The notes under the pieces were generated by a model, which saw only the letters and a program-made list of their open reading frames with translations, was not told where the DNA came from and searched no databases. The position numbers were made by a program, and so were the translations under genes. A DNA stretch of 64,000 nt from a virus (taxonomy: Duplodnaviria > Heunggongvirae > Uroviricota > Caudoviricetes). Below, in pieces: positions 1-64,000 of the stretch; the first letter of the stretch is position 1, and the number at the start of each line of letters is the position of its first letter. Where the stretch lies: IMG/VR virus record IMGVR_UViG_3300042303_000041, positions 6,648 to 70,647 of that record; one strand, 5' to 3'.

Positions 1-1
1 T

Positions 2-439
2 GAGGGTATCCAACACCCAACCACTAGAACGTTTGAGTATTACGATCAATACACTACAGATATTGAAATAAGAATTCAAGACGTTGCTGAAAAAGACACT
101 TATATCGTTAAGTTGTTTGAAGCATACCCAAAAACAATCTCTCCAATAACTATTGGATATGATCAAAAAGAAGTTATGCAACTTCAAATCTCCTTGAACT
201 ACAAATACTGGCAATCACAAATGGTATCGTCAGTAGAAGTAACAAACAGAGATGCCAATGGTCAGATACAAGCTCTGGTAGATCCATTTGCGGAACTAAC
301 AAGTGAGCTAGATCTGCCATTTAATATGGACACATTTATGAATCCAGGTGACTTTATTTCCCAACAGTTAGTAGATTTACAAGGTCTTGGTAATTTCGTA
401 AATCCTAATTTGGGTTCATTAAAAAACTTTTTCGGTTAA
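2..439 (+). CDS. gp54: Baseplate tail-tube initiator (gp54-like), 5'-partial
   Basis: Frame open from window start; FEAYPKTISPI...LQISLNYKYW resembles the T4-like gp54 C-terminal motif; sits next to gp16/gp26. Confidence 0.7.
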   Translation, partial: EGIQHPTTRTFEYYDQYTTDIEIRIQDVAEKDTYIVKLFEAYPKTISPITIGYDQKEVMQLQISLNYKYWQSQMVSSVEVTNRDANGQIQALVDPFAELTSELDLPFNMDTFMNPGDFISQQLVDLQGLGNFVNPNLGSLKNFFG

Positions 440-449
440 GGTAAACAAA

Positions 450-893
450 ATGGAAAACAACAAACAAGAAGAACTAAAAATTGCTCAAGAAGATTGGATG
501 GTTAAAAAATGGCGTCCAGCTATGGGTTGGACGTATATGGTTATCTGTATTCTAGACATGGCAGTGTTTCCCGTTTTATGGAGTTTACTACAAGCACTAA
601 GTTCTGGTCAAGTTACTAGTCAATGGAACCCACTAACTTTACAAGGTGCTGGATTATTCCACTTGGCAATGGGTGCTGTACTTGGTATTGCGGCATGGTC
701 TCGTGGGCAAGAAAAGATGGCTGGCGCTGCTGCTGGTTCAGGTATGCCTGTGCCGATGCAAAGTCCACAACCAATGGGGCTAAATACTCCTGCAATGGCA
801 CCTAAACCAATGCCGATGATGAGACAAACCACAACTACAACTTTTGATTTAGATCCTGGAGATCCACAAGTTAGAAATACAAGAAACGACTGA
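450..893 (+). CDS. Holin of 3TMs (GTA-holin-like) membrane protein
   Basis: KKWRPAMGW-TM...WNPLTLQGAGLFHLAMGAVLGIAAWSRGQEK matches the remembered family pattern. Confidence 0.7.
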   Translation: MENNKQEELKIAQEDWMVKKWRPAMGWTYMVICILDMAVFPVLWSLLQALSSGQVTSQWNPLTLQGAGLFHLAMGAVLGIAAWSRGQEKMAGAAAGSGMPVPMQSPQPMGLNTPAMAPKPMPMMRQTTTTTFDLDPGDPQVRNTRND

Positions 894-894
894 T

Positions 895-1308
895 ATGAAA
901 ATTGATGATAGATTATCTGAGGTGTTTGATTTGGAACCTGCAACAACAGTTCCATTAGTTATTGATGCCGTTACACCATTGCAAGTTAGCGACAAGATTG
1001 AATCTGATTATGATAAATCCAGAAATAATCTACATGATCTTTTATTGAAAGGTCAAGACGCACTAAACTATGCTCTTGATGTAGCTAAACAAAGCGAGCA
1101 TCCAAGAGCATTTGAAGTTGTTGGTAATTTGATGAAACAGTTAGCTGATGTAAACCAGCAATTGTTGGATATACATCAACAGAAACAAAAACTAGATGCT
1201 CCATCGAAAGCAGAAGCAGCAAAAAATGTGACAAACAATAACGCTATCTTTGTAGGTAGCACATCTGAATTGAGTAAAATGATCAAGAATATGGCTAAAG
1301 GAGACTAA
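895..1308 (+). CDS. gp16: Terminase small subunit
   Basis: DYDKSRNNL...EHPRAFEV...NNNAIFVGSTSEL, typical of T4-like gp16. Confidence 0.9.
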   Translation: MKIDDRLSEVFDLEPATTVPLVIDAVTPLQVSDKIESDYDKSRNNLHDLLLKGQDALNYALDVAKQSEHPRAFEVVGNLMKQLADVNQQLLDIHQQKQKLDAPSKAEAAKNVTNNNAIFVGSTSELSKMIKNMAKGD

Positions 1309-1312
1309 CATT

Positions 1313-2044
1313 ATGGCATTACCATTAAACACATCACCGATTTATAATTTAACTATACCTTCAACCAAACAAAACGTAAAGTTCAGACCATTCGTGGTTA
1401 AAGAAGAAAAAGCACTGTTAATCGCTCAACAAAGCGAAGATACTAAGGTGATGGTTGACACGCTAAAGTCTGTTGTAGCATCGTGCGTTAAAGACAATAT
1501 TGATATTGACAAGCTAGCAATCTTCGACTTAGAGTATATCTTTACCCAGTTAAGAGCTAGATCCGTAGGTGAAGTTATCGAAGTTATCATGTCGTGCGAC
1601 GAAGATCATGGCGACAAAGATAACTTAGCAAAGGTTAAAATCCAGATCGATTTAACAAAACTAAACGTATCTGTAGACGAGAAACATACCAACAAGATTT
1701 CACTATTTGGTGATGTTGGTGTAGTTATGCGTTATCCATCAATCGACATTTTAAAGAAATTAGAGTCTATTGATGCCATTGCTTCTCAAGAAGTAGAAGC
1801 TGTATTTAACATAGTGGTTGAGTGTATAGATTACATCTATGACGCTGAAGAGGTCTACCATGCAAAAGACCAAACAAAGAAAGAACTGATAGACTTTATT
1901 GAAAACCTATCATCAGACCAGTTTAAATTGGTCCAGGCTTTCTTTGAAACTTTACCAAAGATGTCGCACAAGGTTGAATATAATTGCCCTGTCTGTGGTA
2001 AACATCATGATGTCGCACTAGAAGGACTAGAAAGTTTTTTTTAA
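1313..2044 (+). CDS. gp26: Baseplate hub subunit
   Basis: MALP...VKFRPFVVKEEKALL...LRARSVGE...CPVCG...EGLESFF. Confidence 0.9.
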   Translation: MALPLNTSPIYNLTIPSTKQNVKFRPFVVKEEKALLIAQQSEDTKVMVDTLKSVVASCVKDNIDIDKLAIFDLEYIFTQLRARSVGEVIEVIMSCDEDHGDKDNLAKVKIQIDLTKLNVSVDEKHTNKISLFGDVGVVMRYPSIDILKKLESIDAIASQEVEAVFNIVVECIDYIYDAEEVYHAKDQTKKELIDFIENLSSDQFKLVQAFFETLPKMSHKVEYNCPVCGKHHDVALEGLESFF

Positions 2045-2223
2045 TAACGCTCGGACATGAGAGTCTTCACAACTTTTATAAACTTAACTTTGCTTTGATG
2101 CAATACCATAAGTATTCACTAAGTGACATTGAAGACATGATTCCTTTCGAGCGCGAGATTTATATTGCTATGTTGATCCAGTTCCTAGAAGAAGAAAAGC
2201 AAAGACTAGAGAGTAAAAATTAA
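2035..2223 (+). CDS. gp51: Baseplate hub assembly catalyst, in the -1 frame relative to gp26 (possible frameshift fusion)
   Basis: Not in ORF track; manual translation LGHESLHNFYKLNFALMQYHKYSLSDIEDMIPFEREIYIAMLIQFLEEEKQRLESKN*; first ATG only at 2098. Confidence 0.85.
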   Translation, partial: FFLITLGHESLHNFYKLNFALMQYHKYSLSDIEDMIPFEREIYIAMLIQFLEEEKQRLESKN

Positions 2224-4427
2224 TGAACAATATACTAGCAAAACAATCAGAACATCTAAAAGAATTAGAAAAGCTGAGCAGACAAGACAGAATCATTCAA
2301 ATAGCATCGACTAGCATTCAGCGTAAAACTGATATCGATGAAGACAAACACAGTCAAGAGACGAATGACAATCTAAAAGATATCAACAAGACTCTAAAAG
2401 AAAATCTTGGTGATAAAGGTAAGCTAACAAGCAACGTCATTAAGTTAGCCGACTATATTAAAAAGAACATAGCTCCACTAAAAGTACAAGAAAAGACAAA
2501 ACCTAAACAACTAGGTTTAAATGCTGATCAAATTAAATCTATTACAGAACAAGCGATGGGCAGAAAAGTCTATCGTGGAGTAGGTGAACGAGTTGAAGGT
2601 GTTAAAGATCAAGTAAAAGATTTCTTCTCTGCTCGTGGTTTTTTAGATAAAACAGGAATCGTAAAAAGAGGCACTGGTGGTATATTCTCTGATATGCTAG
2701 ATCGTCGTGAAGAAAAACAGAAATATATTAAATCTAGAAAAGAAACTCAAGGTAGCACTTTTGGTAGTGAGGAAACTTATGCCAGACAGTTTGATGAACA
2801 GCAAAACACTCAACGAAAGATTAGAAAGAATGAGTCTGTTATTAAAGGCTACCAAGACCTCGGGTTTAAAGACACTCAGATAAAAAGATCAGATGCATTT
2901 AAGGAACAAGGAGTATTGGCAGAAAAACTTGCAGCTTCTGATACTCGTGTACGTCCAGCTAAAGAAGCTGCAGCAAAAGAAGGTTCGACTGCTAAATCCA
3001 ATACCAAGAAGCTAGGTATCGAAGCTGATACATCTGAAAAAGAAATCGAAAATGCTCGAATGATGGATGAGCAAACAGAATTGTTACGTAGTATTGAAGA
3101 AAATACTCGTGACAAAAGCCTGGCAGCCACGGAAAAAAGAGCGCAAGAAGGTTCAGGTGGCGGTGGGTTGCTTGGTGGAATAATGAGCATGCTTGGTAAG
3201 TCTCTGATGACTGCATTTAAAGCACTATTCAATCCAGCAGTACTACTAAAATTCTTAACTAAGTTCCTAGCACCAGCGATGCTGATTGGTGGTATCATCA
3301 ACGGTATCATGGATGGATGGAATGCCTTTATAGAAGGTGGTTCATTCTCTGATGTTATCATTGCAGGGCTTGGTGGCGTTCTTGAATTCTTATCGTTTGG
3401 ATTATTTGATGCAAATACTATAAAGAACATCGTTGGTGCAGTGAGTGGATTCGTAGATGAGTATGTAATTCAACCAATAAAGAACTTCATTGGATTCTTG
3501 GGCGAATCATTCAACAAGTATATTAAAGAACCTATTCTTGGTGCATTTGAATATATTGGTAACTTGTTCACTGAGTATATCATCAATCCTGTAAAAGAAT
3601 TCTTTGCACCAATCGCAGATTTCTTCGCAAAGATCAAAGAACAAGTATTTGGATTCTTAGAAGACTTTGGTATACCTGAGATTGGTTTCACTATTCCAGT
3701 GATAAACAAGAAGGTTTCTATTGGACCATTCTATCCATTCCGACCAGAACAGGGAACAAATCGTGTTGCATCAGACACACAGGTAACTTCTAAGTCTTCT
3801 TCTGCTGAAGGTGATAGCAGTAACTTAAAACAAAATATAGTTACTAGTGGTAAAGATGCTACAACAAATAAAGATGGTAGTATTAGCTATGCTGATGATA
3901 AAACAAGAGTTCTAAATTCAGAAGCTAAAGAAACTGTAGGTAAAGATGGTAAAGTTAGTGCAAAATATAGCACTACTATGGCTGAGTTTGATCCTAAAAC
4001 TGGAAAGGCATCTTATACAAACGAAGATGACCCAAATAACTTAAAGTATGACGCACCATTAACTAAGGGTGCATTTAATGATATCAAGAAAGCAGCAAAA
4101 GACGGTGCTGGCTCTGATAAGATTAAAGAAATTATTAAAGAAGATGAAGCATATCAGAAACTTGGATTCTTAGATAAGCGTAAGGTAGACTTTGGTTTAG
4201 CTAAAGCAACTGAACTTGCTGCAGTTGAACCATCAAAAGCTGGTGGTGCAGTATACAACAAGTCTGCAGATAATGCTGGAGCTGCTCAGAAACCTGCAGG
4301 TGGTGCTGTTAATACTGTTGTTGCACCAACTACAAACGTTAACAATAACACCACGCAAATAACTAAAATGCCAACTAGAAACACGGATCCTAGTTTAGCA
4401 AACTACATAAACTCTAGATACGCTTAA
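2223..4427 (+). CDS. Baseplate hub / tape-measure-like protein (gp29-like)
   Basis: 734 aa, helical and Gly-rich middle segment, C-terminal NTVVAPTTNVNNNTT; follows gp26/51. Confidence 0.55.
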   Translation: MNNILAKQSEHLKELEKLSRQDRIIQIASTSIQRKTDIDEDKHSQETNDNLKDINKTLKENLGDKGKLTSNVIKLADYIKKNIAPLKVQEKTKPKQLGLNADQIKSITEQAMGRKVYRGVGERVEGVKDQVKDFFSARGFLDKTGIVKRGTGGIFSDMLDRREEKQKYIKSRKETQGSTFGSEETYARQFDEQQNTQRKIRKNESVIKGYQDLGFKDTQIKRSDAFKEQGVLAEKLAASDTRVRPAKEAAAKEGSTAKSNTKKLGIEADTSEKEIENARMMDEQTELLRSIEENTRDKSLAATEKRAQEGSGGGGLLGGIMSMLGKSLMTAFKALFNPAVLLKFLTKFLAPAMLIGGIINGIMDGWNAFIEGGSFSDVIIAGLGGVLEFLSFGLFDANTIKNIVGAVSGFVDEYVIQPIKNFIGFLGESFNKYIKEPILGAFEYIGNLFTEYIINPVKEFFAPIADFFAKIKEQVFGFLEDFGIPEIGFTIPVINKKVSIGPFYPFRPEQGTNRVASDTQVTSKSSSAEGDSSNLKQNIVTSGKDATTNKDGSISYADDKTRVLNSEAKETVGKDGKVSAKYSTTMAEFDPKTGKASYTNEDDPNNLKYDAPLTKGAFNDIKKAAKDGAGSDKIKEIIKEDEAYQKLGFLDKRKVDFGLAKATELAAVEPSKAGGAVYNKSADNAGAAQKPAGGAVNTVVAPTTNVNNNTTQITKMPTRNTDPSLANYINSRYA

Positions 4428-4456
4428 TAAAAAAGGGAGCCGAAGCTCCCTTTTCT
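4428..4456. terminator. Bidirectional intrinsic terminator
   Basis: AAAAAA-GGGAGC-CGAA-GCTCCC-TTTT between convergent genes. Confidence 0.9.
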
Positions 4457-5371
4457 TTATTGCTCAGCGGCAATTTTCTTAAAGTAAGACATAACGTCTT
4501 CATCATCGTCTGCATCAGCAGACTTAGCTTGCGGCGCAGGCTTTGATGCCTTTGGTGTAAACGCTGGCGCAGATGGACGATCTTCTTCTTCTGCCATTTC
4601 TGCAGCAGACTTTCCAGAGAACGAATCTCCAGACAAGACTTGATCCAACTTCTTCTTCAGTTCGTCGTAAGGCTTGAAGTTTTTACGATCAAGGAACTCA
4701 GACAACTTGTGCTGAGAGTTAACGATATTCAACAAAGCATCTTCATTTTCAGTAATTACTGATGGCTCCATGAATGCTGATTCGTCATAGTTAGCATAAC
4801 CATCTTTCTTACGCATGCGAAGTTTGAAATTCGCACCTTCCCAAAGATCAAACACGTTCAGAGGCTTTTCATCCTCGAAAGTAGGACGAGCCTTATCCAT
4901 GATCTTATCAAAGACCTTCTTGCCGAAACGGAACAAGAATACCTTGCCTTCATTCTCTGGATGCTTTGGATCAGACACAACCAAGATGTTTGCAGTAAAG
5001 CCCAGCTTGCGCTTTTGCTTACGTACAATTTCTTTGTTTGCTTCAGAACCAGAGTTCCACAGTTTGGTGTTTAGATCGCTAACTGGATCATTCTCACCAA
5101 GAGTGGTCAGGGAGTTTTCCAGATACCACTTGCCAGTCGGACCTTGGAATCCGTGGCTAAAGATACGAACCCATGGGAGTTCATCGCCTTCTACTCGTGG
5201 GAGGAAACGAATCGTTGCGGTACCATTACCTGCCTTGTCGCCTTCGAGACGCCAGAAACGATTGTCTTGATAAGACTTAGAGTCTTGTTGGGGATTGGCA
5301 ACCTTTTCGAATGCGCTAGTGATAGCACCGAAATCAGAATTGCGCATTTTGCGTAGTGATTGAATATCCAT
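4457..5371 (-). CDS. gp32: Single-stranded DNA-binding protein
   Basis: DKAGNGTATIRFLP, HGFQGPTGKWYLENSLTTLG, FDLWEGANFKL, acidic tail. Confidence 0.97.
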   Translation of the reverse strand: MDIQSLRKMRNSDFGAITSAFEKVANPQQDSKSYQDNRFWRLEGDKAGNGTATIRFLPRVEGDELPWVRIFSHGFQGPTGKWYLENSLTTLGENDPVSDLNTKLWNSGSEANKEIVRKQKRKLGFTANILVVSDPKHPENEGKVFLFRFGKKVFDKIMDKARPTFEDEKPLNVFDLWEGANFKLRMRKKDGYANYDESAFMEPSVITENEDALLNIVNSQHKLSEFLDRKNFKPYDELKKKLDQVLSGDSFSGKSAAEMAEEEDRPSAPAFTPKASKPAPQAKSADADDDEDVMSYFKKIAAEQ

Positions 5372-5397
5372 TTTAGTATTTCCTTGTATTAAATGTA

Positions 5398-5610
5398 TTA
5401 ACGTGTATTTTTAGTATGTTGAATTTGTATATCATCATGAATCTCGATCTCATCATTGAAGCTATCGTCATCAAAATCATAATCTTCTTCAACATAACTA
5501 TTTATCGTTCGCATACCACCAGTTTTTTTACCACTGACATGCTTCTTCGGTTTTCCTGAATTACCACCAGAATAGTCATCTGACGGATTCTTTTTATAGG
5601 TCTTGCCCAT
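5398..5610 (-). CDS. Hypothetical protein (basic N-terminus, acidic C-terminus)
   Basis: ORF abuts gp59 and gp32; contains late-promoter-like ATAAATAG. Confidence 0.6.
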   Translation of the reverse strand: MGKTYKKNPSDDYSGGNSGKPKKHVSGKKTGGMRTINSYVEEDYDFDDDSFNDEIEIHDDIQIQHTKNTR

Positions 5611-5613
5611 ATA

Positions 5614-6228
5614 TTACAACTCTGCGAGTTCCTCTTTAAAAGATTGATAGATTGATTGCACTTTTTGCGAATCATACTTTACAAAACCGCGAGATTTATC
5701 AACTCTGCGGATCTCATTTTCCCATAACAATATCATAGAAGAATTACTCTTCCACGTTTCAATAACAGGTTCAAAGTCATCTATGATTCTCAATGTTTCT
5801 AACGATATCTGTTTTCCGAGGTACAGTGTAAGTATACTTGGATATTGATTAAAAGTAAAGTTTTTCACAGAACTTTCTTTGAGCTTTTTCTTGTAAGCAT
5901 CCATAAGGATAGTGCTGCAATCATCAGAGAATATCTTTGTGATTGATTCTTTTCTGCGTGTCCACTCAATAAGGTTTGATTCTGCATCATCTTGCGAATA
6001 GACAACAGAGTCACTACCGTAGGCAAAGTTTGCGACGAAGTATTGGATAATGTCTTTGTCAACTGGGTATTTACGAGCCAGCTTTTCGAAAATATATCTA
6101 TCATTCCTAGCATTAAATGCTTCACGAGTACCTTTAACAGCCCCACGATTTTTAAAAACATCAAAGTTATCCTTGGAGAAATGCAACTTAATTGCAATGT
6201 AATATTTGTATGCTTTAAATCCGTCCAC
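5614..6228 (-). CDS. gp59: Helicase loader
   Basis: MDGFKAYKYYIAIKLHFSKDNFDVFK...ISLETL; position between gp33 and gp32. Confidence 0.9.
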   Translation of the reverse strand: MDGFKAYKYYIAIKLHFSKDNFDVFKNRGAVKGTREAFNARNDRYIFEKLARKYPVDKDIIQYFVANFAYGSDSVVYSQDDAESNLIEWTRRKESITKIFSDDCSTILMDAYKKKLKESSVKNFTFNQYPSILTLYLGKQISLETLRIIDDFEPVIETWKSNSSMILLWENEIRRVDKSRGFVKYDSQKVQSIYQSFKEELAEL

Positions 6229-6403
6229 TTCTTTTCTTCCTACATTCTTCTTTTACTTGTGGTGGGAAATCAGGAGCAAATTCTGCAATTGAACAATCAT
6301 ATCGAACAGTTCTATTTTCTTGGCTCATAATAACGAAGAATAAAGCACCATACATAATGACGCCCAAAACAATTGGAGCAAATAACCAAAAGTACTTAGA
6401 CAT
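6215..6403 (-). CDS. Hypothetical membrane protein
   Basis: N-terminal TM; overlaps both neighbours in operon fashion. Confidence 0.55.
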   Translation of the reverse strand: MSKYFWLFAPIVLGVIMYGALFFVIMSQENRTVRYDCSIAEFAPDFPPQVKEECRKKRSGRI

Positions 6404-6611
6404 CTAGTTGTGCCTGTTTAGGTAAGTAATTCATTTCTCGAAAATTCATCTCAATCTTATCTTTAAGAGACTTATTGATCAACTTGGAAACATCAGCAGG
6501 TTCAAGATAGTTATCTTTGCAATATTCCAACACAGCATCCATATGATTCAATCTGCGTTCTTGAACTAGCTGCTCAATGTGTAAAGAAAATTCGTTGGAT
6601 GTTTTAAACAT
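6396..6611 (-). CDS. gp33: Late-transcription coactivator
   Basis: FSLHIEQLV...MDAVLEYC...LINKSLKDKIE. Confidence 0.9.
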   Translation of the reverse strand: MFKTSNEFSLHIEQLVQERRLNHMDAVLEYCKDNYLEPADVSKLINKSLKDKIEMNFREMNYLPKQAQLDV

Positions 6612-6870
6612 GATTCTTCTTTAGGTAATACTCAGCTGCCTTAATGACTTGTTCCAAGTCAGCATACTCTTTGGTTTTCTTATTGTAAAGTTTCCAGATG
6701 TTGGTGTTAGTGACCTTTGGATCCATCTTGTCGGAAAACTTATCCAAAAACATACTGAAGAATTTATCAAGCCGCATTTTATCAACAACAAGTGACTGAT
6801 ATAAACTAACAAGTTTATTGGTGTCACCATAAGTCGATGCATTAACAAGTTCATTATAAGATGTGTGCAT
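6604..6870 (-). CDS. Hypothetical protein
   Basis: Tightly packed ORF. Confidence 0.6.
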   Translation of the reverse strand: MHTSYNELVNASTYGDTNKLVSLYQSLVVDKMRLDKFFSMFLDKFSDKMDPKVTNTNIWKLYNKKTKEYADLEQVIKAAEYYLKKNHV

Positions 6871-6871
6871 T

Positions 6872-7204
6872 TTATCCTCTTCGCATTGTAGCGATTTCCT
6901 TAGCTTCTTGGTTTGAAAAAATTGGTACAGAATTGGACTTGTGCATAGTCCCGATACCCATGAGTTTATCTCCAGTGTAAACAGGAGAAGGTTTTAGAGC
7001 AGTACTACCGCCTACAGAATTAAGACTTGGAATCTTAGCTGTTTCACGGATGTAAGGTTTTGGTTGTTTATACTCAGTTGCAGGTGCTACAACTTTCTTG
7101 GGTTTATACTTATCAAGCATACGATCCCACTCAGCTTGCAACTCACGCTGCGCTGCTGTTTGTTTACGTTTCTTGGACTTACCTGGAGTAGTAAAGATCA
7201 TCAT
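6872..7204 (-). CDS. Conserved T4-like hypothetical protein (start revised to 7204)
   Basis: VYTGDKLMGIGTMHKSNSVPIF motif; the upstream extension in the ORF track is a promoter cassette. Confidence 0.7.
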   Translation of the reverse strand: MMIFTTPGKSKKRKQTAAQRELQAEWDRMLDKYKPKKVVAPATEYKQPKPYIRETAKIPSLNSVGGSTALKPSPVYTGDKLMGIGTMHKSNSVPIFSNQEAKEIATMRRG

Positions 7205-7210
7205 AAACTT

Positions 7211-7283
7211 ATTATACCCTAAAAGGGAATAAAAGTCAACATCTAAATTAATGACCCCTACATCAGTAGGGGTATACGTAAGG
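7211..7283 (-). promoter_or_regulatory. Sigma70-like early promoter with upstream palindrome
   Basis: TTGACT-17-TATAAT plus ACCCCTAC-N4-GTAGGGGT. Confidence 0.85.
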
Positions 7284-7284
7284 A

Positions 7285-7682
7285 TTACTTTCTTGCAGCG
7301 TAGGCTATGCAAACAGTGTCTTGGCTGTTCGAGTATGCGCAGCGAACAGAAAGAGGATCAATTCCTTTCCCGAGAGCAACCTCAATATTAGCCCTAATTG
7401 CTTGCGTCTGATTGTAATTGTAATAGGCAGTGCAACCAATTAACGTCATCACCGTCAAACACAAACAAAGCCAAAACGCGATCATATCTTTTTCCATAAT
7501 TACCATTCTCCATCATCAATAACAACTCTTGCCCAAAATGGACCAAGAGACAAATAGAACCCATGTGCTTTTGGGTTCAGGTCATCGGGTTGTATCGTAG
7601 TAAAACGAACTTCCCAATGGAAAGGGTTAACAACAAACCCAATCCACATTCCAGAATGTTTAAGATAATTCTTTAACATCAT
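7285..7682 (-). other. Two small hypothetical ORFs (7285-7506, 7500-7682)
   Basis: ORF track, overlapping starts/stops. Confidence 0.5.
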
Positions 7683-8220
7683 CGCATAATCCTAACTTTT
7701 TAGCTTCATTAGCGCTTAGCCAAACATCTTGTGGAGGCAAAAGAACTTCTCTGATTTTAGCATCTGTTAATCCAGTACACTTTTTATAATGCGCAATCAT
7801 TCGCTTTGTGGTTAAATCAAATTCTTTAATCTGTGCAAATAATTCATGTTCCTTACCAAAAGCACCCCATGAGTACTGATGTGAAAGAATAGAAGTATTT
7901 GGTGTAAGAATTCGTTGACCCTTATCACCAGAAATAAAGATCATTAATCCAGCAGAAGCAATTTGTCCAAGACCAATAGTTCTAATTGGAATAGCAGATC
8001 CACGCATAGTATCAACCAATGCAAACGCAGCATTAAGATCTCCACCTGGAGAACAAATAACTAAGTTAAGCATATCAGGTCGTTGTTCCCCGAAATTACA
8101 CTCAAAGATCCACTCAACCGCACCCTTACAAGATTCTAACGTAATATCTTCCATCAACAAGAAGAAAGAATGTTTAGAATTCTGATCTTCCTTTAGTTGG
8201 AGGTTTAGTTTTTGCATCAT
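7660..8220 (-). CDS. clpP: ClpP-like protease
   Basis: ICSPGG, GQIASAG (catalytic Ser), ILSHQ (His), DVWLSANEAKKLGLCD. Confidence 0.92.
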   Translation of the reverse strand: MMQKLNLQLKEDQNSKHSFFLLMEDITLESCKGAVEWIFECNFGEQRPDMLNLVICSPGGDLNAAFALVDTMRGSAIPIRTIGLGQIASAGLMIFISGDKGQRILTPNTSILSHQYSWGAFGKEHELFAQIKEFDLTTKRMIAHYKKCTGLTDAKIREVLLPPQDVWLSANEAKKLGLCDDVKELS

Positions 8221-8743
8221 TGTCATTACCTTTATAAAATATATGACGTCCAATAACAACAGTCTTATGCAGTTTCCATCCTGGATTTACATAATCTGCA
8301 TGATAATAAAGAGATCCCTTTGTTATGTCTACTATGTTTTCATAGTTTGAGTAGACATGCAGGGCAACTCTCCTAACTTCTTCATATACTGCGCTGTTTT
8401 TATGAGGCACATTCATACAAAACCAAGAAAATTGACAAGTAGAGTTTGTTTTCTGCTTGACAACACCACACACGTCTTTTGGAAATGCTGGATGGTTAAC
8501 TCTATTTAAGGTCACTAGAGCAACAGCGACTTGGCCACGTTCAGGTTCATAAGCTGATTCATAATATATATTATCCGCAAGACAATCAATTTGTTTCTTG
8601 GCAGATGGTGTTAATTCTGAGTAAGCAACATTAAGTAATCTTGGTTCCTTAGAACCAATAGTTTTAGCGGTGTAAAGCATAACGCAAATACTAAACACTG
8701 CAACTAAAATTTGAAATAATAGATATTTCTTTTCTTTTTGCAT
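8174..8743 (-). CDS. Cell wall hydrolase (SleB / Hydrolase_2)
   Basis: CLADNIYYES...GQVAVA...CQFSW...YYHADYVNPGW...IGRHIFY. Confidence 0.92.
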   Translation of the reverse strand: MQKEKKYLLFQILVAVFSICVMLYTAKTIGSKEPRLLNVAYSELTPSAKKQIDCLADNIYYESAYEPERGQVAVALVTLNRVNHPAFPKDVCGVVKQKTNSTCQFSWFCMNVPHKNSAVYEEVRRVALHVYSNYENIVDITKGSLYYHADYVNPGWKLHKTVVIGRHIFYKGNDNDAKTKPPTKGRSEF

Positions 8744-8900
8744 TTATCTCTCCTTTATGAAGTGAGTTATTCCCACTTCTGCTTCAGATAGACTTGCCAA
8801 TAGTCTGGGGTGTTAAAACTTAAGATATGAGACTCAACTGAGTCTCAAAGTGTGCAGGGTGGTGACTAGTCGGATTATAGGCTCCGACCATGCCTGTATA

Positions 8901-9089
8901 TTATTTAGGCTCTGCCTTCTTTTTTGGCACTGGCTTATTTGCAGAAGGTTCAGCTTTCGTGCAGTCTTTTTGTTTCAGCGGATCGCACTTCTTTTCTACA
9001 GGTGCTTTTTTTGCTGGAGGTTTTGCAGGCTCTGCAGCATATGCTATTCCAGCGAAAACCAAAGCCAGTGTTGCTATTAAAAATTTCAT
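8901..9089 (-). CDS. Small secreted Lys/Pro/Ala-rich protein
   Basis: Signal peptide MKFLIATLALVFAGIAYA. Confidence 0.6.
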   Translation of the reverse strand: MKFLIATLALVFAGIAYAAEPAKPPAKKAPVEKKCDPLKQKDCTKAEPSANKPVPKKKAEPK

Positions 9090-9098
9090 GTTTATCTC

Positions 9099-9593
9099 CT
9101 ATTGATATTTTATTACTTTGAACAATGTCATTGGATTGTTGGCAAAAATGTCAGTCCAAACTTTTCTCCAATTTCTTATAAACCTCATATCACTCTTGTC
9201 TTCTTTACTTATAATAATGTCTGTGGTTGATTCTGTAGTATCAGCAAAAATAGAATCACATCCCCATATATCTATCTGAGCACATCCGATAGTAAGAAGA
9301 TAGTTTGCTGCATAGTGAGCAGCATTAAACCAATCTCTTGGTTTAAAAACAGCTAAGATGGTGTACTTGTCTTCAATCTTATATTCTTTCATCTTAGAAT
9401 AAACTTTAGTGCTAACAATCATGGGGCATGTTATAGCCTCTGGATTGTTTTTCAATATAAAAACAATCTCTTCATCGCACACTACAGTAGCATCAACACT
9501 AAATTCACCTGGAAAGTTACAGCCAATGACAATATCACCAGAACGATTATATGCAGATTTGCTTGGACCATTACCTAAAACAATACCTAACAT
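9099..9593 (-). CDS. Putative glycosyltransferase-like (GNGPS motif) protein
   Basis: VLGNGPS...IGCN...WGCDS. Confidence 0.5.
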   Translation of the reverse strand: MLGIVLGNGPSKSAYNRSGDIVIGCNFPGEFSVDATVVCDEEIVFILKNNPEAITCPMIVSTKVYSKMKEYKIEDKYTILAVFKPRDWFNAAHYAANYLLTIGCAQIDIWGCDSIFADTTESTTDIIISKEDKSDMRFIRNWRKVWTDIFANNPMTLFKVIKYQ

Positions 9594-9610
9594 CTAGTTT
9601 CCTTATTAGT

Positions 9611-9796
9611 GGTAGGTTATTCTGTTACGAGGAAACCTACCGAAACCCTAAGCAGCGTTTAGGCTGCTAATGCGTAGACTGTGTCGTTTGCATTTACTTC
9701 TTTTGCTTCTTCGACCGAGTTTCCCCAATCCTACGGGTTTCACATTCCCGTGTTGCCGTCTCTACTATCTACCTCTGTCGAAACCAAGGCACCCCC
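9611..9796 (-). ncRNA. ssrA: Two-piece tmRNA, coding piece (tag ANDTVYALAA*)
   Basis: 5' GGGGGTGCCTTGGTTTCGACAG; tag frame 9691-9659 GCA AAC GAC ACA GTC TAC GCA TTA GCA GCC TAA. Confidence 0.93.
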
Positions 9797-9797
9797 A

Positions 9798-9956
9798 TCA
9801 TAAAGATTTTATTTTTGTAACGATGTCATAGACTTTTGAATAAGTGTCAGTTATTTTATCTAACTGCTGTTCTGATAGTGATTCATTTTCTTCCAAATGA
9901 ACCAAATCTTTTGCTAGATGTTCCTGTAACTCTTTCAATTTATCCTGCTCATCCAT
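9798..9956 (-). CDS. 52-aa ORF filling the tmRNA intervening segment
   Basis: AAGGA SD; MDEQDKLKELQEHLAKDLVHLEENESLSEQQLDKITDTYSKVYDIVTKIKSL*. Confidence 0.6.
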   Translation of the reverse strand: MDEQDKLKELQEHLAKDLVHLEENESLSEQQLDKITDTYSKVYDIVTKIKSL

Positions 9957-9966
9957 ACAATCCTTA

Positions 9967-10033
9967 TGGTGGAGGTGGCGAGAGTCGAACTCGCGTCCAG
10001 AAGTCCTTCGCTTTGAAGGGATTACAACAATTC
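9967..10033 (-). ncRNA. ssrA: Two-piece tmRNA, acceptor piece
   Basis: T-arm GCGAG-TTCGACT-CTCGC then CACCTCC-A-CCA pairs with GGGGGTG (G3:U70); ACTTCTG pairs with CAGAGGT of the coding piece. Confidence 0.93.
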
Positions 10034-10034
10034 C

Positions 10035-10244
10035 TTATAAGCCACCGTTGGGTTGAGTTGCTTTCACAAGCATTACTCTACCGCTACCGTTGACCTGTAA
10101 TTTAAACATGTCTCCATCTTTCCATCCTTTAGGTAATGAACCCCAAATTCGATCAGGTTTCTTTTCCTGCGATGCAAGATGCAATTCTTCATCAAACAAA
10201 ATATATCCATCTTCAAGATCAAAATTATAATCGATGTATAACAT
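10035..10244 (-). CDS. Hypothetical protein
   Basis: ORF track, start trimmed to MLYIDY. Confidence 0.55.
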   Translation of the reverse strand: MLYIDYNFDLEDGYILFDEELHLASQEKKPDRIWGSLPKGWKDGDMFKLQVNGSGRVMLVKATQPNGGL

Positions 10245-10270
10245 AAGTATACCCTTTAATGATTTACAAG

Positions 10271-10924
10271 TCAAATATTGTGGGCATTCTTGTATTCTAG
10301 ACGTAACTTTCTAAATCCTCCGATCCAGTTGTCACGTTTCTCAATAAACAGTCGTGGATCATCGTTTTCCACACCCATAATAATCACTAGTCTACCAATT
10401 GGAATGCCTGTGCGTTCTTCAAATGCAACTGCGTATGCCGCTGTTTGCATAAAGTAATTATATATATCTTCCCTGTCTTTGGGCTTATTTGCAGTTTTAA
10501 AATCTATAACTGACAGCTTGCCTTGGAATTCAGCAATGCAGTCTACAGTTCCCGCCACTTCCAAGAAGTCAGAATATAGTGGAGTTTCTAAACAGTGGAT
10601 GTTATCAATATCATTTAACCAGAGTTTCATTGAATTGAAAATCTCTGCATCAAAAATATCTGGTTCAGGATTCTTACCTAGCAGATAATGTTCACAGAGG
10701 GTGTGAACTCTTGTTCCTCTGGAAGATGCTCTTGCGGATACCCTATTCGCTTCTTCATTACCAACTCTGCGCCGCCATTCTGCAATTCCTTTTGCTGAAT
10801 GTAGGGACGTAACGGTTGTGACCGATGGATAGGCTCTACCCGTCGGTGTTTTATATACTCGTGTGCCATTGGCAGCAGTGGTGCGTTCGAGCTTGGGTAG
10901 ATCATGGTGTATAAATGTCTTCAT
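10271..10924 (-). CDS. PD-(D/E)XK exonuclease (Cas4-like phage exonuclease)
   Basis: YPSVTTV, RGTRVH, AGTVDCIAEFQGKLSVIDFKT, YFMQTAAY. Confidence 0.9.
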   Translation of the reverse strand: MKTFIHHDLPKLERTTAANGTRVYKTPTGRAYPSVTTVTSLHSAKGIAEWRRRVGNEEANRVSARASSRGTRVHTLCEHYLLGKNPEPDIFDAEIFNSMKLWLNDIDNIHCLETPLYSDFLEVAGTVDCIAEFQGKLSVIDFKTANKPKDREDIYNYFMQTAAYAVAFEERTGIPIGRLVIIMGVENDDPRLFIEKRDNWIGGFRKLRLEYKNAHNI

Positions 10925-10930
10925 GTAGTA

Positions 10931-10959
10931 ATTATACTACAAATTTAATTGCAAGTCAA
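10931..10959 (-). promoter_or_regulatory. Sigma70-like promoter; ATG at predicted +1
   Basis: TTGACT-17-TATAAT-6nt-ATG. Confidence 0.8.
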
Positions 10960-11442
10960 ACTTTCTTTGATTTCTTCGTATGAGTGGTCAAACCAGTTAA
11001 AGCTAAGAAACTTTCTAACACCAGATTTTGGGATACTAACTGAATGTATCTGACTAACATCTAACAAATAGCAATCACCATCTGCCGCCACAAACGAAGA
11101 AACTTCATTGAGATCATTCACATCGTATAAATTTGACGTAGTCTTTCCATTATATCGTTCTCTCCTTGCGCCAGCCTGCGCTTCATAAAAATGAGTAGTG
11201 CAACTATTAGATTGAATATAAAAATTAACACAACATGTTATTGCATGATCTATATGCGGACGCAAAAAACCTCCACCAACAATTTCACAATACCGTATCG
11301 TTGGTTTATACTTAAACATTGATAGATCTAACTTAGCTGAAACTGTATAATATGTTAACGAAGGAGATCTACCATACGTAATTATGTGTTGTCCACCAGA
11401 ATAATTAATAATCGGAAAAGTTAAATTTAGTTTATTAAACAT
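10945..11442 (-). CDS. Putative 2OG-Fe(II)/cupin-fold oxygenase
   Basis: RPHID...QIHSV (HxD...H). Confidence 0.5.
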   Translation of the reverse strand: MFNKLNLTFPIINYSGGQHIITYGRSPSLTYYTVSAKLDLSMFKYKPTIRYCEIVGGGFLRPHIDHAITCCVNFYIQSNSCTTHFYEAQAGARRERYNGKTTSNLYDVNDLNEVSSFVAADGDCYLLDVSQIHSVSIPKSGVRKFLSFNWFDHSYEEIKESLTCN

Positions 11443-12058
11443 CTTCTTGAACCAATGGATTTTTTATACCAAGATTTCTTAATTCTTGTACAGTCAATGC
11501 AGGATGAAAACGCAATCCAACAAGTGTTCTTGATAATTTATCAGATATCCCTCTATGTAAAATGGTGGTGTTTACAAGAACAGGTCTAATACACTCAACC
11601 CTAGCTACCTCCTCAACTGTGTCCATAGTAGTGTAAGCAAAATGATGATATGTTATGGCATGACACGTTAAATTTGGTTTATCATACTTGTAAAAAGCAG
11701 TATAAGAATTTTCGCAATCAATTAATGGAATATTTAATGAAAAGTGGTTTCTTGTTATTGGATGAAACCCATCCACATGAACAACGTCACTTCTTTTAAC
11801 ATTTGTTGAAAATAAAACTCGTTGAAACTTATTAAGAATACCAACATCACTTAGATATTTAAAAAGTTTAGGACATGTTGTTATCATTTGATATTTGTAA
11901 ACATTATAGTAATCTGGATTCGTTTGTTTACCCTTTATCCCAGAATGTAACAGTGATAATAATTCTTTTTGTATATCTTCATAATCTGGGATGTCAACAT
12001 AACTATAATACCAGCCTGGATATAGTGGTTGATATAGTGTCTCTGAGAAGTGACTCAT
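11435..12058 (-). CDS. Putative 2OG-Fe(II)/cupin-fold oxygenase
   Basis: VHVDG...SLNIPL...ILHRG...R. Confidence 0.5.
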   Translation of the reverse strand: MSHFSETLYQPLYPGWYYSYVDIPDYEDIQKELLSLLHSGIKGKQTNPDYYNVYKYQMITTCPKLFKYLSDVGILNKFQRVLFSTNVKRSDVVHVDGFHPITRNHFSLNIPLIDCENSYTAFYKYDKPNLTCHAITYHHFAYTTMDTVEEVARVECIRPVLVNTTILHRGISDKLSRTLVGLRFHPALTVQELRNLGIKNPLVQEDV

Positions 12059-12678
12059 GCAATATATCCTAATCGTTCAAGAATTGAGTAACATTGTTTA
12101 TATGACATATCTGGACTCTTAAAGTTCCATCCGAGAGCAACTCTTTCATATTGACTTTTATTCTTAACAGAATGCCATTCATGAACATTAGTCAAATATG
12201 CATGTTCATAAACTGAATATTCTGCCACAGGCTTTGGAAAAAAGCCAACACCTTGACTGTTATTAGTATCGATCTTAGGTAAATCATAATATTCAGAAAC
12301 GCATTTTTTTGAACAGCCAGAAATAGGAAAATATATTGCTTCAGGTCTCCATTTTCTATCAACATGAGGGTACATTACTGCACCAGAATTTATTTTAGTT
12401 ATTGTTGCGGATTTACCCATATATGGTAGTATGTCAGCAAATTGCTGCCATAGAGGATCATGTTGGCATTCTTTAGAAATAATTCCAACATGGTTGTGGT
12501 TAGCATCAGCACCTTTACCAGTTTCCCATGTAGCATCTTTATACCAAAGGGCAATTATTCCCTTACCAGCATAAGTGTTTGGCATCATTGATTTAAAATG
12601 ATTATTGTATATACCAACAATAGCTTGTAACTGAGAATCTGTGAATTTCAATTTTGCGTATAGATCAGAAACATTCAT
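12055..12678 (-). CDS. Putative 2OG-Fe(II)/cupin-fold oxygenase
   Basis: YPHVDR...EWHSV...RVAL. Confidence 0.55.
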   Translation of the reverse strand: MNVSDLYAKLKFTDSQLQAIVGIYNNHFKSMMPNTYAGKGIIALWYKDATWETGKGADANHNHVGIISKECQHDPLWQQFADILPYMGKSATITKINSGAVMYPHVDRKWRPEAIYFPISGCSKKCVSEYYDLPKIDTNNSQGVGFFPKPVAEYSVYEHAYLTNVHEWHSVKNKSQYERVALGWNFKSPDMSYKQCYSILERLGYIA

Positions 12679-13130
12679 AGTATTTTACCTACAATAATAT
12701 CTTCATCAATATATCCCATTCTATGTAGAATTGGTCTAAAATCAGATGAATGTTTTACATGCCATGTGATTTTATCGGCACCAAGTTCTTTTACAGTTTG
12801 CTCTGCATATTTTAGCATTCTAACACCAGTCATACCTAATCGATATTCTTTTTTTAGGTATAAAACATCATTACTAGCAACAATCAAATCTTTGTAATGA
12901 ATATGTGGTTTTATAAAAAACGCAATGTAACCAATAAGTGCAGATTCTAATCTAACAGTTATTAGTATAAATTTTTTAGCAAGTTCAAGTCTATCATAGT
13001 CTTCCCAGTCTGGATTGAGTTTTACTACAGACTTGTTAAGTGTTAATTCTTCATAATGATCAAGTAACAAAATTTCCATTTCTGGTTTGACACTTAAAAC
13101 TGGTTCTATTTTAAATTGTATATTTGCCAT
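12675..13130 (-). CDS. GNAT-family acetyltransferase
   Basis: DVLYLKKEYRLGMTGVRMLKYAE (acetyl-CoA motif A). Confidence 0.75.
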   Translation of the reverse strand: MANIQFKIEPVLSVKPEMEILLLDHYEELTLNKSVVKLNPDWEDYDRLELAKKFILITVRLESALIGYIAFFIKPHIHYKDLIVASNDVLYLKKEYRLGMTGVRMLKYAEQTVKELGADKITWHVKHSSDFRPILHRMGYIDEDIIVGKIL

Positions 13131-13139
13131 AATTCATTT

Positions 13140-14093
13140 TTATTTAAAAGATCTAACACCCCATCCGCGAACCCAGTCTGTATTTATATAAACAGGTTCT
13201 TTTTTTCTTTGTAAACCAGTCCTATATCTACGCCAAGAAGGAACTTTTATTTTATTTTCTGTATAATATGTATCTTTAGTGAATTTATAAAGTTGCTGTT
13301 TTAGCGGCATTTTAAAATCTCTATAATCGTATCCAAACCACTTTTCTTCAATTGGTGTAGAAACAGAATAATCATTCCAGTCCTTACTACAACTAAAATA
13401 AAAGATGTTTTTGTCGATAACTAGATCTTCTGTTTCCAATATCATAGAAAGTTGTTCATTTTGATAATTTACAGCATATTCAAACCACCAAAATAAGTCT
13501 TTAACATTTTCTATTTTTCTAGGACACCCAGAAATAAGTTTCTTGTACAATTCTATAGAAGTATTAGATAACTTTGATAAAAACTCAGGTATAGATTGTT
13601 TCAATACATCTATTGGAATAGCAGGATATAAAATAGGTCCATAATTTGAATCCATTAAATGTCCACTAACTAATACACTGTCTTTTAAAAGATAGGAATA
13701 GTCTCCATTATAAAGACTAAATTGTTTTACTTCTAACTTATCTTCTATATACTTTGTATAAAAATCAGGATACTCTCGAATTGAATTATTATTCATAACA
13801 ACTACTAATTTATCAGGTGTTGTTATCTTCAAAAGCTCAGCAAGAACTAACGTGCTATCAATACCACCACTCCAGAAAACAGATAATTTCTTATCACCAG
13901 AGCTATCAATTATATGTTTAGCACTATCGTAACAAAGTTGATCAACAGATTTAGGTTGAACTGCTTCTCCTATTGGAGTTATACATTCTATATTAGGTAT
14001 ATCTATTAAACTTCTAGATCTATCAAAGGCGCCATAAATGGTAAATGGTGTATTTATAGTACATGAGAAACTATAATGATGAAAGTATTTCAT
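13140..14093 (-). CDS. PP-loop (adenine nucleotide alpha-hydrolase / Asn-synthase-like) protein
   Basis: VFWSGGIDST. Confidence 0.65.
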   Translation of the reverse strand: MKYFHHYSFSCTINTPFTIYGAFDRSRSLIDIPNIECITPIGEAVQPKSVDQLCYDSAKHIIDSSGDKKLSVFWSGGIDSTLVLAELLKITTPDKLVVVMNNNSIREYPDFYTKYIEDKLEVKQFSLYNGDYSYLLKDSVLVSGHLMDSNYGPILYPAIPIDVLKQSIPEFLSKLSNTSIELYKKLISGCPRKIENVKDLFWWFEYAVNYQNEQLSMILETEDLVIDKNIFYFSCSKDWNDYSVSTPIEEKWFGYDYRDFKMPLKQQLYKFTKDTYYTENKIKVPSWRRYRTGLQRKKEPVYINTDWVRGWGVRSFK

Positions 14094-14221
14094 TTTCTAG
14101 AATTGTATAAAGTTCGTCTTTAGTATATCTATCAACGTTCGGTTGCACTATTTCAATTTCGTATGTTGTTGGTTCTGTTGCAATAACAACAACATTGAAT
14201 TTTTTATCTTCACGTTCAAGA

Positions 14222-14947
14222 TTAAGTAGTTGGTTTATCATATTTAATAAGATTAATAAAAAATCCACCTAAATCAAAATAATGTGGTTTGTGATTAAAA
14301 ATGTGTCTTCTAGGATTATCATGATGTTCTTTATGAATCCACTCTCCAGCCATAGGTATTAAAAATTCCATAAACCATAAATTTTTAGCGCCACGGTGGT
14401 CATGAGCATATATGGTATGCAATCCACTAGTTAAAAGATATAAAGTAACAGGTAGCGCATATACAAATAAGAAAATTTGTAAACCACATAACATAGTTAT
14501 TATACCAAAGACTATACTTAAAGTCAAAGAATTCTTCATAAAAAACTTATGCATCGGGTCTTTTAGTAGTCTAATTTCATTCTTAGTGGGTTTTATGTTA
14601 TTTCTGTCTTTAAATCTAAAGAAATGTTTAAATGACGTATCGTATGGATCGTCTTCGGTGTCAGAGTGTTTATGATGTGCTATGTGAACAGTAGACCACT
14701 CGACTGGAGAAGAGTTGAGACTAATTGTACCAATAAAACCATATACCCAATGCCATAATTTATGACACTGATAAAAACTATGGGTGAATAAACGATGGTA
14801 TCCAGAAGTAACTGTGATTGATATGGAAAGATAAATTAAAAATGCCAGCAAGAATAAACCAATGCTGGCATTTGAAACTATCGATAACCAAAGTACTAGT
14901 GGAAAACACAAAGCACCAACAGAACGGTGCCAGGCTTTTGTTTTCAT
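14222..14947 (-). CDS. Fatty acid (delta-9-type) desaturase
   Basis: Three His boxes HRLFTH, HIAHH, HKEHH plus TM helices. Confidence 0.9.
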   Translation of the reverse strand: MKTKAWHRSVGALCFPLVLWLSIVSNASIGLFLLAFLIYLSISITVTSGYHRLFTHSFYQCHKLWHWVYGFIGTISLNSSPVEWSTVHIAHHKHSDTEDDPYDTSFKHFFRFKDRNNIKPTKNEIRLLKDPMHKFFMKNSLTLSIVFGIITMLCGLQIFLFVYALPVTLYLLTSGLHTIYAHDHRGAKNLWFMEFLIPMAGEWIHKEHHDNPRRHIFNHKPHYFDLGGFFINLIKYDKPTT

Positions 14948-14949
14948 AA

Positions 14950-15914
14950 TTAAACCGTATATATCATTTTCAAAGCATAACAGTCACTATTACCTGCAGT
15001 TGCAACTGCATCGCCACTGCGGATACGAATTCTCGCTGGACCAGTAAATACACGTTCATTAATAGTTAACTCACCAGTGACTAAGAATAAATTGGTATTA
15101 TTGTCTAATGAAACTTGTTGACCAGAATTAACCAACAAACTTTGCACATTTGGTAAACCACTACGGTTGTACTGATGTGATATGCAAAGCCATTGTGTAT
15201 CTACAGGAAATGCTAATTCTAATGTTCCTGGAGTAGAAGCAGCTTGATCTGGATGTTCAATATTCAACCACCCAGGAGTTCTGTCTAGTAGCTGCTCATT
15301 AGTTTCTTTAACCTTAACTTTAGCAACACCTTTAGTATAATAATATATTCCACTAGTCACTAAACCTTCTTCGCTTAATGTAATATCCTTCCAACTATCA
15401 GCTGGTTCGACATCAACAATAATCCCAACATAACCGAATACTGCATATGGTGTGCTTTTCATATACGTTCTCCTGATAGTCTACCTAAAACACGTTGGAT
15501 TGCTGCTTCCATTTCAATATCTCTAAACTCTTGTTCCATTTCTGCAGTTATTTGCAGACCGTCTATCACTAAACCAGGTTCTTCAGGTGGAATATAGTCT
15601 TCTATATTATATGAACGTTCTTCTCCAACCAACTCTTCAAATTTATCAGAAGGAACTGCAGCTGCATCTATTTGATCTTGCCAGAATTGCTGGGGAGACA
15701 TATCAGACAACCACTTATATATTTCTTCAGGCGTAGTTTCTTCCGTAAGTTGGTGAAACACAAAATTTTGTGTGATAGGTGTACATATTGAAGACATAGT
15801 CACATCAGGTGTGTACTCAACAAGAAACCCTAAGGTTTCTTTTACATATTTAAGTATTTTTACTTTAAAATTTATCATAGGTTTTATCTTTATGCGTAAA
15901 TAGTTAATGACCAA
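14950..15914 (-). other. Two hypothetical ORFs (14950-15462, 15459-15914)
   Basis: ORF track; coupled to a tail-fibre-like gene. Confidence 0.55.
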
Positions 15915-16624
15915 GGTTGCAGTGCCCCAGTACTGAGAGTATATGAGCCTGGTATTGAGCTACTGCCACTAGCAGTGGAGACCAACCAAATCCATCTACT
16001 ATAGTACCCTCCTCCAGTTGCATAGGTGTCATAGTTAGCGTTAGAACGTAAGTTAACTCTTGGCGATGAAATCCCAGCGCCGACATTACCGATTATAGGA
16101 AAGCTAGCTTGTTTGAAAGAAGCATCATTATTAGGTAAATATATTGTACTACTGTAAGCAGCCATTACATGCCATAGACTTCTATAACCGTCACTGCGTT
16201 CTTCATAAACTGAATATAAAGATCTAACACTGAAAGTTCCATTATGTGCAGGATATGAACTGCCCGTGACAGAACCAAAAGCATTTTCTGATGGGCTGCT
16301 CCCACCGAGCGGTCTGTATAAACTATTTAGTGTACTATGCCAGCCCGTATAATATATACTACTGGTTGGTCCTTTGTAGACACTAAATGTTCCAGTTGAG
16401 CCAGTATTCCCAGACATTTGATACGAGCCAGTATTTAAAATTTTAGCACCATAAAAATTGCTCATAGCAATAGCGCCACTAGTAGGTATAGCTGAGTTTA
16501 AAGTCCCAGCATTAGGTACATTAACACCACCCCTATAGTATTCGTTCATTCCAATTGGATTAATTCCTCCAAAACCAGTCTGGATCTGCCCTAAAGTTAT
16601 CGAACCTGATGCTTGTAGTGCCAT
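15890..16624 (-). CDS. Virion/tail-fibre-like Gly-Ser-rich protein
   Basis: MALQASGSITLGQIQTGFGGINPIGMNEYYRGG, a recurrent phage structural N-terminus. Confidence 0.55.
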   Translation of the reverse strand: MALQASGSITLGQIQTGFGGINPIGMNEYYRGGVNVPNAGTLNSAIPTSGAIAMSNFYGAKILNTGSYQMSGNTGSTGTFSVYKGPTSSIYYTGWHSTLNSLYRPLGGSSPSENAFGSVTGSSYPAHNGTFSVRSLYSVYEERSDGYRSLWHVMAAYSSTIYLPNNDASFKQASFPIIGNVGAGISSPRVNLRSNANYDTYATGGGYYSRWIWLVSTASGSSSIPGSYTLSTGALQPWSLTIYA

Positions 16625-16625
16625 A

Positions 16626-17246
16626 TTATGTTAGTAAGTGTATAGCTTCGTTATAGTGTTTAATACGATCTTCAAGACCAATATATCCACCATTAATTTT
16701 TCGTGTCATTGTTTTGATATCTCCACTATCTGCTTCTTTATTTAGTCCAGTTTTGTTCCAGAACCAAATAGCAGACATAAGAGCAAAATCTTTATCCCAT
16801 GTAACCCAGTCTGGATTTTCAACAACTTCTTGCCAGTTTTCAAACATCTCTTTGGCAAATGCTGTATAGTTAGACTTTCCAGTTAATTGAATCGGTCCAC
16901 GACCTCTATATTTATAACCATCTCCAGAAGACTCTGGTCCATTACCCATACGGTTTGCATAAACCTTATTTGCAATCATTTCTGGTTTACGAGCATAAGA
17001 CTGAGCAGATTCAAGAGTAGGAAAATACTTCTTAAAGATACCACACAAACCTTGTGCTGAGTAATTCAAGTTTTCTTCAAATACAGTAAATCCCCCAGAT
17101 TCATGACCGCATTGCGCAAGAAACGCAGCTATTCTCTTGGGGGTATTAATTTCATAAACAGGAAAGACAGAATTCATTGATTCTGCCCAACCCTCTGGAT
17201 CACCATTTCTTGGAAATAGGTGGTGGAATTGTTCTGATGTTAGCAT
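16626..17246 (-). CDS. GH19 (chitinase-like) endolysin
   Basis: FLAQCGHESGGF...EENLNY...YRGRGPIQLTGKSNY...INGGYIGLEDR. Confidence 0.93.
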   Translation of the reverse strand: MLTSEQFHHLFPRNGDPEGWAESMNSVFPVYEINTPKRIAAFLAQCGHESGGFTVFEENLNYSAQGLCGIFKKYFPTLESAQSYARKPEMIANKVYANRMGNGPESSGDGYKYRGRGPIQLTGKSNYTAFAKEMFENWQEVVENPDWVTWDKDFALMSAIWFWNKTGLNKEADSGDIKTMTRKINGGYIGLEDRIKHYNEAIHLLT

Positions 17247-17249
17247 GTG

Positions 17250-18005
17250 TCATCCTGCGTAATCCTCATATTTAAGTTTAGCCAAAATATAGTCTTTTAC
17301 TAAAGAACTTCTCACAATGTCATCAGGTGTAAACTCTATACGAGTAAATGCTCCCATGTGGTGCGCAATATCAAAGAATTTTAAAATTCCAGTAACATCG
17401 CTTTTCTTTTTATTCAAATCTGTCTGACGATAATCGCCACACCAAATAATCTTAGATCGATAACCGACACGGGTCATAACGGTATCAATCTCTTCGAACG
17501 TTAAATTCTGCATTTCATCAACGATAATGATAGCATCATCAAAGCTCATACCACGAATAAATGATGTAGAGATAAACTCAATGTGGTGTTGTTCTTCTAA
17601 TCTATCCCATGCGTCTTTGCGACCAAATAAGGTTTCGCATATTTGACGATATGGTTGCTGATAAATTTCCATCTTTTCGTTCACATCTCCAGGTAGATGT
17701 CCAATTTCCCTAGATTGTACAGCTGAACGAACTACAATAATTTTATCAAAGGGGTTTGATTTATCAAGTACCTCTTCAATTGCTTTATACAACGCACAGA
17801 AAGTTTTGCCTGTTCCAGCAACTCCATGCAGTGCAACAAAATAGTCTCCTCTTTTATATGCCTCAAAAAATAGTCTCTGATTTTCAGTTAAAGGTTGGAA
17901 TGTTTTCATATCATCCAACCTAATTCTCAACGTATTATTTATTTTTGATTTAGCGTCTACTTGCACGCTATCAGTAGGTTTTGCTTTCGCTGCTGTACGA
18001 GCCAT
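17250..18005 (-). CDS. phoH: PhoH-like ATPase
   Basis: GVAGTGKT, FIRGMSFD, DEMQN, GDYRQTD, DIVRS. Confidence 0.95.
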   Translation of the reverse strand: MARTAAKAKPTDSVQVDAKSKINNTLRIRLDDMKTFQPLTENQRLFFEAYKRGDYFVALHGVAGTGKTFCALYKAIEEVLDKSNPFDKIIVVRSAVQSREIGHLPGDVNEKMEIYQQPYRQICETLFGRKDAWDRLEEQHHIEFISTSFIRGMSFDDAIIIVDEMQNLTFEEIDTVMTRVGYRSKIIWCGDYRQTDLNKKKSDVTGILKFFDIAHHMGAFTRIEFTPDDIVRSSLVKDYILAKLKYEDYAG

Positions 18006-18016
18006 TAAAATTCCTA

Positions 18017-18265
18017 TTAGATTTGACTAGATCCCCTGTTTAATGTACTGCCAGGGGCACGAGAATGAATTTTCTGCAGTACTTCTTTGAAACCAGAATC
18101 GAATTTACGTGCACCAACACGAACAGGATCGCATACCATTGGTCCGCCATTAAACTGAGACTCAATATTAGGGTTAGTCTTTAGGTATTCTTCTCGAGCA
18201 GAAATGCTCATAAACTTTTCAAAAGTTTCACCCGACGTTTTATCTCGAAATGCATAGGTTGGCAT
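18017..18265 (-). CDS. FmdB-like small regulatory protein
   Basis: MPTYAFRDKTSGETFE...GFKEVLQKI. Confidence 0.6.
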   Translation of the reverse strand: MPTYAFRDKTSGETFEKFMSISAREEYLKTNPNIESQFNGGPMVCDPVRVGARKFDSGFKEVLQKIHSRAPGSTLNRGSSQI

Positions 18266-18283
18266 AATATTTCCTTATGTATG

Positions 18284-18291
18284 TATTTATA
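18284..18291 (-). promoter_or_regulatory. T4 late promoter TATAAATA
   Basis: Exact match upstream of the FmdB/PhoH/endolysin operon. Confidence 0.75.
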
Positions 18292-19312
18292 GTTTTTTAG
18301 AGGTTTCATAAAGAGCAAAACTAGCTAAATTCTTGGCTTTAGATTCGCACATGATATCATGTGTTGGAAGGAAACCTAATACCCAGTCGTTTGATGCAGT
18401 ATTCCAGTAAAAATCTGAATGTGCACGCAGCTTGGCTTTCTTGTAGCCCATATCTTTTAGGATTGCCATATCTGGTTGGGTAGTAACAGCATGCTCAATG
18501 AGATAATCTTCACGAGATTGTGAGTAATGCATAGTTGGACGAACACCACGCCACGATTCAATAACACGTTGAACACGAATATCTTTAGGATCGATCCACT
18601 CGCCTTCGCGACACCAGTGATGATGGACGTCAAGAACAATAGGTAGCAAGTCGGCTAGTTCTAGAGAGTCGTCAAGACCCCATGCATTTTCTTCGTTTTC
18701 GATAGTGATGCAGTTACGTGCTTCAGTAGAAAGACGTTTGTAAGCAGCACGAATACCTGCAGGACCAAGTTTACCTGAGATATGCACGTTGATTTTAAAG
18801 TCTTGGAATGTTTTACCATAACCCATCATACGTACCATGTCTGCATGGTATTCGAATTCGTCAATAGAGTTATTTACAATACCAGGATTCTCAGAAGCAA
18901 GTACAGTAAATTGTCCTGGATGGAAAGACAAACGAACGTTAGATGCACGTGCTACTTCGCCGATTTTGGCAAAGCAGTATTCCATTAGCTTTAGTACATC
19001 TGCACGTTTGTAAAAATAAGACCAGTCGGCATGTGTGTAAACTGGAAGGATATCACTAGACAAGCGAACCATGCGCAGCCGTTCAGGTAGGTTTGATACT
19101 TTAATAACAAGATTAAGAGTATTCTGCAGGTTTTGTTTTACAATACCCCATAGTTTTTCTTCAGCTACAGTACGAGATTGACGACCGAGCCAAGCAATGG
19201 TAGTTGTACCAGTACTATACTTACGTGCGTCGTCTTTTAGACCAATGCCATCTACTTGAGTAGCATTGTCGATCCACTTGCACGCAAAACCGATTTTACC
19301 TATCGTAGTCAT
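18287..19312 (-). CDS. uvsE: UV DNA damage endonuclease
   Basis: RLSSDILP, RLSFHPGQF, INVHISG, TIENEE, DVHHH, RAHSDFY. Confidence 0.93.
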   Translation of the reverse strand: MTTIGKIGFACKWIDNATQVDGIGLKDDARKYSTGTTTIAWLGRQSRTVAEEKLWGIVKQNLQNTLNLVIKVSNLPERLRMVRLSSDILPVYTHADWSYFYKRADVLKLMEYCFAKIGEVARASNVRLSFHPGQFTVLASENPGIVNNSIDEFEYHADMVRMMGYGKTFQDFKINVHISGKLGPAGIRAAYKRLSTEARNCITIENEENAWGLDDSLELADLLPIVLDVHHHWCREGEWIDPKDIRVQRVIESWRGVRPTMHYSQSREDYLIEHAVTTQPDMAILKDMGYKKAKLRAHSDFYWNTASNDWVLGFLPTHDIMCESKAKNLASFALYETSKKL

Positions 19313-19593
19313 AGCATCCTAATTAAACCAACAATATCAATAGTTACCAACAGGAGATAGTTAGCCAACATGCCAAATGATTTCCTAGTACTAGCAGCCC
19401 AAGCATACATAGCACAGCCAAGGATCCAAATAGGATATAAGATAAGCAATGGAGGATTAGGGACAGTGACTGCCATAGTAATCGCACAGCCAATGCTAAT
19501 ACCCCAAGCAAGCAACTCAACAATAAACCGAATCCTATTAGAGTACCAATCATCACGAATCCAATTTAATGTAGGTTTTAAATACTCAAGCAT
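19309..19593 (-). CDS. Hypothetical membrane protein
   Basis: Three hydrophobic segments. Confidence 0.6.
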   Translation of the reverse strand: MLEYLKPTLNWIRDDWYSNRIRFIVELLAWGISIGCAITMAVTVPNPPLLILYPIWILGCAMYAWAASTRKSFGMLANYLLLVTIDIVGLIRML

Positions 19594-20074
19594 GAATTGC
19601 CTTTAGCTGAAGAAGAATAGAATCAAGAATTTTATTCGTTTCAGAGGCACTAGTGTGAAGAATACCATTACCACCTTTCTCATTGAAAGGAGTGATACAT
19701 CCAATAGAGTCGTCAATTAATATAGAAGTCGGGGTTGCGTATGCAGCTTTTTCTATTTTGCTATGAACAAAGTTAGCTTTGTATGGAATGTTCTTAGCTT
19801 GAAGCCAGTTTAACTTTTGGTACTTGGCTGCGCTAGCTTGGAATGGGTCATGTGTTCCCATCGAGGTAAGAATCTCAATAGTGATTCTATCCAAACGTGA
19901 CACATGATTCAGCAACTCTGCGGTGTCTGGCATAAAGTCCAGCTTCTCAAAGATTTTTTCATCCATCACAGCAGAACGAAATCGTTTACGATCTGTTTTG
20001 TTGGGATCAAGTTTAATGTATTCTTTGTTGAAGTCAGCTAGGACTCCATCCATGTCTAAGTATAGTGTAATCAT
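19586..20074 (-). CDS. HAD-family 5'(3')-deoxyribonucleotidase
   Basis: LYLDMDGVLADF, ILIDD. Confidence 0.85.
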   Translation of the reverse strand: MITLYLDMDGVLADFNKEYIKLDPNKTDRKRFRSAVMDEKIFEKLDFMPDTAELLNHVSRLDRITIEILTSMGTHDPFQASAAKYQKLNWLQAKNIPYKANFVHSKIEKAAYATPTSILIDDSIGCITPFNEKGGNGILHTSASETNKILDSILLQLKAIHA

Positions 20075-20112
20075 AATCTTATTATACCGCAAAGCTGATT
20101 AAAAGTAAAGGG

Positions 20113-20493
20113 TTATTTTGCAACAAATTTGGTGAAATCTGGAGGTTGCCAGCCTTCGGGTTTAAGGATCTTTCCGTCTGCTCGACGAATAACCTTACCA
20201 GTTGTAGGGTCAATTTTAGAAAGATTACTTTGCGCACCTTCTTCCCATGCAGATTCACAATCCCATCCACGTGCTTTCATGTAGCCGATGATAACCCACA
20301 TCATATCAAAACATGCATCGAGTTGTTCAACATCATCATTTTCATCTACAGCTTCCCAAAATTCTTCTACTTCTTCTTTGATAAGATTTTGGTAGAGATT
20401 AGCAAGGTCAGATACAGCAGGATCAGGTTCACTTGGAAATGACTGTCCTGCTGCATTCAAGAAAGTAGTTACATCGGTAAAAACTTTATTCAT
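20113..20493 (-). CDS. MazG/PRA-PH-like NTP pyrophosphohydrolase
   Basis: LIKEEVEEF...EQLDACFD...SNLSK...DGKILKPEGWQPPD. Confidence 0.85.
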   Translation of the reverse strand: MNKVFTDVTTFLNAAGQSFPSEPDPAVSDLANLYQNLIKEEVEEFWEAVDENDDVEQLDACFDMMWVIIGYMKARGWDCESAWEEGAQSNLSKIDPTTGKVIRRADGKILKPEGWQPPDFTKFVAK

Positions 20494-20765
20494 CGGTTTC
20501 TTCCAGTATCCCAATAATTAGGGGCATGTTGAACTGTATCTTCGCTAGCACCAACAGTAGCATTCATTGCATCCATAGCAGAAAAGTCATAACTGGATTT
20601 GTAGTAGGTTTCTTCTTCTACGATATCTAAAACACCTGTATGCCAGAATCCACACCCACGCAAGAATAAATCAATATTCTCTAGAACATCAGGCAAATAT
20701 TCTTTATCAAATTCATAGGTGTTTTTCTCACCAGTTTCATGTTCAGCAATTAGTGTAAATTTCAT
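20490..20765 (-). CDS. Hypothetical protein
   Basis: ORF track. Confidence 0.6.
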   Translation of the reverse strand: MKFTLIAEHETGEKNTYEFDKEYLPDVLENIDLFLRGCGFWHTGVLDIVEEETYYKSSYDFSAMDAMNATVGASEDTVQHAPNYWDTGRNR

Positions 20766-20766
20766 T

Positions 20767-20931
20767 TCATTCTTTCTTTCTTAAAGTCCAAGAGCCATCT
20801 TTGTTGTCGATCCATTCAATGTTATCTCCAACCTTCCATCCAGCTGACTCCATCAAGGAATCAGGGAATTCTATAATAAGATCCTTTGTTTTTGGATCTT
20901 CCTGTATTTCTAGTGTGTATACTTCACTCAT
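20767..20931 (-). CDS. AbrB/MazE/SpoVT-like DNA-binding protein (54 aa)
   Basis: Manual: MSEVYTLEIQEDPKTKDLIIEFPDSLMESAGWKVGDNIEWIDNKDGSWTLRKKE*. Confidence 0.65.
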   Translation of the reverse strand: MSEVYTLEIQEDPKTKDLIIEFPDSLMESAGWKVGDNIEWIDNKDGSWTLRKKE

Positions 20932-21259
20932 AGTTTATCTCCAACCAATTTGTTTCTTCAGGTAGAACCTCAATAGTGATTCCATTCTTTTCTGCCTTAT
21001 CAATCATGTTTTCTAGAACACCATGACCATACATATTTGCACCATACGTATCTTTATGACACTGATAGACAGAACCAGAGGAACCCTCAAAGGAATATAC
21101 ATATCCTTCAAGAGTTGCCTTAGTAATGCCACTGTTTAGCTTCCATGAATCACTACCTGCCCACCCACCATACCAACAGGCAAATACCTTATGGATAGAT
21201 GGGTGCGTGCCGCTGCTAATTTTAATCACCAGCCACTTGTCGGGTATATATTCACTCAT
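20924..21259 (-). CDS. Conserved phage hypothetical protein
   Basis: W..GW.GSDSWKLNSGI motif. Confidence 0.6.
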   Translation of the reverse strand: MSEYIPDKWLVIKISSGTHPSIHKVFACWYGGWAGSDSWKLNSGITKATLEGYVYSFEGSSGSVYQCHKDTYGANMYGHGVLENMIDKAEKNGITIEVLPEETNWLEINYE

Positions 21260-21260
21260 A

Positions 21261-22208
21261 TCAAATCTCTACAACTTTCAGTTCAAAAGTATTGGCAATT
21301 TCTTCGTACTTTATGTAACCACGTGGGTTGCAAACAATACGAGTATCACCAATCTTGTAGTCGTAACGTTCATGAGTATGACCATGAATCCACAACTTGA
21401 TACCTGGACGATCCAAAATGAATTCGTCTAAGTCTGAGTGGTATCCACCATTCATCAGCTGGTCCTCTTTGTATCGAGGATGGCAACTTTGATGACTAGG
21501 TGTATGATGACCAATCACAACAATGCTAGTCCATGCAGGAGTGTCCTCGTATACTTGTTTAATGTAACCAAGAGACTTTTCATGTTCTTCCACTGCATCT
21601 TCTGCACTAAACAATGCAGTGCGAGTTCGGAATGTAGGAATCTGACGACCATCTTCCGTAACTTCAAATGTCTTGTAAGAAACCTCGCGAGAGCTATTGT
21701 CAACACAGCGGAAATCGTTCATGCAAGACTTCATATGAAACAACGTAAGTGGATCACGCTTGTTCATATCAGTCCACAGAGTACTGCCGATAAAACGAAT
21801 ACCATTGAACTCAAACACATCTCGATCCATAATTTGCAGATTCTTGATATAACCTAGCTTTTCACGGAGACGTGGAATAGTCTTTGGAAAGTCTCCATGG
21901 TAGTGTTCATGGTTACCAGCTATGTATAGAACGTGCTTGAACTCGGCAGCAGCTGTTTGAAAGAAACGATGCCATTGCTGAGAACGACTATTCTCACCAA
22001 CTAGGTTAAGTGAGTCAAAATCGTTTAGATCCTTGGCAACACAGATGTCACCTGCAAGAATTAGGATATCCACATTCCCTGGATTCTTAAGCTCAATACT
22101 TCCAAACTCCAAGTGAACGTCTGAACAAATAGCTACACGTGCTGCATGACCCTTGGTTAGCTTTACACTAACTTCGTCACCAACACCAAATTTACTTTGC
22201 AATCCCAT
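21261..22208 (-). CDS. Calcineurin-like metallophosphoesterase
   Basis: SDVHLE, LAGDI, AGNHEHY, GHHTP, WIHGHTH. Confidence 0.9.
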   Translation of the reverse strand: MGLQSKFGVGDEVSVKLTKGHAARVAICSDVHLEFGSIELKNPGNVDILILAGDICVAKDLNDFDSLNLVGENSRSQQWHRFFQTAAAEFKHVLYIAGNHEHYHGDFPKTIPRLREKLGYIKNLQIMDRDVFEFNGIRFIGSTLWTDMNKRDPLTLFHMKSCMNDFRCVDNSSREVSYKTFEVTEDGRQIPTFRTRTALFSAEDAVEEHEKSLGYIKQVYEDTPAWTSIVVIGHHTPSHQSCHPRYKEDQLMNGGYHSDLDEFILDRPGIKLWIHGHTHERYDYKIGDTRIVCNPRGYIKYEEIANTFELKVVEI

Positions 22209-22368
22209 TATTTACTCCACATTTTACGTACGGATTATCACAATTCCGCACAGGTACTTTAACTTTTACAGGCACATAGCTATTATACGAGTCTTTTACT
22301 GAAAAGTCAAATTTATTTGTAGTACAACCAGTTAGCATAATTGCAAACGACAATAAGACAACTTTCAT
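22192..22368 (-). CDS. Small lipoprotein
   Basis: MKVVLLSFAIMLTGC lipobox. Confidence 0.5.
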   Translation of the reverse strand: MKVVLLSFAIMLTGCTTNKFDFSVKDSYNSYVPVKVKVPVRNCDNPYVKCGVNNGIAK

Positions 22369-22824
22369 TTTAGAACTTTCGTAGTATTTCTTTAGCTTCA
22401 CGATACCCACTTTGATCGACCTTTTGCTCCAGGGCACGCATCTCAAAATCTACATCATCCCCACTTCGAGCGAAGCGAGACATCTGTACCGTACCCCATG
22501 CACTGGGAGTAGTAAGTGTCCACTGGGTTGGAGTATAATCCTTGGCAGAGATCGTGATAGACTGATACTTATATTTACTCAAATCAACGCTATACTTTTT
22601 CATAGTACTCCAATAATAAAAATAAACAAGGCTATGTACGGTGCACCACAAATGAATGCAAACATTGCTAGGATTGTGGCAAAGAATGCCTTATCACTGC
22701 CCATCTTTAGCTCCACAGTTGCAGGATCTTCCCTGATTACATTCTTGATTACATCCACTCTTGGGTAATCTCCGAACGATTGTTATCGCCATGGCTACCA
22801 CGATTAGTATAATTAGTAATGTAA

Positions 22825-23611
22825 TCATTCTTCAACTCCGAAATGTTTTTGTATGTCTGCAATACACCTACGGACTTCCATGTCCTCACGGTTCAAATCA
22901 CCCATGAATCGCTTTTGTAGGACGGAGATAGTTTCTTTGAGAATTAACTCGGCGAACTCTTTATCATAATCGTATCGGCGACCAAAAGAGGAATCCTCAT
23001 TCCTCTCCATGTGGTTCATGTATGCAATATTTGAAAGTTCTTTCATTCGTTCATTCATTATTCAACTCCGAAATGTTTCCTAATCTTTTTAGAACACTCG
23101 CTGACAACATACCCGTTTGATTCTAATTCGGATACTGCCCAACATTGAGCGATACATTCTCGCATAATCAACTCGGCGAACTTTTCTAGTGTCTGCTCTG
23201 AAACACTAACTGGACTTCCTTGTTCAGGATAACGAACTTTGATTTCGTCACTATCTTCCCAGAGTTGTTTAATTCGTTCGTTCATTCTTCAATCCCAAAA
23301 TGTTCTTTCAATATGAGGTCTGGCCAAGTTTCATCACCTTCATGGTCGCTTGCCCTGTATATTTTTCCATCCAATTCATCGATACATTCCCGAACAATAA
23401 TCTCAGTATACCTAGCCAGTGCTGCTTCCCACATATCACGATCTAAGCCTAGCCCATAGACATCGAGTCCAGAGGATCTAGCTGCACTACGCAGGATATC
23501 CTTGTGTGTAACACGCTTAACCTCTATAGGCTCCAGTGTTACCTTGGGAATACACCCATGATTTAAACAGTGAGCCACAGTCTCGCATTCGTTGCAAATG
23601 TTATATGTCAT
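22825..23611 (-). repeat. Three tandem paralogous small ORFs ending KHFG(V/I)EE
   Basis: 22825-23058, 23058-23285, 23282-23611 share (F)AELI..ECI...HFG(V/I)EE. Confidence 0.75.
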
Positions 23612-23714
23612 GATAAACCTTTTCTAGAGAGGGTATCGGGTCGCAACCCTCTACCTGTTAAAATTTTTCGGCGGCGATTTTTGGGACAAAGTGAACCCAA
23701 AGTGTGTAACCCTA

Positions 23715-23885
23715 TTAAAAGGACTCTATCCATGCAATGTGTATGGCTCTTGCTTCTTTTAGTGTTAGCTCTGGGAATGCAGCATGCAGGAATGGAGCAG
23801 CGCCCCACATATTAGTTACCCCTGAATCACGGAGCTCAACTAGGAAATCGAAATACTCTTGCATGGTGTTGGATGATGTAGTCAT
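23715..23885 (-). CDS. Hypothetical 56-aa protein
   Basis: Manual: MTTSSNTMQEYFDFLVELRDSGVTNMWGAAPFLHAAFPELTLKEARAIHIAWIESF*. Confidence 0.55.
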   Translation of the reverse strand: MTTSSNTMQEYFDFLVELRDSGVTNMWGAAPFLHAAFPELTLKEARAIHIAWIESF

Positions 23886-24204
23886 AGGAGAGAATAAATG
23901 TGTGTGGGGGTTTAAGTCGTTATTAGGCTAAGGGAGGAGTCCCGTTGAATTAAAACGGCAGTGCTAAGTCTAATTAAAACACTATATTTTCATAATATTA
24001 GTCAACACTTTTGTTGCATCTTGCAAGCACAGTGGCTCATCTTCTGCAACACTCAGCATCATCAGTTGTTCCAGTGTTGCAATCTCACTTGCATCCTGTG
24101 TACTCTTCCACTCATCATACTGCTCAGTAGACTCCATGGACCACATAGTGTCCAGGAGTGTAACTTGTCGCTTTGTAAGTCCAGTAATAGTAGGCATGTG
24201 TTCC

Positions 24205-25137
24205 TTAAGCAGTCAACATGTAAGTAGCCAAGTCTTTCCAGTCCTTGTTAGAGGCACGGATCTTGCTAACAGCAATCAAGGTGCGCAAGGAGATTTCTTT
24301 GCAATCACTCTTGAGTTCACGAATCAAGGACAAGGCATCTGTCTTAACAGCAGCATCGTACTCAGGCAGGAACTCATCGCTCTTTGCAATGTACTCCATA
24401 CGATCGATCTTTTGGTCCAAGGTCATGGACAAGTCGATCATCATGGAACGACTACGGATAGCTTGGTCGATCTTGTCCTGATCCATGTTGGAGATAAAGA
24501 TAACACGACCTTCGAAGGAGAAGGAACGTGGCAGATCTTCGTCTTTCATGTCTGCATTCCAGGAGATGATACGCTTACCATAGGAGTCAAGAGCACCTTT
24601 GAGCAGGTTCAGTGCAACAGCATCCTTCAACACAGCATCGCAGTCGTCAAACACGATGATAGACTTTTGGTTCTCAAACAGGGTACGATACAAACCCTTG
24701 GCAGTAGAGTAACCTTTGACCATAGTAAAGCACTTGCTAGCATTGATCTTTTCGCCAACAGCAAAATCACCCAAGTCAGAGATGTCCTTAAAACCATTGG
24801 CTTCCAAGGTCTTAATCACAGTGAATGTCTTGCCGAGACCACCTTCGCCAGTGATCACAGCAGAAGGCTGAACAGAGGATGCCACCATGGACACCAGCTT
24901 TTCTACGAAACCAAAGCGAGCATTGATGCCAAACTTTGCTTCACGATCAGCAGACTTTTTAGCAGATGCTTTGTCAGCAGCAATAAAGTTGATTTTGGAA
25001 CCAGCCATCTCTTCGAGACGACGTTCCACGTATGCACGACCCACAGAGCGGACCACGACTTTACCATTCAGGGAGCCAACAAATTTGCCAGAGGCGGAAT
25101 CAAAGGAGACAGAGACGTTCATTTCAAGTTCTTTCAT
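24205..25137 (-). CDS. AAA+ family ATPase
   Basis: GEGGLGKT Walker A, IIVFDDCD Walker B, FISN, AIRSR; strong codon bias. Confidence 0.85.
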   Translation of the reverse strand: MKELEMNVSVSFDSASGKFVGSLNGKVVVRSVGRAYVERRLEEMAGSKINFIAADKASAKKSADREAKFGINARFGFVEKLVSMVASSVQPSAVITGEGGLGKTFTVIKTLEANGFKDISDLGDFAVGEKINASKCFTMVKGYSTAKGLYRTLFENQKSIIVFDDCDAVLKDAVALNLLKGALDSYGKRIISWNADMKDEDLPRSFSFEGRVIFISNMDQDKIDQAIRSRSMMIDLSMTLDQKIDRMEYIAKSDEFLPEYDAAVKTDALSLIRELKSDCKEISLRTLIAVSKIRASNKDWKDLATYMLTA

Positions 25138-25151
25138 AATCACAATAGAGT

Positions 25152-25203
25152 TATTATACAGTATCGACGAATTAAAGTAAACACCCTACAGTCTTAGGGG
25201 TTA
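25152..25203 (-). promoter_or_regulatory. Early promoter cassette (TTTACT-17-TATAAT plus CCCTA...TAGGG palindrome)
   Basis: One of about 12 related copies (see findings). Confidence 0.85.
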
Positions 25204-25384
25204 TTCCTGTTTCCACAGTCTCTCTAGAGATCAGGACACCACGATAAGCAGTCGCATATGTCTCTGCCAGTGCCTTAATTCCGAATACTAAGGTTTTACC
25301 ACTAGGAAACAACACTGTATACATTAATCTATCCTCATCATCCAGTAACACAGTTATTCTACATCAAAGTCAAATAAAAATCAA

Positions 25385-26864
25385 CTATTTTTGTTCATTG
25401 CAAGCACACCAGACAGCATTATTGCAAGTCCACACACTGCGATTAGGGTCAATTGCACCAAGGATGCAGCAGGATCGACTTCCATAGTGCCTACAGCACC
25501 GTAAACCATCATGAAACCAACACCAGCACGTATCGAACCACTCATTTTTCACTCCTAATATACAATAATTATACCGCAAAGCCGAATTAAAGTAAAGACC
25601 CTACAGTTATGAGGGTTTTACATGCCATCCAGTGTCCATAGGTCGCCATCCTGCACAAATTGACCACGTTTCAGTGGTGGTTCCTTGCCTGGTAGTGCCA
25701 TATCTGGTTCATCACCATGATTTAAATTATATTTGACTTGCTCGGCACTATCATTACCACTATTCATGTACTTTGATTGCTTTAATGACAGTATTTGCTT
25801 GTGTTCGTCACTGTGTATGCGGCTATTACCACATGAGCGTGAGCAGTATGGACCTCTTTTATAGTGAATTTCACCACAGGTCGGACATTCTTTTTCTTTA
25901 TATGCCATTTTATTTGAGGGTAATCATAGATAAGCACTATTTAGCACGGTGCGATAACCACGAAAATAACACGACTAAATAGCACCATTCATTCTCTCTA
26001 CACACACCCTACATGTTTGGTCATAGTATGTTTCCCTAATTGCATCATTATCTGATAAGCAATATGGACATGCAATATCCTTAGTGTTAACCTTTGCTGG
26101 TCTATGGTTTCTTTTATTATTTGCACTTATTATACGTTGTGTACGTATTCTCTCTATTAGTTCATATAGGTTCATATCTACCTACCCACTGCGTTCATTC
26201 TAATTCGTAGTGCATTTAAGCCAGATTGAATAGTCAACAGTTCTGCCAATGCTTTAGTATAGTGTCCATTAGGATGTTTATCATGAGACATCTTTCTCTC
26301 TACTACCACGGCAGACTTTACTGCATCAATGGCACTATCAACTGATTCGATTCGTGCTTCAAGTTTCTCTAGATCTGTCATATTCTATATCCATTCTCTA
26401 TTGTAATAGATTGATCCTTCTTGTCCTGGATCATTACTATTGGTACATTTGTTAGTATGATTGGTTGCTTTGGGACATCTTTTATTACCACATTCAGGAC
26501 ATAATCTCATGTAGACGGATTCTGGATCTGTATAGTCTATTGGTCTGCATGTATGACAGTTGCATTTTGGAAAGTCTACTGGATTACTAGTATTCGTTAT
26601 GTGATAGTTACGGTTTCTTGCAAACTCTGCTTGTTTCTCTAGTGTAGATTCACTATAACCTTTATCCTCATCCATCCAGCTACCGACTTCTATTAGTCTC
26701 TCTAGCAGCGTTGGTTCTGGTATTCCATCTATCTCATTTACCATACGCTGCAGTAAGTCTATTTGACCTTGCTTCCATCGTTTATCTTCCTGGGAATGTG
26801 ATGATTCTTTTATGTCCTTATGGTAGTGTATCTCAAACTCCAGGTATAGTGCAGTGGTATTCAT
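25385..26864 (-). other. Array of small early hypothetical ORFs (several Cys-rich zinc-finger-like)
   Basis: ORFs 25385-25579, 25618-25908, 25975-26175, 26178-26381, 26385-26864. Confidence 0.55.
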
Positions 26865-26867
26865 ATT

Positions 26868-27242
26868 TCACCTTATAGCTTTGGCTCTACTAGTAATCAT
26901 GGCATCCAATTCACCCTTGTCCATTACATTACTATACGTATCTACATAACCCGAGGCATGGTCAGTTACACGATTATCGGCTTCATGATATGTGCGAATG
27001 CGCTCATTACCTGCAAGATATCGTTCTGTATCCTTATGATAGTGAGCCATTACCCTTGATATGCATGTGCTATATGCAGCTGCTCGATTATCTTCTCGGG
27101 ATCTAGAATTAGTTCCATTTGCCTGAATACCAGTTGGCTCATGAATGCACCTGCAGCAATTCTGGTGTTTGTTACGATGTTGCCCACCCTTACCAGTTCC
27201 AGAGAACCATTCGTATCTAAATTGATCTGGAGTTATTTTCAT
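26868..27242 (-). CDS. Peptide-chain-release-factor (GGQ) domain protein, ArfB/PrfH-like
   Basis: FSGTGKGGQHRNK...HEPTGI...RSREDNR...RIRTY. Confidence 0.88.
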   Translation of the reverse strand: MKITPDQFRYEWFSGTGKGGQHRNKHQNCCRCIHEPTGIQANGTNSRSREDNRAAAYSTCISRVMAHYHKDTERYLAGNERIRTYHEADNRVTDHASGYVDTYSNVMDKGELDAMITSRAKAIR

Positions 27243-28779
27243 TATTCCACCATAAACTCGCATCCACATGCAGATGATAACATAGCATCCAATGACGAAT
27301 TAGCATCGATTGGAGGTACTTTATATTCTCTAAACTCCGTACCTTTACGGCAAAGAGTGCAGATATAATTGTATAACTCAGCTTTGCATTCGTCTTCAGT
27401 GGAGAATTCTTTCTCCCATCCAGGCATGGATAACTTAATTAGTTGCATTCTTGTTCCTGTTTATTAATCCCAGTTCTTTTTTATCGCCGTAATCTTCATT
27501 CCAATCATAACCAGCAAAGTATTCTTCAATCTCTTGCTCGGTCATATTATTAGATTCAATGCGAGGTGCATGGCCAGTGCCATTTGGATATTTGTGTGGA
27601 TCACGACCACGATCATAATAGGAATCTGCAGAGCCACGATCAAAGGGAGAACCATGACGCACATAGTAATTACGACCATTGTATTCTACTGTATACATAT
27701 TATTCTCCAATAATAACCAATTCAGGAGACCAAACATGAATATCTGATGCAGTAACTGCGTTTTGATATTCTTGGTTCATTGCCATATCAACCAATGCTT
27801 CTTGGTTTGGCAAGGCTTGTAAGATGCGGATCAATTCCGCTACAGTCAATTGGGTTTCCATTTTATATTACCTTAGTTGAAGTAAGATTCTGCAGCAATT
27901 TCGGCAGCACGTTCTTGCGCATCGATGTCGCTAGCAATCTGATCGATGATGATTCGGCAAGCCTCGCGAGGATAACCTGATTTCACCATAAACTCTGTAA
28001 TCACGTCGTAGTTGACGCAATCGACAACCATCTCAACAACCTCAGCATGCAACTCACTCATAGCAGACATTTCAGTTCCTTTTCGTTTCATCATAGTAAT
28101 GATTATACCATAGATCCGAATTAAAGTAAAGCCCCTCAGATCTGTAGGGGATTAGTCACTCCCAGGTGTAGCCACTGTAAGTGCTATCAAAGTGTGACCT
28201 AAACTCATGGCTGTCTCTAGGAGCAGAGGCAGCTGCAACACGACGGATTTCGGCAGCGTGTTTTGCCATAGCTCTCATTTGCTCGGCATGACGGATCATT
28301 GCAAAAACACCTTCCAATCCACTACGTTCATATGTCAAGTGGTACTCAACAGCTTCTTCAATGTTGCGAGGATAGATTTCTTTGGTAAACCCTTGGAAGG
28401 TACCAATTTTAGAGAGGAAGTCCCATGCAGATTCTTTGCTAGCAAATGTCATCTCACCAGACTTGGTAATTACGGTGTATCTTTCAGTCATTTCAATCTC
28501 TCTTTCATTTCAGTATAACTTATTATACCGCTGGGACGAATTAAAGTAAAGACCCTCAGATCTGTAGGGTTACCAGCTGGACTCGTCCACTATCGTCTTA
28601 GTGACGTCTACCACAGTACCATTTAAAGCAATTCCAGAGATTTTGGCAGTTATAATAGATCCAATACCAGAACTATTATCAGAGATAACTTCCACTACAT
28701 CACAGCCATTGGGAAATGCTTTTAGAAACTGCAGTAATGTTTCTAAATCATCTTTATGTAAGTAAACTTTATTCAGCAT
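27242..28779 (-). other. Array of small early hypothetical ORFs with two promoter cassettes (28103-28152, 28522-28571)
   Basis: ORF track plus repeated promoter motif. Confidence 0.55.
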
Positions 28780-29239
28780 GCCATATCTCCATAAATCCTT
28801 CTTCTAATGAAGGTGGTTCGTTAATCAATTGTAGACACATATTATCTACTACTTCTTGTGGGATTATCTTTCCTGGACGAGAAGTTAATCTACGTTGTAA
28901 TTCTGCATTTTCGGGAGTTTTAAATACAACGGCAATTGCATAATAATCTGGCAGCATTCGTAGTTTCTTTGCACGTGCTTTAATAGTAGTGCTAGTCTGA
29001 TCCCAGATAATATCCTTACCCAGTGACTTTGCCCATAATACTCGCTCAACCATTAACTCTAATGCTCGTGGCATATAATCATCGAATACCTCGGAGTATG
29101 TAAGACTACATTCCTTTGCATAATCCTCAACAAACTCATCTGTTGATACATATACGCATTCGTCTTTCCACTTTTGATTATTAACCCATGTGCTCTTTCC
29201 AGATGCAGGAACTCCAACTAATACGTATAAGTTACTCAT
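28769..29239 (-). CDS. P-loop polynucleotide-kinase-like protein (AAA_33)
   Basis: LVGVPASGKST, STD, IIWDQT, R. Confidence 0.8.
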   Translation of the reverse strand: MSNLYVLVGVPASGKSTWVNNQKWKDECVYVSTDEFVEDYAKECSLTYSEVFDDYMPRALELMVERVLWAKSLGKDIIWDQTSTTIKARAKKLRMLPDYYAIAVVFKTPENAELQRRLTSRPGKIIPQEVVDNMCLQLINEPPSLEEGFMEIWHAE

Positions 29240-31213
29240 ATTTTATTTCCAAACTCGTCTGTTTCCATTGCCCAATGAATAGTAATCCAATCTACAATAC
29301 AGAGTGCATCACTAATTATACTATGCATATTTGCTTCGCACATCTTATGAAACCAATACGAATAATAGGATTTAAGAATCTGCTCTTCAGTCCATGTTTC
29401 TTGAACATACTGACCAAACTCTCCAGGGAATACAATAGTCCAGTATCTCATCGCTTTACCGTTCTTAATAGTCGTACTTGAGAATCTGGAGTCATAAATG
29501 CACGGATAATAACTCGCCATTCTCCATTTAGTGAATCCTGTGCTTGATTAATCTCTACCAGTTTCTCTTTGTATAATGCCTCAGCCAATTTCTGAATAAG
29601 GGTTTCTCGCACGTCTTGTTTAAATGCTTGGTCATTCAATGCTTTAAAACGATATTCTTCTGGTAACACTGCACGACCAATAACCATTATGCCTTGGATA
29701 ACATGGTCCTCATATTCAAAAGCTACATCAAAATCACATTCATTCATATAGTTTCCTTATAATCTGTACCATTCAAGTCAGAGTAATATGCCCAAGAACG
29801 ATTACAAGTATGGCAGTTAATACTACCAGAAGTCATATTACGATCTGGATTAAGATTATTACCATACTTGTCATAGATTGGAGCATAATAGACTGCAGTA
29901 GTCATACTAAGTCCAGGAGCAAACCTGCATTCTTTAGTACATGATGGATTCGGATTCATTTATTACTCCATTACTATGTCGATCCCGTTGACTTTCGAGA
30001 TCTTGTTGGTGTCTTTGTTCCTGAATTGTTAGTTCCTTGAACGTCTTTCTTGGGTTTGCGCACATTACGCACTGGGGATTTCCGCACGACACTGGGCTTT
30101 TCTTTGCTAGTCGGTGCGGTTGTTTTTCTTGGAGTCCGTGTGCTTTTGCTATCTTCAGCTTTCGTTTTACCACGACCTCTTTTTGGTGCAGTCTCTTGCT
30201 GTGCTGTTCCTTTGCTTGCTGGTCCATACTTTTCTCCAAGTGGGTCATTGGGATCACCTAGCATTAAATGAATGTATGCTTGTTCGGTGATTTCGTCATA
30301 TTCGTATTTAGCACCAAGTCTGTCCTCGAATGCTAACCACGACTTTAAATTGTATCCACGAGCAGGAATCAAGCATTCAAAACCTGATTGCATGGTCGTG
30401 TGTATACAAAAGTACGCATCGCGACGTACAGTGTCGTTTGGCATTATACTAACTTACCAACAGCTTCAATGATTCCAAAGTCAGCTTCTTTGATAGTGGC
30501 AATACGATTCAACTGCAACGTTGACTTGCGTGTATAAGGCTCAGTCTTGTAAGTAAGAGTTGGACGAACATCAGCCCATGTTGCAGAGTTGTAGTCTTTT
30601 GACCAACTAAACTCAGTGCCATCTGGTTTGACTTGAAATGTACGTGTGCTCTCTACTTCGATACGAGCACGTTGTTGACCACTACTCTGGATGTAGCCAA
30701 CGTACTTGCCCTTGTTGACAGAGACACGATGACTATAACCAGTGGTAACAACCATGACAGTGTCACCTACGTTTACTTCATTGCCCAATGCACCTTTGAT
30801 TGGTGCTGCGATTACTGTTGCTACTTTACCCATGATATCTCCTTAATAAAAATTTACTCTACATTAGTCCAACGATTAATATCGACACCAGTATAATCAT
30901 CTTTGTCCCATCGACGATTGATATAGTATTCTTGCACTGCCATAACGGCTTCTGTTAGATAACGAACTCGTTCATCGGCAAAGAATCCACCATCACCTTT
31001 TGGATTCGCAGTATATATTACCTCTCCACCATGGTCTGGCACATTCACTCGGAACCCACCATGGCGCAGACGGAAATATGCTACTTGCTGACCAAGATCA
31101 TCAAACACATCGTACTGCTCAGGACAAGCACCGCAAGTTTGTTGTAATCGGTAGCCATGAATCATGACACCCAACTGCCACATCTTTGGTTTCTCTACTG
31201 TATCAGTCATCAC
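29236..31213 (-). other. Array of hypothetical ORFs
   Basis: 29236-29520, 29448-29747, 29744-29959, 29934-30227, 29974-30444, 30444-30833, 30854-31213. Confidence 0.5.
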
Positions 31214-32223
31214 TTTTCTCCTAAGAGGTACTTGTTAGAGATGGCTTTGAATGACATGCCACCATTTACTTCCTTGAACACAATTCCTTCTCGTTCTTGC
31301 CTGTCATTTAACTTTGATGCACCTTCTGCCCATTGAAGAATTTGATCGACAGAACCAACACCAAGATCTTTATCAATCAGCAAAACTGGAACATGTTTCA
31401 GACCCAGTTGGTCAACATACCTGCGTCGTGCTGATGGTGTTACATACTCACCCATTTTGATATTGTAAATATCAAACACACGGAACTCTGGTTGAGACAA
31501 CTTGTAGATGTTACCTTGGATTCCTGGACCAATCAACTCACCTTGAATTGCAATATTATCCATATCCAATGTGCGTAGTTTTTCTTCAATACCATCATGA
31601 CGAGCAGTAGCCCAGAAAGAGTTACCTTCTGTTTCCTTCAGGTCAAGATTACGAGAGCAAACACCAAACACACCATCAATTAGGTATACAGTCATTGAAG
31701 AGCCTTCCAGCTTCTCAGTGAGTTCAAACTGAGTGCCAGCTTGTGCAGCAGCAAGGATTTCTCCAACAAGATTCTGCACACGTTCTTGGTCAGTCTTGGG
31801 AATCTGTGATGGAAAGTTACCCTTTGCCATACCAGCCAACTGAGCATTCATTGGCATTTCCCACTTGACGATATTCAGCAGTTCGGAAACATCGTCACCA
31901 TCAGCGAATGAATTGGTTTGTGGGATAGCAGAGTCTAGATTCAATAGCAAACCTTGTGACAGTTGACCACGCAACTTAACAGTACGCAGACGTTCACCTT
32001 TGATGCCTTCAAACTCTCTAGGCTCTTTACCTTTAGACAAGAATGGTGCCAACTCTGTAGGAATCCATGAGTCAATCTCGCAGTAGACTGCACGATCACC
32101 AACGTTGAACTCACCCTTCTTAACAACAACTTTCCATCCACCGATGGTTGCGCACTCGATGGCATCTGCACCCTCGATAGGATTCAGTGCATCAATCACA
32201 CGAATAGTAGCTAATTTACGCAT
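31210..32223 (-). CDS. RNA ligase, DRB0094/Rnl2 family
   Basis: N-terminal OB-like MRKLATIR...GGWKVVVKK; TEKLEGSS motif I; GELIGPGIQGN; REGIVFK; FKAISN. Confidence 0.92.
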   Translation of the reverse strand: MRKLATIRVIDALNPIEGADAIECATIGGWKVVVKKGEFNVGDRAVYCEIDSWIPTELAPFLSKGKEPREFEGIKGERLRTVKLRGQLSQGLLLNLDSAIPQTNSFADGDDVSELLNIVKWEMPMNAQLAGMAKGNFPSQIPKTDQERVQNLVGEILAAAQAGTQFELTEKLEGSSMTVYLIDGVFGVCSRNLDLKETEGNSFWATARHDGIEEKLRTLDMDNIAIQGELIGPGIQGNIYKLSQPEFRVFDIYNIKMGEYVTPSARRRYVDQLGLKHVPVLLIDKDLGVGSVDQILQWAEGASKLNDRQEREGIVFKEVNGGMSFKAISNKYLLGEK

Positions 32224-32575
32224 TTTAATTCCTTAATCACCACGAGACAAGTTACGTACTTCATCGTACGTCATGCCACCTACATCAATAAAGCCATAGT
32301 CAGACTCAGGTTCAGCATAGTCTTGTTGCCAAGTAACCACGTAACCTTCTTTCTCTAGCTCAGCAACTTTCTCATCCATCATTGCCATGCATTCATCTTC
32401 AGTTATGGAAGGATACGCAGCACGCAGACCAGAGTTTGACATAATGCAAAAGTTCTCGCCTTTGCGAGCAGTCATTTGTGTCCAGAATTGAAATTTAGCC
32501 ATTTGGTTTCTCCTAATCAATACAATGATTATACATCAGATCGGAATTAAAGTAAACACCCTACTGCTAGTAGGG

Positions 32576-32998
32576 TTATTCGTAAGTCCAGCCGAGAACT
32601 TGCATCATCTTGTGCTTGACTCTCATGTTGGGTATGCGGAGACGTTCAGTGGCAGTAAAGCCCATCATGGTAGCAATCTCAACCACAGCACCAGAGCGGC
32701 AGATACCAGCATGGCAGTGAACAACTACGTTCATGGAATTATCGAGAGCATGTTGCAACAAACGAACCAACTCGGCAGCTTGCTCATCACTAATTTTAAC
32801 GCAGTCCTCGAAACCATCGTCATCTTCAGCATCGAGAAATTCGAACTCGTGTACTTCTTTGAACATGTCAGCATGAGCAATCTTACCAAACTCAGTGGCA
32901 GGATCCTGGATGCGAATCAACATCGAATTCTTTCCAGCGTCCATGTGAAAACCAAGTTTCACATCTTGCTTGCTAACATTTTCAATCCACCTAATCAT
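32576..32998 (-). CDS. Dual-specificity/Tyr phosphatase-like protein
   Basis: VVHCHAGICRSG (CX5R). Confidence 0.85.
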   Translation of the reverse strand: MIRWIENVSKQDVKLGFHMDAGKNSMLIRIQDPATEFGKIAHADMFKEVHEFEFLDAEDDDGFEDCVKISDEQAAELVRLLQHALDNSMNVVVHCHAGICRSGAVVEIATMMGFTATERLRIPNMRVKHKMMQVLGWTYE

Positions 32999-32999
32999 A

Positions 33000-33598
33000 T
33001 CACCACCAGCTATTGTAATAAACGTCACGACCCTCAGCAAATGCTACACGAGCATCTGCAATAAATTTTTGGGTTGCTTCAATATCTTCAGGCTCTATCG
33101 TTTGAGCACCAAAGAAGAAACCACCACGTGGTTGCAAGTGTCCTTCGTTGACCGTATTCTCTAAGTCATCGATGTCATCTGGCGATAACAGGACAGGAAC
33201 GCAATTGAACTCACCATCAAAGCCATTGGCACGTGCAAGGTCTTCCATCCAACCATGCAGCGCATTGAACTTACGCCAGTATGCAAGATCATGGCGATCT
33301 GCATCTTCAGAAATAACAAACTGTTCGTTGCCATCATTTTTAGCAACAGAAAAAGCAAACATGTCTAAACCCATAATATATCTCCTTAAACTACACTCAA
33401 TTGAACATCAAACTGATGGCGCTTCATTTTACCATCATACAAAGCCACTGTCGTGCCGATGCCAAGATTCTTTCCCATCATATGCAGTGCATGATACAGT
33501 GCAGTATTCTGCAATGAGAAGTCACCACTTACTTGCTTTTTGATAGCAGCCCGAGTGGTGTAGTAAGAAACACCATTCACAATCACACGAATCTTCAT
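33000..33598 (-). other. Two hypothetical ORFs (33000-33374, 33386-33598)
   Basis: MGLDMFA...YWRKFNALHGWM conserved phage family. Confidence 0.6.
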
Positions 33599-33688
33599 AA
33601 CGAAATCTCCTAATCAATACAGTTATTATACACCAGATCGGAATAAAAGTAAACACTAAATGACAATGACCCTACACACGGTAGGGTC

Positions 33689-34054
33689 TTAGTACATGAT
33701 AGCAAAAGCAATTATTAAGTAAACGATTTGATGTGCCATCTGATCCAGCCCGAGATGGTTCCAGAACTTGGGATCTTGTATGTCTCTGCATCCATAATTC
33801 ATTTTTACATAATCAATATGATAGTGAGTAACAAAATCAAACAATGCCAATGCCATAGCAGTAATTGGATCTACAAAGAAAAGTAGAATAAAAAACGTGG
33901 CAATTGCATGTTCCGCAGAATGAAGAATACCCATCTTGTTTCCATAGATGGCTTTACCTGCCACCATATCATTTGTCTGCATGACAAAATCAACGTACCA
34001 ATGTTTAATCTGAAGTAAAAATAGAACTATCATCGCTATCCCCAATTGTATCAT
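33689..34054 (-). CDS. DUF3307-like membrane protein
   Basis: KHWYVDF...HSAEH...HYHID...GLDQMAH. Confidence 0.75.
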   Translation of the reverse strand: MIQLGIAMIVLFLLQIKHWYVDFVMQTNDMVAGKAIYGNKMGILHSAEHAIATFFILLFFVDPITAMALALFDFVTHYHIDYVKMNYGCRDIQDPKFWNHLGLDQMAHQIVYLIIAFAIMY

Positions 34055-34229
34055 CTACAGTAGAATCATCGGTCTCTTTCCATTTACCTATGGGACAAGA
34101 AACAAAAGCAACCTTGCATTTAAGATGTATTGCACATCCGCATTCTGTACATAAAAAATGCGAGTAGAGTTCACATCCTTTACAGATGGAAATTCTACTC
34201 GCATATTCTTGTTTTGTAACGAAATACAT
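34005..34229 (-). CDS. Small Cys-rich zinc-finger protein
   Basis: R..IC..C...C.ECGC...K....CPIGKW. Confidence 0.6.
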   Translation of the reverse strand: MYFVTKQEYASRISICKGCELYSHFLCTECGCAIHLKCKVAFVSCPIGKWKETDDSTVDDTIGDSDDSSIFTSD

Positions 34230-34241
34230 AAAATTAAAAAG

Positions 34242-34315
34242 TGGAGCGGGTAGGGAGAATCGAACTCCACTCAGCGCAGCTTGGAAGGCTGGCGTCTCAC
34301 CTTGAGCTTACCCGC
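34242..34315 (-). tRNA. tRNA-Gly(TCC)
   Basis: Cloverleaf, loop CTTCCAA, encoded CCA; late promoter TATAAATA at 34323-34330. Confidence 0.9.
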
Positions 34316-34520
34316 ATAAAGGTATTTATACCATAATTCAGTATATTCCCAAACGATTGTCAATTTTCGTCTGTAGGTATTAGTATGTTACGTCGAGCAT
34401 TACCTTGCAAGTCTAGTCTCGATCTGGCATACCTATCGTGGAACCTAAAACCCCAATAAAGACAGAAATATACTGAATTATGGTGACTGGTGATAACGCA
34501 CACCAGTCAATGCGAACCTA

Positions 34521-35957
34521 TTAAGCTAAGTCGTACTTTGGCACCATAAGTGCTTTCAACATGATTGCTTCTGGAGTGAACTTTTCAGTATCACCACCAA
34601 GCAATGCAACCATGATAGCTGGAGAGAATCCAGATACCAGTGCTACGCCACGAGTGTCGTACTTAACTGGCACATTGTCTGCTGCGTTCAAATTCCAGAA
34701 CACGATCTTTGGGATCTCGTATCCTGCTTCTTCGAACTTACGTGCAATCATTTGCATTGCGGAGTCGTCAAACTTTGCGCATTGGTCAAATTGCATATCA
34801 GACATGATCAACAACATTTCTGGCATTTCTTCTTGAGGAACACCACCCTTTACGGCAGTATCAAGAATCTTCTTCATGGCTTTCACCAAGTCAGTGTTCA
34901 TTCCCCAGTTAGAGTCAGACATCTGCTTGATCTTGTCAACGATGTTACCCTTCAAGTACAACAGTTCTGGTGCACCAGAGAAAGTCAGGAACGTATCCTT
35001 GAACTTACCCTTGTTCTTGTCAGCCATATACAATCCCAAAGAGACTGCAACGTCCAAACATGTAGTTTGGGACTTAGAGGTGCGACCACCTGCTGCGCAT
35101 GTCATAGAGCCAGAAACGTCAACCAATGGCAATACGTTAGCATCACCAATGAAGTTTTCCAAGGCATCCCATTGGGCTTGCAACGCACCCAACTCGGTAG
35201 AGTTGTAGCTCTTAGTGTAACCACCGATAGCACCCTTAAGCACATCGTATGGGAATACAGCACCAGCATTGATCTTCACGTTCATAGTGCGATCCTTTGG
35301 ATCCTTGATCAACTCAGCTACGTACTTTGCATACTCTGGAGTGTTACGGAAGAATGCCTTCTTGTAACGAGCAGCAGCCACAGATGGAACATGGGAGAAG
35401 TTGATTTCATCCCACTTTTGTGCACACATTTCTTGTTCAACAACCTTAGTCATTTCAACCAAGGACTTACGGTAGAACTTTGGAGACATGCCGAAAAACT
35501 TACGGATTTCAACAGCTACATCACCCTTACGTGGAGTCCACTTTGCAGCCAGACCATTCTTTTCACGCAATGCGTCACCAAGCATGCTATATGCTTGAGT
35601 CTTCAAAGCCTCAGTCTTGAAAACGAACACGTCGTCCCAACGACCCAACTCTGGAACTTTTGGCAACAGCTTTGCTGCCAACTCTGGACGATAAGTTTCC
35701 AAGTGCACCATGATTTGACGGAACAACTCACGTTCACCTGCACCACCACGTGCGTCACGCAGCCATAGAGCCAGACGCATTGCTACGTCTTCGTTCTCTA
35801 CTAGAGCGGCAGTAAATTCTTTGGTGATGTTCTTACCACGTGATGCGCCAGCTTTGAAGAACAAGTCAACGCAAGCTGATGCAGTGGATTTACGAGCAAC
35901 CATGCCATTCGCAGTGCGGGCAGATTGATTTTGGACAGCGGATACAAATGTGTTCAT
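34521..35957 (-). CDS. DUF2828 / Ro60(TROVE)-like RNA-binding protein with C-terminal vWA domain
   Basis: RDARGGAGER, GRWDD, LAAKWTPR, FSHVPS, VDVSGSM (MIDAS), SDMQFD, IVFWNL, VSGFSP; strong codon bias. Confidence 0.85.
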   Translation of the reverse strand: MNTFVSAVQNQSARTANGMVARKSTASACVDLFFKAGASRGKNITKEFTAALVENEDVAMRLALWLRDARGGAGERELFRQIMVHLETYRPELAAKLLPKVPELGRWDDVFVFKTEALKTQAYSMLGDALREKNGLAAKWTPRKGDVAVEIRKFFGMSPKFYRKSLVEMTKVVEQEMCAQKWDEINFSHVPSVAAARYKKAFFRNTPEYAKYVAELIKDPKDRTMNVKINAGAVFPYDVLKGAIGGYTKSYNSTELGALQAQWDALENFIGDANVLPLVDVSGSMTCAAGGRTSKSQTTCLDVAVSLGLYMADKNKGKFKDTFLTFSGAPELLYLKGNIVDKIKQMSDSNWGMNTDLVKAMKKILDTAVKGGVPQEEMPEMLLIMSDMQFDQCAKFDDSAMQMIARKFEEAGYEIPKIVFWNLNAADNVPVKYDTRGVALVSGFSPAIMVALLGGDTEKFTPEAIMLKALMVPKYDLA

Positions 35958-35997
35958 ATATTTCTTTCAAGTAACAGGAGAGGATTCTCCTAAAAAT

Positions 35998-36097
35998 AAC
36001 AGGCTAGTTTCCTACTTTTTGTTTAGGGTGAGAACTCGAAACTCACCATCTTATGATGCGGGTATTAATCCGCTAAGATTTTGCTGAACCTAACCTA
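35998..36097 (-). ncRNA. Y-RNA-like family copy A (5' leader of the Ro60-like gene)
   Basis: AGGUUAG-GUUCAGCAA...CUAGCCU-GUU directly after promoter 36108-36136. Confidence 0.75.
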
Positions 36098-36140
36098 ACG
36101 AACTTTTATTATACCTTAAGTAAGAATAAAAGTCAACAAC

Positions 36141-37292
36141 TTATGCTTCACACAGATAGTGCAACCGTGTTCTAGCTTTTCTAAATTCTTTATTCTCATG
36201 CAACCATTTTGGGTCTACCTTATCTATGTAAGATTTCCAATGATGTCTCCATACATCCTTCATTGCAAGCATTTCTGGTCTACATTCTAACCAGTAATCC
36301 TTTTGCTTTCCATCGAATTCTGGAACAGGCATGGGCTTAAAGGCTTGGAACTTTGCAAAGTTCCAGTCTGGATAAATCACACTTCTAATGAAATCTGAAG
36401 ATTCTTCAAACAGTTTCATATGAGCCAACAATTCAGTTTGTCTTTTCGCAGAATCTCTATAGGTACTAAGTATAAGATTTTTATTAAGATTCTTATTTAC
36501 CTTATACAATTGATATACTTTATATGCCTGCTCAACAACTATTTGCGGCATGTCAGGTGACCAATAAAAATACTCTGTACCTTCTGGATTCTCTGGTCTA
36601 GGTGGACATGTTGCTGTAGCCTGATCTACAAAATAGAAAAAGCATTTAGTGCCAGCAACCAATATCGTTGGTTTATCAACTCCGTAGATAGAACCAACAC
36701 GCATTCCTTTATCAACCAATAACGTTTCGGTTTCGCTGCCGTAATGTCCTCTCAACAGATTTGTCATGAAGTTATCATTAACAGTTCTTTGGAACAAGTC
36801 GTCAGTAAAGTAACCTTCATTGAGATTATCTAACCAATCACCAACCTCAATCTTAATCTCTGGATGGGCTTGAGCTAACCACTCAAGATCTTTCTTCAAT
36901 GTAAAATCCCATTCGCTGGCAAAGTTAAAAGCAGATCTATCATTAGCATTGGGAGTATAAAATCCCTTATCCATAGCAGCCTTTGGCCATTTGACAAAGA
37001 CATGATCTAGTTTAATATTATTTTCTAAAAAGGTATGCAGTACAGTCCAGCTGTCACTACCACCACTATAATTTAATATTAAATAGTCATATTTGTCTCT
37101 AAGCTGCAAGGCACGTTGTTTATATAACTCTTTTAAGTCTGCTTTTCCAGTAGGCTTAACCTTGCTGAAAATATCATCATGAAAATTCCATGTCATTGGA
37201 ATGTTTAATTCTGTGGCTCTAATTGCTGCCATAGTTTTGCTGGTAAATCTCTCGTCACCAACTACATAATATCCGCCGTAGTAATTTTGCAT
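36141..37292 (-). CDS. PP-loop (adenine nucleotide alpha-hydrolase-like) protein
   Basis: LNYSGGSDS; GVDKP. Confidence 0.65.
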   Translation of the reverse strand: MQNYYGGYYVVGDERFTSKTMAAIRATELNIPMTWNFHDDIFSKVKPTGKADLKELYKQRALQLRDKYDYLILNYSGGSDSWTVLHTFLENNIKLDHVFVKWPKAAMDKGFYTPNANDRSAFNFASEWDFTLKKDLEWLAQAHPEIKIEVGDWLDNLNEGYFTDDLFQRTVNDNFMTNLLRGHYGSETETLLVDKGMRVGSIYGVDKPTILVAGTKCFFYFVDQATATCPPRPENPEGTEYFYWSPDMPQIVVEQAYKVYQLYKVNKNLNKNLILSTYRDSAKRQTELLAHMKLFEESSDFIRSVIYPDWNFAKFQAFKPMPVPEFDGKQKDYWLECRPEMLAMKDVWRHHWKSYIDKVDPKWLHENKEFRKARTRLHYLCEA

Positions 37293-37293
37293 A

Positions 37294-38196
37294 TCACTTC
37301 TTTTGTAATCTACCAACACTGGCTTTAATTGTCTTTTCTAAACTTAGAATTCCAAAAGCAGAAGCAACAGTATTTTCTAGCAGAAAATCGTTTTGTACCT
37401 GTGGATCATTTAAATATTCCTGCATAAAACCACTCCACCATTTGACAGCTTCTACGTTAGTACCATTAGAAACAACTAACGCAAACCCATCAAAGTGTTG
37501 CCATGTAGGATATTTTTGTTCGATGTTAAACGCATTAATACCCTTTGGCTTTTCCTTTGCAGCAATTGCAAGTGAGTTAACTTTACCAGAAGCAATATGG
37601 TTTTTAGCAACACTGTAAGGAACAACACCTACATCAATATGACCTGCTACAAGATCATTAATAACTGGTGCACCACCTTTGTATGGCACCAATAGTGCTT
37701 CGTGTTTTGTTTTAGTGAATTCTACAAATTGTTCTAAAACTAATTTTTGTGCAGGTGCCCCATGCCCTAAAGATATCTTATCGCCATTTTTAATTGCTCG
37801 TTCTAAATCATCAACAGTAGTTAAATTACTTTTAACACTAGAAAGTATACTGGTGATGTTATCGCGAATAGCTGTTATCGGTAAAACATCTGTACCTCGA
37901 ACTCTATTCTCTGCAATAACTGCAGCAGTAGTTACTGAAACAGCGTATCCATCTTTTGGCGAGTTATTCAATTCATTGATTGATACAATACCTTCACCTC
38001 CTGGTTTATAAACGCCTACCATTACAATACCTTTATTGGCAGCATACTTTTGTAAATGCCTAAAAGTTTGATCGACGCCTCCACCTGGAGAAAATGGCAT
38101 TATAACTTGAATGGATTTAGATTTAGGATCAAATGCATTGGCAGACAGAGCCAAGCATAAAACAAATGAAGATAAAACAACTTTTACAATATTCAT
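37294..38196 (-). CDS. Tripartite tricarboxylate transporter substrate-binding protein (Bug/TctC)
   Basis: Signal peptide, MPFSPGGGVD, YKPGGEG, PKDGY, VPYKGGAP, LVAGHID. Confidence 0.88.
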   Translation of the reverse strand: MNIVKVVLSSFVLCLALSANAFDPKSKSIQVIMPFSPGGGVDQTFRHLQKYAANKGIVMVGVYKPGGEGIVSINELNNSPKDGYAVSVTTAAVIAENRVRGTDVLPITAIRDNITSILSSVKSNLTTVDDLERAIKNGDKISLGHGAPAQKLVLEQFVEFTKTKHEALLVPYKGGAPVINDLVAGHIDVGVVPYSVAKNHIASGKVNSLAIAAKEKPKGINAFNIEQKYPTWQHFDGFALVVSNGTNVEAVKWWSGFMQEYLNDPQVQNDFLLENTVASAFGILSLEKTIKASVGRLQKK

Positions 38197-38214
38197 TATA
38201 TACCTTTATAAAAT

Positions 38215-38425
38215 ATCGGGATGATCGGGACGTTTATCGGTTTACTTGGAACCACGCTCTTTTAAAACCCAGCGTAAATCAGATGGTCTACCATCATTGT
38301 TCTGTCTTTCCAGAGTCATTATTTTGTTTCAGCTTCATTGCCCAGCCACGTAATTACACCTTACGGTGGTCCTCCTTTAGTGGCACTCTTTAGTAAGTTC
38401 TTTTAAACTTGCTGAAGTCATCCCA
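38215..38425 (-). ncRNA. Y-RNA-like family copy G (about 210 nt)
   Basis: GGGAUGA-CUUCAGCAA...UCAUCCC-GAU, starting just after TTGACT/TATAAT promoter 38437-38465. Confidence 0.7.
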
Positions 38426-38437
38426 TTTCTAACACTA

Positions 38438-38662
38438 TTATAGCAGATTCTTAAAGAAAGTCAAACATTTTTTATATGTTCTTACAAAGATGTTTGGTGG
38501 ACCACCAAACCAGTATCCAGCTTGAATCCAAGCACTAAGAGCAGCTTGACTAAATTCAACTTGAATATAATCACCGTCATCTCTTAGAATACGAGGTTCA
38601 ACCCCATACTGTCTCATAAGATTTTCATACGCTTGTTTATCTTTAAGTTTGATCCACCACAT
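38438..38662 (-). CDS. Hypothetical protein
   Basis: ORF track. Confidence 0.5.
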   Translation of the reverse strand: MWWIKLKDKQAYENLMRQYGVEPRILRDDGDYIQVEFSQAALSAWIQAGYWFGGPPNIFVRTYKKCLTFFKNLL

Positions 38663-38671
38663 ATATTATCC

Positions 38672-39154
38672 TTAAGCAGCTTTACGTTCAGACAGAATGT
38701 GTTTCATTCTATCAGCACAGTATGATGCAGCGAATGCGTTTGGCTTAACCATTGGCACTACGTTACACATACCACGAATGTAGCCAGTTGCTTCGTTGAT
38801 AACACAAGAGCTACCGTGCATTTCGTTTGGGTTAATGTCCAAGTGAACTTCAACAATCCTATCTTCTAGCACATCATGCAACTTGTTGTACAACTCTGCA
38901 ATTTTGTATACTTCATTCATCAAACGCATACGTGGTCTGTTTTTCTTTTGATCCCAGTCACGTTCACGTTGCACTTCACCGAAAATCTTACAACCGTGTT
39001 TACCATCAATGTGAACAACAATTGCAAGTGTGTAATCTGCGTACCAATCATTTCCAATATTAAATCGTTCAGAGTCTCCACCAATGTAGATCTTTGTCTC
39101 TGGACTTTGGCTTTCAATGAATGCTTTAACTTCATCTATATCGATTTTACGCAT
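38672..39154 (-). CDS. RNase H-like YkuK-family protein (start revised)
   Basis: IYIGGDS...RLMNEV...VHLDIN...AFAASYCAD; the ORF-track extension overlaps a tRNA. Confidence 0.8.
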   Translation of the reverse strand: MRKIDIDEVKAFIESQSPETKIYIGGDSERFNIGNDWYADYTLAIVVHIDGKHGCKIFGEVQRERDWDQKKNRPRMRLMNEVYKIAELYNKLHDVLEDRIVEVHLDINPNEMHGSSCVINEATGYIRGMCNVVPMVKPNAFAASYCADRMKHILSERKAA

Positions 39155-39185
39155 GATTACACCTTTTACTTCTCCATTAAAAACT

Positions 39186-39261
39186 TGGAGCGGGTAAGGA
39201 GGCTCGAACTCCTGACATCTTCCTTGGCAAGGAAGTGCTCTACCAACTGAGCTACACCCGC
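39186..39261 (-). tRNA. tRNA-Gly(GCC)
   Basis: Cloverleaf plus CCA. Confidence 0.95.
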
Positions 39262-39267
39262 ATAACT

Positions 39268-39342
39268 TGGCATCCCCCCAAGGACTCGAACCCTGACCTA
39301 ACGGATTTGGAATCCGTGATGCTGCCATTACACCAGAGAGAT
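39268..39342 (-). tRNA. tRNA-Trp(CCA)
   Basis: Cloverleaf, loop TTCCAAA. Confidence 0.9.
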
Positions 39343-39345
39343 ATT

Positions 39346-39522
39346 TTACTTTTTACTTAACACTTCTTGAGTCTCTTGATTATTTCTAGTAACCTTTTCT
39401 TCAGACTCATCTTTTTTGAGATCGCGACTAAAGATATAATCCCAACGCTTCTCATATTCATCCTGATTAATACTAAATGGTCTAGGAGATGAACCTTTAC
39501 CACCGTCACTCATCTTACTCAT
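39346..39522 (-). CDS. Hypothetical 58-aa protein
   Basis: Manual: MSKMSDGGKGSSPRPFSINQDEYEKRWDYIF... Confidence 0.6.
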   Translation of the reverse strand: MSKMSDGGKGSSPRPFSINQDEYEKRWDYIFSRDLKKDESEEKVTRNNQETQEVLSKK

Positions 39523-39649
39523 ACAATCTACCTTTAATATCTTTTTGTTGAGCTTTACGTTCTGTTTTCCAAAAGAAACGTTTGAAGTCTTTCAAATGTT
39601 TCCACCATTGCGGAGACTTAGTCAAATTACCTTGCTTAACATTAGCCAT
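39515..39649 (-). CDS. Hypothetical basic 44-aa protein
   Basis: AGGAG SD; MANVKQGNLTKSPQWWKHLKDFKRFFWKTERK... Confidence 0.6.
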   Translation of the reverse strand: MANVKQGNLTKSPQWWKHLKDFKRFFWKTERKAQQKDIKGRLYE

Positions 39650-39667
39650 AATACTCTCCTAAAACTT

Positions 39668-39742
39668 TGGTGCTGATGGCGAGATTTGAACTCACGACCT
39701 CTTCCTTACCAAGGAAGTACACTACCACTGTGTTACATCAGC
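39668..39742 (-). tRNA. tRNA-Thr(GGT)
   Basis: Cloverleaf plus CCA. Confidence 0.92.
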
Positions 39743-39753
39743 TTTCTTAAAAT

Positions 39754-39829
39754 TGGCTCCCCAGCGTGGGATCGAACCACGGACACCTTGATTAACAGTC
39801 AAGTGCAACTACCGCTGTGCTACTAGGGA
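39754..39829 (-). tRNA. tRNA-Asn(GTT)
   Basis: Cloverleaf plus CCA. Confidence 0.93.
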
Positions 39830-39838
39830 ATAAAACTA

Positions 39839-39922
39839 TGGTGCCCCAAGAGAGACTCGAACTCTCACGCCTTTCGGCACTGGCTTCTAAGACCAGCGTG
39901 TCTACCATTCCACCATCGGGGC
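39839..39922 (-). tRNA. tRNA-Leu(TAG)
   Basis: Class II cloverleaf plus CCA. Confidence 0.93.
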
Positions 39923-39943
39923 AAATACATACTACTTATAACT

Positions 39944-40017
39944 TGGTCTCGATGGCAAGAATCGAACTTGCGCTACATGCTCCCAAAGCACGGGTGATAC
40001 CATTTCACTACATCGAG
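39944..40017 (-). tRNA. tRNA-Pro(TGG)
   Basis: Loop TTTGGGA. Confidence 0.92.
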
Positions 40018-40028
40018 ATAAAAACTTT

Positions 40029-40103
40029 TGGTGGTGATGGTTGGATTTGAACCAACGACCATCTCCGTATGAAGGAGGTGCACTACCACTGTGCTACATC
40101 ACC
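40029..40103 (-). tRNA. tRNA-CAT (Met or Ile2)
   Basis: Loop TTCATAC. Confidence 0.85.
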
Positions 40104-40185
40104 ATTTATAAACACATTTAAACTTTCCTTCAGCGTTTAGTCGCTATCTCCCTTACTAATCGGGCGTAGAGTATGTGCTTATAGA

Positions 40186-40259
40186 TGGTGCCCCTTGACA
40201 GAATCGAACTGCCGTAACCTGATTACAAAACAGGTGTAATACCATTATACTAAAAGGGC
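40186..40259 (-). tRNA. tRNA-Thr(TGT)
   Basis: Loop TTTGTAA. Confidence 0.88.
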
Positions 40260-40266
40260 ATAAAAT

Positions 40267-40329
40267 AACAGGTTAACACTAGTTTAAAGTCCTAGCAGAC
40301 AGCCTTTTTATATTGCTGAACTTAACCTA
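40267..40329 (-). ncRNA. Y-RNA-like family copy B
   Basis: AGGUUAA-GUUCAGCAA...UUAACCU-GUU. Confidence 0.75.
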
Positions 40330-40333
40330 AAAC

Positions 40334-40403
40334 TGGTTGCGGGTGTAGGATTCGAACCTACTAGGTAGAGCTTATGAGACTTACCGATACCCTGAATACC
40401 CGC
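40334..40403 (-). tRNA. tRNA-CAT with truncated D-arm (70 nt)
   Basis: Acceptor and T arms intact, loop CTCATAA, D-arm degenerate. Confidence 0.6.
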
Positions 40404-40410
40404 AATAACT

Positions 40411-40485
40411 TGGTACCTCGTGACAGTTTCGAACTGCCGACCTTCGCCGTGTAAAAGCACTGCTCTACCACTGAGCTAACGAGGC
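40411..40485 (-). tRNA. tRNA-Val(TAC)
   Basis: Loop TTTACAC. Confidence 0.85.
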
Positions 40486-40494
40486 ATAATAAAC

Positions 40495-46588: not shown

Positions 46589-47482
46589 TCAAAAATCCTC
46601 TAATTCATCAAGTAACAATCGACATTTTTTGGCAATCAAATAGTTCATGATGCTCATCTTGTCGCCCTTTGGTTTGTTATTTATGTATGAGTCAACAATC
46701 TCTTTCTCTACATCTTCAGGGATATGTTTGAAGTCAACCAGCACAGAGTTGCGATGCCAGTTGCGCCGTTCTGTATCATTGCGGCAAGCATCAAAACCTT
46801 TTTCGTAGAATTCATCAAGACGTTTCTGTGACATAGGTTTCTGGCGAACACCTTGCACGAATACATCATCTGGACTAAGAATGTTAGGAATACCATCACC
46901 AGCATCACCTTTAACAATGTGCTGAATTTTGTAGTTCTGGATTTCTTTGGCAGTGGCAGTGATATACTTCTTTACCATAGGTGACCACTGCTTGACTTCT
47001 CCAAGAAGTTGCAGCTGTTTAAAGTCACCATCAGAAGAAAGAATCAATACTTTCTGTGGCTCTTCCATCAACCCTTGTTGCACAAGTTCGTTGTACTGTG
47101 CCCACTTGGTCATGGTTGCAATAACATCATCAGCTTCGGCACGTTCAACGTGGATAACACGGTATGGAAAGTGTTCTGCAATTTCTTGACGCATCTCTGA
47201 TAGGGTATCAAAGATTAGTTTCCAATCTAGATCAGATGCATCACGAGTCTTTTTACGACTAGCTTTATAGTGCTCAAAGAATTCTTTACGCCAGTACTTG
47301 CGACCATCGCAACAGATAACAACGTTACCAAATTCACGACCATACTTTTTCTTGTATGATTTAATAGTGGAAAGTGTTACATGCCGAATAAGGTTCTTAA
47401 CTTCATCTGGATTACCCTTCAACTCTCGTTGGAAAGTAAGGATGGAAGCCAAAGACACTTGGCTGTAGTCAATCAAAATCAT
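46589..47482 (-). CDS. rnh: RNase H / 5'-3' exonuclease
   Basis: MILIDYSQ, YWRK, EADD, SSDGDFKQLQ, KGDAGDGIPN. Confidence 0.95.
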   Translation of the reverse strand: MILIDYSQVSLASILTFQRELKGNPDEVKNLIRHVTLSTIKSYKKKYGREFGNVVICCDGRKYWRKEFFEHYKASRKKTRDASDLDWKLIFDTLSEMRQEIAEHFPYRVIHVERAEADDVIATMTKWAQYNELVQQGLMEEPQKVLILSSDGDFKQLQLLGEVKQWSPMVKKYITATAKEIQNYKIQHIVKGDAGDGIPNILSPDDVFVQGVRQKPMSQKRLDEFYEKGFDACRNDTERRNWHRNSVLVDFKHIPEDVEKEIVDSYINNKPKGDKMSIMNYLIAKKCRLLLDELEDF

Positions 47483-47926
47483 AGAATCTTTCCAATACCG
47501 AAATAAATTAAATCATCAAGTTCACGTTGATAATCTGCCTTTGTTCTGCGCTTGATCCAAATTTGTGTAAGAAGTTCACGCATCTGGTCGCCATCTACGA
47601 ATCTATTATTCATATCAAGCCCACGTCGTTCGAGTTCGTCTAACAAGTCGCTGTCATCGAATTCTTCTAGATCAACATCTACATCAACCTCAGCTGTAAC
47701 TGTACGATATACCATATTACTCTCCGACGTTTCCACCAAAATACTTAATCAGTATTTCAAGAGCAGGAATATACTGTGTCATATTAGCGTGATAGTCTTC
47801 AGGATGCATCCATCGCCCTTCTTCGGTATGTTCTCGTATTTCTTCCTTAAGAAGATCAAGATGCTCTTGCATAACTGCCAATGCAATACCATCGGCAATT
47901 TCAAAAGGTATAGTTAGTCCGCTCAT
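47479..47926 (-). other. Two small hypothetical ORFs
   Basis: 47479-47739, 47717-47926. Confidence 0.55.
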
Positions 47927-49035
47927 TAAAATGCTCCAAGGATAATAGTTTCTTCGTTGATGCGACCATTAGGTGCAGCAGGTTTAGTTGTCAACTTCTT
48001 AAGTGCACCATTCAGTGCACGCTTACCAATCGCAAGACCTTTGAAGAATTCTTCAGGCTTACGCAAGGTCATCATCTTAGATTCTTTAACATCGAATCCA
48101 AGAATTGTAGTACCCTTTACAGAAAGAGTACCACCAACTGCCTTGTACACACCAACACGACGATACTTGGTATTGTAGAACCAAACTTCGTCAGAGCCAA
48201 TGATAGTTTCAGGCTTGACAGACTTGAGAGAAAACTCAGCAAAGTCTTTCAAATACTTCATACGTGCAGTCAACTTGGTAGGAGACAATGGCTTACGTTT
48301 GCGTGGAGCACGACCTGCCTTGGCATGTTGCACTTGCTGCAAACAGTCATCACGCATAGTTTCTACAAAGGTAACAAACTTCTTGATTTCACGCTTGGTA
48401 AAGTTAGAGTAACCTTCTACCAATTGTTTATCATCACCAGCAACAACTTCATTCAATTCATCAATCAACTTACCGTAAGATTCACCAATACGTTTGGCAA
48501 CTGGTGCAGATATAGCATTGGCTTGTAGATAGTTCTTGGCAGAAAAGTCACTTTGCTTATTGATAACAAAGTCATCAATGGCACCATCAAACTCAGCTGC
48601 ATGTTTTCTAGCAACTTCTTCAATTCGATCTTGCACAGATACTACAGGCTTGGTATCAGCTACAACAGCCACTACCTTCTTGCGTTTTTTGTATTTGGTG
48701 GAAAGTTCAGAGATGATTGCAACCATCTTTTCCTGCTCACGTTCAGCAAGATGCTGCTCACGAGAAGTTAGACGGCACATGAATGCCAGAGAGCGCAACT
48801 CAAAGTCAGTTGCTTCGTTGAGTGCAATTACAGCATCTTTCTGACCAGTCTTAGCCAGATAGCTAATGACCCATTTACGTCGATCTTTGTCGCTGGCATT
48901 TTCGTTATACCAGTTAAGCGCATGCATGAGATCGCGAGTGTAGCTCTCGTCTTCATTGATCATGGGTTCATCGGGTGCGAAGACTTTCGCAGCGATGCGG
49001 TGTGCTTGTTCACGTCGTTTTGCAGTATTTGTCAT
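47926..49035 (-). CDS. Conserved T4-like hypothetical protein
   Basis: ALNWYN...EGYS...LWFYNTKYR...KGTTI...TLRKPEE...GRIN. Confidence 0.75.
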   Translation of the reverse strand: MTNTAKRREQAHRIAAKVFAPDEPMINEDESYTRDLMHALNWYNENASDKDRRKWVISYLAKTGQKDAVIALNEATDFELRSLAFMCRLTSREQHLAEREQEKMVAIISELSTKYKKRKKVVAVVADTKPVVSVQDRIEEVARKHAAEFDGAIDDFVINKQSDFSAKNYLQANAISAPVAKRIGESYGKLIDELNEVVAGDDKQLVEGYSNFTKREIKKFVTFVETMRDDCLQQVQHAKAGRAPRKRKPLSPTKLTARMKYLKDFAEFSLKSVKPETIIGSDEVWFYNTKYRRVGVYKAVGGTLSVKGTTILGFDVKESKMMTLRKPEEFFKGLAIGKRALNGALKKLTTKPAAPNGRINEETIILGAF

Positions 49036-49134
49036 AGGTTTGTACCTCAATTTATAATATATTATACCGCATGTGCGAATAAAAGTCAACACCACGTGAG
49101 AATGCCCCTACTGGGTGTAGGGGATTACTTTGGT

Positions 49135-49843
49135 TTACTTTTTCAGAGAGACGTTGGCACGTAAGAAGCCACCAAGCAGAATAATAGCTGCCCATGTTTC
49201 AATGGTATATCCAATCGCTAGAACAGGGAACAACGTATTCAGTGCCCAAATTGATAGCAGTGGTCCGATGATAATAATTACAGCGAGAAAAACTACAAGT
49301 CCTAAAAATTTAATCAAGTCCATATTAAACTCCAATAGTGAATTGTTTTACAGAGTCCCAGCGGAATGAACGCCATTCTTGTTTCTCAAGATCGAAAACT
49401 CGGAGTGCGGATCCAGCAGAATTGGAATCTTCTTCTGATTCGGTCTTTGGTTGTTTGTCAACTGGGATGCTTCCTGAGAAAAGGGTACATTGCATTTCCC
49501 TTTGCGTCCCGTCTTTCTTTGTGAAGACGACAGTGCATCCTTCTGGAGAAGTGCGCAGATTTTCGAGTGCCCATGGTTTGAGTTCATTGAATCTCTCATC
49601 GTTAGTTTGAAGTTTTTCCGTCATAATTATCTTTCAAGTGATTAACAAGTGGTAACATCATTTCTTTAAAATTAGCAACAGAAGGATACATTCTCATGTC
49701 TGATTGCTCGACAACAAACCCTTCTTCGTCTAAGACTCTTCGAGAAATAGTAAATTCAACCATGCCATACTGCAACTCTCTGATTGAGAATGTAGTAGAA
49801 ACATCGTTGATAGAATAAATTGAATGAAAGTCAAGGTTACTCA
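49135..49843 (-). other. Three small ORFs (membrane 49135-49335; SH3-like 49325-49624; 49602-49843)
   Basis: FTKKDGTQREM...VFD..K.EWRSFRWD in the middle ORF. Confidence 0.6.
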
Positions 49844-49971
49844 TATAGATCCTTTTTGTGTTTAGGCTTACGTGTGAATGCAATCTTGCTGTCAACTACA
49901 CGCATACGGTACTTTGGAGTACGCAAGTCCTTAGCAACAAGGTTCTTAGGTTTATTATACTGTGTTTTCAT
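49837..49971 (-). CDS. ArfA-like alternative ribosome-rescue factor (44 aa)
   Basis: Manual: MKTQYNKPKNLVAKDLRTPKYRMRVVDSKIAFTRKPKHKKDLYE*; aligns by eye with ArfA N..A.L..P.FRQRV..K...Y.RK.KH. Confidence 0.65.
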   Translation of the reverse strand: MKTQYNKPKNLVAKDLRTPKYRMRVVDSKIAFTRKPKHKKDLYE

Positions 49972-49978
49972 TTTATTG

Positions 49979-50251
49979 TCAACTAAAAATTCCAGACCAT
50001 TGCTGGAGTTTGTGATACTTTTCTTGTTTTGCAGTCATCACTGCAGCTTCGCTAACTACTCCATGATCGATAAGCAGATCAATCATACACATGAGATCTC
50101 CGATTTCTTCTTCTAAGTGTTCTCGATTTGCAATCTTTGTAACTGGATGGCAGTCATCCATACCAAAGCGAAAAACCTTACTAATTGCCTGAGAAACCTC
50201 AGCGCATTCCTCTTGTGTAATCAACAAGATTTCTTTATCAATATCACCCAT
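49979..50251 (-). CDS. MazG-like NTP pyrophosphohydrolase
   Basis: TQEECAEV..AISK..RFG...LEEEIGDL. Confidence 0.8.
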   Translation of the reverse strand: MGDIDKEILLITQEECAEVSQAISKVFRFGMDDCHPVTKIANREHLEEEIGDLMCMIDLLIDHGVVSEAAVMTAKQEKYHKLQQWSGIFS

Positions 50252-50388
50252 TACATTTCCTAAACTTAGTCTATATTTATTAACATCATCAACCATCCAC
50301 ATAGCTATTTTACAACAAAGTCAAATAAAAGTCAAGTAAATGTGAAAATGCCCCTATTGTTAGTAGGGGCATCTTGCAAGCCTTGTGT

Positions 50389-52452
50389 TTACTTGCTTGT
50401 AGCTCTATAAACTCCATCCCAATCTTTAGGTAAGTCCTTTGCCTTCATTTCTTCGCAACGTTCAATCCATAGTTCGTAGTAGTGGTCCATTTCTCCAAGG
50501 AATTTACCATTCAATTGTTTGCAAAGTTTAATAGCGGCATCAAACTTTTGCAATCTATACAGTTGCAACATCTTTTCATGCTGTTGTGTTTCTATAACAT
50601 ATGATGAATTTTCCATCCACCAATCATGTCTACCCAGTACTGTATAAACGTGGATGCCTTCTTTCTTCCCTTTAACTGCAATGCAATCAAGTTCTAGAGT
50701 TGCATATTCATCTTCAACTTGTTTATTGGTATTTGCACCAATAACAATCTTAACACCGTAAGGTTTACTCTGACCTTCTAGTCGTGCTGCGAGATTGACA
50801 CCATCACCAAGGCAAGTATAATCAAAACGTTGACTAGACCCCATATTTCCAACCACAACAGTATCAGTGTTAATACCAAGACCCATACCAAATGCAGGAA
50901 CACCTTCAGCGGTAACTTCTTTATTAAACGCATCTAAACTACCCATCATTTCTAGTCCAGTCTTTACTGCCATTTTTGCATGGTTCGGTTCGTCCAACGG
51001 TGCATTCCAAAACGCCATTTGTGCATCTCCAATGTATTTGTCAAGTGTGCCATTATTTTCTATAATCTTGGCAGTCATTGCTGTCATATATCTATTCATT
51101 ATTTTTGTGAGTCCTTGCACATCTTTTCCATAGTGCTCAGAGATTGACGTAAACCCTCTAACATCGGTGAACATGATTGAAAGCTCTCGTGATTCACCAC
51201 CAAGCTGTAGTAATTCAGGATTTCGCTGCAACTTTTCGACCAATGCGGGAGAGAGGTAGGTTGCAAACTGTTTTTTGATTTGGAGTTTTGCTGCGAGTTC
51301 AACAAGGAATTTGACAACGTAGCCGTGGAAAGAGACAAGGGTAATGGTAAGTATCGGGAACACAGCATCAACCAGATAGCTTGATCCAATGAAGAGGTAA
51401 TAGCTGCCGAAAAAGGATCCTGCGGCAAAGATGATTGAGAAGATGTAGCCATGCTTGAACCTTGTTAGTAGTAATGTGATGATACAAATTAGTATCGTAT
51501 ATAAAAGTTCAACGCCATCTGCCCAATCTGGACGACTGATGTTACTTCCGCTTGCAACTGTGTCTAGTACAGAGGCTTGCAAGTAGTGCGGGTAGACTTC
51601 ACCTCTTGCTGTAGATACTGGGTTGTTGAGCCCTCGCCCTGTAATTCCGACGATGACGATTTTACCTCCGAGATCCTTTGGCAAATTTGCCAAGGAGTAT
51701 TCGGTTGGTCTGGATGACCAATCCACCCAGACTCTACTGTCACCGTCTGTTGTGATTTTTCCAAAGGCTGGAACTCTAACTGCTTCGATGGAGCCTTCGT
51801 TAATTTTAACTTGGAAGGAAGGATCTCCTGCGGCGACACGCAAGGTTTCAAGAGAGATACTTGGGTATAACTTTCCGTCGATGTTGATAAGCATGGGAAC
51901 TCTGCGGATGACGCCATCGAGTTCAGGGAAAGTATTGACAATACCAATGCCAGCAGCGTTTTCATTAACAGACCTCACATTCGAAAGAATTGATTGAAAT
52001 TTGATTCCAGGATCACCTTCGCCTATAATCGATACACCAGGTCGAAATGGTATCTGTGTTACGGAGTCAGTTATCTGATCATTTACTGCAGTATGCGGAA
52101 ATACTACAGGGTGTTGTTTTAAAATAGCGCCAAGTTTAGAATCTTGACCAAAGCGATCACTGTCAGGAAGGAAAACGTTAAAAACAACCAACCCAGCACC
52201 ATTCCTATAAAGAGTATCAATAATGGTGGCATATTCTCCACGTGGGAAAGGAAATTGTCCTTTTTGTCGAATAGTTTCGTCATCTATGTTTACCACAGCG
52301 ACTTGTTGGGACACCGTGCTTTCTTTTGAAGTTATCAGTTGATCGAAATAACGTAGTCTTATCGATTCAACGAATGATGGATCTGCAATGCGAATAGAAA
52401 TTAGTAACACCAGAGTAAGTAATGCCATCCATGGTGATAGTAATCTTTTCAT
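50389..52452 (-). CDS. CHASE2-domain adenylate/guanylate cyclase (class III)
   Basis: N-terminal CHASE2, 3 TMs, FTDVRGFT, DKYIGDA, GDGVNLAARLE. Confidence 0.93.
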   Translation of the reverse strand: MKRLLSPWMALLTLVLLISIRIADPSFVESIRLRYFDQLITSKESTVSQQVAVVNIDDETIRQKGQFPFPRGEYATIIDTLYRNGAGLVVFNVFLPDSDRFGQDSKLGAILKQHPVVFPHTAVNDQITDSVTQIPFRPGVSIIGEGDPGIKFQSILSNVRSVNENAAGIGIVNTFPELDGVIRRVPMLINIDGKLYPSISLETLRVAAGDPSFQVKINEGSIEAVRVPAFGKITTDGDSRVWVDWSSRPTEYSLANLPKDLGGKIVIVGITGRGLNNPVSTARGEVYPHYLQASVLDTVASGSNISRPDWADGVELLYTILICIITLLLTRFKHGYIFSIIFAAGSFFGSYYLFIGSSYLVDAVFPILTITLVSFHGYVVKFLVELAAKLQIKKQFATYLSPALVEKLQRNPELLQLGGESRELSIMFTDVRGFTSISEHYGKDVQGLTKIMNRYMTAMTAKIIENNGTLDKYIGDAQMAFWNAPLDEPNHAKMAVKTGLEMMGSLDAFNKEVTAEGVPAFGMGLGINTDTVVVGNMGSSQRFDYTCLGDGVNLAARLEGQSKPYGVKIVIGANTNKQVEDEYATLELDCIAVKGKKEGIHVYTVLGRHDWWMENSSYVIETQQHEKMLQLYRLQKFDAAIKLCKQLNGKFLGEMDHYYELWIERCEEMKAKDLPKDWDGVYRATSK

Positions 52453-53489
52453 TTTGATCCTTGTTTTATTGTAGTCTTATTAGATGTACTATCCATATTT
52501 TTGATAGTCAATAATGTTCCATTCTGTAGCAGAATAATTTCATATCCTCGATCTTTATTTATTAGCATAGTGAAACTGTCTTTGACATGACGATCTAACT
52601 GCCACGATTCACCTTTATCTATAACATACAATTGAGTGACAGAATCGTAGCCAACACGAAATGCATTCATAAACATAGTATCCAGAGCATTCTCTAGGTA
52701 GTTGTTACTTAGTGTATTTATATTTAAGTCATTGAATGGTAAATCATCTTTCCATACTGGAACATCTAATAAGTTTTTATCAAGTTCTGTATAAGCAAGC
52801 GCATCGTTCTTTGTTAACGCTTCTTCTTGTAGCCTTCTTATGATTTCTTTTGGCGGTTTTACAATCAACATGTTATCTATCATAGACTCAGATAAATTGA
52901 GTATAACTGCAGCTGCTGGTTTTTGCTCGGAGCCTGTTACAAATGTTGCCTGAAACGCTTGATTTAATGTAGTTATGCCTGCGCTTGTTATAACATCAAT
53001 GGCGCCAACAGATCCATCTACGTTTGGAAGAAGAATAACCATTGACTGTCCTATTTCGTCAACAGTCATTGTAAATGCAGTACCACGAACTGCAACAGTG
53101 GCAGTTGGTGTTTTTATGTCTACGTTCTTGGAGTTTTCTCTGGCAACAGCACCAGATGCATATCTGACTGTTCCAAGGGCGACTTTCATGGCAAGTTTGC
53201 CTGTGCCCTTTGATTTTGGATCATAGACGAAATCATCTATAACTAGCTTTGAATGCTCAGTTACACGAACTTTCGTATCATCTTGAAATGTGATTCCAAC
53301 GACACCGTTGGCTGTATTGATTGTGTCAAAAGACTCGACGCCAGAATTTATCTTAGCGTCGACCTTATTCTTACTTCTAACTATCTCACCGCTACCTTTT
53401 TGCTCTGTAACTTTACCAATATTTGCGTTAGCATTAATGCTGAACGATAGTAGTAGAAGTACTATTACCAGCAATATTAAGCGTGACAT
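52449..53489 (-). CDS. FecR-domain protein
   Basis: Signal peptide; ITFQDDTKVRV...IDDFVYDP...TPTATVAVRGT. Confidence 0.85.
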   Translation of the reverse strand: MSRLILLVIVLLLLSFSINANANIGKVTEQKGSGEIVRSKNKVDAKINSGVESFDTINTANGVVGITFQDDTKVRVTEHSKLVIDDFVYDPKSKGTGKLAMKVALGTVRYASGAVARENSKNVDIKTPTATVAVRGTAFTMTVDEIGQSMVILLPNVDGSVGAIDVITSAGITTLNQAFQATFVTGSEQKPAAAVILNLSESMIDNMLIVKPPKEIIRRLQEEALTKNDALAYTELDKNLLDVPVWKDDLPFNDLNINTLSNNYLENALDTMFMNAFRVGYDSVTQLYVIDKGESWQLDRHVKDSFTMLINKDRGYEIILLQNGTLLTIKNMDSTSNKTTIKQGSK

Positions 53490-54132
53490 AGTTTGGTGTA
53501 ACAGTTCCGTTTTGTGTTATTGAGACAGCATTGTTATTACCAATTACGGTGCTTTCGATTCTATGTCCAGGATTCATAGCAGTTCCGTTGGCACCATTCT
53601 GAACAGTAGTAAAGGTATTAGTATCACCAGTAATTGTTATCGTGTTCACAATGTATTTGCTATTCATCGTAGAATTAATGGTGTTATTGTTACCAGTAAC
53701 GGTTAATGTATAGTTGTAATTTCCAGTATTGGCAGTTGATGCCATGGTGTATTCAGTATTGTTGTTATCACCAGTAAGCGTCATTACGATAAGACCACCG
53801 TTTGTACCAAAGTTACCCATATCAAATTTAGATGTGTTTCCACTACCTATTTGATAGATACTCTTGGTAGAATCTCCACCAATAAAGTTACCAATAATCG
53901 TGTTATTCATACCATCTTGTTCGATGGTCAGATTCATCGCATTCCCATCAATAACAAATGATGGGGTCAACATGTTTGTGCGATCACCGACTTGGTTACC
54001 AGAACCAGTCTGTGTTATAAGAGTTATCGAATTATCAGCGTTTGTTTGATCGATGTAAACGCTATTATTCCCACTTGCAACGGCATTGCCGAGTAACAAA
54101 GACATAATACTAGCTAGTATCGTCTTTTTCAT
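53434..54132 (-). CDS. Curlin-like Asn/Gly/Thr repeat secreted protein
   Basis: Signal peptide; repeats I.Q.G..N. Confidence 0.65.
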   Translation of the reverse strand: MKKTILASIMSLLLGNAVASGNNSVYIDQTNADNSITLITQTGSGNQVGDRTNMLTPSFVIDGNAMNLTIEQDGMNNTIIGNFIGGDSTKSIYQIGSGNTSKFDMGNFGTNGGLIVMTLTGDNNNTEYTMASTANTGNYNYTLTVTGNNNTINSTMNSKYIVNTITITGDTNTFTTVQNGANGTAMNPGHRIESTVIGNNNAVSITQNGTVTPNYVTLNIAGNSTSTTIVQH

Positions 54133-54914
54133 TTATCTTCTCCAAGTTGTTTAAACTTCCAAAGCCCCTTACGCTCGCCTTGGTATACCATTTGTTCTAC
54201 AGCTAAATCAACAGCTGCTTTAATTGCATATATTCCAGGTTCTGTAGATGTGCTACCAATCTCATTCTCAAAAATGTTTCTTCCTTGATCTATAAATTTA
54301 AAAGTAGAAACAGAGGTTGCTATACTCAAAATAGTTTTCTGAGTATTAACTGTCATTATAACTTCGCCAGTCTGTACGTTAACTGCTCGTATGGAGACCG
54401 TAACAATGTCTTCTTGATATTGAGCACTTGGTCCTATACCAAGATATCTCCAAGCAAAACCACCAGTGCGTTGATTTGTATCGTAAGAAACAATAGCACC
54501 TTCAATTATCATACCAGCATATAAGATAGGGCGAAGAATGTTCGGCTCTTTGGCTTCTTCTCTTGCGCTTCTTATAAGCTGTCTTTCTTTTAATAAATTG
54601 TCAAGTCCTACACGCTCAACGATTCTAAACCATTTACCATCTCCAACGTCAGCCAGTGCCTTCAACAATAAAGACTCAGCACCTTGAGTTACTGCGCTAG
54701 AGAATTTTGCTATTGAACCACCATCTTTTCTTTGACCAGTTTTATCAGTAAATGCATAAACAGCTACTACAATAGGTTGTCCACTTTCAGGTTCTGGAAA
54801 TGGAATTTTAAATTTAGTCTTTTCTACTTGCTCTGCTTCTTTTGGATTAAACTGCATCGCTGGAGCAGCGCATCCAACCAGAACTAAAGATAAAAGTAGT
54901 GATAAGAGTTTCAT
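54129..54914 (-). CDS. csgG: Curli secretion channel CsgG-like lipoprotein
   Basis: Lipobox LVGC; VAVYAFTDKTGQRK; SAVTQG; VER.GL.NLLKERQLIR. Confidence 0.92.
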   Translation of the reverse strand: MKLLSLLLSLVLVGCAAPAMQFNPKEAEQVEKTKFKIPFPEPESGQPIVVAVYAFTDKTGQRKDGGSIAKFSSAVTQGAESLLLKALADVGDGKWFRIVERVGLDNLLKERQLIRSAREEAKEPNILRPILYAGMIIEGAIVSYDTNQRTGGFAWRYLGIGPSAQYQEDIVTVSIRAVNVQTGEVIMTVNTQKTILSIATSVSTFKFIDQGRNIFENEIGSTSTEPGIYAIKAAVDLAVEQMVYQGERKGLWKFKQLGEDK

Positions 54915-55351
54915 TAGAACTTAAATTGCCCGACTGGTATTATTATTTGAGTGAGACTTCCATCTTTTCCTGTAACGGTTAAGTTTATTTCATCACCAGT
55001 TTTATTATAACGAATCGTGTTACCTTCAATGGTAACAACACCAGTATTTTGTGGGTTCTCACCAAACAACGTGCTAACTAATTGAGAAGACAACTGAGCA
55101 TAAACACGAGACTCAAAGTTGTTTAAGAACTTTTGTAAGTTTGTATTCTTTGCTTCTGCTGCTACATCTTTAGCTTCTTGAAGTATTTTAGCTTCTCTTG
55201 CATCGTTACGAGTTCGTTCAGTGTTTTCAATTGTCTGAACATGTGACGAGTATCCAACACCATTAAATGCTGGTGACTTGAACTGAAATGCTAATTGCGC
55301 TGCTGCAGGATTAGTTATCAGTAGTGTTATTATTAGTATTGTGCTTCGCAT
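54914..55351 (-). CDS. csgF: Curli assembly component CsgF-like
   Basis: FQFKSPAFNG; F..N.ESR.YAQLS.QL...LFGE. Confidence 0.85.
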   Translation of the reverse strand: MRSTILIITLLITNPAAAQLAFQFKSPAFNGVGYSSHVQTIENTERTRNDAREAKILQEAKDVAAEAKNTNLQKFLNNFESRVYAQLSSQLVSTLFGENPQNTGVVTIEGNTIRYNKTGDEINLTVTGKDGSLTQIIIPVGQFKF

Positions 55352-55948
55352 CTCTTAGGGAAAGAATAACGTTAACCTTCTGATTCAAACGAATCAGGTC
55401 GTTGTCCAGCATACGAATTCTATCGATCAAAGCGATAAGTGTTTCGCTGGCACTAGACATAACAGGCTTAATTTCTGTTGTAACCCATGTCCATACATAA
55501 AATACAAAATATCCCATGCCGCCTGCTGCGACAATTGGAAATCCATATTTATTGATCAGTCCTGCTATATCCATTAGAATCACTCCAATCTACATCTTGT
55601 TCGTTTTTATGTTCTTCGTATTCACAGTCATGACATGGATATTCTTTAGTCATTGCACCGCAATATTTGCATTCAATCTCGTCTCGCATCGCTTTGTTCC
55701 GCTCTTGCTATTCTATCTAAATCTGGTGGGATTCCCAAAGCATGACTTACTTTAGTATCAATACGAACTACGTCATGATTCATAGTTGCTACACGTTTAT
55801 CTAATGCACTGATGATACCGCTCATGCTCTTTACGCCAGATGTAACTCCAGCCAGGATGAACTTTAGTGTTAGGAAAACGAAATATCCAGCTGCAATGGC
55901 TGCAGCGATCGGGAAGCCAACTTCGGCTACTAATTTGAAGTATTCCAT
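55311..55948 (-). other. Two paralogous small membrane ORFs (55311-55583, 55673-55948) flanking a 46-aa Cys-rich ORF (55549-55689)
   Basis: Shared GFPI.AA...GYF; MRDEIECKYCGAMTKEYPCHDC. Confidence 0.6.
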
Positions 55949-56007
55949 ATTTTGATATCCAGTTAATATTGTTCTGTGTTACAGAATATATTTAGGATTA
56001 TTGCAAT

Positions 56008-56913
56008 TTATGGTGTGATTCTTCTCCCTGCAGAATCGTATTCGACGATCTTTTCTGACGTCGGATTCTGTTTATCTACAGTAGGAGGTTCTACAGGAGT
56101 TTCTGTTATAACTGGTTCTAGAATCGTTTCTTCTATCGGAACGATAACTGGTGGAATTATAGGTTCTCCACGATCTCGTTTGAGCTGCCAATTAGCTGCT
56201 ATTAGAAGTAATACAGCTAGAGGGTCAAACACCGAAACGATCATAACGATAAGGATTCGAACTGCAGATTCTAACGTTCCTTCTCCAATATCATCGTATA
56301 TCATTGCTGCGATATACTTTATAGGACCAACCTCTGCTTCCACTTTACGTATTTCTGCAGCGATTGGTGCACGTTCTTCATTTAGGCTACTTATTGTTTT
56401 CTGGTCAGCTGTTATTTCAGCCAATAATCGCTTCCGCTCGACTTGCTGGCTACGACGGATAGATACAGCTTTATCAGCACCCTTTTCATCAGCTGACCTA
56501 GCCATGACTTGGTCCACTGCCTCATCCATCTGTTTAAGTGCTTTGCGATTAACATCTATATTATCCTTTGCGGTCTTAATCTTTTCATCGTATACGGAAA
56601 TCTTTGCCTGAACATCGCCACTAACTAAACTCTGATCCGAGTGTGCTTTGGATAGATAGCCAAAGATGCCCATTGAGGTTAGCATCATAAGAATCGTAAG
56701 AGCTACTACAAAGTAACTTTTCAATAGTAGTGGAATCTCTTTCCAGTTCTTATAAATCCATGAAGCTATAACTAGCTTAGCTACACCTAAGAGTGCACCC
56801 ATCACTGCAATAGAAATTGGTGATGCTGCGAATATAGCCATAAGCCCTACAATTGCGTACCATTCAGCAACTGCAGATAGAGTTAGTGCTATCCCAAATA
56901 ATAGATAGGTCAT
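56008..56913 (-). CDS. Conserved membrane coiled-coil phage protein
   Basis: TMs, SMGIFGYLSKAH, EVGPIKYIA, VFDPLAV. Confidence 0.7.
   Translation of the reverse strand: MTYLLFGIALTLSAVAEWYAIVGLMAIFAASPISIAVMGALLGVAKLVIASWIYKNWKEIPLLLKSYFVVALTILMMLTSMGIFGYLSKAHSDQSLVSGDVQAKISVYDEKIKTAKDNIDVNRKALKQMDEAVDQVMARSADEKGADKAVSIRRSQQVERKRLLAEITADQKTISSLNEERAPIAAEIRKVEAEVGPIKYIAAMIYDDIGEGTLESAVRILIVMIVSVFDPLAVLLLIAANWQLKRDRGEPIIPPVIVPIEETILEPVITETPVEPPTVDKQNPTSEKIVEYDSAGRRITP

Positions 56914-64000: not shown

Follow-up and report, generated by a model that had tools for sequence, protein, structure and literature searches.

A 44-codon gene of a complete phage genome encodes a small basic peptide that, by profile comparison, is homologous to the ribosome rescue factor ArfA. 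The peptide belongs to the ArfA superfamily and most likely acts as ArfA does, with a probability of roughly 60%, which would add rescue capacity beside the tmRNA that the phage also encodes. The gene lies in a window of 64,000 nucleotides, by which is meant the whole stretch of DNA that was analysed, taken from a virus record of 168,097 bp that has terminal repeats and is rated complete.

The gene and its neighbours

The ORF that an earlier note had pointed out as a 44-residue basic protein is real and runs from ATG to TAA (Table 1), and an identical protein is among the gene calls of 21 public contigs. The product contains 14 Lys or Arg residues and one His against four acidic residues, for a net charge of about +10. 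Its absence from the ORF track is due to the length cut-off only.

The gene is part of a tight leftward block, in which the CHASE2 cyclase gene is followed in order by the MazG-like gene, the 44-codon ORF, the 80-residue gene and a gene for a WYL_2 protein. Only 7 nt separate the TGA stop of the MazG-like gene from the ATG of the ArfA-like gene, and this gene order is repeated in related contigs. On the other side, the first 8 nt of the 80-residue gene, whose product has no Pfam match, are shared with the end of the ArfA-like gene. In relatives, a T4-type RNase H and a dCMP deaminase are encoded near the locus, with which the apparent assignment to a T4-like phage fits. A megablast search with 5 kb around the gene gave no match among GenBank phages.

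Table 1. Features discussed in the text, with positions in the window
Feature	Position	Strand	Remarks
44-codon ArfA-like gene, DUF7230 branch	49837..49971	-	ATG start, TAA stop
MazG-like pyrophosphohydrolase, upstream neighbour	49979..50302	-	Pfam MazG 24.3 bits
80-aa protein, downstream neighbour	49602..49844	-	Gene calls in contigs L059-L063
CHASE2 adenylate/guanylate cyclase	50389-52452		Leftward gene block
12/12 sigma-70 consensus promoter	49954..49982	-	TTGACA 49982-49977, 17-nt spacer, TATAAT 49959-49954
Weak terminator-like stem-loop and T run	49991..50007	-	5-bp stem, 3 G-C pairs; consensus match only
Two-piece (permuted) tmRNA	9568..10070	-	Tag ANDTVYALAA
133-aa stand-alone GGQ (RF-1 domain) protein	26868..27269	-	Pfam RF-1 55 bits

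A large family under purifying selection

The ORF is a genuine gene, far beyond chance. A word-indexed protein search finds 162 close homologues, and a profile search of 1.84 billion proteins finds 717 representative clusters, defined at 50% identity, at E<=1e-3, of which 75 are found at E<=1e-10. At least 564 IMG/VR contigs encode a relative. The core of the family reads R-N-[PL]-[VI]-A-K-D-L-R-T-P-K-Y-R-x-R-V-V-x-S-K-K-x-Y-x-R-K-x-K-H.

Among 43 distinct DNA variants, synonymous change in codons 10-26 is plentiful and amino-acid change is almost nil. Single sites in this stretch use up to six synonymous codons while the residue stays fixed, with four codons each at A13 and P19, five at L16 and six at R17. 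That the only product begins at the internal M23 was considered and is ruled out by the strong purifying selection on codons 10-22.

Homology to ArfA

The model for ArfA in Pfam (PF03889, gathering score 25.5 bits) does not match the 44-residue protein at E<=10, nor does it match anywhere in the 168-kb phage genome at that threshold. The HMMER comparison with Pfam ArfA, by which the earlier note had suggested that its assignment be checked, failed in this way for both the protein and the whole genome. The best and only Pfam match is instead to DUF7230 (PF23876), with 20.8 bits against a cut-off of 27 bits, an E-value of 4.4e-4 and coverage of 34 of the 42 model positions. When relatives were scanned against Pfam one by one, DUF7230 matched 72 of 101 and ArfA matched 11 of the 101, the best with an E-value of 3.5e-5. 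Many homologues of about 80% identity carry a precomputed DUF7230 domain.

The link to ArfA is brought out by profiles. A PDB search with the single 44-residue sequence gives no match. A family profile made from 101 diverse members, run against 177,635 distinct PDB sequences, matches six ArfA chains alone, with E-values of 0.006-0.02, and the next match has an E-value of 0.9. When the same profile was compared by hhalign with E. coli ArfA alone, the P-value was 1e-4; with an alignment of canonical ArfA proteins, the probability was 92.5% and the P-value 4.9e-7 over 39 columns. The canonical alignment consists of seven enterobacterial ArfAs, three proteobacterial proteins that score above the ArfA cut-off and two phage ArfAs annotated in GenBank, with bridging sequences left out. 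The three proteobacterial proteins are the sole Pfam ArfA finds in 300 genomes of the class to which a Marinobacter genome belongs, probably an undercount, given that the model is short.

Both hhalign and HMMER reproduce the alignment that the earlier note had made by eye, and both place a 3-residue gap where it had found the GKG segment of ArfA to be missing. Bridging sequences lie between the two types. Small ORFs of Ralstonia phage RsoM2USA and Roseobacter phage CRP-212 are matched both by the phage protein and by E. coli ArfA, and P0320, a member of the family, carries K-K-G-R-G inserted where the gap falls. The KGKGS motif is present in the bridging relatives, namely those of SAR11, RsoM2USA and CRP-212, and P0320 itself. 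Other collections are less informative: NCBIfam gives only a chance match to FlgB, and E. coli ArfA itself is also without a match there, while PHROGs returns only unannotated weak families for the 44-residue protein and for ArfA. The ArfA identity proposed earlier stands, then, as homology by way of profiles and bridging sequences, but not as a match to Pfam ArfA.

Residues kept and lost

The roles of individual residues were taken from the ribosome-bound structure of E. coli ArfA (Demo et al. 2017, PMC5378476). In that structure, ArfA P23-L-F25-R-Q-R-V29 forms the A-site segment, a beta-strand that extends the RF2 sheet, and P23 packs on A1492/A1493 (PMC5378476). The segment is kept in the phage peptide as P19-K-Y21-R-M-R-V25, in which P19 aligns with P23, Y21 with F25, and R22, R24 and V25 with R26, R28 and V29. 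The proline, the tyrosine and both arginines are at least 90% conserved in the family. The tail with the KH motif is kept as well, with F32-T-R-K-P-K-H38 aligned to ArfA Y39-M-R-K-G-K-H45. Between these, the KGKGS motif is broken by the gap, which falls at K34-G35-K36 of ArfA in every alignment; in E. coli ArfA, this motif is reportedly not essential but contributes to activity.

The hydrophobic N-terminal minidomain, examined here at ArfA I11, A18, L19, L24 and F25, is mostly lost. A18 is replaced by K14, L19 by D15 and L24 by K20, and all three replacements are invariant in close relatives; what remains is F25 (as Y21) and L20 (as L16). In E. coli, the hydrophobic patch of L19, L24 and F25 binds Trp319, Val198 and Phe217 of RF2, and the single substitution A18T leaves RF2 binding intact but abolishes release (PMC5378476). 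Given the features that are kept and lost and the profile homology, the peptide is best placed in a divergent branch of the ArfA superfamily, which the present definition of Pfam ArfA does not take in. A predicted complex of a SAR11 RF2 and the peptide, for which its alignment was supplied, scored 0.01 in a run without controls, which weighs neither way on binding.

The control of ArfA by a non-stop mRNA is absent from the phage gene, in which codon 44 is followed by TAA and the next gene overlaps. There is no significant RNA fold in the region (z -0.76), and all 44 of the relatives listed end in TAA or TGA. With an ordinary stop codon and no hairpin, the phage gene should therefore not be repressed by tmRNA, unlike E. 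coli arfA.

Relatives in SAR11 and other bacteria

Pelagibacteraceae chromosomes encode proteins of 35-40 residues in which an N-L-I-A-K-D-L-R-S-P-K-Y-R core is followed by the K-K-G-K-G-S-F-K-R-K-K tail of ArfA. The 35-residue SAR11 proteins score 30-32 bits with Pfam ArfA, above its gathering score of 25.5, and 45-46 bits with the family HMM. These proteins (for example L021:3998-4102) are like the phage protein in a near-identical core, N-L-[IV]-A-K-D-L-R-[ST]-P-K-Y, with 65-80% identity. They are unlike it in that KKGKGSF is kept, the ArfA cut-off is passed and the run of K and R ends without KH, and in that they are host genes with conserved neighbours. The SAR11 gene shares 4 nt with the end of a Trans_reg_C gene, and dapB, dnaJ and dnaK are close by. 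It is among the gene calls of SAR11 single-cell genomes, where a precomputed ArfA domain is assigned to it.

Among 101 sampled genomes from the order to which the SAR11 genome G001 (titled Pelagibacteraceae) belongs, exactly one copy of the family is present in 76, and the number of RF-1 domain genes never exceeds two. Without one genome that is flagged as unpublished (G388), one copy is present in 75 of 100, and a third RF-1 domain gene in 0 of 100. Because there is no third RF-1 domain gene beside those for RF1 and RF2, no ArfB was found in these 101 genomes. A near-universal single-copy gene in streamlined genomes that appear to lack ArfB fits a back-up rescue factor.

The type of the family without GKG also occurs in a Micavibrio chromosome and in an alphaproteobacterial genome of 1.5 Mb, both with RF1 and RF2 only, and canonical ArfA was not found in either. 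A published survey reported arfA in 0 of 2,376 genomes of Alphaproteobacteria (PMC11633108); therefore, the DUF7230 branch seems to have been overlooked there.

Other rescue genes of the phage

The earlier note had counted three rescue routes in this phage, analogous to trans-translation, ArfA and ArfB. Its tmRNA, placed at 9.6-10.0 kb, is borne out by ARAGORN, which reports a permuted tmRNA with the tag ANDTVYALAA at 9568-10059, and by Rfam, in which tmRNA_permuted scores 123.4 bits (gathering 47) and beta_tmRNA 102.1 bits (gathering 84). No SmpB gene was found in the phage, so the tmRNA would rely on the SmpB of the host.

The stand-alone GGQ protein is the sole RF-1 domain copy in the phage genome. 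ArfB (YaeJ) and ICT1 are similar to it in having a GGQ domain without a codon-reading domain, but the basic tail that ArfB inserts into the mRNA channel is missing from the phage protein, the last 30 residues of which are not basic. Its best PDB matches are to RF1 residues ~191-318, that is domain 3 and the strands that follow, and no ArfB, YaeJ or ICT1 chain is among its 43 PDB matches at E<=1e-3. With its best matches to domain 3 of RF1/RF2 and no basic tail, the GGQ protein is not a member of the ArfB family, and its earlier description as an ArfB analogue is on weaker ground than the tmRNA. It is possible that it acts without a codon, in the style of ArfB.

Of 11 longer records from related phages, all with the ArfA-like gene, six have a permuted tmRNA, including all three that are complete (rated >=90%), and one has an RF-1 domain gene, which none of the three complete records has. 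The tmRNA and the ArfA-like gene do therefore occur together, and the conserved set is one of two routes, tmRNA and a mini-ArfA, rather than three. The GGQ gene is an occasional extra in the lineage.

A promoter built into the start of the gene

The ATG of the ArfA-like gene (49971-49969) lies inside the spacer of a perfect sigma-70 consensus promoter, the -10 box of which forms codons Y5-N6. The terminator-like stem-loop is at the end of the MazG-like gene, directly upstream of this promoter. The arrangement is conserved, with TTGnnn, exactly 17 nt and TAnAnT in 37 of 38 distinct IMG/VR relatives. The -10 box is always in frame as Y-N or Y-T codons, 18-27 nt ahead of the A-K-D-L codons. One group of relatives has TTGACA and another has TTGCTT, which is like a T4 Mot box; in the TTGCTT group, Shine-Dalgarno-like sequences and the start codon are within the spacer.

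Transcription from the embedded promoter would start near 49947, at codon 8-9 of the ORF. Such a transcript could not encode the conserved N-terminal core, yet selection indicates that this core is clearly translated. Given that the start codon is inside the conserved promoter, the full message would have to come from a promoter upstream, for which a 10/12 site at 50335-50307 is a candidate, and the embedded promoter would then presumably serve the downstream genes. Translation from a leaderless mRNA was considered as a general rule and rejected: an ATG lies exactly 7 nt past the -10 box in some relatives, but the window and many other relatives have no start codon at that place.

Proposed function and alternatives

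In the mechanism proposed for the peptide, the basic tail at the C-terminus, S28-K40 (with F-x-R-K-x-K-H), would sample the entry channel for mRNA, which is vacant only when a ribosome has stalled at the 3' end of a broken message. The segment P19-x-Y21-R-x-R-V25 would occupy the A site, pair as a beta-strand with a class-I release factor and hold this factor in its open form. The GGQ loop of the factor would then free the nascent peptide without a stop codon, and the ribosome would be recycled. Together, the peptide and the phage tmRNA would raise the ribosome-recycling capacity of the cell during infection. Binding to the ribosome, recruitment of a release factor and an advantage for the phage are inferred. 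Given that the gene has its own stop codon, the factor would act alongside tmRNA and not merely upon tmRNA failure. T4-like phages break down the mRNA of their host during infection, and tRNA or mRNA is the target of cleavage by several host defences; it is a matter of speculation that either would load ribosomes onto non-stop messages. The selection against translation-stalling host defences that the earlier note had invoked is plausible. Counted against the reading of the peptide as an active ArfA is that its start codon falls in the spacer of a strong promoter, between -35 and -10, and after a terminator-like hairpin.

The same conserved residues could serve a peptide that binds the vacant A site and mRNA channel without triggering release, and so competes with host tmRNA-SmpB or host rescue factors, for example, or parks ribosomes. 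The tail and the A-site segment are conserved while the RF2-activating positions A18, L19 and L24 are now invariant charged residues, and the A18T variant of E. coli ArfA shows that RF2 binding can be kept when release is lost (PMC5378476). Such a blocker is nevertheless unlikely, given that 76 of the 101 SAR11-order genomes that show no ArfB carry the same core as a chromosomal gene in single copy, for which a housekeeping role in rescue fits better, and that the tmRNA of the phage itself argues for promoting rescue. Alternatively, the peptide might sense the empty channel and recruit the tail-less GGQ protein of the phage rather than host RF2. Most of the RF2-specific contacts are gone from the peptide, and the GGQ protein, with neither a codon-reading domain nor an ArfB-type tail, needs a way to find stalled ribosomes. 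This two-part system is rated as quite improbable: the RF-1 domain gene is present in only one of the 11 related phage records and in none of the three complete ones, SAR11 genomes carry RF1 and RF2 only, and the beta-strand of ArfA pairs with domain 2 of RF2, which the phage GGQ protein does not have.

Two further explanations dispense with the ribosome or with the protein. A short protein with a net charge of about +10, encoded among genes that are not concerned with translation (MazG-like, WYL_2 and the CHASE2 cyclase) and known in fusions to unrelated domains (P0346, P0342 and P0337), might be a small nucleic-acid-binding peptide with a role unrelated to the ribosome, in which case the likeness to ArfA would reflect remote ancestry or convergence. 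There is little to recommend this explanation, however, given that ArfA is the sole PDB match although the PDB is rich in basic proteins, that the matched positions are those that contact the decoding centre and the mRNA channel, and that graded intermediates bear the KKGKGS tail of ArfA. The ORF might even be unexpressed, with a conserved promoter-terminator cassette on which the reading frame is incidental; a perfect promoter does overlap the start codon, and the conserved Y-N residues are the -10 box. The chance of this is close to negligible, since codons 10-26, which lie beyond the promoter, vary almost only synonymously among the 43 DNA variants, bacterial homologues exist without the promoter, and Shine-Dalgarno-like sequences precede the start codon in relatives.

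With action as ArfA retained as the preferred reading, a wider and more tentative proposal can be made, which is possible but doubtful as a whole. In it, AKDLRTPKY (DUF7230) peptides would be an unrecognised major branch of the ArfA superfamily that is the only back-up rescue factor of SAR11, is carried by hundreds of phages and makes a different release-factor contact. As the RF2-specific patch now consists of invariant charged residues, these peptides may activate release factors through such a different contact. They might accept RF1 besides RF2 or, in this phage, the tail-less GGQ protein.

If the peptide rescues ribosomes, a large unnamed family of 717 clusters and at least 564 viral contigs gains a function, and the ArfA route extends from a subset of beta- and gammaproteobacteria to SAR11 and other alphaproteobacteria. 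T4-like phages would then routinely bring two rescue routes, tmRNA and a mini-ArfA that escapes repression by tmRNA, which would point to ribosome stalling as a regular bottleneck of infection. A natural minimal ArfA of 35-44 residues with a different release-factor contact would also be useful for structural work on termination that is independent of stop codons.

Comparison with known systems

The ArfA of E. coli and other beta- and gammaproteobacteria (YhdL; PF03889; PDB 5MDV, 5U4I, 5H5U and 5MGP) is likewise a small basic peptide. It shares with the phage protein, in the same order, N-x-[IV], L, P-x-[FY]-R-x-R-V and [YF]-x-R-K-x-K-H. The phage protein is shorter, at 44 residues against 72 for E. 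coli ArfA (of which about 55 are in the active form), and it does not have the GKG segment, the hydrophobic C-terminal extension, the hairpin or the non-stop mRNA of ArfA.

ArfT of Francisella and BrfA of Bacillus, which are likewise small and basic, bring release factors to non-stop ribosomes, and in publications neither is regarded as related to ArfA by sequence. BrfA has a KH motif in common with the phage protein, and ArfT has a KKGGSTNKK tail and is a member of a widespread repeat family (PMC6514570). Identity of the phage protein with either was considered and rejected, given that ArfT is in a different repeat family and neither was matched in any search.

Phage ArfAs have been annotated before, in published work as g10 of Citromicrobium phage RXM (PMC8953757) and gp30 of pelagiphage HTVC027P (PMC12753301), and in GenBank for Pseudoalteromonas phage J2-1, Brevundimonas jumbo phages and Citromicrobium phage RXM. 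HTVC027P gp30 has a Pfam ArfA (PF03889) domain and is reportedly highly expressed (PMC12753301); the ArfA of J2-1 is without GKG, as is the phage protein described here. Whereas these proteins were recognised as ArfA by Pfam or BLAST, the present one was not, on account of its place in the AKDLRTPKY (DUF7230) branch. No biochemical test of any phage ArfA-like protein is apparent in the literature on the annotated phage ArfAs. For DUF7230, the Pfam description gives no function, no mention was found in the literature searched, and phage records label the genes as hypothetical.

The embedded promoter resembles the PeSL/PmSL promoter-stem-loop cassettes of T4-like phages, in which the start codon comes after the promoter (PMC4122927) and not, as here, inside it. 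Although ArfA genes of phages are known from annotation and from publications, the connection of DUF7230 with ArfA appears to be new, as do the altered surface for release-factor contact and a promoter that takes in the start of the gene.

A promoter across the start of the ArfA-like gene

The start of the 44-codon ArfA-like ORF is overlain by a promoter (see the table), such that its ATG lies within the promoter spacer and codons Y5-N6 form the -10 box. The arrangement TTGnnn, exactly 17 nt and TAnAnT is found in frame in 37 of 38 distinct relatives (loci L075-L154), and some relatives carry a Mot-box-like TTGCTT. The conserved "YN" of the ArfA-like protein probably reflects a constraint on the promoter.

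Coordinates of features in the window and in related sequences
Feature	Location	Strand	Remarks
Stand-alone GGQ release-factor domain 3	window 26868-27269	-	
Perfect sigma-70 consensus promoter	window 49954-49982	-	spans start of ArfA-like ORF
CHASE2 sensor fused to adenylate/guanylate cyclase	window 50389-52452	-	687 aa
Second 12/12 sigma-70 consensus match	window 50795-50822	+	antisense, within CHASE2 cyclase gene
40-aa ArfA-like ORF, Ralstonia phage RsoM2USA	L064:1507-1629; MG752970.1 about 111842-111964	-	
ArfA-like module, family protein P0346			180 aa; module is C-terminus of longer protein
ArfA-like module, family protein P0342			135 aa; module is N-terminus
ArfA-like module, family protein P0337			119 aa; module joined to other sequence
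ArfA-like module, Ktedonobacterales genome	L044:3995-4222		followed by Cys-rich segment

Neighboring and accessory genes

In a close relative (L059:681-5589), genes resembling CsgF, CsgG, curlin repeats and FecR lie ahead of the CHASE2 cyclase gene. A CHASE2 cyclase with such neighbors is an unusual cargo for a phage. The GGQ protein, first likened to ArfB, has neither a codon-reading domain nor an ArfB-type tail, and a gene of this type is present in only one of 11 related phage records.

ArfA-like sequences in other phages and in bacteria

The 40-aa ORF of RsoM2USA combines the AKDLR core with a KKKGKGSF tail. It carries no annotation; the record instead places RsoM2USA_176, a hypothetical CDS read from the other strand, across this stretch. 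In Salmonella phage Arash, OQ632216.1 57961-58062 (match H39) has 65% identity to the E. coli ArfA core, and its label of "ribosomal protein L2" is probably a mis-annotation. A small ArfA-like ORF in CRP-212 overlaps the annotated 1203-aa gp38 in a different frame. The module also occurs joined to other sequence, in the fused forms listed in the table.

Among bacterial chromosomes, the 35-aa ArfA gene of SAR11 follows a Trans_reg_C-domain gene and shares 4 nt with the stop end of that gene (L054:4414-5108 and loci L056-L058), which suggests that the two genes are translationally coupled. Canonical ArfA was not found in the complete Marinobacter genome, which has a third RF-1 domain gene that is probably ArfB. 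The gammaproteobacterial homologues of Marinobacter and Saccharospirillum (L040:3968-4123, L041, L029 and L030) differ at the N-terminus and lack the KH motif, but they retain D-L-R-[ST]-P-K-Y-R-x-R-[VI].
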